Below are positions 1-64,000 of a DNA stretch of 64,000 bases, in pieces. The number at the start of each line of letters is the position of its first letter. The stretch's first letter is position 1. The position numbers were made by a program, and so were the translations under genes. Location: the NCBI GenBank assembly GCA_036172245.1, contig JAYWIR010000011.1:930001-994000 (forward strand). The letters are read 5' to 3'. Source of the DNA: Raillietiella orientalis (lineage: Eukaryota). Under the pieces are notes generated by a model, which ran no database searches, was not told where the DNA came from, and saw only the letters and a list, made by a program, of their open reading frames with translations.

Positions 1-16
1 TGTACAGGAATAAAGA

Positions 17-470
17 GAATCCTGTACCAATTTCTGTTTTGGTTCCAGCCCGGGTACTTGCGCTGGTGTTTGCCGGCACAGGACAAAGGACTGGACGAAA
101 AACCGTCCATGCGGGTGTTGAAACTCCGAAGAAGCGGAGTGACGGTGAACGCCACCTTCACGGCTACAAGACAGATGCACAACGCTGCTCTTGGTCAGTT
201 CACTCTCGTTTGGGTTGTGCTTTTATTTGATTCTGTGTGGTAGAGAACACGCAAAGATGGTCGATCACGATGACAAGAGGGAAGTAGCGTTTGCATTTCT
301 TACGGCATTTATGAAACGTCGTTTCAGTGAAGCGTGCGGTGCAGGAGCGAAAGCACAGCATCCCAGGTCGTCCTATCGTCGTGTTCATCAAGGATGTCTT
401 TGCTGGCTGCAGAATCAGTTTGGTCGTTCTCAGCCAGTCTGCGCAACCTGTGGCTGAAAACACGAAGGAG
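17..470 (+). pseudogene. Possible degraded VAMP7-like (longin R-SNARE) fragment
   Basis: DDKREVAFAFLTAFMKRRFSEACG resembles the longin RxxAFxFLxxIKxRFxxxYG segment. Nearby frames give RILY / RVLALVFAG (N-terminus-like) and SLRNLWLK (SNARE C-terminus-like). Frameshifted and internally deleted. Confidence 0.4.
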
Positions 471-1099
471 CACGTCTCGAAATCCGCACTATAGGGAAGA
501 TGCACTGCGAATCACTTGGTGCATGTGCTTGAAGAACATCCACTCTATCCAGTGATCTGCTTGTTTGCTCTGCAGTCCCCACGCACCCCAAGGTAGGTCT
601 AGAACGACTCCCGAAAGCACGCTTGGTTTCATAGTGACTTTTGCTGATCAGAGAGCCAAGGAAGAATTTTCTATCGAATCTCTAGAGATAGTATTTGCCT
701 TTGAACCTTTTAAAATCGGAAACGAGATCCGCAGTGCTAGGGATTCCACCAAATAGGAGCACGTTGTTCCTCCCGTACTGATTCTGTTATTCCCACGTCC
801 TGGAATAAAATTTTCTGATTACTTAATAAAACTAAGAATTACCTCGCTTTTCCTCGGAAGAGCTTTGCAGATGCCGGCGTTTATATGATCAAAGGAGAAT
901 GTGCCTTCCCGCAGAATTCCGGAAGAACAAGAAATTTCACACCTTTATTGGCTTCTGCTACCATTTGCTTTCCATTCATTTTCTTTAACACGGGGAGAAG
1001 CAGTCACTGAGAATGAAATTCGTACTGGGGGCCTCACGTTTCCAAGCTACGGAGGAGAACCCGCTAAATTTTCGACCACTTTCCGTTTGCGACCATCGC

Positions 1100-1700
1100 A
1101 AGGTATGTCGTCTCCAGATCAACCCATACCAGGCAGCAAAAAAAATTTTCAGACTCGGATTTTTCTGATGACCACCCTCTCTTCGCTGTTTTTGGTATAG
1201 CGGTATATCGATGAACAGAATTCCTGGAAAGAGAATGGATTCACTGAGAACGATGTCGCGAAATAGAGTTCGAATGGTCTCTAAGTGAAATTTGGAATTC
1301 GGTGATCGCATCTAACCGAGGATTTACTCTTGGTAGTTGAGCAAGAAGATTCTCGCACGTGAACCACTTAGTGGAAGAACGCAGGACTTGTCTTCGAGCT
1401 ACGGATGAGGGGAAAAACACCCACCAGACGTTTCCAGTTCTTCAGCAACACAGTGACTGAAAGATTTCGTACTTGCGTGAATGCAGGTAATGGCTGGCGT
1501 TTCTTTGCCAGGTAATTTAGGTGCCTTTCTTTCCATTTCAGGAACCCATTTCAGCGAAGGAACAAACAGCCCTTCGAGGGCAACAGGACGTGGATGTCCT
1601 CCCTTGAAGCTGCTTAATGGTTGCTTTGGAAATTTCGTGGCAGCAGATTGGAGTCTACCCGTCCACTCAATAAATGCCTTCCGCTTGGAGCTTCCGTAAA
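1100..1700 (-). pseudogene. Possible decayed NACHT-NTPase fragment
   Basis: PVALEGLFVPSLKW (pre-NACHT-like), VLLKNW in another frame, and ILFPGILFID (Walker B-like). No intact Walker A. Confidence 0.25.
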
Positions 1701-2915
1701 CTGGAAGATAATCCCGCAGGATACAAAGTCGAACGTAAACGCAAGACTTCAATTCGCTCGCACCATTTCGAGCAGCAGTATCCTTGCAGGTTCTTCGCTT
1801 TTTAAGGAGCGGACCGTTTTCTTCCACCCTTTCCGGAGACATAAAGACACAGACCTTCCTGGGAAACCTTTGGAGCAGAAGCATATGTGCAAGAACATAC
1901 TGGTATGCACGAGGAGCATTTCAAATGCAAGGGTCGATCGAATTATGAAGAAAGAACAAACGAGAGAAACAAAAATGGATTGGCGGTTCCAAACACATCC
2001 ATCCCCGTATCATTTTTATACATAGTCATCATTTGTTTCCAAGCACTTTTGATACTCTGTAAGGAGCTTTTTGAAACCCTCTGCATGAAATTCCTCCGCC
2101 TGGGAGTTCGACCATTCAGCAGGACTGCAGTTTTCAACCCCTCACTTCTTCCCTCGAATCGTTGAGCCACTTCTAGAGGTGCGGGAAGACGTGGCAGTCC
2201 ATGGACGAGAGGTCAGGACTGCAAGGTCGGTAATCAAAAAGTTCCCATTTGAATTTCTGAATTGTCTGGAATGTGTGGACAGCATTGCTTAAGAGGCAGC
2301 ACCGATTTCAGTCGGCTTGACCAACATGGTCATGTGCTTTACTCAGCCGACCTTGTTCCCGTAAGGGTGCTCCAAGGATATCCTCAACAACAGCAACAAC
2401 GCTTACTATGCATCTTCGGGAACTGCGAGGCAGAACCACCGATGCTGTTTGCAGCACCTGGGCGGACGTGTCTCAACTCACGAAAACGTGGACTTCGACT
2501 GAAGCCACGAATCCACGGAGGAGGCAATGTCAGGATGGTGCCTTATCACGGCTCCATGTTCAACAGAAAATTTAGGATTCAGGAACAGCCTATTCGTCCT
2601 GTTTGTGCAATGCAGCTCAATCAACAGTCTGCCTTTTGCATCTGAAGACGCTGAGGTTGTTTATTAACAGCAGCAATAAACTAACAAAGGTGGTGGGACT
2701 CCGCGTTCCACCTGGTCGGAATAACCGAAGGGCTGATGTCGAAATGCCAGCCGGTCATCGAGGCCCTCATCGTGGAAGGTCGGAAGGGAAAGAACAAACA
2801 TTAAAATGGACGAACAAGTTCACAGGCGAGGGCAGGGTGGGTAAGGGGATCACAGGCAGCTCTCTGGTGGGTGTTTGCGCTCTGCGAAGGATGCCGGAAA
2901 AATTCCCTTTTCTTC

Positions 2916-2946
2916 TTCCCAGGGCGAGGCTATCTCATCGCAATCC
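2916..2946 (+). ncRNA. U1 snRNA-like fragment (stem-loop II region)
   Basis: TTCCCAGGGCGAGGCT-ATCTCATCGCAATCC versus remembered vertebrate U1 TTCCCAGGGCGAGGCTTATCCATTGCACTCC: 16 nt exact plus partial extension. No U1 5' end or Sm site. Confidence 0.35.
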
Positions 2947-3959
2947 TCAGGAGGAACGTCAGCATAGTGATGATGTCCCCGTTGTCGTAACCCGTTCGAG
3001 TATAGCTTCGCGAGACCGCCCCGCGGAAGCAGCAGACAGCTGCGGGCGATCGCAGCTATCTGCTGCCTCCGCAGCAAGAACGAGCTCCGCGGAAAGAGGC
3101 GCTCCAGAATGTCCGGGTTTGTTGCTTCCGGAGCTGGAGGGCCGTCGCAATGCAAAAACGTTTTCAAGAGCATCGGAGGGCAGCAGCACACTCCGCTAAG
3201 CTGGTTCCAGGGCAAGGAAGGGTTCGATTTCTCCGCACCTGGAACAGTTCGGGACCACGCTCTTTCTGGTCCAGTGCTGCCGAAGACACCTGGAAGAAGA
3301 TTCTGCGGCGCTGCTTCGTTAGGGACGGACCTTCGCCTCCTTCTTCGATAGTCCAGTCCTGTGTTGCGGCAGGAGGATCATGAAGTCCCAGGATAACTGA
3401 GGAGGCGTGCCAGCAAAGAAGGAAGACCACTCGCCTCATAGCCTCAGTAATGAGGAGCAGCCAAGTGGCCTTGGAAGAATGCCAGACTGAAGGAGGACGC
3501 CACCTGCATCGCCCGCAGGTTACATAGGATGTGGCGGGTGTGGCCAGTGACCCTTTTTCCTTCCCACTTTTATTCATTCGTTTCTTGTCCCTCCCTCACA
3601 CCTTCCCTGCTCTTCTGTGGAGCCGGCCTGAGAGTCGGCAATTATCCTTTTATTTTTTCCACTCTCCTCCTCCTGGAGTTTTCACTTCGGTGCATCCACC
3701 AATCCACATGTTCTGTTTGTTTGTTTGTTTGTTTTTTGTTAGGACAAGGAACGCCCCGGATTAACCGGGCGACCGACGGTGTCAGCGAGCGCCGCATGAG
3801 AGTGTCCGATGCAAACATCAGCATCGCCGAATGCCACCACTTCAGGGAAACTGCAAAGCGTTCCTTGAACACCGCGATCACGAGGGAATTTTAAAAAGCA
3901 CCTCCCAGCCAGGTATTCGTCTAGGGTAGGTATTAGGGGTCGCGACTCGTGCAGGCTGT

Positions 3960-4260
3960 CGCGCCGACCAGCCATCAAGGAGTTTCCTTGATTCCCATAT
4001 TTGCAGGAATCACATCCCACCTTGCTACCGATGCAAGGGGCATCCCTAAGTAAGGGGCGCCGATCGTACGTGCAGGAGGTGTGGGGTGCAACAGGAATGA
4101 ATAAACCGCATTCTCAACCATAGTACCGGCTACTGGAACATGACCACCGAAATGCAAGATGAACCGAGTCAAGGGGGCCATCCAGGAAAATCGGGAGCAG
4201 GCGGCCTTGAGTCGAACTAGCAGAATCCAGAAGGTGGTACTGGATCCACAGCCGCAAAGG
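3960..4260 (-). mobile_element. Decayed non-LTR reverse transcriptase C-terminal fragment
   Basis: ILHFGGHVPVAGT...GAPYLGMPL resembles the RT domain 6-7 segment (LHxxG..PVG...YLGxP) of NeSL/Utopia-type elements. Confidence 0.4.
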
Positions 4261-4459
4261 TGATCACACTGTGCATCGCCTTCCCTTCTAAGTCTCCAGT
4301 CGGGGCTCCAGAAGTGCCCTTGCTTCCTTTCGCCGCTAAAGGGAAGCCTGGATCGGCAAGAGCAGGGGTGCTTCGGAAATATCATCCCCATTGCATTCGT
4401 CCGTGTGATGTCATGCAGACTCTGCCCTACGGAGAGGGATGCAGCATTTTCGTGCGCGC

Positions 4460-4945
4460 CCACGATCGTCCAGGAGGCTGTGCTTGCGATGATGCGGCGT
4501 ATGCGCTTCGACGATCAGCTGGGAAATTTGGATTTCGACCTCGGTCGGCTCCAGGATGGGTCCCCAAGAGGCTGGCACCCGGCCGAACGCTACTCTTTGG
4601 GGACGAGGGAATGGGCGTTCCTACGAGTGGAACGCTCCCGTGCACAGGATTGTTGAACGGATGCAGCGGGAGACGGAAGAGCAGGCGAATCCTGGAACCC
4701 CATTTGATTCGAACGCCGTTCTTGATGTTCAGATCCCGGTGCGCGAAAATCCACGGGGGTTGGCTGGAAGGGTTCACTCGCCTCCGGGTGATCCCGTGAA
4801 CCGGGCCGCATGCTCCTGGAAGACGCGAAACGTCTCTCCTTGCTGCGGCTGCGAAACGTCCGTGCGATCCAGGAGTGGGGCGCGAAGAGTGCCGCGTGTC
4901 CTTCCTCGGAGCATCTCCAGAGGATCCTCCGAACGAGGATCTCCC
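4460..4945 (+). mobile_element. Decayed RLE-type non-LTR retrotransposon C-terminal fragment
   Basis: EWAFLRVER, HRIVERM and VLDVQIPVRENP (DVxxPFEN-like) occur in the expected order across frameshifts. Confidence 0.5.
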
Positions 4946-5749
4946 ATAAGGTGATACTCGGGAGCGATTTTAATTTTTCCGGGAGCTATTCCTTCCAGGT
5001 AGCTCATCAGGGAGCTGTGGGACCATGGAACCTCAGGATCCAGTTGCATAAAAAGATTTCTAGAACGTGCGCTGCCTGCAGAATAAGAATAAAAGAGAAG
5101 AGGCAAGAAGGAGGAGAAGGGAAAAATAAAATAAAGCGATAGGGACCAGCATCCCAAATGAATGAAGGCTAAGTAAGATGAGGAATTAGGAGGAAGACTT
5201 CAGATGCTCTCTCTTTCAGCTGGAAGATGGGGAATACTTCGAGCAAACTAACGGCGAAAGGGAACTTTGTCGAATTGCCTCCGACGACTCGTGGATGCAG
5301 CGCCGCATCCAGGAGCAAGGCAATCGGGCAATTAGCTGAGGAGCGCACGGTAAGCTCTAGCAGACCCCCGAACGAATGAACGGAGTAGACCTGGGCTGCG
5401 TTTCCTCTTTTCGATTAGTGTCCATGATGCACCCCATCAGACATCGCATTAATTCAATTCACACCCTGTATAAAAGAGGAGGGACAGATGAAAGAGGTCG
5501 AAGTCCCTCCTGAAAGGCTCACGAGGGCCCTTGGAGGAGGCAAAAGCATCAGACGGAACTCCTTGCTCCCTGAGAGGTGCAAAGCGCAATTTTCCTGGAC
5601 ACCCTTTATCGATTTCCTTTGCCAGCCTCCAGCGAGCTACCCATGTTCCACTGGAGTCGGAAGAGAAATTTCATCTCTTCTGGAAGACGAAAGCCGCTTT
5701 CTTCATTCCAGAAGGAATCTTGTAAAGAAAGATGCATGTGAGAGAAGTC

Positions 5750-6650
5750 TTGCGCTAAAATCGGGCGACGTCGCCGCCCCATCTTCTGCATTCCGTAGCA
5801 GCCACTCGCGCCGTCGTGAGATTCAAAAGGCCATCTTCTCTCTGAATGCCAGTTCTTGAAAGCTTTTGGGGCCAAGAGCCCCTAAAGCTTCGACCGCAAC
5901 CAGACTGAGGCTGCATCCCGGAGACGCTGCAGCACCTCAACTGGCCAGAAGCCTCAGGTGGGGAAAAACCGCGGCCAGGTTCCCCAGTCCTGCCTCCTAC
6001 CGGAGAGCAGGCATTCCCATAGGGAAGCTGCAAGCAAAATGGAACTTTCGGAAAACAAATATGCCCGTGGGAAAAATGAAGGGAGGAAATCAAGGCGAGG
6101 TCATCAGCACACCTCTGGGGTCCCAGAAGCGGGAGACACCCAGAATGAGGCGTTCTCACCCTGGGACGCTTTCGAGGGCGGAAGATACCAGTGTTTCCCT
6201 TCATGGCGCAGGTCAAGCTCCTCTCTAAGGAGACCACGAGAGTCTGCTTATATCTGCAAGCGGCTCTGCAGACACTTGCCTTCAATTCCTGTCTGTTACC
6301 GGTGTCATAGGTATTCCTCATTATTTCCGGGGGGATTCCGTAAGTTCCATGGGCAAGCAGTTCGGATAAATGAGGATGCTAGGAAAAGGGTCCCCTTTGC
6401 AGCTCTCGAATTTTTCGAATACTCGAGAATTTTTTTGCGAAGACGAATGCTGGAATCATTCTTGCCATTTCATCCTTATTGAGCTCCTTCAGGCCAGTGG
6501 TGTTCGGCTCTTGATGAGATACCTTTTTTACCTCATGTTGAGGAAAGGCGAACGGGTTGAGGTCGTCAGGAAATTTCATTTGAAGACCGCGTTCTTGCAG
6601 CAGTCCCCTCTTCTCCAGCAAATTCTTGGCGAAATCAATTCGGATCGACG
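5750..6650 (-). pseudogene. Possible decayed NACHT/winged-helix fragment
   Basis: Across frames: KFLTTSTR (TSR-like), GLKELNKDEMARMI, ACPWNLRNPP and KSFQELAF (HKSFQE-like), in NACHT order. Confidence 0.3.
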
Positions 6651-6857
6651 ATTTTTTTGGTAAGCAGCGAGATGCTCACTCAGTTCCACATGAAATCCAG
6701 TTTAGAAGGAAGAAATCTTTCCAAAAACCTCAGTTTGAAATGGCTTTATCTATATCCCGTTCGCTGTGCCAATCTCATCATGACCTGTGGCTGCTCGGTT
6801 CGTATCAAGCGTCTTTCCGGATGCCACCAAAGTTTTGGTTGCGTTCATTGGTCAGAC

Positions 6858-7045
6858 AGGTCATCGGCTCATCTACGTGCTGTTGGGTGATCATCTTCTC
6901 GCTGGTCCATCTTTGGGTCCTCGGCTCATCAACGTGTGGTTGGCTCATATTCAGGCCTTCGCCTCATCTCCCGGTTGTTGGCTGAGCATCGTGTTCTTGG
7001 CTCATCTTCTCGTCTTCGGCTCGTGTCCAAGTCGATGGCTCGCAT
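6858..7045. repeat. Degenerate minisatellite
   Basis: Recurring TCGGCTCATC / TTGGCTCAT / CATCTTCTCG words at roughly 20-60 nt spacing. Confidence 0.6.
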
Positions 7046-9593
7046 GCGGTGCTCCTGAAACGCTCCCCCCCCACATTCCCACTTTTGCGACGGATGTTCT
7101 ATGACTTGACCTCATCGGATTCTCGTGTTCCTCGTCTTCTTAGATCGTTGCCGTCTTCCCATGCGGGTGTGGTCGTTCTCTGGTTCTTAGGAAAAGGGTG
7201 CGGGTCATTCGGTAGCCAGGGAACGCCCGTCCCTGCGGCCCGGACAGGCCCACGCGAGCGGGGTAAGCCTGTCCCCACGGAAATGAACATTCAACAGCCA
7301 AAGGACGTCCATCCCCGACATCGCAAAAAGAAAAAAATATATATTTTTTTTCGTCCACGCGTCTTTCCGAATGCCACGAAAGTTCCTATCGAATTCATTG
7401 ATGGTTGTATCCTCGCTCATCTGGAAATGGAAGGATATCTTCCCTTCTTGTCACACAGGGAACTACGGTGCATGCCACAGGTTCCTTTGCTGCATTCTCA
7501 GAGTTCTTTGCGATTCACTTCCTGCTTGCTCAAGCTTCAAGCTTAGGAGCGCGTGAAGGATGTTGCTTACGAGCTAGGTTTCCTCTAGTGACCTTTTTTT
7601 TCCTCTCTTCCTTTAAAGAGATTTTAACTTCCAGAATAGATTGTTGTTGATGCTGAAAGATCTGTGCTCAGTGAATCGTCGCACATTGGTGCAGTTCATG
7701 CTGCGATCGATTGTATTGTACACATCTGACTCAGTCAACACTTGAAAGCGATTTACACTGAAGTCAGGAGAGGTTTCTCTACCTCTCTTAGCTTCATTGT
7801 GGCTATATCTCTGATCCAAGAGAACTGAAAGGCAGCCATCTTGTTTCCGCGCATTCTGGTGTCGCTCACTTACCGAGCAGAAGCCGAACATTGTCATTGG
7901 CGATGAGCTTCTTTGGTGCTCTTGATTTTCTTCCAGATGGACAATCCGTCAAAATTCGTGGATTCTCCGGTTTCCAAAATTGTTCTTCTCTACCGCACAG
8001 TATTTTGGGAACGACCGTGGGGATTCCTTCGATTCACTATTGCGATCCATGCGCCAGGGTTTGCCGGGTGCATTCTAAATGAGCGTCCTCTGGTTGTGAG
8101 GACCTGCCACAGCATCCATGGAAAACTCCAACCACTGCAATCCTCATCTGCCTACTTAAGCAGCAGTCGGAAACCACTTTCTGGAAGATCTCTTTCTCGG
8201 AGACTCTTCGTCGCACAGGGCAATCAGATGAAAGAAGCATCACGGGGAATATGGAACCTCTTGCGCGCAGAGCACACCCTTTGCCCGCGTGTCATCCAAA
8301 ACGATTGTCTCCAGCGAATCTGTTCCGCAACTTTTATCTACTCCGTGATTTGCTCACTCGTCTGTCTCTGTAGCTGCCTTCAAAAGCTCAGAAGATGGAA
8401 AACTCCATTGAATTCTTTAATCCTGCTTCTTCCCCTGTTTTTCTTCCATTTTATGGACTGCGAATTTAAGGGTGGCCTTTGTCTTTTGCTGAAGTTACAA
8501 ATGTATCTGATCCAGATGCTGAGAAAAGAGGGCTCCGGGTTCCTGGAGAGTACAGATAAAGGGGCAATCACCAAAATTTGAAGGCCTAATACCTCCTCGA
8601 AACGAACAAGATACCATCGCAAATTTGCATTACTTTGTGGCAGGAAGACGAAAAGGGATGGATGGCATTAGGGGGAAATAAATGTTCTTGACGAAGTCCT
8701 CTGGATAGCTTGATTGTCTAGGAGAGTGGGCAATGGATGAGGGTCTCATGATGGAGCAAAAGGAAAGAATTAGCAATTCGAGAACATTAGTCTGGTTCTC
8801 TTGAAGTGGCTGCCGTGCAATGGCTGTTGCCCAGAACCAAAATCAGAAGTGAAATCGATAATTTATCCCAATTCACCATGGTAAGATATAATAATTACAA
8901 GGTTTTCGTTTTTGGGTTGAATCCGCGCAAGACTGATGATTATCAAGATCATTTTACAACGATCAGGGTCGAACGTACTCGCCATTTTTCGTGTTCGTGC
9001 TGGAAGATCATAGCTCTATTTCAGGGGAGATGGCAGGAGACGAACGTATCTATGCATCTGTGTGTGTCTCAAATCAGTGGGGAAAAAAGTCTTCTCAAAC
9101 TCTCTGTTTCATCAGGATCTCGATATTGCTCCTGCGACGCGCTGTTTAGAACTCACCACGTAGTTTTCCAGGTGTTCTTCTCTACCAGAATTCCAGGCCC
9201 TCATGGCTCTCAAAACTCAAGAGAAAAGGCGAGGAGACGAAACTGCTCCTGCGGCGAGGCGCCCGCAATCAGCGGCGAGGAAGTGCAAAGCAGAGCTCCG
9301 TTTCCAATTCCAGAACTGGCCGCAGCAGCAGTTTCTGTTCGAGCTCCTGATTACCGATCCCCGAACCAATCCGGATCTTCCGACGGCTGTTTCCAACGGT
9401 GATTTTCTGAAAAAGCAAGCGCCTCTAAGGATGCAAGGAAAGCAGTAAGCATTTTCGGTGACGATCTCAAGATGTAAATCGTGGCACCTCAGCTCAGACA
9501 AGCGTACGACTCACGAAGCTGCCGCATGAGATGAGTTTCCAGATAAAGCAACAACCGCTTACAGATACGAAATTTCTCATCCGGTCATGCAGG

Positions 9594-10658
9594 GACGCTC
9601 ATCCAAGAGAAGTACACAAACAGCTAGGGAACGGCGTTCCCTAGCTGCTTATTACACGAGAAAAAGACGGATTCCAAGGACAGGGCCCGCCGACATGTAG
9701 GTCGGCGGCTCCCAGAGTCCGGAACGCGTGGGAGGGGACAGAAAAACAATCAAGGGCAAGGTGGGAACAGGGCTCAGCCGTTCCTTCCTTGAAGAACCGG
9801 CGCAGGACGACGGTCATCGCCGCCTCGACTCCTTGTTTCCGGTAAGGCAACCGTCCTCATCACGAATGCGGCTGCCGTAGCGGCTCGAGCACGTGGAGGG
9901 CGCCCGGCGATAGTGCGCGTACAGCATCCCGTCGCGGTCACGGCGCCTGCGCAAACGATCGGCCCGCGGCCAGTTCTTGCGCACCGTTCGCGGAGAGCTG
10001 CTCAGTGCAAATGGGAACGATTCCATCGTCCCGCAACCCCGGGAACAAATCGGCGATGCCAGTCGTGCGGAAACGAGTAGCCAAAGCTGATTGTACGGGA
10101 ACAGCAGCGCGCCCCGTTTGGACGCCGAAGCGTCCAAAGAAGGGCCCACTCTTTCCTCGGGAACGACGCCGAAAACGTTTCCCTCCCACCGAGGAGGAAG
10201 CCCCCCGGCCGGACGATGGGTCGCTTGCCAGCCCGTGCGCCTTGCGGCCGGCGAGGAGTTTGGTGTCTCCTGCATGGGTGCGCGAGATTCTCCCACCGTC
10301 CGCCGGTGGGCCGGTGCTACTGTCGTCATTGACCCTTCGCGAAGGCAGCGCCGCGGTCAGGGTTGCGGCGGCCAGGTGCAACCACCTCGCCTTGTCCTGT
10401 AGGGCATCTCCGACCGGGTTGCGTTCACAGAAGACGGGGTGTGGCAAGGGGAGTCGGCGGTTGACAAGGCAGCGGCGACGGCTGCGCTCGGTGGCGCCGC
10501 TTTCGGCGCGGCGGCGCCGAAGAAATTCGCCTCACGCGCGGCACGAGCGTGTCGGACGTGGGTGGACGTCGTCGTCCGTGAGGACTCTTTGCCTGTTCGA
10601 CGGGAAGGACCGCAGTTTGGCCGCCTCGGGGTTGCTTGGAGAGGCGCGGGTGCAGGCG
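9594..10658. repeat. 1.07-kb duplicated segment, copy 1
   Basis: Matches 16352-17416 (offset 6758). Only three substitutions seen (9671, 9674, 9707); the ORF-track translations are identical. Confidence 0.97.
9800..10060 (-). mobile_element. Possible decayed N-terminal zinc-finger region of a Utopia/NeSL-like element (also at 16558-16818)
   Basis: DLFPG..ICTEQ followed by KNW..A..LRR...DG...HYR...TC...GSRIRD..CL resembles an LFP-C..C-W-SLxRH-H..C..C..H.C pattern with the His/Cys residues mutated. Confidence 0.3.
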
Positions 10659-12267
10659 AGGCTTCACGCACCGGCGGTGGCGCCGGCCGGATGTGCGGCA
10701 TCAGAAGGACACGTCGTCGTCGATCGAGGCGCCAGGCAGCAGCAAAGTGACGCCGACCGAAATGCACGAGCAGCTGCCTTGACCCGGACGAAGAGGGTCA
10801 CGCAGACACATCGGCATTTGGTGTCCTCCGGCCATCCTACTGGGGGTAGCCGAATCGGAATCTGCAACTCGGGAACGTAGGGAAGGTAAGCGCACCGGTC
10901 GTCACTTGTCCTCGGATTGGTTCACCTGCGGCGATGCAAGAGGTTGGAGTTTTGCCTTCTGGAGCCGTTGCTGAAGGAGGACGAGCACTCGACTCGTCCT
11001 GCAAAGGAGCGGACTCCCGCATGGGTGAGGACTTTTGTCGCTTTTTGCCTGGGACCACTTCGTCTTGCTCTGCAGTACGCAGCTCGAGGAGTTCGGGAGA
11101 CCCGTGATGGCGAACGGCACGTCTTTCAAGGATACGCCTGCATCTACGGTGTCCTCGAGGAATGGCTGTTCTCAGAATGCACCACTGCGCTTTATCGCAG
11201 CCATGCGAGTGCAACGCTGGGTAAAGCACGTGTTCAGATGATGAAAAAAAAATCCCGAGAAGGAATTCTAAAAAGAAAAATTGGCGAGACGCTTGGATTC
11301 GCTCCATGGTTTACTCTGCGTTTAGCTTTTGATGATTCCACTGAAAGGAGCTCGCGTGGATTATTGGGCACAGAACTACAGCTCACCATGAACGAAATGG
11401 GAATCCGAATCCCCATAGAATCCTGAAGGGCTCTTACGTTGAAATCGGCGAAAGATTAATTTTAGATCCGTATTGGTGATTTATAGCATGCGAACGGCTA
11501 ACGTATGCCGAACTGAAAGAGTCCCTCTAGGGGCTGTACTTTCCTGAAATTTGAACTATCCGGGAATAGCAACGGTGGCTGTGAATGCGCTGATCCTTTC
11601 ACTTTTGATGTCTTCGAAGCACAGCCATGACTGCAAAACAGCGATACGGTTATGGGAGTTATGAAGACTTCAAAGGGAGCTGTCGATGGCCGACGCGATC
11701 TTCCAAAATCAATGCAATTCAACACGGACAACGATGGAAGCGACCTGCGCACGCAGAGACCAACACCTTCAGTGTGTGATTAAGATAGAATGATAATAAT
11801 AAGGACATCCCCGAAGCCCGGATTTCATTTTAAAGGATGCAGCCCCGCGGAAAACGAACATTCACACCGAGCGCCAAGGGCTGTTAACCTTCGGGATTAA
11901 CAGCAGGCACAGAGGAAACATTCAGCACGTGATCAAACGACGGACTCCCGGCCTTTTCGACTGCATCAGTGACTTCAGAGATTTGTAACTGAGAGCCTGG
12001 AGTCCCAGGATATGCGTCTCCCACTTGCTACTAACTCGAAGTTTAGGGGAGGAAATTCTGGATGCCACTGATCGTGGAGAATCCGCAAACGAGGTGGTCA
12101 CAAGCGGTTTCTATTGACTTCCTATAAATCCGTGATTCCTTCCTGGTGACCACGAAAGATAGTGAAAAGTTCCTAGAAACCAGTTGCGAGATTTTTTTTT
12201 TAGAGGGAGGGGGGATCACAGCCGAGCTGAAAAACTTTTGAAGCAATCGGAAGATTATTAATTTTTG

Positions 12268-12318
12268 AAAACGGCGTTAATCCAATTCAAAAATGTTTAA
12301 TCGGATTAACGCAGTTTT
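12268..12318. repeat. Imperfect 20-bp inverted repeat
   Basis: AAAACGGCGTTAATCCAATT ... AATCGGATTAACGCAGTTTT, 18/20 match, 11-nt spacer, AT-rich flanks. Confidence 0.8.
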
Positions 12319-14629
12319 TTAAAAAATTGGAATCGTCAGCGCGAACAGCTTCCAGGACTAATTAGGCTCCATCTCGAGCAGCGCTGTCAGCGAGAGGCGC
12401 GGCAGTTTCCAAGGAGGTGATCACAGCTCTGCGATGCTCGCTAGCGATAAAGATGCAAATTGATTCTTTCAATTAATGCTGCGTCGGTCATCATCTCGAA
12501 GCCGAACAAGAAGCGGGGGTCGAAGGCTTCCGATAACACCGGTAATCATTAAGATGGTTTCGATGGTCACGGTATACATCATTGCGAAAATAGTAGTTGG
12601 GCCATCTGCCAAAAAGGAAAAAGTCTTACGTTCGAAGTAGTAATTTTCGATGTTTGATGGGGAAATTTCTTCCGAGAGAGGAAAATAGAGACTTTTTCCC
12701 GGAAGCCTGTTCCACTTCGAGATCATCACTTCCAAGAGCTAAGAATCCAGACTACGAGGAAAGAAACTCCTTCGCTTGGGTTTCGAATCACTCGTGGTTT
12801 CCAAGGTTATTTCTGGAAAGAGCAGCTTCAGCTCCTCTGAGCTGTCGCAATCTCCGTCTTTCATGCCACTGTGGTCTCACATGTTCACGTGAAGTAAATT
12901 TTCGGGCATTTTTCCGTACGAATTCAACAGTGGGGGGTCCCCGTCTGCCCGTGCAAGAAACGCTCACTGCCATCATCACATCACCTGGCTGGAGGAGAAG
13001 CTCATAAGGGCGCTTTGTGTCGGAGAGGGATCCTGCAGCTTCCTTATCTTGGTGACGTCATACGGTGTCGTACCTGCTTATCTCTGTGAGGGAGTGACCA
13101 GAGGTCGAGTAACAATCCTGGAGCGCACGGTTCGTCCAGAGGATTTCAGGAGACCTACGAAGGAAACCTACAGCTGGAGGCATTCGAACACCAAAGCCAT
13201 TTTGACGATTTGCCACTTTGCGTGACGTCATACGAATGAACCAAAAGTTCATTCCGACCACCTGCTGATTTTTTTCATTTTGAACTTTATTATTAGCTTA
13301 TCAGAAAACGTCTTCGCTGCTGATGAAACTGCCTCATCCTTTTCCTCCATCTGCGCGGGTGCAGAAGCAGAAACGGAATGGAAGGGACGCACCACACGTT
13401 ACCACCTAACCTGCATCCCGTGCGAGCCGAATGTGGAAGGGCCACTGCGGACCGGATGTCCGGGCGGGGGGGGAGCTCGGCAAACGAAGAGTCACTGACG
13501 TAAATCCTAGATCTCCGCGCGCGAAGTTCAAGCTCCGTTCCCGAGAGACGGTCATCCGGTCAGTTTCGTCAGGAGAGAGCCGCGCATGGAGAGTGGGAGT
13601 CAGAGTTGCCGCCCGCGTGGCTGCGCCTTACTCACGGTGCGTGGCTCCAAGCTTCGCGAGCGCTCGAATACCCGTAAGGGATCGACGCGGAGAATTGGAG
13701 AGTCGTGGGTCCCCACGCAGGACTCTGGCTGACTCACCGGTTTCGGGTGTGGTACTAGGATGACACGCTTGCGCGCGCTGGAGGACGGATGCCTCCGTTG
13801 ACCAGCAGGAATCGACAGTGGACCTTCCAAGATCCCCTCCAGGACCCTGTTCTCTTCGGGGTTCCCTTTCAGCCGTGCGAATCGAGCCGAGCGTCCGCCT
13901 CAGAGGAACCCTCCCAAGCGTTCCATGGGGTTTCCTCTCCAGTGTGCTGTGCTCGCTCCCTTCGGGAAACCCTCCCGAGAAAATCGGAGACCCCCCCTTT
14001 CCGAGAAGGAACCGGGGTTCGTGCCAGGGAGAGATGTTCCCTCCCAGGAACAAGGAGGCGTTTTCGAACTCCGTCCTCAGAGCATCCCTGGCGCCATTAG
14101 GGTGGTGGCCCTTTCGGGGGTTCTCCGCGACTGAGCTGCACGCAACCCCTTTGAAGAGCCCCTGCGGCGGGGTCTCACAGCCTCTTCGGCGCGCTCGCGC
14201 GGGGGTGGACGGTTGTATTGCGAGGCGAAAGAGCGGAATGCGGAAGGAGAGCATCAGCAACCGGAGGAACCCCACCTCCAGACGATCGATCCCTGGGGGC
14301 GACTTATGGCTCCTTCGCGGCTTGGACTTCCGTCCAGGCCGTCGTTCCCGGCGTCGCCTGCTCGTGCTGGCCCTCGGCGACAGCATCGGGGCAGAAAAGC
14401 GTGGTGAAGCGAAAGAGGCCGAAGCGGAGGAGCTGCCTGCCGTTTTCGTCGCCAGAGGCGTGCCAGCTCGAATGAGCTCGGGCCCGGATTCCCGGCAGCT
14501 TTGGGAGATTTCGGACACGATGGGGGTTCCGTCCATGGGTAGGAAACATGAAGAAGAGGATGGTAGTGTGAGCGTGGGTCGTCCCAGCACTCCTGGGAGG
14601 ACGTGCAACGAGCGAGCCAAAAGGGATGT

Positions 14630-15100
14630 AGTAGAATGGCATGGTGAGAGGGAATCGCGAATAGTCTCGTCCCAACGTTTCTTGAACGCGCCAGAACTGA
14701 GCGACATTCATAAAAGGATCCTCGGATGCATCCTCAGCAAGACAGATAGATAAACAGCGACCCGTGGCGCCGGACAAACAGGAATGCTCAATAGGCCTCA
14801 GGTTGTTCTTGATCGATTGAGCACAAGGTCGTGTAATTTCAAAGCAGTGGCCCTTTGAGAACTGTCGTGGTTTGCTCGCCTTAATCTCCGCAAGGCCTGC
14901 AATCTTTCCAGATTCATTTCATTCCTTATCCTGCAAGTTCAGCCCTCCATTCCTGCCTTTATCTCAGCGGCGCTGCATGGATGTATTGCATGGATGGGCC
15001 TCTCTATTGTATCCTCCGAGTTCCAGATCTGCCCACGAACTCATCGGGAGCCTCCTCTTCAGGACGAAAATGCGCCTTCTCTGGGCAGTCTCTGTGCAGC
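14630..15100 (+). mobile_element. Decayed non-LTR RT fragment (domains 2-4)
   Basis: LSDIHKRILGCILSK, IEH, ARLNLRKAC (AWLDLxKAF-like) and IGSLLF occur in RT order. Confidence 0.4.
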
Positions 15101-16351
15101 CCTCAAATCCATCTGCGCGATGCCTCTTCCCCAGGAGAAGTTCCTTTCTTTCGCTCTTTTTAAAGCTGTGCCTCATCACATCTTCGCTCGATCTCATTTT
15201 TCATCCTTCCTGATCCCTTTGTCTCTCGTACCACAGGCGACCGCTGACACTTTGATTTCGTCTATTGTGCCAGAAAAAATCAAGGTGATTTTGATTCGAG
15301 GGAAGCAGGGAGTTCAGAGTCAATCAGGAGACTCAGTTTCCGACGGAGAAGCCACAAGCTCCACGTCTGGAACCATCCCATATTGCTAAATCTTCCGCCA
15401 AGTTTCGTCCGTTTAGTCACCGGGTCTGCTTTTATCGGAATGTATTTGCCAAAAGGAATTCTCTCAGCAGCTCCTACCTGAAGATGATCCCAAGGTTATC
15501 TCGCGACCGTCAGTTTCACACCTCAGATTAAAAAAAAAAAAAAAACGCAGCTGCACGGCTTTCCGAATCATCGTGCTCTATTTGTCATGGCGCACAAGGA
15601 GATAAAAGAAACTACCAAAGGATGCTGAAACTCTTTCTCCACGGCTTCCCGAACGACGATTTCCTTCAAGTGGAAGACACCTCCCTGTTCCTTCTGCTCC
15701 TGCGAGGTCACTGCCAATCTGCTTCGAGATCTCAGAAAGGCACGCGAAGAGTTCCGATTGAATTCAATCCGCACATTCGTCGCATTGGTTTGCGGACCTC
15801 AACATGAACAGGGAAGAGGAACGTTCGGGAAGTGGATCTGCGGGGAAGGAGGGTGTGTGTTGGATTCTCAATAGAACTTGCACTAGACAACTGGTCAAGA
15901 AGTGCAACTCTCCGAACGAGGGCAGCGCACGCGTGGCTGCATGCCAGCCAGCCCGCCGACTTCCGTGGCAACGTGATTTACCAAAAGACCGACAAGTTTG
16001 CAACAGACGGTTCGAGACTTCGTGAGATCCGGACGTGCAGAAATTGCGGAAGAAACGACTTCAGGCGCGCCACGAACGCCTGAACATCCAGGGACTTCCA
16101 CTCCCGCTGCGGTCGAGGGAAAGAGGGAAGGCAACCGGCCGAACCAAGGTGAGTTTTTCCCCCGGTCACCCTGGGGCGCTCTCCCAAAAGAATTATGCCC
16201 AAAGTTTGGATGATGCCGCTACCATCCAACAGGTCTGCCTCTTTCGCGGTGGCTGGAGAACGATGCTGACTGAGAGTAGCCTGGCCAAACGACTGCAACA
16301 CACTAAGTTGTCCTTGTTGTGCTAAAAGAGTTTTTCATTCGGTCACCCTGC

Positions 16352-17416
16352 GACGCTCATCCAAGAGAAGTACACAAACAGCTAGGGAACGGCGTTCCCT
16401 AGCTGCTTATTACACGAGAAAAAGACGGGTTTCAAGGACAGGGCCCGCCGACATGTAGGTCGGCAGCTCCCAGAGTCCGGAACGCGTGGGAGGGGACAGA
16501 AAAACAATCAAGGGCAAGGTGGGAACAGGGCTCAGCCGTTCCTTCCTTGAAGAACCGGCGCAGGACGACGGTCATCGCCGCCTCGACTCCTTGTTTCCGG
16601 TAAGGCAACCGTCCTCATCACGAATGCGGCTGCCGTAGCGGCTCGAGCACGTGGAGGGCGCCCGGCGATAGTGCGCGTACAGCATCCCGTCGCGGTCACG
16701 GCGCCTGCGCAAACGATCGGCCCGCGGCCAGTTCTTGCGCACCGTTCGCGGAGAGCTGCTCAGTGCAAATGGGAACGATTCCATCGTCCCGCAACCCCGG
16801 GAACAAATCGGCGATGCCAGTCGTGCGGAAACGAGTAGCCAAAGCTGATTGTACGGGAACAGCAGCGCGCCCCGTTTGGACGCCGAAGCGTCCAAAGAAG
16901 GGCCCACTCTTTCCTCGGGAACGACGCCGAAAACGTTTCCCTCCCACCGAGGAGGAAGCCCCCCGGCCGGACGATGGGTCGCTTGCCAGCCCGTGCGCCT
17001 TGCGGCCGGCGAGGAGTTTGGTGTCTCCTGCATGGGTGCGCGAGATTCTCCCACCGTCCGCCGGTGGGCCGGTGCTACTGTCGTCATTGACCCTTCGCGA
17101 AGGCAGCGCCGCGGTCAGGGTTGCGGCGGCCAGGTGCAACCACCTCGCCTTGTCCTGTAGGGCATCTCCGACCGGGTTGCGTTCACAGAAGACGGGGTGT
17201 GGCAAGGGGAGTCGGCGGTTGACAAGGCAGCGGCGACGGCTGCGCTCGGTGGCGCCGCTTTCGGCGCGGCGGCGCCGAAGAAATTCGCCTCACGCGCGGC
17301 ACGAGCGTGTCGGACGTGGGTGGACGTCGTCGTCCGTGAGGACTCTTTGCCTGTTCGACGGGAAGGACCGCAGTTTGGCCGCCTCGGGGTTGCTTGGAGA
17401 GGCGCGGGTGCAGGCG
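16352..17416. repeat. 1.07-kb duplicated segment, copy 2
   Basis: Direct copy of 9594-10658 with a sharp right breakpoint after GGGTGCAGGCG. Confidence 0.97.
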
Positions 17417-19369
17417 TCGGTACCTTCACCTACAGCGCTGGAAGTCTTCCGCAATAGCGCTGGAAGAAACAAGGAAAAAGCCTTGCCTTCTCCAGCGCTG
17501 TTGTCCTCCGAATCAGTGAAGACTTTCATCGCAGTTTGGCTGGGACCTTGGGATCGGACGAGCTGAGAAGCACTGGGAGAACTGAGGGGATCCCGAGGAG
17601 GAGAGCGATGCTCACGGGGAAGGGAACGGTGCGTGGAAATGCCCCGTATTCCCAGGCTGGCTGGCGGGAAGCGCCGCATGTCCGTCGAGGACTGCGTCCT
17701 CGTCGTGAAGACGAATTGGAGGAAGCTGCTCGACCCTGCCGCGAGGCTGGCGACAGTCTCCTGTCTTCGCCTGCTCACATCTCCCTATTTAGCGGAAGCG
17801 TAGGCACGGAATGGGAACAACATCCATGGAGTGTGTCGCCAACTCTGAACATCGCAGATGAGATCAGGCCTTTCGACATTTTTAGGCGTTAAACGATGTT
17901 TGTTTCGGTTGCCGAACGTGTTGTCGGTGTTGAAAGTGAAAAATCTGAGTTGTACAAAATTGGCTGCACTCTCTTCGTGGCTTGAAGCAGCCGTTTTCGC
18001 AACGGACCAAGACGCACCTGTGCTCACCACCAGGCTTAACGTGGGCGCTTCATCGCAGCTTTCCAACCAAATGCTTGGCCTAACGACCAGCAATTCACCG
18101 ATTTTTCCGTTTTGAGGACTCGGTTCTTGCTTCACCCCTCGATTAGTGCTGGGAGGTTGTCAGGTTCTTTCGGATTTCCCCCATTTGTGCGTCTTGAAAT
18201 TCGTACGTGTTCACCTTGCGTTTCTTCCCTGCATCCGGATGCTAATTAATTCAGTTGTTGCTCAGATGAAGATATATGGGAATGTACTTCTGGAAACGCT
18301 TTCCGATGCACTTCCTAGAGTCAAATGAACTCTTCCGAGAGGGCCGACACGTGTGCTCACGTTCGGGGTAGATGAGCGAAAAGGGGAGGCGAATTCGTTA
18401 AGCGAAAGCACGTGCATATCCTCCGCGTTGTCGACGAAGCGGTGCAATCATTCCAGCTTCCTCCCTTACCTACCAGCCATCGGGAAAAGCAAAATTCTCA
18501 TGATTTATTGCCCACGTAATTCATCAGCTTTCCATAACAACTGCATTTTGTGATAAATGCGCTACCATCTTTGCTGTGTGACGAGGATTATTAACTGTGA
18601 TCATTGCTGGCTGCGTTCAGTGTTCACATCAACCAGTGTTTCGAAGGTGCTGTTCCCTGTAATCTCAGAATGGATGGCTTTGCTACTGCTGCTGCTGCTG
18701 CTCCGAACTGAGATTCTGGGGCGACTGGAACCTGCACGACCTTGCTGCTTCAGAGTGAAGGCGACAGTGGCCACTTTTTGCTGAACACGCAAAAAGTGGA
18801 AAGCAGCAGTCATTCATTGCAACGGGAGGTGGAGTTTTCCAGAGGAAGCAAGGAAGGGTTCCATCCCGGAAGAGTGCCCGAGAGCTTTCGGGTGACGATA
18901 AGCTGTTTCTATTCTATACGCGTGGCGAATCTTCATGCGCGGTAGGTTTTGAGAGGCGCAGCGAGCTACACGGACCACAGGGCGATTGAGCCAAAGGGCA
19001 ACTGCAAGCCAGTTTGCTAGAACGGGAGGAAGGAGCTGCTGTGAGAGAAGGAGTTGCGGAACTCCTTCAAGACTTCTTGACGCGCGACGCTCTGATTCAA
19101 CGGTGCCTGGTGGTGCAGAACAAACCACCACTTTCAGAATCGGAAGTCGCCTTTCCCGGGAATAGCATCGAAAATTGTTCTTTTTATGATGGGCAGATGT
19201 TCAGACACAGCTGGCAGTATCGGGGAGCTTCCTGACTGAGGTCCTAGCAACCACCAACGAGCTACCCTTCAGAACTAAGGGGTCCATTCTCGGATATTCT
19301 CTGCGCCAAACTCACTACAGAAAAAGAAGGGACGATGAATCTGAGCGATTGCACCGGCCTTCCGCCCAG

Positions 19370-19900
19370 TGTGTTACTTGCGGGGACCACCCAAGTTTTT
19401 TTCGGACTATCGGTTCAGCTACACGGGGATGCTGAGTCTGACACCCATCCGAGCCCCGATGGAGATCGATGCTGCCGTCGGTTCTCGGAATGGACGCCAC
19501 CCTAAATCTTTGCAAGTGACACCTCCAATTCTTCACCAGAAGGAGGAACACCTTCAGCGACTGGAGTAGGAAGGCAGGGAACGGACGGCTTGTGGTTGTC
19601 GCGTTTCTGGACTCGTTCAAGAGGAAGAGGGAGCGGCGCCATCATAATCCTGGACTCGTGCCGATTATTTACGAGAGCAACAGCAGCGTTCAAGAAGGTA
19701 GACAGTTCAAGGCTTCAGGAAGCGAGGAAATCAGCTGAACAAGATGATGGTGTCGTACGTCCAACCCAGCCGGGACATCAGCTAGGAAGCTCGGACATCC
19801 TCTTGATGACCGAGAGCGGACATGCATGGCTGAACGCTTCAGAAGAAGACCAATTTCGGATCCGCGCGATGCAGAAGCTCGAGCAACTGGTTGTAGGGGT
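19370..19900 (+). mobile_element. Decayed RLE-type retrotransposon C-terminal region
   Basis: YLRGPPKFFSDYRFSYTGMLSLTPI (FxDxRF...LxLxP motif), then AIIILD...F...AF...EARK, then GHAW...LEQLVV. Confidence 0.55.
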
Positions 19901-21009
19901 GGAGCTGCCCGACAAAGCTCCTTCACTCCGACAAGCGACAGCTTCTCCGTTCTTAACCACGCTTCGTCGAGCAGGCACCTCCCCAGCAAGAACAGAGCTA
20001 AATAAACCAACAGAGTGGTGGAAAAGCCACTTGCATTTATTTCTGCGACTTCGACATCGTGTAATGGACTTTGGGACTGGTCCTCCAGTAAAAGAGACGC
20101 GCTTGCGTCGATTAGCACTTTCCAGAAGAACACTGTGTTTTGCCCTTTCCTGGAGCCTTGGAGAAATCCTTAACGCAAAGACACGGATTGCTTGCAGACG
20201 AGGCACGAGCTTACCAGTTCGGCGCGTTTCGGTGGTCAGGTCGAAGGAGAGCAACGGTGAGGACCAGCTACGGTAGGGGGCGATTTTCGACCGCGATTGT
20301 ACTTTCCGGATGCATTTGGCAGGTCACTAGTCGAACTAGCGACCACATTCGAAAAGCACTGGTCGACAAGGCGGAGGTCGAAGGATAGCTCCGACTTCCG
20401 GATTCCTTCCTTCTTGCTGACTGAGCAGGTGACACGAAGAAGAAGGAAACGTCGGGACAACGCGAGCGGGAAGAAGGCGGTACAGGATATGTTGTAGTCT
20501 GTGCGAGGTGGGAGGGACGCGGATGTGAAGTAAACGAAGCTCTTCCCCCTTGGGGATTTGAACGCACGTCAGGAGTCCCTAGAGGCGGGAAACACCCACA
20601 GCTGTCCGGATCCCCTTCAAATGGAGGAAGAACACGAACGCTCTCCTGTCGCTTTCCTGGTTTCGGCAAGGTGATCGTCATCAAGTCGAAAGTTGTTTCG
20701 GTGAATGTCAACGTCGTGGTTCAGAGCGGCTTCCTCCTTACTGTGCGGCTCGGGGACTTCCTGGAGAGGAAGGGTAAACTTGCAGCTTGTCATCCTGTCA
20801 GTGCGAAGTGTCTGATTGCAGCAGCAACCGGGTGCGCAGATTGCATGCTCGTCCTCCCCCTTCCAGTGTGCATGCCTCTCGCTTTCCCCGGGAGATAGGA
20901 TCGATATTCCATCCGGAACTTGCCAGGACTGCCAAGGACACTTCGCACGCATTTGGTCCACGCGATTCAGCCAGCTGCTGAGGACGGTGAAGCAGTCCTG
21001 GTCATGTCA

Positions 21010-21860
21010 GAACTTCCACGTCACTACTAGCGCAGGCGGAAGTCGCCACCGTCGGCGATCATGCAACAAGACAGCACGGCGGCCTGTCCCGCGGCGTAGA
21101 CGCGGTTGCGGGGCTCCAGGGAGACGACCACCGGAGGAGGGAAGGGACCAAAGTCCCCGCGCCGGTCGATGAAGATGTCCAAGAAGACCCGCGCCTGCAT
21201 GGCGCACTGGGACTAAATGCAACACACATGTAGTAGCCGCCGTCTCCCTTGGGTCCACTGCGGACGGTCAGCGAACCAGGCGAGTCCACGGCGAAGCGTC
21301 CGGGGGGCTGCTCGGGCTGCGGCACTGAGAACGCTCCCTCTTTCGACCAGAAGGGAAGCGACGCGAAGTGGCCGTCGACGGTGCAGGAGAAGGAACGTGT
21401 CGCCGTTGATGCGGACGCGCTGAGACGTCGGTCGGACGAAGAAGGAAGGCAGCACGACGAGCCTGGCCAAGACTGACCGCGTGACCCAAGTGGTTGCGCG
21501 CCTCTCACACGTACGCGCCTTCGCCCTCGACCGCCTCCACATCCTGCATCGACCGGATGAAGAACAGCTTCACGTGAGCGTTGAGGACCGCCACCGAAGT
21601 CCCCCTGCTGCCAGTCGAATTTCGCCAGACACTCGTAGAGACCCTCGTCGGCCTTGGTCACTCCGGAGATCAGCAAGCTGTTGCAGTTCACCGAGCGCAA
21701 CCTGGGGTCGACCTCCAGGTCCAGGGTCTGGCTGTACCGCATCCACCGCACCTTCGGCTCGGGAAACTCGCGAAGGGCGCGCACGCCAATATGGTGTCCT
21801 CGCTCTGGAGGAAGTGCATTTTCTCCAGGACGCTCCGGAAGCCACTCCAGCTGGTTGATC
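21010..21860 (-). pseudogene. robo: Roundabout-like Ig2-Ig5 pseudogene fragment
   Basis: FPEPKVRW...SLLISGVTKADEGLYECLA (Ig2); PSFFVRPTSQRVRING...SFSC..G...FWSKEG...GRFAVDSPGSLTV...DGGYYMCVAFS (Robo Ig4-like); PPPVVVSLEPRN...AVLSC (Ig5 start). Several frameshifts and a stop. Confidence 0.75.
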
Positions 21861-23049
21861 GCGGGACTGCGTTTTACCGCCAGTGCTTCTTCCGGTGCTT
21901 CGTCCTGGGAGTCGCAGTGGCTCCCTTCCCCAGAGCCGTTTTCTGTGGCCGGCGAGGAGGAAGGCGAAGAGAGAGCACCCCTCCCCCTCCTTGAGAGACC
22001 ACCACCGCCAATAAAGAGGGAGGAGGTTCAGGAGGTAGGAATCACGCTCCATCCTTTTCGGACCCTCGAAAAAGAAAAAAATCTTTCTCTCGAGCTCTGC
22101 GAACTCGGAAAGAAAGAAGACTAAAGAGAGATGGACGGTGAGGAAGACTTTGGAGGACTGCGGAGTCATCCAGGTGGAATGTAGAAAATCAGCAAAATTT
22201 CTTCTGGGGGTAAAGCGTTACCTCGTGACAAATACCCACCAGTGAAATCCATCTTTTTATTCTTTTTTTCTCATCCTGGGCAAAGATAACATCCCATTAC
22301 TTGACTGCTTACCGGGTTAGGGAAACTGGAAATACCTTTCTAGGATTTCGGGAAGTTTGGCGTGAAGATCTCATCAGAGGATGCCTCTTCGGATACGCGG
22401 AGTTCATTTGATGAATGGGGAATCACATCGCTTCCCGATTAAGGACTTTTCAGAGCAGCGTAAGGGGGGAACGAAGCAGCACGTCATTACCCCGGTAGAC
22501 CTCGCCGCGAGGCTGGGGGTCATCGTCATTAACTGGAGGACGACGCTCGCCTTTCCGGAGAGGCTGAGCGTCGCGCGTTGCAAACGCTCAGCCTTTCCTC
22601 CATCCTCCGTCCCGGAAGCTCCTTTTCCGAGACGACCCCCCTCTGCCCCCGGCTCTTCTGCGCATTCGGAGACGAGGAACCCTCTCCTGCGAGCGCATCT
22701 CCACTCCCTCGGTTGGAACCCAGACTCAAGGTCGGCTCCACGATCATCGGCGAGATGATTCGGGATGTAAGCCGCCTGCCTACGAGAGCCGACGGAAAAT
22801 TCGGTGAGCTGGAAACGACGACTATGGATGCGAAAGGCACTTCTGCTGCCTGCACGGGATACTTTTCTGGAAAGTTCGAACCGCACCCGCTGGACCGGAA
22901 GAAGCATCAGAGCTGGCAAGGAACGCGCGTGCGAATGAGGAGCAAGCCTCCAGGAGCGGAGGGAGCTCGCGTTGAGGCTGGTTCCCTCAGATGAGCCGCC
23001 AATGGAGAACAGGTTCCCGGCTTCGGAGATGAGGAATGCTCGCACGTGT

Positions 23050-23600
23050 CGAGGATCCAGGCGATGCGCTTCGTCGAGTCTCGTAGCGCGGGAGCCACTG
23101 GCAATGCATCAGCGGCATCCTTTATTCCGAGGGCGTCGGTGTCGTGGCCGAACGCTGATAGCCTGTTCAAGGTCCTAACGGGGGAAAGCTCCCAACGAAG
23201 TGGGGCCTTGAAGGAGGCTGCGGAGAAGGTTCAGCCCCGGAAGGCGAGTCGGAAGGGTAATGTCCAAGACGCCGCTCCAGCAGCTGACCTACACGAACGA
23301 GCAGGGCGAGATGCTCAAGGAGGAGGCGCGCTGGCAGACCGGCGACAGAAGAGGCCGGGCACCGCTGCGGTTCGTCTTGCAGGAGAAGAAGCTGGGAATC
23401 TTCTCATCTGGGACGTGCCGGATGAAGAATTTCTTTTCTTCCTGCCGCTCCTCCTGGCAGTGGCAGAAAGAAATTCGTCGATGCTGCCTGCCTGCTCGCC
23501 TGCTACGAAAATTTTCGAGGTGCTGCTCAGACAAATCTGTGGAAAACGGTCACCTGGCGCATTGCGACCCGCGCAGCACCTCGAGAAGCACCCCTCCCGT
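23050..23600 (+). mobile_element. Decayed RLE-type retrotransposon linker fragment
   Basis: ADSLFKVLT (VDSAFKLLT-like), RR..PLRFVLQE and QICGK. Confidence 0.35.
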
Positions 23601-24599
23601 GAGCGCAATTCCCGTGGGCAGGCGCCGGAAGAAAGAGATTCTTCTGAGCCGATTCTGGAAGTCAGCAAACCTGCAAACCTTTCCATTTTGCAAGGGCCAA
23701 GAGGGCTAAGGGGGGTTGACTGGGCAAAGATGGAACTGGCCATTTTTTCGTATGAGGTGAAGTCGGGGAAGGGACACAGACCGGGAGATCATGCTGGGAG
23801 TCGTGGCAAAAGTGATGCTTACTAAACGAAGAATGATGGTTCTGGCGAAGGCCGTACGGGAGCAGTCAGTGCATGGGTTGTTGAATGTGAGATGAAGTCG
23901 GTCTGCTTGCATTGAAGTTATTACACTTTATTGCTATTTTTCGATCCGAAGTCCCATCTGTCCCATCATTCCATCACGACGGTGAGCTATTATTGATCGA
24001 TGGAATCCCTAGGGCTGATCGAGTTGAATACGCAGCGAACCGCGGTTCGTGCTATAGATTTCTGAGCTCTGGTCGCCTAGCAAGTGCTTACCAGCTGTCG
24101 ATCTTCACCTGGTATTCCTTTTCGTTTCCTTCTCTTTTCCCTTGTATTTTTTTCGTTTTTTTTCTGAGGAAGCTGGCTGTACACAACCATCTTTTTGTGT
24201 CGTTGTTGTTGCAGCCATTTCTTTCGAGAGAATTTCCGGTCAGTTGACCTCCCTCTCGACTTTCCTCCGCAAAAATCCCAACTTTCCTCTTGTCGACCTG
24301 CTTTCTTCCGCAGAGACCCGCAGTGAACAAACATGCTGGAGCGCCTGGCCCGAGAGGAAGTCGATGCTCGCCTGCACCCGCAGCGCACGTGTGTGTGTCA
24401 TCAAGGGTGGCGGAGCGAGCACGCGGAAGAAGGCAGCGTCCGAGAACGGGGCGTGGATTCTCAGGACAAGAGAACACACCCGGAGGACGGAAGGAAGAAT
24501 ACCGAAAAATTTGGGGAATGATTCCATTTGAGAGAACATCTGCTGGTTTGCTTGCTGGGGAAAAGGGGGAGGAGAAGGGAAGGGGGGTGACGCGAGTAT

Positions 24600-25030
24600 T
24601 TATCGGAGTCCCCTTCTTGATAAATTCCCGCTGTCCCACGTATGTGAGCTCAGCAATGTCTGGAGGAAGCACGAGAGGCGATTCCTAGGCACTTCCGAGG
24701 TTTTCCTTTTCCAGCAAGAGGGAAGAAGCAAGGAGAAAAGTCTGGAAGTGAGGATCCGGAGGTGAAGAGGGCTGTAGTACACGCACGCACGGGGCCACGT
24801 CGTGGTATGTGAAAAGGATGCCAATCTTTTCCTGAAATTCTCGGTCGGGTGCGACGTGAACTCCCAGCCAAAGTGGATTTCGCGGGCCGTCATCGGCATA
24901 TCCTGCGAAGGGATGAAGATAGGCAGAGGGCTCCAGAACGTTGCAGCAGGATTTCGTGATGGAGCTCGTTCTTCTGAGCTCAGCAAGATAGCGGGAGATG
25001 GAACCCGTTCAAGAAGCATCAAATGAAAGG
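24600..25030 (-). mobile_element. Decayed non-LTR RT fragment with YADD
   Basis: Minus strand reads FAGYADDG...EKIGILF. Upstream is VPSPAILL (PLSP-like) and downstream is LTYVG (YLG-like). Confidence 0.5.
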
Positions 25031-25252
25031 CATCACGTCGCAGGAAACGAGTTCAGTTCAAGCCACAGGTTCCGTCCAGGAGATCAGTCGGCAACGCTTT
25101 CGGCCGGTCCCAACTTTTCACTGCTTCTCCTCACCCAGTTGCATCAGAAAAACTCTTGAGGATGCTGCGGAGATTTGCGCTGGCCCGCGGTTCGGCACCT
25201 TTGCGCAGGAGACGCAGCTGCCAATGAGGACTTGTGCTCTCTGCAGGGTCAT

Positions 25253-25319
25253 CGCGCGCACTTTCCCCGTACTTCGCGCACCGTACTTCCCCGTAGCTTC
25301 CTTCCGTACTTCGCGCACT
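25253..25319. repeat. Short scrambled repeat of CCGTACTTC / CGCGCAC
   Basis: Four CCGTA(G)CTTC words and three CGCGCAC words in about 65 nt. Confidence 0.7.
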
Positions 25320-25911
25320 GCCATTCCGAATCTTCCCTACCTTTCTCTCTCACCTCATCTGTCTTATCACTTTGATTCTTGAGAAATTCCTTCTACAGTT
25401 TCCAAAATCAGGAGGCTATGGAAACTGAGACCGTTCCTGAAGAAAGTCCAACGTTTCCTCTCCTCCCGGTAACCAGAGTAGGCGGAGTACTGCCCTTTGG
25501 GGAACCTATCTAGGTGAGATGATTCGAGGTTTCAAGTGGTTTTTCATCGTTTCCATCCTACACGTGCCTTTTTCGTCCTCCAGCAGATGCTAGGGATTGG
25601 TTTTTAGCAGCTCATCTCCCAGATATGTGGATTCCCATCCACGTGATGAATGAGACGCCATCGAGTAGCCGGGAAAAGGTGTCCTGCTTTGTTTAGGGCT
25701 CCTGATACCTCTTTAGCCTCGAGAGGCACGCGAACGACGGGAGAAGCAGCACCCTTCTTGAGCATTTCTGGACAAGGGTAGGTTCGTCCAAACGGAGGAC
25801 TCGAGCGTGCTCGTGAAGATGCTCTTGGAGACAACGGAGAGAGGAGGGTTGTGTGCTGGAGTCTCCGCAGATCCCGCGAATGGTTTTCTTCGCTATCCTG
25901 CGGCTCCAGCG

Positions 25912-25954
25912 TTAGGTAGGTTAGGTTAGGTTAGGTTAGGTTAGGTTAGGTTAG
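25912..25954 (+). repeat. Interstitial (TTAGG)n arthropod telomere-type repeat
   Basis: TTAGG TAGG (TTAGG)6 TTAG. Confidence 0.95.
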
Positions 25955-28499
25955 ATGACCTTTCGATTTCGGAAGCGTTCGTCGTTTCCGACCGCGCCAA
26001 AGGCATCTCGCATTCGTTCCAGCAGTCGCGACAGACGTGCCAGGGATGGAGGAAAGCAAGGGAATGAGAATTTTGCAACTGGAGTTTCCGCCCCTTCCGA
26101 ACCATCGGCCGATAGAACAGCGCATTGCTTACCATGCAGTCCTTGCTCCAGTTTCCGGAACGCTTATTCCGCGGGCGCCTAGGTTTGTCGGGTGCAAGTG
26201 GATCGGCATCTTACTTGCCACAGGTAGGGATTCCATCCCAGAAGCATCCAGCAGCGAGATGACCTGACGATCTTCTCGCTTAGTGATCATGGAGCAGCCA
26301 CGTGCAGCCTTCGTAGCAAATCCTTCCTCAGGATGGAAGGAGGAGCTTCGCGCAACGGGAATGGATCTCTGTTCAGATTTCCTGGATGATCTGCAGACCT
26401 GCTGATCAACGTCAAGAATCCCGGAAGCATGGGGGTCCATGCTGAGAGGATTTCATGACGATTGTTGATAGGAGATGCAGCTCTCTTGCCTTGACGCTCG
26501 GTCTATCCAATCCTCTACGCCTAAAGAAACGAGGTCGTGGTCTTCGCTTCCGTGAAGATTGACCATTGTGGCCGCTGGTCCAGCTGAGGCATCCTGTATG
26601 CGTCCCCGCTGAATGCTGGATTCTAGGATGTGCCTCCTGTCCCTCCAAGAGCTCACTGGCCATGCGAGGGAAGCCTTTGATCCCCTTCAGTCCACCTCGC
26701 TGTTGCTTGGATGCCAGGGCCGTCGCTCGCACAGGAGCAGGCGCTCTTCTGGAGGAAAAGCGGGAGTGGCTGGCTTTTTGTGCTCGCTGCCCTTTCTCCC
26801 TCTCGCTCTTTACAGAGCCATCAGAAATACCTCGCGCAAGCAGCAGACTTTGGTTGTGATGACCGACTTCGGATGGGACGTCATTTCTCTTCTGGAGGAA
26901 GTTCTTTTGCATATGCTTATCCAAAACTTCATTAAAAACCCTAGCCTGCTGCTCCAGTAGGTGATCTTCCGCCGGAATTTCCAAATTCCTCCTTGCACCG
27001 TACTAACAATGGCTCTTTGTTTTTCGAAATGGGATCACAGCATCTTAGAATATTTTAGTGAAGAAGAATTGTCCTTTCTTGAGACTGGATGCAAAAAAAC
27101 AGGTTGAATTTTAAATAGAATTTTATCATTAGACGTTCGGATTGTGCTGACTTGATGCAGTGAATTGATGCAGTGATTTTCAGATCTTTATGTACTTGGA
27201 TCATTTTGAAGCAAACTTTTCAAATGGTATCCTTTTAGATCTCAATGCACTCAATGATGGAATCATCAGTCTAACCACCAAGGAAACGTTTACTCCTTCA
27301 TAATACATGCAGCCATGAATCATTCCCTTCTTCATGCCATTTTGTCCCGACGTGTTGCAGATGCACATGTTTCTCTCGTGTAATTTCATCCGTACTCCCA
27401 GGGTTTTTTAAAAGCTCCTTTTCATCTTCATCTCCGGATTCATCTTCAGTGGAACAGAACGGATTCCAGTATACGGCTCGCTCAGTTAATACCCAACGCC
27501 ATTAGGCGATCTCTTCAAATACTGTGAAAAAGGATGAGTCTTTTTCTTGGCCATTCCCTTGCTGTTCAGGAGCATTTTCTGCACGTTCTTTTCCGTGAGC
27601 TCCACTCTTCTATCGGAGAGTAGAAATCAAGAAGTACGTAGTCGTGGACTTTCCATCGGGGGCTCCACCGTCTCCGAGCCAATGAAGGCACCAGCATTTC
27701 ATGGAAGCATCTTGATGTTCCAATCTAGGATGCTGAGGATAGTCGATTGGTTACGGAGTGAACCAAGGGGTTTTCCTACCTCCCGGAAGTGAACTTTGCA
27801 GCGCTTTCAGATGAGGCAAGGTGGTTTTAGAAAGACACTTGGCGATTCTGAAAAATCTCAGATATATAAGCAAAAGTGCTTCCAAGAGTCTGCTTTCGTT
27901 CACTTGGATGTCAAAACTTTTCATTTTTACATGAAGACCTCATCTCCCTTAATTTCTTGCATGTTGCGGGCAGAAGAGATCTGTACACGCGCGTGTTTCA
28001 CTTCGTTCCGCTGAAAAGCCTCCAGATGCTCATACGGTGAACGATTTCCACGTTGAAACGAATAATGATGGTGGAGGTGTTTAGGCGGATGTCGATGTCG
28101 GCGTTGATGATGATGAAGACGACAGTGGTTTGAAAAGGTTCGACGTGCTGAAGAGCAGAACAGAGCAGCAGTTCTTAGTGCTCCACGGAGACTTCTCAAT
28201 TCAAGCGGACGTGCACAGCAGCAGGTGTGGAATTTGATACCCTGAGAAGAGATGCGATCATGAGGAAAGAGATGGTTCCGTAAGCGGTATGGAAATGCTA
28301 TCTTGCCGTGCAGCAGCAGCTGTACTGTCAAGGGCAGGTCCGGAGAGAAAGTTCATGGCAGTGAGACACGAAACGCGATAGATTTCAGTATGCATTTTTG
28401 CGATAGTATCTCTGAATCGGAGTATGCTAAGTCCAAATCTAAATTCCCTTGTAACGAATTTTTCTTTTCTTTTCGAATGACTCGAACCGAAGACTACTG

Positions 28500-28870
28500 C
28501 GGTTTGATTCATCGACCTGTCCAGAATATCATTTGCTGTGCGCCAACCTACATTTAGGGGAAGCTGAAGGTGACACGGGCGCTCACATTCGATCGCTTCG
28601 CACCTTACGTCATCAGAATCCATCCATTGTGGAAGCTGCTACTGCTGATTGCATCCGGAAAAATGAGATTCCGAACTACATCACAGTGCCATTCGGCCTG
28701 TGCGAGTACAAAACTGCCATCTGCACGAGCAAAGAGCATTTCACATTTGTCCCTTGGAAACGGAAAGTGCCCACCGCGAAAGTGTTGCGCAAATTCGTGT
28801 GGCTTCGGTGTTGTTCATTCTCTCGAAGTGTGGCAAGTACTTGTCTGCGACTCCGTTTCGTTCCAGAAAT
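28500..28870 (+). mobile_element. Possible piggyBac-like transposase C-terminal relic
   Basis: FDRFAPYVIRIHPLW, then EHF..VP..K.P, KCPPRKC and KCGKYL, resembling a Cys-rich tail spread over frameshifts. Confidence 0.3.
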
Positions 28871-29129
28871 CAGTGGAACTTTCTGGGCAGCCAACCCATT
28901 CCATTTCTTCACAGAAAAATTTTAGAGCCTGTGCGAAGAACCATGGCAGTTTAGAACGTGTGGATCCTCCACCACCTACTCCGTGAACGCCTCCTTCCGG
29001 GAAGATTTGCACATCTGAGAAAATCTTTCGAGTTGCGAGAGAAGTCGATAACTCAAGCATCTTCCACTCTTATTCACGGGTAACCTGATTGCAATTCCCT
29101 ATCGTGGTTAGCCCCACTCTGACAAGCGG

Positions 29130-29708
29130 CGGGGCGATTTCATTTGTCCACAGTTTTCAACAGGAATTGACAGAAGTGCGGACACACGTTTAACACAGCT
29201 CCAGCAACACTCGTGTAGCACTGCATTTTGCACTGAAGTGCACGCTCGGTGTCGCATTCCGGTGCTCCGTCCTAGCGCGGTTCTCCTGTCGATGGTCACT
29301 GCGAGGAGGGACATTGGTGCTACTCTGTACACTCATCAGGTCGTCTGCAGTTTCTGCAAGTGCCCATGCAGGCGGCATCCTTCCGAAATTGAGGATCTCG
29401 ATTTCCTTCTTCTTCAGTTCTTGTAAGATCTCCTCTGCCGGCACGTTTTCCCTTGGAGGAGCTTCCACCTTCACATTCACGATGCTGTTGACGAAGAAGA
29501 CGAAGGTGGCCCGCGCCATCGGGTTGTACGCCAGGACCACTCCCTTCCCGTGGAAGAGTGCACTCAGGATCTCCGTTGGTAACGCATTCTGCTGTCCTGC
29601 CACCAGTCGGACCACTGTCCACTCCCGGCAGGTAGACATGCTATGCTGGGTTTCTCGCTCGCCGCCCACTTCACAGGCTTCATCCTGTGAGCTGTCGGAG
29701 GCGGACAC
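29130..29708 (-). mobile_element. gag-like ORF1 relic of a non-LTR element
   Basis: NVPAEEILQELKKKEIEILNFGRM (EEIxxEL..V.R pattern) followed by degenerate Cys knuckle-like residues. Paralogous to 62170-62430. Confidence 0.55.
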
Positions 29709-30639
29709 AGGGAGACCTCACAGGGAGATCTTCGCGACAGAAAAGCAGAAGGTCAACTAGAGTGTCCAGTGGTAAGGCCTTCCTCCAGATCACCGATTGC
29801 TTTGCAGTTTATCTGCGTATCGCGGAGACGCTGGACTGGCCACCTACGGCTGCCTCTCCACTTTACTTCCTGGACTATGACCTATTTCTCTTGTGCTGCT
29901 TTCCAGAGTTCCCTGATCCTTCGTCAGACGCTAGAGCAGCCTCATCTCGTGGCGTTCTCCGCTCGCTGCGAGCTGTTCGCGTTGCGCGATCTTCGGGTTG
30001 GGTCACCGGTGAATCCACTGCACCGCGTGCCCCACGGCTGCGAGACAAAGCAGGGAATCGTCCGAGAGAATTATTTGCTCCAGAGTTGTTTCCAGTTCTT
30101 TTTTCCAGCTGGTGAGCGTTAGTGCTCAGCTGTTTTTTCCGCGACCAAGTGCAGTCCACCAAATCCCACTGGCTATCGTCTTTTGCCACCAGGGCTGCTA
30201 TCATGCCCCCGGACTTTTTCTATTGCATCTCCCTATCCTGAGCTTCTTCCCGCACGGACTAGCGATTTGGTATTTTTTTTTTTCCAGGACAAATAGCTTA
30301 TTTCCAATCATCTTATTACATCTCATTACAAATGCTACGCTTTGATCATCATACGGTCATCGTTCAGTCAGCAGTATTCCAAACATTACCAAGACAGCAC
30401 GAAAGATGAGTCACTGTTCACAAGAGTTTCAGCGCACCGCAGTTCAAAGAAATTGTCTTTGTGTCGCACCATCTCACTAATGAGGAGCCATTCCTGTTGT
30501 TAACACTTTTTCCACATCCTGGAGATGGTGGTCGGCGCTTTCAGTTTTCTGGAGAATATGGAGGGGAGGGATCTGGTTCAAAATACGGAACGCCGAGGCC
30601 ACGAAAGATCAAAAAAAAAATGAAGGTATGCGCTTATTT

Positions 30640-30935
30640 TACATAGTGATATGCAAATTCATTTCAATGTACAATATTTACACAAATATGTAATGTCAAT
30701 ATGTATGGTGAGCATATCTATAAATACAGTACACTTTTTAATATGCATATCAACGATGTAATCAACAAATTATTGATTTTATTAATAAAGTGTATGTCAC
30801 CGTATCTTAATGGATACATCTGTCTCAGTAACATTACTGTCAACAACGTGTATACGCTAATCAATATGAATCACTATGATTGAAATAGATTTCTATATTG
30901 GTCTACGTAGAATAAGCCCACATGTGTATTCTTTA
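30640..30935. other. AT-rich island
   Basis: Abrupt switch to strongly AT-rich sequence, with a 9-bp inverted pair CATAGTGAT (30642) / ATCACTATG (30870). Confidence 0.7.
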
Positions 30936-33900
30936 TGATCTTTCGGGATTTTGATCTCCACCAGACGGAGAGTCCATGCAGGAACTTTGCTGCAGCCTCT
31001 GCTTCCAGCTTCTTTGCCTCGAGTTTTCATCAAGCCGAACGGAAAGCTTCCGAAGCTTTATCCATCCAAAGAGCGAATTCTTGAATTGTTCTTCATCCGG
31101 GAGACGGTGGGGACGGGCTGCTGGTGAGTCCCGCGGTGTCACCTTCCGTAGCATTTCGTTCTGCAGACCTACGTCTGCCACTTCCGGGAAAGGAAGCAAG
31201 AGTGCGTTTCCATCTTTCACCATCCTGGTTTGGACGAATGGCTAATAAACGATACATCTTTTATAGTTGGTCATTGCTGGATCGGAAAAGAGTTGGTTTG
31301 ATGAGCTCGTGAAACGTTCGTACCAACCGAGGTAGCTCAAAGTGGATGGAGAACAGGGATCCGAATGGGATGTGAAACCAGCCAGGCGGGAGGGAATACA
31401 TTTTTATGTACGTCAACTCGCCGGGGTAATTCCAAACGGTCCACTCCTTGGAAGCAGATGTAGGTTTGTTTTCATCTTCGGAGAGCACGTAAAAGATACC
31501 GGGTGACTTAACTGCCATGATCATGACATGAGCATCATTGAGGAAGTCCCATCTTACAACAGATTACAGAAACATCCCGAAGTATCCTCCGAACAGGGAA
31601 GACACTCTGGGATCCCTTCTCCGATCTCCGGGGATCATGGCGTTTTCCCGTCTTCGATTTCTGCAGGGAAACTTCGAGAACGTCCGCGCGGTTCAGGGAA
31701 TGCAAGCTCTTGCTCGGAGAGCTGACCTCTCCTCGCTCCTGGATCTCGACGCCGCGTTCCCCACTTGGATAGGCACCCCTTTGCTCGGAGAGAAGAACCC
31801 CCTGTAACCTCAGCTTTGCCGGGTCGTCCCAACCGAGAACCAGGATGCTTCGGAATTCCCGCTTTGCTCTCTGTGAGAAGAAGCGTCTGCCTGTGAAGCT
31901 CCGCTCTTTCTGGCAGCACCGTTTCCAAGTATCTCCTTCCCCCGCACCAGTTGTCTTCGAGATGCAGGCAGTTTCCGAGCGCGCCTCCTGGCTCCCAAGT
32001 CTTCTTAGCCGACGTCTGTCCTTCTGTTTCTGTTCGTTCTCACGTTTTCTCGTCCCGCGGCAGTAAATTTCGTAGACTTTGTTAAGCGTGGTCAATAAAA
32101 TCAGAAAAGGAAAAGAAGGGTTCATTCCGGAGAAGGCCAGAAGCTGTCCAATCATTCATTTCCTAGAGCTCTTTCGCAAATCAGGATGGATTGGAATACC
32201 GTGTTCCCGAAAAATCGTGCAGACGTCACGTGATGGCTCTGTTCCCGGGTGCCGTGCTTCCGGATCCGTGCGGCTCGCACTCCACTCGCGCCGCTTTCCT
32301 GGAGGTTCTGCTCGCGCGCGAGGGGATTCCCGGATCGGGAAGAGCGCTCCGCATTCGCTGCGAGGTGGGGGAGGGGGACTGCTGTGCACTGCAAGGCAGC
32401 ACGGGAAGGAAGGGAGGAAGGAAAGGGGAGGGAAGAGGGGATTCATGATAAAAAGCAAAAAACTTCCTGCTCAAACTTTATGCAAATTTCAACGATTTGG
32501 TGAAGAGCGAAGGGCAAGATTTACGATTCGCCTCGAACCATTTACGAGGAGCAGCATCCGCAGAGAACAGCAGAAAGGAAGGAGTCATTAAATCATAGTG
32601 TATAATTGTCCCGAAAAACATCACCACGCCCTGAAAGTTTACAAGAGATTTAACTCCTGGATTGATGCGGCCTTACTCCCACAAAGGGGGGAAGAAAAAA
32701 GAAAGAAAAAGGAAAAATTCAATGATTTGATTGCAAGAACAATGATCCCATGATTGAATCGGGAGATAATGAACAGATTTTAAGTAGGGCTGCCGGGCTG
32801 CGGATCGCGCCGCGGTCGGGGTTTCTCTTCGCGTTCACCCCTCCCCCCCCGCGCGCGAGGGCGGCGGGGGAGCGTGGCGGCTCCCGGTCCTCAAGAGAAC
32901 TCGCCGTTAGCAAGCTCGAAGGAAGGAAGGAACGGAACCGCTCACCCTGTGAGCGTGACATGACGTGTCCAAACGTCTATTTTGAGACGGCTGCCAAAAA
33001 AAAAGACGCTTGCATACTTCGTGCTTCTTATGGGAGCTCTTGGAAGCAGGGAGGCCTCCTAAGATAAGCTGCGATGCGGTGCTGCCTTGTGGGAGGAGGG
33101 GGAGGGGAACCCCCTCCATGCAAATACCAAAAGACTTTTATGTGTTTGAGACTTTCGACGAAGGAAAGAGGGAGGAGGAGGCACTGCAATTCCCTTACTG
33201 GAAATTTCGAGGTTGTTTCACGGATCCCATCTGGAACTAATCCCGGATAAACACTTATGGAAGAGACATGGTCTCTTCCAAAGGCTTCCAGAGGAATGAA
33301 TCCGGTTGAGCATCCTTCGAAGAGCGAAACCTGTATCAGGGATGCAGCACATCCGGATCGAAGTTTGAGTTCCCCAATGATCCAACTCTTCCGAGAGTTG
33401 GCCAACGGTCGACCCTGGAAGTCCTGGTCCGCCTTTATGGCATTCCCGAAATCCCTTTCTTAAAAATGCAATTTCAGGAAAGGCATTCCACTTCTCTCGC
33501 GAGTACCGAGCTGCCCACATCATAAAAATCCTCTTTGATTTAGAGGTGCAGATTGGACTTTCAGTGCAAACTGCTTTCAACGTCTGGGGTACTTCCCGGA
33601 ATGCTCCACGCCTAAACCTGCTTTGAATTCGAATCAATCAAATTTCTGCAAGGGAGGAGTGATCGCGCAGTCCTGCAAGGAAAAAGGGGGGGGGGAGATG
33701 GTCGAGCAGGCGGCCACAGGGCCGGCGAGCGCCTCTCGGAAGGTCGTGCTCGTTGCTTGCCGGTTCTGAAGCACACACGAGGACGTGCCTTCTGGCCCGG
33801 TCGCGCTGAGGCGCTTCCTGCAGTCGATGAACGTACAGAGGCAGCGATGGTCGGTCTACCAAACATTCGCTGATCAAAGAATCTGCAGAGGAACCGGAGC

Positions 33901-34259
33901 GCAGACCGGCGAGGGTCACCGTAGCAGCAGAAGAGGGAGGGGGGTGAAGAAAACGGAAAAGGAAAATAAAATAAAAAAAAGTACAAACAAACAAATAAAA
34001 AAACACTCTGGGAAGGGAAGGGAGCTCGGGGAGGGATCACCGTCTGCTTTCGGGCGTCCTCTGTATCCTTCCAAAGATGCCGGCAATTTCGGGCTGCGTG
34101 CTTCCCAGATGGGTCATCTCTGGTTGCTGTCCTTGGGAAGCGGACCGCAAAGCGGATGGCGTCCCTGTCCTTATCGCCTCACTAGACGGCGCTCTAGCAA
34201 CCACAATCCCACGTAGGTACCAAAGAGCAGCTGGAGAGCGGCTGGCTCCAGGGCATCGC

Positions 34260-34910
34260 GAAAGAAGAGGAGGTTCAAAGCGTCTCTGGGATTGCCGTCA
34301 GCAGTCCGCAGGGTCGTGGCAAAGCGCTCCCACAGGGGCTGGGCCGGAGGGTAGCACAGACCACGAGCAAGTGAGGGAGGGATCGGTGTTCCCCGCACCT
34401 GCTGCACTTTGGGTCCATCCACCCCAGCTCCAGTGACGTCGACGGACGTTGCAAGGGAGACGCCAATGCAACAACAGCAGGATCTCCGACTCCTGTCACT
34501 TCAGAGGGAGGGTGTGCGCGTTTCTCAGCACTGGGGACCGCTCGAGGCTTTCCCGGGGAATTTCTAGCAGCTCACCCCAGCGCAAAAGTCCTTAGGTAAG
34601 GGCATTTGGAGTCACTGCATCAGCCATCATCATCTTTCCTTCTAGAACCCGGTCCGCAAGCGACCTTCCATCTTGCAAACAGGCTGCTACCAATCTGCTC
34701 CCTTAGGAAGGTTCTGTCTGCCCACGATCTCCTTGTGGGAAGAACAGCGCAAGCGCTGCGAAAACACCGGCCCGGCTCTTGGATCTTCGCCCACGTGCAA
34801 ACGGTTCCCTGGAACCAGGCGCTACCATTCGCGGGGCAGCAGGAAATCCAGCTATGCTCCCTTCTCAGTGCAGTGGCCCGCCGTGATCCACGAGCCCTCC
34901 ACATGGACAT
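34260..34910 (+). mobile_element. Decayed RLE-type retrotransposon fragment
   Basis: RRFKASLGLPSA...GWAGG and WIFAHVQTVPWNQA...LCSL...ALH resemble the thumb and pre-zinc-knuckle motifs. Confidence 0.35.
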
Positions 34911-35029
34911 GCCTATACCGTGAAAACAAGAAGGTACACGGAAATGTCACTCCCTCATCAATGACAGATCACGAACAGCAAGGGAGGGGATGTTTTCCAG
35001 GACAGAACTCTGAGAGAGTGGCCTCGAAT

Positions 35030-35270
35030 ATGGTGAGGGGATCGGACGGACAGGCTGCTCGTCTCGGAAACGTCCTAGAAGCGGCGAGCATCTTCGAGTC
35101 GTGGAAGCCTCTGGTAGAGGGAAGTGGTGGTGTCTGAGGGCTATTCCACCCCTCTACTGGTCTGAGAGAAGAACCCGCATAGCCAAAAAGGCAACACGGA
35201 AAACAGAGATCGCGATCCACTGGCCCGTGCCTCACGATCACTGTGGTATCGGATGCTGCACGCTTCATCC
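35030..35270 (+). mobile_element. Possible RNase H-like relic
   Basis: SDGQAA (SDSQAA-like) and IAIHWPVPHDHCGIG (WxPxHxGI-like). Confidence 0.3.
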
Positions 35271-37390
35271 TCTAAGGAAACCCAGCTACCATCCAGTCCA
35301 ACTCGCGAGCGGCTTTGGGCATTCGCTTGATGGTCCTTATCGGAAGATGGATGTTATTAGGGACGCTTAATTTAGGTCGCGACGCCGATCGGAGCGCAGA
35401 AGTCTCACTGAGTGATTATCCAAGAGAATGTTAAGAGTGCCACGAATCGGAAATCTCACTGATGTCTCCACTTTGTAAACGAAGGAAAAATCTAGCTATC
35501 AGAGCCCCCTTTGAAGAAGGACTGTTTTCTGATCTCATATTGAGTTCCGGAATCGCGAAGCGGGAAGCAGGAGAGGACGCAGAGATCGCTGAGATTTCGA
35601 TGATTCGATTTGTGAAGAGAGATTCTCTTCCCCCCCTCCCCCCTTTCTCCCTCCCCCTTTCATGTTGTGCATCCCAGCACCCGAGTTTCCTTTGAGATCG
35701 CCATGCAAGCGGTCTTCCAGAAATGCGAGTTCCTTAGACACGGCTCAACAATTTTTGCCTTCTTTTTCTTATCTTTTCTTTTCCGGGATGAATTTTGGAT
35801 GAGAAATCAATAAATCCCTGTTGGAACCGTCAGCTGCATGATTTTGATTTGATTCGGAAAAATCCGTCGTGAATAATAAAAGCAGAGATGGGGAAAAAAT
35901 GGAATTTTCAGCGTCTCTTCTTCGAACAACAGCCGTTCCTTGTGGGAGGTCTTTTGTACCAGCTCCAACCTGGGACTCATCGCCGAGGTAAATAGCTCCG
36001 TCCTCTCTCTCCATCTCCTTTCTTCCCTCACTTCGCGCTCCGTGCGCCAGACGGAGGAATTTTGCAAGGGGCTGGCGGACCCACAAGGAACTCCCCGCTC
36101 GGCACAAGGAGCGGACAAAAGGGGAAGGGGAACCCTGAAAAAAGGAGGGCTCGCCCCTTGCAGGCAGCAAGCGCCCAGTGAGCAATGGCAAGGCGAAACG
36201 GCCGCGAACGAAAGGTCCACTTCGAAGGGAGCGACGACCGGAGCCCAGTAGGCGTCTCTTCACGGCTGCGGTCGATTCCGATTCCGGATGCTCGCTGACT
36301 CCGGGCTGAGGGTCCACGCCTTCTTCTCGGCTTGGCTGCAGGCCCTACTGAGCAAGCTGAGGAAGTGTCCGAGTATCACGAAAAAACTGCGGTTCAAGAG
36401 GAGGTGATGCTCCTTATAGCCGTGGAGCTTCGGACCCCTGAGATGCGCGGGAGAAAGAGCAGAGTGGAGAATTCTTCAAGTGGGCGAGGTCCATCTGCTT
36501 GGGAGCACTCTGAAGCTGGAGGCGTTGCATCCATGCCTGCTGCATCGACGAGGCTCATCGTGCTAAGTGGCGCCCGAAGGGACGGCACGTGTCGCGAAAC
36601 CCTGCACTCCGCGTTCTAGCAGCCAGTCCCCTGAAGAATCAGTCGTCCAGAATCCACGAGTCTCGTTTCCTTGAATTTTTTTTTCGGCGATCTGGATAGC
36701 GCGAGGGCGAGGAGAACCTGCTCCCGAAGCACTCCCTTCACCAAGATGGGAGACCTCGGCTTGCCCACGGATGCACCTTTGTTTATCGTGGTTCACCTCG
36801 AATTTCCATCAGGGATGCATGCTCTTTTCTCCTGAAGTTTGGAGTGGGGCAAGCAGCAAGTGGGAGATCACGCTCCGGCTCTTCTGGGGCTGTTCGCGAA
36901 GGAATCTTCTGGTCGTCATGGAGATGCCACTTTCCCACCAATAATCCAGTCCCAACGAGGCGCGAAGGCATGCAACCTGGAAAAAAGCGTCCTTGTGCTC
37001 GTCGGATGTAAAAGACATCATCATCTCGTGAAAAGGAGGGGATTTATCTTGCAACCATCTTTTTCAAATGTGCGCCGGTTGCTGAATGCACACCGCATGA
37101 GAAGGCGTGTCGCCAGCCTTTAGGATAGCAGAGCGGCTGCAACCCTACCGCATTACTTTTTTTTTGCTTTTCCATTTTTCATTCCTTCCCGAGTGCCTTG
37201 AAGCATTGATCGGGAAGTGGAGGCGCTGAAACCAAGGAGCATATTCATGACCATCAGTGATCCCATGCATGTCATTCGAATACGCGTTTTTGAATCGACA
37301 CGCGTACATTTCCTATGGGCCGGAGCATTCCTCACGTCTCCTGTGCCTTCCCTCGCAAGAAAGCGGGGCAGGATGCTTCAGTGCTCCTGG

Positions 37391-37472
37391 CATTCCCGCT
37401 TTGGAAGCAGCTGTCATTCCCGCTTTGGAAGCAGAAAAGATGGCCGATCATCTTTGATCGGCCATCTTTTCT
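37391..37472. repeat. 20-nt tandem duplication abutting an 18-bp perfect hairpin
   Basis: CATTCCCGCTTTGGAAGCAG twice (period 24), then AGAAAAGATGGCCGATCA-TCTT-TGATCGGCCATCTTTTCT. Confidence 0.92.
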
Positions 37473-38451
37473 TCTTGCTGCCCCATCGTTCCCGAGGATT
37501 ACGGTGATGGCATCCGGGTTTCAGACGTCATGGCGACGAGTTCGGTCGATGGAGCACCACATGGAAGGAACGGAGGTCAGAATCTCCCTTTCCGGAGCGA
37601 CTGACCCCTTAGCTTTAGGAGCTGCGTGGTTTTCTGAAAAGCGGCCTCGGTCGGACCGATGAGAAACGAATCCAGCAAACGGAGCAGCGGATTCCTCTGA
37701 CGTGACGCATCCATCGTTTGCTGGTGCGCTGAGATTGTGGGAACCCTGGCCACAGAAGGCGGAGACTCGGGCGACGACGGTGTACTGCGAAGTCTTGTGT
37801 TTCGCGCAGACATTTCGTCCGGAAACCACCGATCTCTGAGCCGCTCAGAAGAGCTTCCTCATTGACCGTCTCTTGCGCAGAACTTACAGTTGCCTTGTAC
37901 AGAGAGCGGGAATGTACAGGATTACACTGCTTTCTGTTTTTTTTCTTTTCTTTTACAAGTCAGCCGAGTACCTGAGCTCTCCGAATAAGCGTCCTGCCAC
38001 CTCAGAGGGTTTCCTCAAAGAGAGGGGAAAAGAAGTTGCGGCAGAGAGAAGGGTGCTGTTTCGCTAAAAAAGCGCGGTCTTCCGTTGCACCGACCCCACG
38101 AGCCAGACCTGGAGCGGGCAAGGAGAAAGCAAGTTGCCCCGCGCGAGGTAGCACGAGGAATTTGGTGTCGGTAACTTTTTCGCTTGCAAAAGATCACAAA
38201 AAGCGACATCACGACTCCCACGGAGCAGTCGTTGGAACCAATAGGGATGCTTCTGAAAGCGCCTTTTTTCAGGAAAATTCTAAGTCTTCTCGCTTGCATC
38301 AAATCTATTGAAACGTCGGTGTGACAATACGGTAAATAGAAATGCACTCAAAGAGACCAAGACGCCTAGATCAGGGCTTCACTGAACGGGACAGAGCACA
38401 ACAGGATGCAGCAGAATGCCTTGCATTCTGTTGGCATGAAGGAGGTACAAG

Positions 38452-38483
38452 ATCTCTTCTCGGCCTTTTAACTGAGATTAAAG
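38452..38483 (+). ncRNA. U2 snRNA 5'-end fragment (nt 1-32-like)
   Basis: ATCTCTTCTCGGCCTTTTAACTGAGATTAAAG versus remembered U2 ATCGCTTCTCGGCCTTTTGGCTAAGATCAAAG: 27/32 by eye, starting at U2 nt 1. Confidence 0.75.
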
Positions 38484-38484
38484 G

Positions 38485-39086
38485 GATTTGTCGAATTCGT
38501 GTTCATCCATGCCGCATGATTGAATTTGCTTCCGATTCGGGGCGTGTCAGGGTGACCCCTAGCAGAAAAATCATGCCGACGTTGTGTGGTTAGAGATGAG
38601 ACCCTGTCTCATATTTTCAACCACTGCAGGAGGCATTCTATACTATGCACAGCTAGGCACGACGCCGTCCTCGGAAGGCTATCGGAAGCTGCGAAGGATA
38701 CTGCAGGATGGAAGTTGATGTCGGCCAACAAGACTGTGCCTGGGTCCGATTCCAGCCAAAGACCGGATCTGGTGCTGCAGAAGACAAATGGGATGATTAT
38801 CCTCGAAGTCTGCTGTCCCTTCGAAAAGAAGGAAGATGTATGCAGAATCGCAAGATTGGAGAAGGAGACAAAGTATCAAGAGATCACCTTGCCGTTTACG
38901 AGAAAAGGCTCGAACCCATGCGTTTATCGTAGGTGCAGTGAGATCGTGGGGCCCTCGGAACGATGGGGTCATCCGAGAGTTGGGTATCCCAAGCCGGTGT
39001 GCGAATACAATGAGAACTCGATGGTGGTATCGTGTATCAAGCACAGTAGGGGCATCCACTGGGTGCATCCTCAGATGACGCCATGA
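38485..39086 (+). mobile_element. 5'-truncated Utopia/NeSL-like retrotransposon: CCHC knuckle plus RLE domain
   Basis: FIHAA*LNLLPI..CRRC..ETLSHIFNHC..ARHDAVL..RPDLVL..LEVCCPFE..ARLEKETKY, then frameshift to FIVGAVRSW..ND..LGI..SRGI. Confidence 0.9.
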
Positions 39087-39236
39087 ATCTGCAGCTTGAA
39101 AAAGTATCAGAAGAAGAGTCTCTCTTCTAGTTCGTGAAGAGTGAACGTTCTTTTAGTCCAAGGAAGAGAGATACGGCAGAGCCATCCAATCTTTATTTCA
39201 TTACATATTTGGTAATATCTTAATGAAATTATATAA

Positions 39237-39695
39237 GTTAATTTAGTGCTACAAAAAGGCAACTGCCTAGTCATCTTGGATGCTGCCTCTCCATTCGAAA
39301 ATGGCGAACCAGCATTCACCAAAACCAGATAGGAAAAGAGAAAAAAATAGCAAGAAACAACCCAGCGGCTAGCAAGAAGGGGATGCTTATCTAAAGTAGA
39401 AGCCATCATTGTAGACTCTCAATGGTTCCCGTGACCCATCAAATGAGGGAGTCCTACGACAACTTGAAATACCAAAACGGCATGCCTCGAGTACCCGCTG
39501 CAGTTGCGACATATACTGGACGCATCGACTGGGACATCTACCAGAAGACAAAGATATAATCAAGAGCGGAAAAGAGGAATAGATGACCCATTCCTGGAAG
39601 AATAATACGATCCTCACATGTATCCCAGCCCCTCAACGAAAGATGCTGGACAGCCCCCTTCCCCATTCCTGTGTTGTGACTACTTTAATAAAAAA
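39237..39695 (+). mobile_element. Second RLE 3' end with 3' UTR ending AATAAAAAA
   Basis: VNLVLQKGNCLVILDAASPFENGEPAF..R*EK..K, then GSRDPSNEGVLRQLEIP..DIYWTH. AATAAAAAA at 39687-39695. Confidence 0.8.
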
Positions 39696-40124
39696 TCTGT
39701 TTAGCTGACGCTGCACCTGTGGTGGAGGACAGAAAGGAAGCAGAGCGGAGTTCACCACCATGAGCGGATGACCAAGTTCTTCGTGGAGGAGGAGCAGTAA
39801 ACTCGTATTCACCCGTAAACTAAGTGATCACGAAGATATCAGCACGTGGTAACAGACCTTCCCAGTGTTCCTCGTGACTCCCTTCAAAAGTATTCTTTTC
39901 CTCAAACAGCCCCACCGAGACGAGAGGTCTCCCAGGAAATAGCCCTTTCATTCCGGAAATGGAGTCACTGCCCTCGCAACCCCATGGTGCGGACCGATGC
40001 CATACGCCGGTCCACGTCGGCGGCCTTTCATCACTTGCCGTACTCTCAACTGAATGCCATCTACTCGCACCTCGGCTGCGTCCATATTCCTCCTTGGCCG
40101 ATGAACCAGAGCAATATACAGCAG

Positions 40125-40400
40125 AAGGAATAATTCTAGCATCATCATCTTGGACTTCTTCCGTCCACTTGAAAAATGAAGACGCGTTCAGGGTGATCCC
40201 TGGAGGCAAGAAATGAAACTATGAAGGAGATATTATAAGACAACTGGAGTGTCGAGGAGCACACATGAAGATTCAGGCGTTTGTAGTTGGTTGCCTGGAT
40301 TCCTGGGATGTGAAGGATGATGCGCTCCTGACAGATTTCGGATGCCCTTCGACTGGCACGAGGAGAAGGTGAGGCACCTAGTGCTAGCCTGAAACATCCT
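40125..40400 (+). mobile_element. Third RLE domain relic
   Basis: IIILDFFRPLE / NEDAFRV..KK*NY..QAFVVGCLDSWDVKDDALL. Confidence 0.75.
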
Positions 40401-40659
40401 CCACAGTAGAGACGTTCACTGAGCAAGGCGTCTGAATTCAGGAGTTGAGAAATCCTGGACGCGCAGCTGCAGGATGCTCAAGGCGAAGAACAAGGCAATC
40501 GCCATGGAGTGGAGGCATTGAAAGACGATCCTTTCATTCTTCACCACAAGAGTACCTTCGATGGTGAGGAGGCTTTGCAAATTACGCCACATCTATAGGG
40601 AAGAGAGGGGAACAGTGGAGAATCACCCCCTCCTTCTTTCTCATCATTTGTTGCACCTA

Positions 40660-40870
40660 CAGTCCAGCTTACTTTGCATGCAGAGAGATGCGAATAAAAA
40701 CATTTGAGAGTCCCTTGGTCTCTTGCACTCGCCCTCGTGCACGTGACGCCTGAGCATTCCCAGATTTCTGGTAGCATGGGGGTTCCTCTCATTTCCCAGT
40801 GGCGAATTGTACGGACTCTCCGTCGCTCCTCAGGGTTAGACAGCCATCACCATCCCTTCGATGGAGAAGG
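40660..40870 (+). mobile_element. Possible RLE-element linker fragment
   Basis: HLRVPWSL...ISQWRIVRTLRR...H resembles the LxVxW...R..TLR linker. Confidence 0.3.
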
Positions 40871-42188
40871 AGGGCCGAAAACGACATCGCTGAGAAGAGC
40901 AAAAAGATCCAGGAGATTCGAGGCGCACTTCCAGAACATTGCAGCGAGAGAGCGGCGGAACCGAAAATAGGTGACCTTTCACTCAGAGCTCAGCTTCACT
41001 CACACCGGCTCCCCGTCTAGGATGACGGACTCCCCGCCGAGGAGGAAGTGAGAGCGTAGTCCCTGATCGGTGAGGTGGACGACCAGAAGCCCAAATGGCC
41101 TCCACCTCTAAACGTCTGGGAGGTCAGCGCTGCTGGAACGCCAAAAATGCAGTTTTCGCATTCCTGAGCACTCTCCAGCGCGTCGAGCAGAGCTCGCGCC
41201 GTAGGATAAACCCGGCCTTAGTTCACGAGCAGCCTAACACTCAACCGCATACCGAGAGAGCTGTTGTCGGGGTCTTCACGGACACTAGTGACTGCGGGAA
41301 TCGGAATCCTCCAGGAGGTCGCCAGGAGGATCATTCAGGAGGTCATCTGCTTTGGAGGACCAGCCAGCGGCTGGTCCTCCAAAGCAGCCGGAACTGGGAG
41401 ACGGACGGCAACCAAGAACGCAGAGTTCGCGCCCTATCTCCTTCCCTCCTCTTCCCACCTCCGGAGCACGGCAGGTTCCTGCGTGTGAGAGGAAGGTGCC
41501 GCAGCGGGGGAGCGCGCGGGAAGGGTTCCGGGAGAGGCGCTCCTGGAGCCGCTGCCGATGGTACAGATCTTTTTTTTGGACGGGGGGGGGAGGGGTTGGC
41601 CAAGTGTTGAAGAACTGTTCGTCTCCTCGAGAAATTGGGGGAAGACACTCTTTGACACTGTCCACGCCACCCGAAGGTGAGTGCTGACTCTTCAAGCTGG
41701 GGGAGACCCCAGGGGGATCACCTTGTGAATCCGGGAAGGGAAGAGAGGGAGGACCCCACAGAGAGGACCCCTCCTCGTTACTTTTCCGAGGGGAACCCGG
41801 AAGGGATCCTTTCCTGGAATTTATTCTCCGAAGGGGACCGCTTCTCGTTTCCTCCTCTGAAGGGCACTCCTCGAAGGGAACAGAGCACTTCTTGACGTTC
41901 TGGAGAGGCATCAACCGGCTCCATGGTACTCGAAGAGGGGTTCCCCCTGGAAGAGAAGGGACCGCTCCATTTCCGCAACTGGGAGGGAGGTGGGGAATCA
42001 CGAAGGCAACCGGCACCTTGGTTTCTGAAAGGACCCCGGAAGGTTGACTCCCGATCCTTTCGACCAGTCCACGGGGACATCTGGCTTTCACCCTTGACGC
42101 ATCGAGAGCTTACGGGCCAACCAGCATAATCCCGCGAGGAAAACTCGAAACCCCCCGACGCGCCCCCCGTTCTTGGCGTTGCTGCTTC

Positions 42189-42264
42189 GCCCCGGGCGGG
42201 ATTCGAACCCGCGACGCCCGTTGCCAGGTGCGGAGGCTGCAGCCGCACGGCTGCCAACGCGGGC
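42189..42264 (-). mobile_element. tRNA-derived SINE head / pseudo-tRNA
   Basis: Minus strand GCCCGCGTTGGC...CGTCGCGGGTTCGAATCCCGCCCGGGGC: perfect B-box/T-arm, rough acceptor stem, degenerate D and anticodon arms. Confidence 0.65.
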
Positions 42265-44274
42265 TGCCGACGTTCCAGATCTTGGTGGTAGGAGAAGGAA
42301 CGTCGGTGAGATCCTGGATCCGATGTGGAGGATTGTTCCATAAGTATAGTCCCTGATCTTGGTGCGGTGGATCCAAAGTCTCCATGGAGGCAACCCATCC
42401 CGCGGACTCGGATGCCGTCCGTAGAGCGAAGTCGCAGGGAAGCGATCCGTGCGAACCGCGCGTGCCCGGAGGCGGGGGCATCCCCCTGGACGCGTCTCAG
42501 GAGTACCGTGCGCGAAAGATCACTGGCGGGCGTCCCCCCACCATTCTGGGCCGCCGGCGGCATTCTCTCTCTCCCGCGAAGAGCGGTCGCTGTCGCTCCT
42601 CCGTCGTGGACCGCGCGGCTTCTACCCAATCCTTCCAAAGGTATTCCCCTCCCCTTCGTGAGCAAGAGAACTCGGACCTCCTCCTCCATCAAATCACTGA
42701 TAATAAGGAAAAAGGGGGAGCAGGGTGAAGGACGGAGGAGCAGAAAGAGGGAAATGAAGGGAGCGAAATGGGAGGAAAGTCGGGGCTTCTCGCCGCCCAC
42801 TTCCCTACCCGATTTTACTTTTTTTTTTCTTCTCTTTTTTTCTGTTTCCTTCCCTTCTTTTTTCGTGTCTTTCCCAAACGAATGATGCGCGAGGAGGGAG
42901 AATTCAATAACAGGGAATTCGTCCCGTGTCGCCGCACGATATTGCCGTGCGTCCCCCGTTCTCCTCCCGTCCGCTGCGCCTCGCTATTTTTCTTCCCGCT
43001 TCCCGGAAGCGGATGCGAGAACTCCATTATTAAGGTACATGAGGTCCCACTCGAGGTATAAATCACGACGCCTTTCTTTTCCTTCCTCTGCTCTTTCCCT
43101 GCTCCGAGGTCTCTGTGAGCCACTTCTTGGCGCCGCGAGCTCGCTGGAGCGCGCCCGCCCGCCCGCCCGCCCGTTCCGCTTGCCAGAGCCCCTTCCCCCC
43201 TTCTCCCCTGCGATCCGGCAGGAGAGAAACCGGGGGGAAGTTGCGGGGCGGAAGAGGCGGGAGAGCGTTCCTCCGACGATCCGGGCGGTCGTATGGGCAG
43301 GTAGTGCCGTCCGACGACGCGGCGGGCGGCGGGAGTGGCCCCGCGTTCCCGGTTCCCTCCCTGGGAGGATGAAGGAGCAAGCGTGGCAGCTGCCGCCGGC
43401 GCATGCATTCCTTTCCCATGTGAGCCTGCGCAGCCAACCCGTCTCCCTACGATGGGGAGAAAACGCCCTCAGAGAACGCGGCATCGTCGTCCGGATGCTG
43501 TGAGGGAATTTCTGCTGTCGTCTCCTGGAGAATTCTCGCGTCTCCCTCCACGAGACACTCCTGGCTCCCCTCTCCCCTCCCCCATCAGCCTCTGCTGCCC
43601 TCTCGATAGGAGGGCTTTGCCCTGGGATACCCGTTCGCGCCAGGGGCTCTCTCTTCCATCCAGGGACGAAAGGACGAGGCGCGTCCGCTGGTTTTTTTTT
43701 TTTGTGCTACCCGAGGTAGCAGCAACAGCCGCGTCGACTCCCACGCTGTTTCATTATGGGATGCCGCATCTCCCGCCTCCCGAGCTGTGCGGTCTGAAAA
43801 AACTTCCCTCCCTGCAAACATGGGCTGGAAACGACTTTCATTAGCAACGGTCGCCGTGTAAACAGAGGCCGAAAAGGCTCCACCTGCCGCGCAAAAACGG
43901 ACGGAATGGCATTTTCGCCTCCAAGTCACCACTGGAGGAAAGGATAATCTTCTTCCTTTGGGAACAGGCCCTTTGCCCCGGTGCGGTTCTCTTTGACTTT
44001 TAGCAGGCCCGACGCGCCAGCGAGCTCCGCCCTCGAACGCTCCTCCTGCAGCTCTTCCTCGAGAAAACCTTCGGAGACTCGACTCCTGGGTTTTCCCCTC
44101 GATCTGTGCCTTCGAAGGAACCAGCGGTGCTTCGAGAGAACGCGGAGAGGACTACTACCCGAAGGACTGCTCGTCCGCCGGAGCCCGTAAAAGTGCGATG
44201 GGGAAAATGCCCCGCTCTCCGGGTGGACCCAACATCCGGGAGCAAAAGTTGATCAAAGACCGGAAGAGGGGATG

Positions 44275-44780
44275 CCGAGAACCGGGTTAGCCGCCTCTTT
44301 CAGGTCTCCACCCACGAGAGCACACCAAAAGGATCTTGGAGGACCCACTTGATCTTTGGCTGCAGATGCGGTTCCCAAACAGGCACTCTGCCAATCGCGT
44401 GTCCTCGGCCAATCCAGATGTCTCTTCCGCACGCAAGACACCTGAAGAAAAGATGCTGGAAGGCGGCGCAGCAAGCGCGAATCCAGGGGATAAAGACCAA
44501 GTCGTAGGACTCTTCTGGACGACCGGCTATGGAGATGAAGGAAGGCAACGAGCCCACGAGGCACTTTTCCCAAGGAGAAACTCGGGTGTGTGCTGCGACG
44601 CGACAAGGATGTTCTGCCCTTGACCTGAGAGTAGGTGGGCGTTTCTGTGATGCTGAATTCCCGAAGCTGCACTGCGAAGCCACAGTGGAAACCCCATTGG
44701 GACTGTGCACCCTTGTGGGCAATGGAGGGAGCTTGCTGCCTGAGGAAGGTGAGGAAAAACGGACGCTTGCTCAATCCTTT
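44275..44780 (+). mobile_element. Decayed zinc-knuckle/RLE fragment
   Basis: GCRCGSQTGTLP....ARH matches the CRxCG..ETLP..RH order. Confidence 0.4.
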
Positions 44781-45489
44781 TAAGCAGCAGTCGCTACCTG
44801 CCGCACGGTCCGAGCACCATGGAGGTGAGATCCCGCTTCAGATGCCTGTGGCCCGCTCCATGCTTGCTTTTCGATTGCGTATTGTCCCGGTGAAATCCAG
44901 AGGGCTACCCCGCAGCTCTGTTTCCGGAATCCCAGCCACGGTCTCCACAGCACCGAGCGGGGAGGCGGAAGGAAAGCGGTGCCCCTGCGATAGAAGAGCA
45001 CAGTGGCGACGCCCCCTTCCCGAGTAAGCCCCTTGGTAGCCGCTATCCGTCGCGGCCCAAGGTCGATCGTTCCTCCTCTTCGAAGAGGCCGCCTCCTCAC
45101 GGTTCGGAGCTTGGGTCGCGAAGTTAGCTTGAATCCGCGGCGATTACAGCGCCACCGGCTGCTGGAGAAAGGGGGGTGGAGGGATGCCCCGGCAGGAATC
45201 CTGCGGGAGCGTGTCTCGAATACCTCTTGGGAGAGAGAAGCACCTCCTTGCCTATATCGCATCTTCTTCCTCGGCTGCTCCTCCGCTCAGCGTTCATGCT
45301 CCTCGCCCAGTGGGGCTGACAGAGAACAAAAAGAGAGAGAGAGAGAGTGGGAGAGAGGAAGGGAGAGAATATGAGATGCTCTGGAACAGAAGCTGCGGAA
45401 ACATCCAGAAAACCAAGGATTGTGTACACTTGTTGATGTACCGCCTAGATTATCTAGCAGAATCTCAAACGCTTGTTGTACTTAGCGGG

Positions 45490-45590
45490 TTACTTCTCCT
45501 AACTAATTCAGCCAATCAGCAATCCGTAACGGCGCTTCTGGAGATGCAACGAGATGCGGTTTTGATTCAAGAGCCTTTGATACAGCTGTG
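45490..45590 (+). mobile_element. APE-type endonuclease N-terminal relic
   Basis: LLTNSANQQSVTALLEMQRDAVLIQEP matches the N...DxxLIQEP motif. Confidence 0.45.
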
Positions 45591-45751
45591 ATCCAGAAGT
45601 ATGGTTTTGGGAACTTGGAACCGCAACCCGGAGAGTCCAGAGATCGAGCAGATGCTGATCTTTAATGGAAGGAACTGGACCTGGTAAAGGACGTCTTGCT
45701 CATCGACTGGAAGCTGCAAAAGAAGAGCTCATCAATGCTCCAAAGGCCTCC

Positions 45752-45797
45752 AAACCTAAGGGTGCCGCGTGGTTCACACTGTGGCACCCTTAGGTTT
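45752..45797. repeat. 15-bp perfect inverted repeat (46-nt hairpin)
   Basis: AAACCTAAGGGTGCC-16 nt-GGCACCCTTAGGTTT. Confidence 0.9.
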
Positions 45798-48700
45798 TCA
45801 ACATGACTGGTAACAGTTTCGGACAACACTTTGCACCCCAGAGGTCTTCATCTTCCCCCGAAAGGGAACTACGGCTCTCTGAGAATGGCACCTGACAACT
45901 TTTGGTGGAAGTTCTTGAAGTTCAGTCAGAAAAGCGTTAATATTCGTGCTTGATTGCCAAGAGTACCTAATTGATATCGAAGAAGGAAAGGGTTGTGTTT
46001 CTTTCTCCGCTTCCTCTAATCGTATGCTGTAGAGATGCAAGGATTCTGGGGAAAAGCTCCTTTTCTGTCTGCATGAGCAAACCCGATGCTCGGTGCCGCT
46101 TCTCTTTTTTCCCCGTAACGCCGGCATTTCCTTCCTCCCTGACCACTCGGGAATCTCCTCTCTCCAAAGATGAGAGATTCTTCAAATACCTATAGGTCGG
46201 CTGGCGCCGAAACAGATGCCTTTTGATTTTTCAGATGGATGATGAGTTCGTCGCTCTCATCTGATCCAAATTTGAGTTTAGTCCCATTTCGAATGCAGGG
46301 GGAAGAATTTATTTCCCGATATGACTCCACCGGAGGGAGCAGAAATTTCAATTTTCTCTTGGTCCATTTCCTCAGGAAGCTTAACGATCGTTGTTTCTTG
46401 CGGAGATTGCAATACACAAGTTCTATTCTAGGGAAAAATGTCTACTGCCGACGGATCCAGTAGCATCAACCATAGATGGAATCACATGCACATATATGCA
46501 CACACACAAAAAAAATCTTTAGAGGAATCGCAAGAACAATGGATAGCTGGCAGATTCCTCATATGAGGAGATCGGCTGCTGCCATTTTGGCTTCAGAGAA
46601 GGCTTCGTCGATTCTCTATTCCGTTGCTTCTCAGGACTCTTACGTCGTCATGAGCTCCCTACAGACAAGATCTCTCGTCCGGAAACCCGATCCTCGTGAG
46701 ATTTTCTCGGCCGTCCTCTATTGCCTCGACAACGCCAAATCCGGGGAGTTTCGGAGTCACCACGAGAGGCAGCAGTCGAGTCCGTGCTTGAGCCCACGCT
46801 GCCCTTCGGCGAAGAGCGGTGGGTCCCTATGACGTCTCGAAGAAGAAGCTGATCACGAAAGCAAGAGTGGCAATGATGATGTTCCAGTTCGGCACGAATC
46901 TTGCTTCATCTATCTGCATCTAGCATCACGAACTTCCTGTATTTCGAAAAAAAGGAAAAAGTACTTTTGCTGCGGATGCTGTCGATAAGAGCAATGATCA
47001 AAAGCATGGAGATTAAAGGTATAGAATCAGAAGTACGTCTGGAATCAGAGGGGTAAATCCGGCTAAGCATGAACAAAGTATTGGTCCAGGGAACAAAAAG
47101 AAAGCAAATCTGAGTTTCCTTGCGATGATCTTAGATCACGCTTCAAATCTCTTATCTCAGGTGACGAGTTCGGCCCCGATGCAAGCCCTGAGGAGCCCCC
47201 ATTTCCTCCTGAATGATCTCTTTATTTCGCCTGCTCACGCAGCTTCCAAATGAACTTTATCTTGTATATGCCTTTTGAGTGTGCTAAATTGTACCTTATG
47301 AAGAACTCTTTCCTCAGATTACGTCCAGAATGGCCATCTGTACCTTTCTCTCTCCCCCTCTTTTTTTTTTTTTTGTTTGGGATTAATGCGTTTTTTGCCA
47401 TCGTTACGGAGGAAGTAGGAAATGTTTCCCAAACAGAACTTGCAGCTGCGAATGCAAGGAAGGAGGGCTATACGGATCTGAGTGGAAGGGAGCGAGAAGA
47501 GGAAGTGGCAGGCACGTGGTAAATCTGCGCACACGGCGAGGCGGTCTGCGAACTCTATGCGCAAATGCCGATAATTCTCATATCACCGCGTACACCTATA
47601 CGCCTTTCGGTCCGACCCCGGCGACCTCCATGGGGCGGCCAAGACCGGGGAAACACGGTCGAAGCCTAGGGCACCTCGCGCCTACTTCCGCCGGAGGGAA
47701 GGTCTGTCCCCCCCTGAGGGTTGGGCGGCAGGTTTCGTGCAGCTCTCCGGGAGGAGCCTCCCTCCGGGACTCAGAAAAAAAGAACTTTCCGATTAGCGCC
47801 TCGGACACGCCGCGCTGTCGGCAGAACCCGAAAGATTGGCTTCTTTTGGCGTCCCTTGCTGAGAAGAGGTCGCACGGTCACGTGGGATGTGACGTGATCC
47901 TCCTCTGTCCTCCGGGTCGACCCGAGGTGTAGACAGAGTCCGGTCATTGAATCCTCTCGAGGAAAAAAGGAGAGAGGCCAAGCGAGAGAAAGACTGCTTT
48001 CTAAGAAGGGCAAGGCGCATCCAGGCGTACTCTCGATGGGCTGGCTTGAGGCGGTCTTAGACTTTAGACAGTTTCCTGAGGCACTGCCTTCCGCGCGCAC
48101 GAAATTTCCATCACTTCTTGAAGGGAGTTCGAGGAACCTCGGATGGGGAATCCGGAAAGGGCAGGAGCGTGGTAGAGTGTCTCAGGGAATCCGGACGCAG
48201 TCCCACTCTTCGAGCGCGTCTGCGAAGAACGAAAAGTGCCGGGACGCGAACGCCACGCCCCAAAAGGTCCTACACGGTGATTTTTGGTGGGCAAGGTGTT
48301 GGCTCATGCAGAGAGTTGCGAAACCTTGGAGGTGCCAACTGCCGCGTAGGGTGGCGGAGAGGCGATCCCGAGGATCCGCTGTTTCTCTGTTCTCCTCGAA
48401 GCGCCAGGACCAGAGGGCAAGGCGTCGGCGCGACACGAGACACGCGTTCACCGTCTTCCGCTACCGGATACCCCAAGAACCGCCTCTTTGGTGTCCTTTC
48501 AGGAGAAGGCGATGGAAACATTCTTCAGGTAAGAAAGATTTTTCTTGGAGCACGTTGGAGAAGGCAAATGGAACCGGGACCACCAAACGTGGGAAGGAGA
48601 AATGCGGACTCAAATCCGACTGAATCCTCCAGCATCCCTTTCTCTGGAGTTCCATAGTCGGGAGAGAACAAGCGGTTAAAAGATGCTATGAAACTCTGCT

Positions 48701-50379
48701 GCTTTATTGTTATTGTTGCTTCTTAAATCATCTTTCACTGGAATTCTCTTGCTCTCTGTTGTGAGATGAATGCCAGGAAACCGTAAAATGAAGATCTTTC
48801 AGCTTCAATCAGATGGAATCAAACTGTTTCTACGATTTGGCTTAATCTTCCGATGTCTGAGAGCAGCCATAAATACAAGACGTTCTCACGAAATGAGTCT
48901 TCCAGGATTGATTCTGAAGGATGCCTGGCTGAGGAATCTGCGGTTGAGACCAGCAATATAAGATCCCATCAGCAGCTCTGGAAGCTGCATTCGAAACGAA
49001 CGAAAATCCATGAATAGTAAATAAGACGTCTAGAAGGCAAAGAGTTCCTCTTGCCGAATTTATTCTTCGGCGCATTGTAGCTCGTCTTATTGGAATTCAA
49101 TTCGGATGGTCTTTATGCCTCCTCGCTTCGGGAAGCCGGTCACAGAGCCGAGGTGAAGTGACAACGTGTGGGTCGGCATGTGATCCGTCACGTGGATGTG
49201 TCTCGTTTCCTGAACGAGGAGGGGAATGCGAAATCCAGGAAGCTGCCACCTGCATGGCAAACCGCTGGAGGCTTAATGCGCTCTGTCTAAGCAAGGGTAG
49301 GGAAAGAGCCATTCTCCGGGTCCAATGGGCCGAAGCAGCAGCAGCAGCGACAAAAAGGGAAAAATCAAGTCTTGTTCTCATTCAGGGGGAGGACGGGGTC
49401 CGTTCTCGCGAGCGCGGAGCCAGACAGCAGCAGATCCGAAGAGGAGCGCTTCCACCGCGTCAGGCCGATACTTCAGGCCTCGGGGATTTTCGATCCGTCT
49501 CACTGAGGTAAGTGGGATGCTTCGAGCCTTCGAGCATTCCGACGAGCAAGGTTGGCTGACGCATCCTCTTCCAGAAATCCCAGCCGGAGGTTCGCCTTCC
49601 CCGAAGGAAGTGACGTGCTCTTCCAACACAATCATCCCCGAGAGCACCAAAGTGATTTATCGCATTGTTCCCCGCGCGCTCTCCCCTTCGCTTTTTCCAC
49701 GAGGAAAAAAAAAGATACCGTGAACTCCAGGAGAAAAAAAAAGAAAAGAAATGATTTGACGGTGCTGAAAAGTTGAGCTGCTGCACCTGCTTGCAAACCT
49801 CACGGCTTCCTTTCGGTATGGCGGGGATAAAAAAAAAATGGCACCAAGCTCGAGTGTACGTTGCTTTTTTGTTTCAGTGAGACCGCTCCTCCTTCGCTAT
49901 CTTCGATCCTTCCAGACTCCTTGGCCAGTTTCCTCAGAGTACGCTCAGCTTGTGAAAAATGACCATCTTGTTCGGATTGACAGCCTTACAAATTGGCGTC
50001 CCTCCTGCATCCGTCGAAGACATCTGGATCGCGCTCTCTGTGGGCACTTCCCGCATGTCTGCAGTTTCATCGGAAATGGATGACTCGAACGAAGATCGGG
50101 ACCTGCGTCCAGGGGCTGAGCACCGTTTCCAAACTTCCCTAGCGCTGCAGAGTGAGAAGAGCTCAGGCTGGATGCAGCAACAGGAAGATGCGTAAGAGAT
50201 GCAGTCATTTGAAAAATCTACTGGGAGTGAGCAAGGCCAGAGCTGGAAGGCTGAGGGATTCTCTGAGATTCAGCAGCGCTCGGTAGAAGGGTCACATGAC
50301 CCGGAGCCGAGCAAGATAACTGACCTCGCTGCGAGGGAGAGAAAGCAATCGCGGAGGAGCATCTCGACGCCTCTCAGGT

Positions 50380-50930
50380 TAGAAGGTGCTTCTGATTTCC
50401 TTCCTCCTCCTGGATTGCCCACGCTGGAGGACGTAGACGGACCGTTAGCGGGAGACTTTCCGCCCGTCCGAGCATCGCGATCAGAAACGGCGCCTGTGGG
50501 GGAGAGGTGGGGAAAATGGGAAGGCTGTTCGAGGCGTGTCCTCGGCAGGTGAAGCGAACAATCAGGTGACGGCCACGGAGAGGCACGATGAGCTGGCGAT
50601 CCAGATCAAGAAGGTTACCCTGAGCGTCTGGGAATTGGCGGCCGCCAACCAGACTGTTCCGTCGGCAGATTTTGAGCTGGAGCTGGATCCAGTGCTCCAT
50701 GGCGAAAGGAAGTCGTAACGGCCGTGGCGTCACGAGTGTCTCTCGGCAGCGTGGGACAAGGCTGAAAGAAGGAAGACAAGCACGGAGGATGGGTGGGTCC
50801 GTGTCGTCCTGACTTCGCCAGCCGTTGTAGGAGAGATTGTTGTGGGATCTTCAGGATCTCGGGATGCGAAAAACGATGAAGAGCTGAGGCGACTGAAGGG
50901 GAGCAGGTGCAATACGTCAGAAAGAAAATG
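50380..50930 (+). mobile_element. Decayed RLE domain
   Basis: ERHDELAIQI..WELAAANQTVPS..LDPVL aligns by eye with RHD..WKL..NKTVP..PDLVL of 38586-39086. Downstream reads IVVGSSGSRDAKNDEELRRL. Confidence 0.7.
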
Positions 50931-53829
50931 GTGAGCTCAAACGTGCAGTACTTACGGGACACTCATAGGAAGTATCGGATGGATAACGTCTCCTGCAATG
51001 GAGCAACCTTGGAGAACCACAGGAAGAGTGGGTAAGGAGGAGAGATATGCAGACAGGATGGTGAATAATCTCCCTTCGGGCCTGGCCGCACCCTCCTCCT
51101 TCCACGAAGATGTGTCTAAAAAAATTTTGGAAACACCGTCAGATTCGTGAGATGGCAATCTCAAAAGGTCTGCCACGGAGCCGATAAAAGCGCTCTCCAT
51201 TGTGCGGACCAACGTCTCAAGCGAACTACATGTGAACATTCAATTATACTTGGTTACCTGGGTTACGGCGGAAGCATCCATCGAGTACGTGCAGACGTTA
51301 CATCCGAAACAGCAAATCGCGAAAGACCTGCAGGAGAGAGAGAGAGAAGAAGAAGAAGAAAAAATACGTTGTAGACAACGGTTCCGCGGCGAGTTTCCTG
51401 GTAACAATCCAATGTGAACAAAGAGTTTCCAAGAAGAGCTCCAGTGCAATTCCGCACTACGGCGAGGAGACCGTTGGCAAAACAAAAGTTGAGTGCCATT
51501 GGAGAAATTTTCACGCTCCAATCTTCCTCAGGAAAATGCGCAGAATTATCACAGTCGACGGACCCAGAGACTGCCCGAGCTCACACTCTGAGATGAGAGA
51601 TTCCCATTCAAGGAAATGCAAGAGGCATCAGCATTCGTTTGCCTTTGTCTTCCATCCGCTTGCAGTCCGCGAGTGCTTCCGTATGAGGAATCGTAACCCG
51701 AAATAACCTCCGGGACTTCCCAAGGCAAAGACTCGTTCCGATAACGTGAAGACTGAAGGCAGCGTTTGCTGCGTCTTCTTGCTTCGTCCATGGATGCTTC
51801 GAAAGTGGTAGGGGTCAGATTACCGATCGCCTTCGTCACCCCACACATTTCGAAAGCCCTGGCGAAGTTTTTTCTCATTTCTTCCCTTGAGTGCAAGAAC
51901 AGATCTGTAGCTTCTATTCCTTTCCTGGTGAAGAAACAAAAATGGCACTCGAAAACTTTTCCAGGACTCAGGCATTCCCTTCAGGAACGAGGATGTTCAT
52001 TTAAACCACGTTCTCTTGTAGGTCTTCTGAAGTCCTGCAGAGGGCATACCTGGTGTAACCCTACGGAATCCTTCCTTCCTTCTTTCCTTCCTTCCTCTCC
52101 GGTAGGTCGCGTGGGGTTGCCACCCCTGGCGTTGATGCCCGTCTTGCTTTCCTAAATCCTCCTTGTCGCAGGGAAGAGCAATCGGCGGCAAGGCGCTTCC
52201 TCTGCTCGAAACCATCTTCCTCTCGTCTCTGACGCGAGACATCCGATAACCCTGGTTCGCTCCGCGCTGCGGCACCTACTCTGACCTTCCGAGGTGCGGG
52301 GCGTGCTCGCCCAGATGCCGCCACCGCCCTCAGGACAGGGCCGCCACCAACTCTTCCCCAAAGTGGCAGCGACTTCTGCTCGTGTTTACCTGACAGTAGA
52401 GTAATGCGGGCGGCAGTCTCCGAAGGTATGAGGGAGGGGAGGAGATGGGTGGGAAAGGGTGCTTGCGCGCAAAGGAGGGGTGAACCAAGCAATTCTTTCG
52501 TACCTCGTGTGACTCCGCTGTGCCCGACGATGACACATCGTTCCCTCGTTCGGCGTCCCACCTCTCTCTGGTACTCCACTCAGCAGCTAATCGAAACATT
52601 CTGGAGCGCGAGCTCTTTTGCATCCCGTTCTACTTAATCAGCCGTGGAAAGTTCGAAGAGCTCTCTCTCTCTCTGCCGTAGCGGAAAAAGTTGCAGCTGA
52701 GACTGCTCAGAGAGTCCTCGATCCATTAGTTGTCACGAACGCTCTCCATCTTACCCCTCACATCATTTTCAGGAGCGGTCATTATTCGCATTAGTTTCGA
52801 AAAATAAAAGATAAGGGGGGGAGTAAAAAAATTCAAATTCGTGCCCCAAGGGAACTTCCATGCCGAAAAACCGGGGACAACCAACAAGAGAGCGTCCCCT
52901 CGCGTTATACTCTTCAGCAATCATTCCAGCCTTTCCCATCTAACGAGAGAAGCGGCGGGGATGGAAACGAAGTCAGCCGTGAGACGGGGCAACTTGCGTC
53001 CCAGGATCCACGAGCGTTGCCGAACTCGCCTCCAGGATGGGAGGGAGCGCTACTTTCCGACTCGAGGAAGATCGCACACCTCGTCGCTACGTGGGGAGAC
53101 CCACAGGTTTGCCCTCGGTTCCCTCCCAAAACCTCCTGGATCTCCGGAACTGCCGATGCCAACTCGAACGCTCTCCAGCGGCGACCTCGGAGGAAACTTC
53201 AAGGGCGCTCGTCTCTCCGGAAATGTCAAGATGGAATCTCTCCCGCCTTAGAAGAGGTTAGTGGTAGCAGGACTCCCTCGAGTTCTGGCATCTCTTCATG
53301 ATGTTGTGGCGGCGATCGCATGGATAGAGGAGGTTCCTCAGCATGCCAGGGTGCAGCAATGAAAAACAAAATGCTACCCCCTCCCCCATCTTTTCCTCCT
53401 CCGAAGGCGGAGTTCCGGTGGAACTCCTCCTTTGGTCAGGTCATTGTCTCCTCTGCTTTTAGAGGAAGCGTAACTGAGGTCTCAGGAGTGGTGCCAAACC
53501 TCTCCACCCCTCCAGCAACAGAGAAAGACTATTCGGCGCTCTCCTGAAGTAAGGGCAGCTTCAGCTTCCTAGAAGCCAGAAAGACCCACCCACAGCTTTC
53601 TTCGTCAGGGCAGCAAAGCAGTCAAATTTCCCAAGGTTTCTCCGGAGCAGCCAAAGGGATTTTGCCTCATCGGAGGGAGCAGATGCCGCGCGCTTCCTCC
53701 GTGAACCAAATGACCCTCACATTTCCAGAGGAATCCCCCTCAGGCGTCCCTGCTATCAGCCAGGAAGACTCCAGGAGGCTGAAGAAGGACTATCCAGAGT
53801 CGGGCGGGGCCCTTTCCTGCTGCGACTCC

Positions 53830-54060
53830 TTGTCGGATGTCGCCGCCGAGGACCGTATTTTATGAGGGCGCACCAGCAAGGTGCATTTCCTGGTGATGTG
53901 CCCTTCGAGCAAGTTTCAGTACGTCTGCTGGTACAAAGAGCTCCGGGCAGGGAGGAAAGTCGTTCCCGGTTCCACGCTCCTTTTGAAAAGAGTCTCTGTC
54001 TCTTCCGATCCCCGGAGCGGCTTCCCTGAATATCCTTTGGGGGAGGGTTGTCTCGGGAGA
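53830..54060 (+). mobile_element. Possible RLE fragment
   Basis: GDVPFE and SSDPRS...LG. Confidence 0.3.
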
Positions 54061-54927
54061 CGGAAGAATAGGGACCCTTTCCCTGGTCTCCGTTTCCGAA
54101 TCGTGACGACCAGCCATTTCGCAGCGACCGACGAAAGAGCATCATGACTCACAGGGTCAGAGGAAGAGAACCCGGCGAGCAGCAGTCCCTTCTCGATTCC
54201 TCGCCCGCACGCGCGCGCTCGGTCCACAGCCGGGGGGCCTCTGTCTTAACTACGGATCGAAGGCTGGTTGCTTCCCGGAAGAAAAGGAGGACAATAAAAG
54301 AGATGGGGGGAGGAGGGTTGCAACCGCCTGCTGTTCCTCGGTGTTTCCTTGGACGCGCCAAAGGGAGCTACCATCCCGCTCCGGCTGCAACCGGCGGCAG
54401 CGACTTTGACACCCTCCGAGTCCGGACTGGCACCCGTGAAAAGGCGGATGCAGGGGCACGAAGCAGACTGTGGAAGCCGGTCCCCAACCTTCTCCCCTTT
54501 CTCACCCTTTCTGGAGGCCGGCAGAAGGGGGAGGAGAGGAGTCGAAGACGAGAGGAAGCGGCGAGCAGAGGACTGGAGGTACTCCCGTGGGAAGGGTCTC
54601 GTTGGTAGGTAGAGAGCGCGGGATTCCTCCTCCAACCTCAGGGAGAGGCCTTGGAGTCAGAGTATGGAGTCCCTGACGCGGCAGCCATTCTTGGCGCTTG
54701 CATCCCGGGGAAGGGAGCTCCGCTGGGAGGCAAGCGCGAAGGAAACAGCTGCTTCCGTCATCGCCGCCTCCTCGTTCCCACCTTCCGAGCAGCTCTGCTC
54801 CCTCGTCGGGGAGTTGCAGCCCGCGCGGCTTCCCTGTTTCGCTCTATTCCGTGCTAGGACCCTCACCAAGCGTTCCAGGACAGCGTTTGAGGACTCCTAG
54901 TTCGCCAACTCTTTGCGCGAGCATCTC

Positions 54928-55030
54928 AGGGAAGAGGAGGAAGGGAGGAGTAGGAGGAGGAAGAAGGAGGGAAGGGAGGAAGAGAAGAGGAAAGGAGGAG
55001 GAGGAGAAGGTGTAGGAAGGGAAGAGGGGG
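54928..55030 (+). repeat. Purine-rich (GGA/GAA) low-complexity tract
   Basis: About 100 nt almost entirely G/A. Confidence 0.9.
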
Positions 55031-56944
55031 TTTAAAGAGACGGAAAAGATCGCACGACTGCAGGAAGGTCCGGCGGTGTCCCGGGGACGAACCGCACCTC
55101 TTTCCCTTTCTTTCACGCGGTGGGAGTGCAAAGAGGGAGGGGCGGTTCAGGTCCGCTGCCTTCCTCCCCGTTCCCCTCCCCCTGCCTCCCCCCTTTCGTG
55201 CGGCGCACGCGACTCAAGGATCGATGCGGTGCGGCGGCACCCTGTGCGCGCGCGCGCGGCATTCCTCTCCTTGCCTCTCCCCTCCTCTCGTCGTGGCCTC
55301 CTCGCTCGCGCTCCCGCCGCCGCCGCCTCTCTGGCAGTCCTTCCAAGGCGCCGGATGAGTCCGCTGCTCCCGGATTCCCGCTCCAGCGGACGCAGCAGCC
55401 GCCGGAACTCGTGAGCGAGTCGCTCCCGCTGCGCGCTCTCCTCTCCTCCTCCCGTGTTACCGCCCCTCCTCCCTCCCGCCCCTCTCTCTCTCTCCCCTTC
55501 CCCTCACCCGACGCGTCGTCGGGCCCCTTCCGCCCGCGGCGGCATTTCCCCTCCTGCCTTTCCCCTCCTGGTCTTGCCCCCTTTCCGCACAGGGGGAGAA
55601 CCCCTCGAGACTGCAGGAGGTGCCGTGCGCGTGGACGATGGCGACCCTCCCCCGCGAGTGAACCTCCGCGGTCCCTGGTTTCTGGCCCTGCCTCCTCCCC
55701 CCGTGCCGCCGCTCGCCCGTGCCGCCATCTGCCTCCACGGAAGCGATCCCGGAATGGTTCCCTGGCCCCAGGGATGATGCTTCGGGGTCTCGCCGAGGCG
55801 TTCGAGGCGATCCTGGCGATCCAGGTGCTCTCCAGCATGTCGGTAGTGCCAGGTAAGCCGAGGAAGATGGGCAGAGGGTAGGATGGGAGGCTTCCCTCAC
55901 CGTCCGAAAGCGTAGACTCTGGTGGCAGCCGCGCCTGCGAGCGTTTCCGGAGAGGGCCGGTGCCTCGTCTTTCCGGATCCTGCCCTCTCTCTTCCCTCTC
56001 TCTCTCCTCCCTTCCTGAAAGAGGGGGTTGGCTCTGCTGCCAAAGAAGCCGACATCCCGCTTACTATGGGAGAGGTCCCGAAGGAGAGACGAGAGAGACG
56101 GGCAAGCAGGATGACTCTTTCCCTTCCCTCCGTTCCCCCCATCCCAGAAGGGATGATCGTATAGAACTCGTCCCTTGCTCCCCCCACCCTCGTTGGCCAG
56201 CGAAAATGGAAGGAGCCCGTCTAACGGGCGATCCTGGTGGGGTTCTCGCGCAGAGGCCCCTCTTCCGAAAAGAGAGCGGACAGGGACGTGGTGGTGGGGT
56301 CACTCGTGGGGAAATGAGGATGGGGTTCGAGCTGGGTTTTCCCCGTGAAGGACTCAGGTGCGTGGGTGTGGTGGGCCGACTTCGAGGTCTCTTCAGGAAG
56401 GTGAGACTCCGGGCGCGACAGATCTTCCTCCCCCTCGTCCCTTCCGCACCCTCAGGAGCATCCATAGCAACGGGCGCTGAGGATGGCTGCACCAGGCAGC
56501 TGCGGACTAATGGATGAGGCGGACGCCCGGTCTTCCCGCCGCCCACTCGTGGTTATTCGCCCCCCTTCTAGGCGGATGAGCCAGTTGCGAGGTCACCTCC
56601 ATGCGAGCGCTCCCGGAAGGGCGACGTCTACCGCGGGCGTCCCTTCCCGCGGGAGGCGGAGGGGAGAAAACGGGCGCGGGAAGGAAAGGCGGAAGTTTCC
56701 GTGCCCGGACGAGCCGTCTGGGCGCTCCAGAGGGGAGGAAGCGCTGTAGGACAGTCGTTATTCCCCTCCCCCTCCCCACCGGGACCTTCTGCTTAGGAGA
56801 TTAGCAGCGCGCCAGCAGCGTCGTCCCGCGGACGGCGGCGAGAACGCCGTTCTTCCAGGGAGGCAGCGGGCGCTGCGCCGCGAGGGCCCGCGCAGGAAGG
56901 ACCGGGAACAGGTGGGGGAAAGAAGCAGGGAGGGAGACGGAAGG

Positions 56945-57280
56945 AGGAATGCGGTCGCCGATCTAGATGGCGCGCGCGCCGTCGTCCGTGTCCTAGGGCT
57001 GCATCCGTCGCGTCTTCCAAAAGCAGTCGGATACGCAAGGGTCCACGGCTTCCGCCAACACGCGCAGCCCCTCGTCTCTCTGGGTGGGGGTGGGGTACCT
57101 TCCGAAAGGGGAAAGAGCTCTCTTGCAAACACTGCTGCCCGACGGGGTGCTCTTTCCTGTCCAGATCGAGCAGCCTCCTATCATCTCCACCCTGCGGGAT
57201 TGCGAGCCATGGCGCTCAGGAACTTTGCTCGAGGACGCGGGAAGTTGCCTCGCCGGGAGGTATCGCGCCTGCTCATTCTC
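56945..57280 (+). pseudogene. Possible trypsin-like serine protease relic
   Basis: VVRVLGLHPS, LSGWG and PIISTLRDC...CLAG occur in S1-protease order over frameshifts. No intact catalytic motifs. Confidence 0.3.
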
Positions 57281-58655
57281 TGCCCTCCTGCTCTCTCTCT
57301 CTCTCTCTCTGAGAAAGGGGGGAAAGGGAAAGAGGGAACTCGCGTCTTCGGAATCTAGGGGAGGATGCCGGATGCGCATCGACCGGAAGTGTTCCTCTCC
57401 GTCGCTTCCGCAGTTAGAACGGACGGAAGGCCCAGGGTCGCAGACACCCGCGCCCCGTGCGGTGCCTCCTGAGCAGGAAGCGGGAACCTCTGATTCCAAA
57501 GGTTTTCAAGCGAGGGGGATATACTGACTGGGGAGGGCAGGGGGGGATCGTGACCCGTTTTCCACTTCGGAAACGTTCGGAGGGATGGAGCTCGGAGCGC
57601 CTCTCGTGGCGGTGACTGAAGGCGATTGCGCCGCCGAGAGCGCGCATCAGTCATCTGCGGAGATTCACTCGCCGGGTCGTTCGTTCACAGCATCCCACTC
57701 GGGAAGAAAAATCACTTCCTTTCCACCTCATCTGCTGCTGCAGCGGGAGTGAAGTTCATTCAGGAGGAGCGGAGCGAACTCCCCACCTCCTTTTTGCTCA
57801 CGGTCGGGAATCGCTACTCAGCGGGAGCGGGCGCGAGGAGCCCCATGTGAACATCCCGCCTCGGCCGGATCCGTGAGGTCGGGGTCGCGAAGGACCGCCG
57901 GGAGCGGCCACCTCCGGCTGCCGGAAAAAGGTCGCGGTACAGACGTGGGAGAGCTCTCAGAGGAATGGAAAGGGAGAGAGGTCGCGTGTCAGCATCGTCG
58001 TTCCCGACACCCTCCTCCCCCTTCCCTTTCTGATTTTCCTCTCGCTCCCCTCCTCCCAGCAGGGAAGTGGGCAAACTCTGCGAAAGTCCCTTGGGCGAAA
58101 CGAGGTCTTCCCTTTCCTCTTCCCAAAGCGCATTCCCGGAAAATTTTCCCCTTCGTGGGCCCGAGAGGGCGCTCACCTCTCTGTCCCTCTAGCCGTGCCG
58201 GGAGCGAGTCATCACTTCCTCCCGCTGCTCCGCCCTCATGGGATGGCAGATCCTAAGCGAAAGAGGACGGGAACATCGCGCTGTCCTGGGGCCTCCATAT
58301 GAGACAGTCCCTGACCTTCCCCCTCTGCTGAGAGGGGTGGCTGTCGAAGAGCACTGGCAGAAGAGGCTGGGGAAAGGAGAGCAGCACGGGTGGAGTAGGA
58401 GCAGGACGACGGCAAGCGTTGCTAAGGAAAGGAAGGATAAAAAAAAGAAGCCGACGTCCTCTTCCTCTTTCACTCGATGGCGAACCGGGAATGATCCGAA
58501 TGTCCCGGAATGGCACGAAGGGGGACTCAGAAGAGGGAAAGATTTTCCGCAGCTTGCACCGTGGAGGATTACTCGAACCTCCTCCTCCCCCCCCCTCGTG
58601 GGGCTTCGTCTCTCCTCAGAGGCTTGTCTCAAGAATGGGGTAGGGGCTTTGTCGC

Positions 58656-58721
58656 GAGCACCGCCGAGATTCGAACCCGCGCCCTCGTCCTCGCACTCTC
58701 GCCACTGAACCAAACCTGAGC
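58656..58721 (-). mobile_element. tRNA-derived SINE head
   Basis: A-box TGGTTCAGTGG and B-box GGTTCGAATCT on the minus strand. Confidence 0.65.
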
Positions 58722-60865
58722 TTCTCGAGACTAGACAACGCGAGTAGATGGCTCGGCCCCTCATGGGGGGAGCGAAAACCAGCAGGCAGTTCTTTTCCGT
58801 GTCTTACGGCAAGGCTGCTGTTGTGCTTCCTCCTTCCCAGCCATCTTGGAAATCGCCCGCAACGTTCTCCCGATGGGATCAACTTCTCCCCTCCTGGAGA
58901 ATCCGCATTCTGAGTGCTTGGGGAACAAGCAAGGAAAGGGGGAGGAACAAGCAAGTCCAGGGGTGTGGCTGTCGACTGGTCCTCGGAGACGGGGGTCGAG
59001 AAAGTTACCAGGGAGGTGTCACATGTTACCTTACCCGGAGGGACCTTCGGGGTTTCAGGAAAGGTGACCCTAGCGACAGAACCAGCTGCCGACGGAGAGT
59101 AAACACGCGGCCTCTCTTCCCTAGCTGATCCCCTTCCCGTCGATCCCATGAGGATCGCCTCGGAGCTCTCTTTTGCTTCCTTCCTCCGTCTTCGTTCCGT
59201 GATGACAGGATTCGCATGGTCGGCGCTTCTCCAAACGTCTCTGGATTTCTCTCTCCCTTCCCATCCCAGACAAGGGAAGGGTGAGATCCGCATCTACGAG
59301 GAAACCACGCAAAGTCTCCTCCACACCCTTTTTCCCTCCCTTCCTCTTTCTTCTTTCGAAATGCAACAGAACGTCCAGACTCGATGTCTTCAGCGAACGG
59401 CCTCGTCGTTAAGGATGGGCCATCATCCCCCCTCTCAGTAGCTTTTCCTATGAAGGGGAGAGGGAGAACAAAGAGGGAGTTCGACCCGCGCGGAGAAAAT
59501 GACCAATCTGTTACTGACCTGGCCAAATGAATCCCATTCGGTGGAAAACAAAGGGGGGCACTTTGGGGAGTCTGCGCTCACAGATGGGCATGAGGGCAGA
59601 AGAAGATCAAAGAAATAGCAGCCGTGAAAAGAGCGGAAAGAGCGGGGAATGAAAGGAGAAAGACCCTCGGAAGAGGCCCAGCATGCAACTTTCTTATTCA
59701 TGCAGATGCAACATCCGAAAAACGGACAGGGAACGATGGACGTACTTTCCTATTTTCCGTCGCTTAGCAATCAGCACCGCTTTTAACGAATGACAGCTTC
59801 TTTGGGCCGCTGTAGGCTCTGGGAGAAGAAGGAGCTCCCGGATCACTTGGTCGATCTCACGATCTCTTCCTGTTTCATCTAATCTTGGAGGAGAGGAGGG
59901 TTTGCCCAAGCTCTTCATGTAAGTGTTCGCATCCCCGAATCCCTGTGGACCCCCCCAGTAGCAGACGAACCCAATCCGACATCATTCTCTCGGCGAAAGT
60001 GATGGGAGTCTCCTTTGTCTGCAGCCTGCGCCAGGAATCCTGTTGCATCACGATTTCGCCGCTGTGGAGAAAGTCCACCTGGAAGAGTTATCTCCCTTGT
60101 CTGCCTGCACGGAAGTTCTCATTCGCTTCCCCGTTCCGTGGATGGCGCCGTTCAGAGCCGGCCATGATTCTCGATGGTTCTTTGCATCTTCCATGCACTT
60201 TCTAGAGCAAGACGAACACATGCCGCCTGGCCCCCCTCGTTCCATGAAAGCCTGTTGGCATAGAGGAACATTCTCGGCCTCTTTGGGCCAGGTAGAGGAA
60301 CTTTTGCTGCTGATAGAGCAGATATGAATGAGGAGAAATGACTGAAAGAGACAAGACCGATCGCCGAGGACACCGGGCGCTTTCTGGAGGACCTATTTGC
60401 AACCTACAGGAATGGCGTGGATGCATACGCTCTCTAGCAAGTGACATATGAGAGAAAAGTGAATCAGTGAAGAAATCTGGCCTAGAAGACCTTTTCCTTC
60501 AGCCAGTTTCCTCGCTCTCTTTTGCTGCTACAGATTAAACCAACTTTTGACACCCTCAAGTCTCCAGCTGCTGCCATTACTTCTGTTTACAACGCTTCAT
60601 TTGCTTTTCATTTAGATAATTCCACTCCTCTAAGAATGCACGAACCGCTTCAGCTTAACCTTCGAATCCTTTTCTCAACTTTTACCTCGCAGCGACTAGG
60701 AGAGGAAGTTTTTGATCCTATATGATTGGCAGTTCAAATGAGAAGGAAATGAAACTCGGGAAAACAGATGTCTTCATTCTTTTTTTAGTGTTTCCTCCGA
60801 GGGTTCGCGTTCTTCGTGCGTAAAGTGCGCTGAGAAGATTCAAAGTTTCTCCGGCTTCCTTCCGA

Positions 60866-60993
60866 AGCCTAGCGGAGGGACTCCTTGACTCGTTGCCGAA
60901 AAGCATCCTCGCCTAGGTGATATCTCTGGGGGAAAAACGGAGAGAACATTCCGGAAACGCAGAGAACGCAGTGAGAATGGTTGAAATCCATCA
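60866..60993. repeat. 128-bp direct repeat, copy 1
   Basis: Matches 61802-61929 except G5A5 versus G7A3. Confidence 0.95.
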
Positions 60994-61531
60994 CGTGAGG
61001 TGCACTCGGAGCAAGCCTTCGCGTTCCCAGTAGACTGATGTCTCGAGGTTTCCTGGAAATGGGGAATCCGCAAATGTATCTAGACCCCGACAGAAATCGA
61101 TCAGCTGATGCATCAGTTCGAATCATTCTGGAGCCAGGGGGAATTCCTTGGTCGATTAAAACAAAGAAGCAAAAGTAGCGGAGTGACCCTTCCCTTTGAG
61201 AATGTGTTTTTGTCATAACACCGGACGTCTTTCAACTTCTGCCAATGCATATTCCGTGACCTCAGCAAAGAGGGAGACGAATTCACACGGAGCCATCTCA
61301 TGTGGTAAAATTGGATTCTGATGTTTGTTTCACTGATTGAAAGTCACTGTCTCCACTAAATGAGGCTCGTGAGCATACATGTCGGTGGTCTTGCATGTCT
61401 CGTCGCTCTTCGGGCTGCTCTCGAAGTGGCTGTAACGCCGCAAGGTGGAACAGCTCGAAATTTCTGTTGCCCCGCGACGTAGCATCGGACTCTAACCCAC
61501 GACGTACGCATCTCCTGGCGTCGATTGCTTT

Positions 61532-61595
61532 CCGAGTATTCGAACCCGCGACGCTCGGTACTACGCGCAAAGACCCGTGGCCTCCGAAGCGGGCC
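61532..61595 (-). mobile_element. Degenerate tRNA-derived SINE head
   Basis: Shares ATTCGAACCCGCGACGC with the 42189-42264 copy. Confidence 0.5.
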
Positions 61596-61801
61596 CTGCA
61601 CGAATGCGATCAGAGCGATCCGCGTACAAGAAAAGAGGAACACTTCTTTTCCGCAGCACAACGCGCACACACGAGAGCGCAGTAGTCTTCATGCAAGTCC
61701 ATGACCACCGTGAAGGTTACCAGAGGTGCGCAGAACAGAATGAGAGTGTGACTTTTAGAGTTGACGATCGGATCGACTAGCCTCTGAAACGTGGCCCTCG
61801 G

Positions 61802-61929
61802 AGCCTAGCGGAGGGACTCCTTGACTCGTTGCCGAAAAGCATCCTCGCCTAGGTGATATCTCTGGGGGGGAAACGGAGAGAACATTCCGGAAACGCAGAG
61901 AACGCAGTGAGAATGGTTGAAATCCATCA
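61802..61929. repeat. 128-bp direct repeat, copy 2
   Basis: Offset 936 from 60866-60993. Confidence 0.95.
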
Positions 61930-62169
61930 AGTGTTCCTTCGTCAGTCTTCTTACCATGCAAGCCACTGCATGGTAAGCAGACTGGAAAGCCTTGGGTGCA
62001 CTTTTTGGAAGGTCCTGTTACTCGAACCTTCCATCGTGTCGCGTGTCCCTTGATCTTTTTGTTCAAGCACGAAGGATGAATCCTGGTTTCGCGCCAGATC
62101 TCCCAAGGGGGAATGAGTTTACTTCCTGCAACAGGTTAACAAAAGAACGCGCAGAAGAAGGAAGCAATG

Positions 62170-62430
62170 CGTTCTCAACGCCGTAATCATCGTCAGCGCA
62201 GTGGTCGGCAGTCGGATCACAGTTCATCCCCCTGCATTTATTCATGCTGCATCTGGAAGGGGAGCATTGGGGTGGTGACCTTGAGCTGCGCCAGTCATTC
62301 GCAACTTTTGCAAGATGCACTTGAGTGTCGAGGCAGGCACTCTTCCTCAGTTGAGGAACTCGATCTCCTTCTTTCTCGATCCTTTCAGGATTTCGGCCGC
62401 GGACACTTTGCCGTGGAGCACATCCTTAAA
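62170..62430 (-). mobile_element. Second gag-like ORF1 relic
   Basis: GKVSAAEILKGSRKKEIEFLN*GRVP is homologous to ENVPAEEILQELKKKEIEILNFGRMP, followed by PPQC..C...C...HC. Confidence 0.55.
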
Positions 62431-64000
62431 TAAATCTCGGTGATAGGTAAAATCCCAGTTTGACAGGGTGCTTCCTAGGCTGCTGAATTCTGAAAAGGGG
62501 GGATTAATTTCTGTAACAAAACAGAGACCGCAGCAGCTTTGTACCTACGAGGGGAAGCGTTGAGAGTTCAAAGGATGCAATAGAAGAAACGGGACCTTCT
62601 AATTGGTTTAAATACTTTATGGATGTTTTAGGCAAGTATCATCGTTCTGGACAGCAACTTCCACCTATCTCTGAGAATGCATACAAATTGTCCAGTGAGT
62701 CAGACGATCTCTTATAAAACAGGAAGATGAAGCAGACTAGAAGCTATTGGAGAAGGAGAAAAAGGAAAAACGAGTCGCTCTAGAATTTACTCTCATTCGA
62801 TCTCCAGTCGCTGAAGCAGTCTTTCTTTGTGGGCGTTGTCTACTGCAATCTTCCTGTTCCCAGACTTCCAGGCTTGAGTTTAGTCAAAGCATGGTCCAGT
62901 GAATAGCTGGATTTTTCTGAGGAACTGAAGATACTCTGTAGTGAACAACTGAAAATTTGCCCCTGGCAAGTTCTTGAGTTTCCTGCTCGGAAAAGTAGCT
63001 TTCCACATGCTGTAGACGCTTAGAGGGATTCAGGTTCAGAGTGATTCGTAGATTATTGCGCGGTGCAATGCTCCCCTCAACGCGGGGGGCGCATCGAGGA
63101 ACTGAAGCTCTGGTTCGTTTCCGGTTCTGGAAGATTGAGTACATCAATTTCTCCTTGTCCGTCCTTAGCGCAGGAATGGCTTATTCAACGCGAGAACTCG
63201 TAACCTATCAGCTATAAACGTCTACCTATAATGTCCTCCATGAAACGCTGCAGCAAAGAAAAGGAAGAGAAGGTTCCCTCTCGTTAAACCGAATTTCCTG
63301 GGCGTGCTGGACTGCTGGTTCCATTTCTGCTTCTTTCGCTCCGGAAGACGGCATGCAGCACACTTTATGTATTTTCCTCTTCTTCATTTCTCGTAGTGAG
63401 GAGAGGGTCATCCGTGTAACGCAGGATTTTCGGGGGTGCACCAGGATGCACGGGCGTCCAAAAAGAACTCATCCTTTTCCAAACTCCCCTTTCTGGCTGC
63501 AGTAGTTGAATGCCTCTCCCAGATAGATTCGATTTATTGTCGATGGTCCGTACGATGAGCTCCATCCTTTGATCACTCAGGGAGGCAGAGATTCAATGAG
63601 ATCTTACCAGCTTAGTCAGTAAAATAATTTGCCTCGTCGGTGCCGTCTGCATTTCTTAAAGTCGAAGCCCCCTTTACTCAGTGCATTCTAGAACCTCCCT
63701 CACCCTTCTCCAGAGAAGTAGGTCGACTCATAACTCCTCAGGTAGCATAGCAACATTTCGTGACGAACGGGCCGAGCACGCAAAGCAGTGATGGAGGACG
63801 CTGGAGTGGACCCATCATGCGATGATTAACTTTCGAGCGAATGCGCCCAGAGGTTCGCACTTCTCGCTGGGTCGGTTCGCGGAAAGAAGTGGTGATCTGG
63901 TCGCCAGGAACCACCCTCCCGTTGTTCCCGACCGACCCTTCCTACCCCATTCTATTTTCCCCAGCGCTCCGGAAACTTTCCCGTGGAGCCGCGAAGTTCC

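Follow-up and report, generated by a model that had tools for sequence, protein, structure and literature searches.

Among described retrotransposons, the closest to the locus reported here is Utopia, of the NeSL clade (Kojima and Jurka, 2015; PMC4640811). Features in the available part of that description that recur here include a CCHC plus restriction-like endonuclease end, a 3′ junction at U2 TCTGTTC, tandem insertion like that in Nasonia, and a weak specificity with off-target copies like that in reptiles. In its crocodilian S4 Fig, a U2-like 5′ piece precedes a truncated Utopia in 3 of 29 entries, one of which shows the alligator empty site with the piece. The U2-headed arrangement is already in print in that figure, where the accessible text leaves it unremarked, and insertion next to a U2 piece that was there before is shown in it as well. 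Off-target heads, U2 3′ read-through and transcription from the U2 promoter are not discussed in the part of the paper available, which leaves open both the mode of Utopia transcription and the element's survival on few U2 genes. The present family differs further in that heads are frequent (11/47) and one sister clade is free of U2. A literature search for U2-headed off-target Utopia copies or for Utopia co-transcription found none, with most subscription journals and Repbase Reports outside its coverage.

Three other systems bear on the locus, each as described in the accessible portions of the papers cited. Tailless snRNA retropseudogenes (Kojima, 2010, PMC2912911; Noll et al., 2015, PMC5322556) share with our material free U2 5′ pieces with target duplications and short overlaps and a large excess of U2 over U6, but they are described as L1-dependent in therians and lizards, whereas here, in a probable arthropod, the pieces are joined to an element with a restriction-like endonuclease (RLE). 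SINEU (Kojima, 2015, PMC4494074) likewise places a U2-derived head on a retroposed body without an internal promoter; it differs in that masters of fixed structure amplify, while here each head-body junction is distinct and no amplification has been shown. R2, with its co-transcription with 28S rRNA, its SIDEs and its jump to U12 (PMC2718515, PMC3414825, PMC13580325), is also an RLE element that depends on a host-gene transcript, and its variable 5′ junctions show small deletions, repeats and microhomology. In R2, however, a 5′ ribozyme trims the co-transcript and the element stays in the rDNA, whereas in the present family the U2 5′ end remains entire and copies are scattered over the genome.

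The locus lies in a window of 64,000 nucleotides (G000:C11:930001-994000), by which we mean the whole stretch of DNA that was analysed. A unit of about 1,250 nt (38452-39701) consists of a U2 head, two successive truncated copies and six U2 bases (Table 1); the element borders were set by a DNA profile built from 60 copies. Against a U2 reference taken from the genome's own loci, positions 38452-38483 agree with U2 nt 1-32 in 27 of 32 bases, and the next-best ungapped match on either strand of the window reaches 19/32. The sequence-only reading, which had placed a 32-nt segment beginning at U2 nt 1 directly against a truncated CCHC and RLE element, was therefore right about this junction. Its proposed check with the Rfam U2 model came back empty: in 36500-41000 there was no match at E<=1, neither to U2 nor to rRNA; a decayed 34-nt piece of U2 is below the reach of Rfam. 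The head is 5′-complete and ends at nt 34.

Table 1. Features of the headed unit and its flanks in the window, and the four promoter-bearing U2 5′ halves found in the assembly
Feature	Position	Strand	Evidence or arrangement
Upstream flank, neither U2 promoter nor element	38352..38451	+	promoter-proximal score 12
U2 snRNA nt 1-34 (head), decayed	38452..38485	+	27/32 identity over nt 1-32
Element 1, 5′-truncated Utopia copy, from RFADxRFIHAARLN motif through endonuclease to 3′ UTR	38486..39233	+	profile match 38486-39238, E 1e-151
CCHC zinc knuckle, C-x2-C-x8-H-x4-C	38574..38627	+	translation; knuckle columns invariant in alignment with arthropod homologues
Restriction-like endonuclease core, RPD...E...PFE...K..KY	38760..38876	+	translation; R2-type match via close relative
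Element 2, shorter 5′-truncated copy of another subfamily, in tandem behind element 1	39241..39695	+	profile match E 1e-44; tblastn
TCTGTT = U2 nt 40-45, the family's normal 3′ junction (or a U2-like target)	39696..39701	+	sequence; same junction in own copies and metagenome relatives
Third, older endonuclease fragment	40138..40502	+	profile match E 3e-12
Promoter-bearing U2 5′ half, L238	after U2 nt 33		truncated copy, further pieces in tandem behind
Promoter-bearing U2 5′ half, in L093	after U2 nt 36		125-nt element tip, then U2 nt 40-46
Promoter-bearing U2 5′ half, L102	after U2 nt 37 plus 11-nt repeat		truncated copy, then rest of U2
Promoter-bearing U2 5′ half, L304	after U2 nt 38		apparent element 5′ end

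Element 1 is truly 5′-truncated at the head, since neither an upstream-region profile nor a whole-body profile detected element sequence 5′ of the U2 piece. A U2 piece dropped into a longer element, as one tblastn alignment running past the head had suggested, was rejected because both DNA profiles are empty there. Four longer relatives share 78% identity with element 1 over 366 nt, and the element's 3′ UTR resembles that of relatives ending in U2 nt 40 and beyond. The open reading frame 38556-39086, which encodes the CCHC knuckle and an RPD...E...K..KY endonuclease core, has two in-frame stops just 5′ of it and a frameshift near 38905. Pfam returned zf-RVT alone for the window peptide (E 0.059). 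In a close relative, the region that holds the endonuclease core can be aligned with the C-terminal part of R2 (PDB 9nl2, E 2e-10). Element 2 terminates in AATAAAAAA, followed by TCTGTT. Apart from these six bases no remainder of U2 was found downstream of the window element, so that the earlier statement to this effect needs only this exception. The extent first given fell short: the element does not end at 39086 but reaches about 39233, in the 3′ UTR, and both the second copy from 39241 and the third fragment were missed. No target duplication was detected around the unit (P 0.41), and a 25-nt candidate prompted by an upstream TCTGTT was dropped at that value. Nothing in the copy points to a function, and we regard it as a dead fossil.

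To place this unit in its family, the assembly (210 Mb, 491 contigs) was searched with the endonuclease peptide, which gave at least 1038 first-look candidates genome-wide, of which 150 were scored. Ninety copies, from peptide candidates and DNA matches, were examined; the sample is not random, as selection leaned to higher identity, and a count of 5640 candidates from a U2 family search was a rough first look that is not used as a copy number. The 90 copies fall into U2-linked subfamilies (52 rows including the window), a fully supported clade of 34 rows and a distant group of four. U2 sequence from nt 40 follows the copy in 14/52 U2-linked rows, against 0/34 in the sister clade (p 0.0006) and 0/4 in the distant group, and relatives close to the window element (L016, L021, L148) have this 3′ junction. 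Because this U2 has one extra A, its position 40 corresponds to nt 39 of the human U2 numbering used by Kojima and Jurka. The exact 3′ junction pattern has 13 matches in the genome, and the same U2 junction appears at 15 of 62 metagenome loci, in 13 of them behind a matched copy; a same-strand U2 head was seen in 0/62 of these metagenome relatives, most of which are on short contigs.

The best named homologues come from spiders, ticks and insects, so that the genome is probably that of an arthropod; Acyrthosiphon pisum and Ladona fulva, two species listed as Utopia hosts in the part of PMC4640811 available, are among the species with a homologous protein. Longer relatives in the genome have one open reading frame with N-terminal zinc fingers, a central reverse transcriptase and no apurinic endonuclease. 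In a C-terminal tree without outgroups, the genome's own copies form one radiation (support 100) among arthropod homologues with U2 junctions. Target and domain order together indicate that the family is in all probability Utopia. Keno, of the Tx1 clade, uses the same U2 site but would have an apurinic-type endonuclease, whereas the one here is C-terminal and restriction-like. R2 would be expected at a 28S site, and 36500-41000 has no rRNA match while the family's junctions are with U2. These domains and junctions, along with the absent promoter described below, bear out the earlier view of a Utopia-type element lying outside a U2 gene.

Two groups stand apart from the U2-linked copies. The 34-row sister clade (L072, L073, L076, L082, L103, L152 and others) is nested in the radiation and has lost all association with U2; it has near-identical copies, and target duplications of 25-29 nt in 3/24 clear cases. 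The distant RLE family (L099, L100, L106 and L107, on G000:C81, C26, C40 and C19) has long open frames of up to 1249 aa, and a U2 flank was found in 0/4 of its copies.

Heads like that of the window recur. A U2 5′ piece sits at the truncation point in 12/48 U2-linked copies, or 11/47 without the window, against 0/32 in the sister clade (p 0.002) and 0/4 in the distant group; six copies were excluded from the count because their 5′ ends lie beyond the retrieved DNA. The family is dispersed genome-wide and still tied to U2, as the sequence-only reading had supposed, and other copies do carry the U2 5′ sequence that it looked for. Head scores range from 29 to 66, with 21 as the highest value on the reverse strand, and in none of the 90 copies did a piece of U6 or U1 reach threshold. 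The heads end at nt 28-37, and the head-element junctions lie 72 to 2067 nt upstream of the ORF anchor. The joins show overlaps of only 1-2 nt, with short repeats of U2 nt 25-37 at several of them. Four further copies (L223, L236, L146 and L097) have a U2 5′ piece at, or at most 0.6 kb before, the last element homology and were left uncounted, their gaps being matched weakly at best, and L224 was set aside as a full-length headed copy because a common SINE-like repeat after its head makes it equivocal.

The decay of the heads correlates with element branch length (rho 0.78, p 0.004, n=11), which fits joint insertion and fits insertion beside a young fragment as well. Individual copies give further detail. 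L095 has, by eye, a 10-nt duplication running from the exact element 3′ end and ending at the head. L143 has a duplication of 9 nt, the sole one scoring at least 9 among six headed copies that carry a U2 extension. L094 lies within a repeat, and the empty paralogous site of this repeat holds no U2, just a 2-nt overlap. Three copies of two subfamilies (the window at 38486, L094 and L111) have truncation points no more than about 6 nt apart, immediately upstream of the RFADxRFIHAARLN motif. A single master for the three was rejected because they are not sisters and are 59-78% identical. More generally, a SINEU-like family with a fixed head-body junction was rejected: the junctions differ, the three near-coincident copies are not sisters, and no sibling of a gene-resident truncated junction was seen, all within 90 of at least 1038 candidates.

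The true U2 genes of this genome offer the standard against which these heads can be judged. A pattern search found no intact U2 gene in the assembly and just two places spanning the site, both without a 5′ end; intact genes may have been collapsed in assembly. CpG-rich DNA that reaches U2 nt 1 without a gap is common to two loci over about 750 nt, and both can on that ground be regarded as real genes. A genome search with the shared upstream DNA gave four promoter-bearing U2 5′ halves, and 4/4 are interrupted, three of them by 5′-truncated copies (Table 1). Measured over the promoter-proximal 100 nt, the scores are 148-160 for true genes, 12 for the window and on average 16 for random DNA, so the snRNA promoter that the sequence-only reading had proposed looking for upstream is absent; scores of 10-22 were obtained for a further 17 dispersed loci that have a U2 5′ piece. 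No upstream DNA common to a true gene and dispersed headed copies was found in 15 of the latter. With neither the promoter region nor the remainder of U2 present, the window is not a functional U2 gene. A promoter test against a U1 copy was uninformative, since that copy may be a pseudogene. Two of the promoter-bearing 5′ halves, L238 and L093, lie in opposite orientation in a U2 cluster near a contig end (G000:C30:2,714,000-2,728,500), and both are filled with Utopia pieces of different subfamilies.

We favour the reading, to which we give about an even chance, that the unit at 38452-39701 is a dead retrocopy of a chimeric RNA made from a U2 promoter, in a gene carrying two stacked truncated insertions. 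At other loci Utopia inserts in real U2 genes between nt 39 and 40 in this genome's numbering, often 5′-truncated and sometimes stacked, and such insertions leave U2 nt 1 to 33-38 upstream. Transcription from the external U2 promoter would then begin at nt 1, cross the insert and continue into the remainder of U2 and its 3′ flank. Judging from the junctions, the Utopia protein would take this RNA by the element 3′ UTR and prime at a loosely U2-like site elsewhere, with reverse transcription probably starting at or within the U2 3′ extension. Copying to the RNA 5′ end would yield a U2 head, and stopping short would yield a headless truncated copy. The dispersed copy would be promoterless and dead on arrival and would decay, as is seen in those observed. 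The templates that this account requires exist, since all four promoter-bearing U2 5′ halves are interrupted, three by truncated copies; transcription through the inserts and the copying of truncated templates are the steps we infer.

Several copies suggest that U2 sequence travels on RNA. The leader of L304, which follows U2 in a promoter-bearing gene, has one other genomic copy, L305. This copy is promoterless and starts with a perfect U2 nt 1-37, followed by the junction of L304, the leader and two zinc-finger regions, running into the reverse transcriptase. A second dispersed and promoterless copy that appears 5′-complete, L204+L241, also starts with U2 nt 1-37, its 5′ end being known from a single copy. 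On the 3′ side, the U2 sequence of headless copies runs from nt 40 to a variable end, anywhere from nt 48 to past the mature end, and in 3/34 headless copies a duplication of 12-15 nt begins within the U2 extension or right behind it (null 0.7%). Nineteen headless copies reach the mature U2 end or go beyond it, and most of these share 40-270 nt of downstream sequence from just inside that end. No shared upstream DNA and no duplication above the null were found among the 19, which look like truncated copies of a read-through RNA and not like gene duplicates. On-target truncated and stacked insertions, promoterless headed copies and the carry-over of U2 3′ sequence are all present in this genome. 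At six loci (L007, L008, L009, L166, L167 and L176), the shared 3′ flank includes U2 nt 40-129 as an older copy in inverted orientation, some 100 nt beyond the 3′ end of U2; it was present in 6/22 examined, scoring 69-107 against 16-22 for forward controls.

The main gap in the co-transcript reading is the lack of siblings: among truncated headed copies, no two are siblings. One truncated junction resident in a gene found itself alone when searched genome-wide, and comparison of three such junctions with the retrieved loci gave no copy with the same junction. Of the two mechanisms that the sequence-only reading had put forward, this one is nevertheless the better supported, and several routes can coexist in one genome. 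A stronger version, which we regard as tentative, is that Utopia has no promoter of its own and is transcribed as one RNA comprising U2 nt 1-38, the element, the rest of U2 and the gene flank, with the U2 genes serving as a nursery in a SINEU-like manner. Each truncated insertion in a U2 gene would in that event be a new U2-headed non-autonomous template to be scattered genome-wide. If the dispersed copies are fossils of co-transcripts, they record both the RNA start at U2 nt 1 and its read-through end, provide a concrete route to snRNA-headed SINEs, and show the off-target cargo of an RLE retrotransposon, a matter of relevance to gene insertion with such proteins.

The leader of L304 invites a further suggestion. 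Its first 70 nt behind nt 38 are nearly identical in L304 (328-400) and L305 (478-550), both on the reverse strand (G000:C482, C57), which are 77-80% identical overall. It has parts resembling an HDV ribozyme, namely the hairpin ACG-UGCCUCGA-CGU, GCUAA and a closing helix, the first helix not being kept in L305. An HDV-like ribozyme behind nt 40 of L304 was rejected as a finding and is a lead only, as the descriptor is post hoc (shuffle rate 0.7-1.3%), has no Rfam support and meets a broken first helix in L305. A ribozyme-like leader at this place may release capped U2 5′ pieces and so feed the pool of free fragments. One such 'free' fragment, L187 (G000:C5:2108099), is followed by GGAGTAGG, which matches the start of the L304 leader at 45/48 nt, and L187 may be a short retrocopy of a co-transcript.

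Free U2 5′ fragments are in fact common. A 23-letter U2 5′ pattern has 183 exact matches in the genome, against 0 for the reversed control, and the genome's own U6 variant has 17 (a first U6 pattern gave 0); in human the corresponding figures for U2 and U6 are 666 and 143 in file S1 of PMC5322556. Among 50 of the 183 that were examined, 47 are free (three of them near-identical paralogues), two consist of a head, an element tip and U2 nt 40-59 or so, and one is L204. The pieces end at nt 27-38 with a mode at 34, like the heads, and 19/50 have a duplication, against 3% for the null; the free ones are tailless retropseudogenes. Two loci, L050 (G000:C3:1470486) and L141, have a U6 5′ fragment directly behind the U2 piece, and L031 (G000:C1:5547544) has a short inverted U2 nt 25-36 before its U2 5′ fragment, an arrangement that resembles twin priming.

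This abundance opens a route that the sequence-only reading, confined to two, had missed. A tailless retropseudogene of U2 nt 1-34 may have been there before, and Utopia may have taken this half target and inserted just behind it twice, element 2 first and then element 1 between the head and element 2. We think this possible but less probable than the copying of a co-transcript. It has a published precedent in the S4 Fig of PMC4640811, where one 5′-truncated Utopia in crocodile and gharial stands behind a U2 piece that is present in the alligator empty site, and the end points and duplications of the free fragments agree with it. It also accounts for heads of U2 only and for their restriction to the U2-linked subfamilies. 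Direct tandems, found in 3/14 headed against 0-1/34 headless copies (post hoc, p 0.02 with 0), fit the reuse of a head as target, and they equally fit arrays that were built in a gene and then copied whole. A fragment ending at nt 34, however, does not contain the core of the cut site (nt 35-46), and headed copies whose U2 extension reaches nt 51-122 would presuppose longer retrocopies, all of them struck, whereas the site-spanning pattern is found in just the two places lacking a 5′ end. Insertion beside an old fragment also leaves unaccounted for the headless copies with U2 3′ sequence and gene flank, and the empty site of L094 holds no U2. Were this route nonetheless the true one, the upstream half of the target would suffice to attract the element.

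Template switching, the other mechanism first proposed, is the weaker of that pair, since only U2-linked subfamilies have heads and none of these heads is of U1 or U6, and we consider it improbable. The reverse transcriptase would have switched near nt 34 to a U2 RNA, which may have been the snRNA itself, a 5′ cleavage product or the head of the element's own co-transcript, and would have copied this to the cap. For R2, an in vivo jump to U12 snRNA that left a repeat of 6 nt at the join is described in the available part of PMC3414825. The short repeats at several joins here are similar and are compatible with a jump, since the R2-U12 case has one too; every truncated junction observed is unique, with the slight overlaps noted above. 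Against a jump stand the absence of U6 and U1 heads and the absence of any heads in the active sister clade, though the lack of U6 is by itself weak evidence because U2 pieces are about 10 times commoner (183 vs 17). True U2 genes, in which the join forms on DNA, moreover show the same repeats and end points, and R2 forms such junctions on target DNA (PMC2718515, in the portion available). The tandem of the window would, in addition, require a second event.

That the unit is the remnant of a true U2 gene disrupted by Utopia, with promoter and 3′ half lost, or a chance neighbourhood, is very improbable and largely refuted: the layout is that of an on-target product and the copy is old (5 changes in 32 nt), but true genes have about 750 nt of CpG-rich upstream DNA where the window is at background, 15 dispersed headed copies also lack the upstream DNA of a true gene, and the chance background of U2 5′ pieces, 2 in 552,642 strand-bases besides that of the window (one being a true gene), is far below 11/47 junctions.

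Elsewhere in the window, the same reading frames occur twice, at about 9814-10750 and 16572-17500, in a near-identical duplicated segment of about 1 kb whose copies lie 6758 bases apart. A reading frame on the minus strand at 21059-22027 contains putative immunoglobulin-domain-like stretches.
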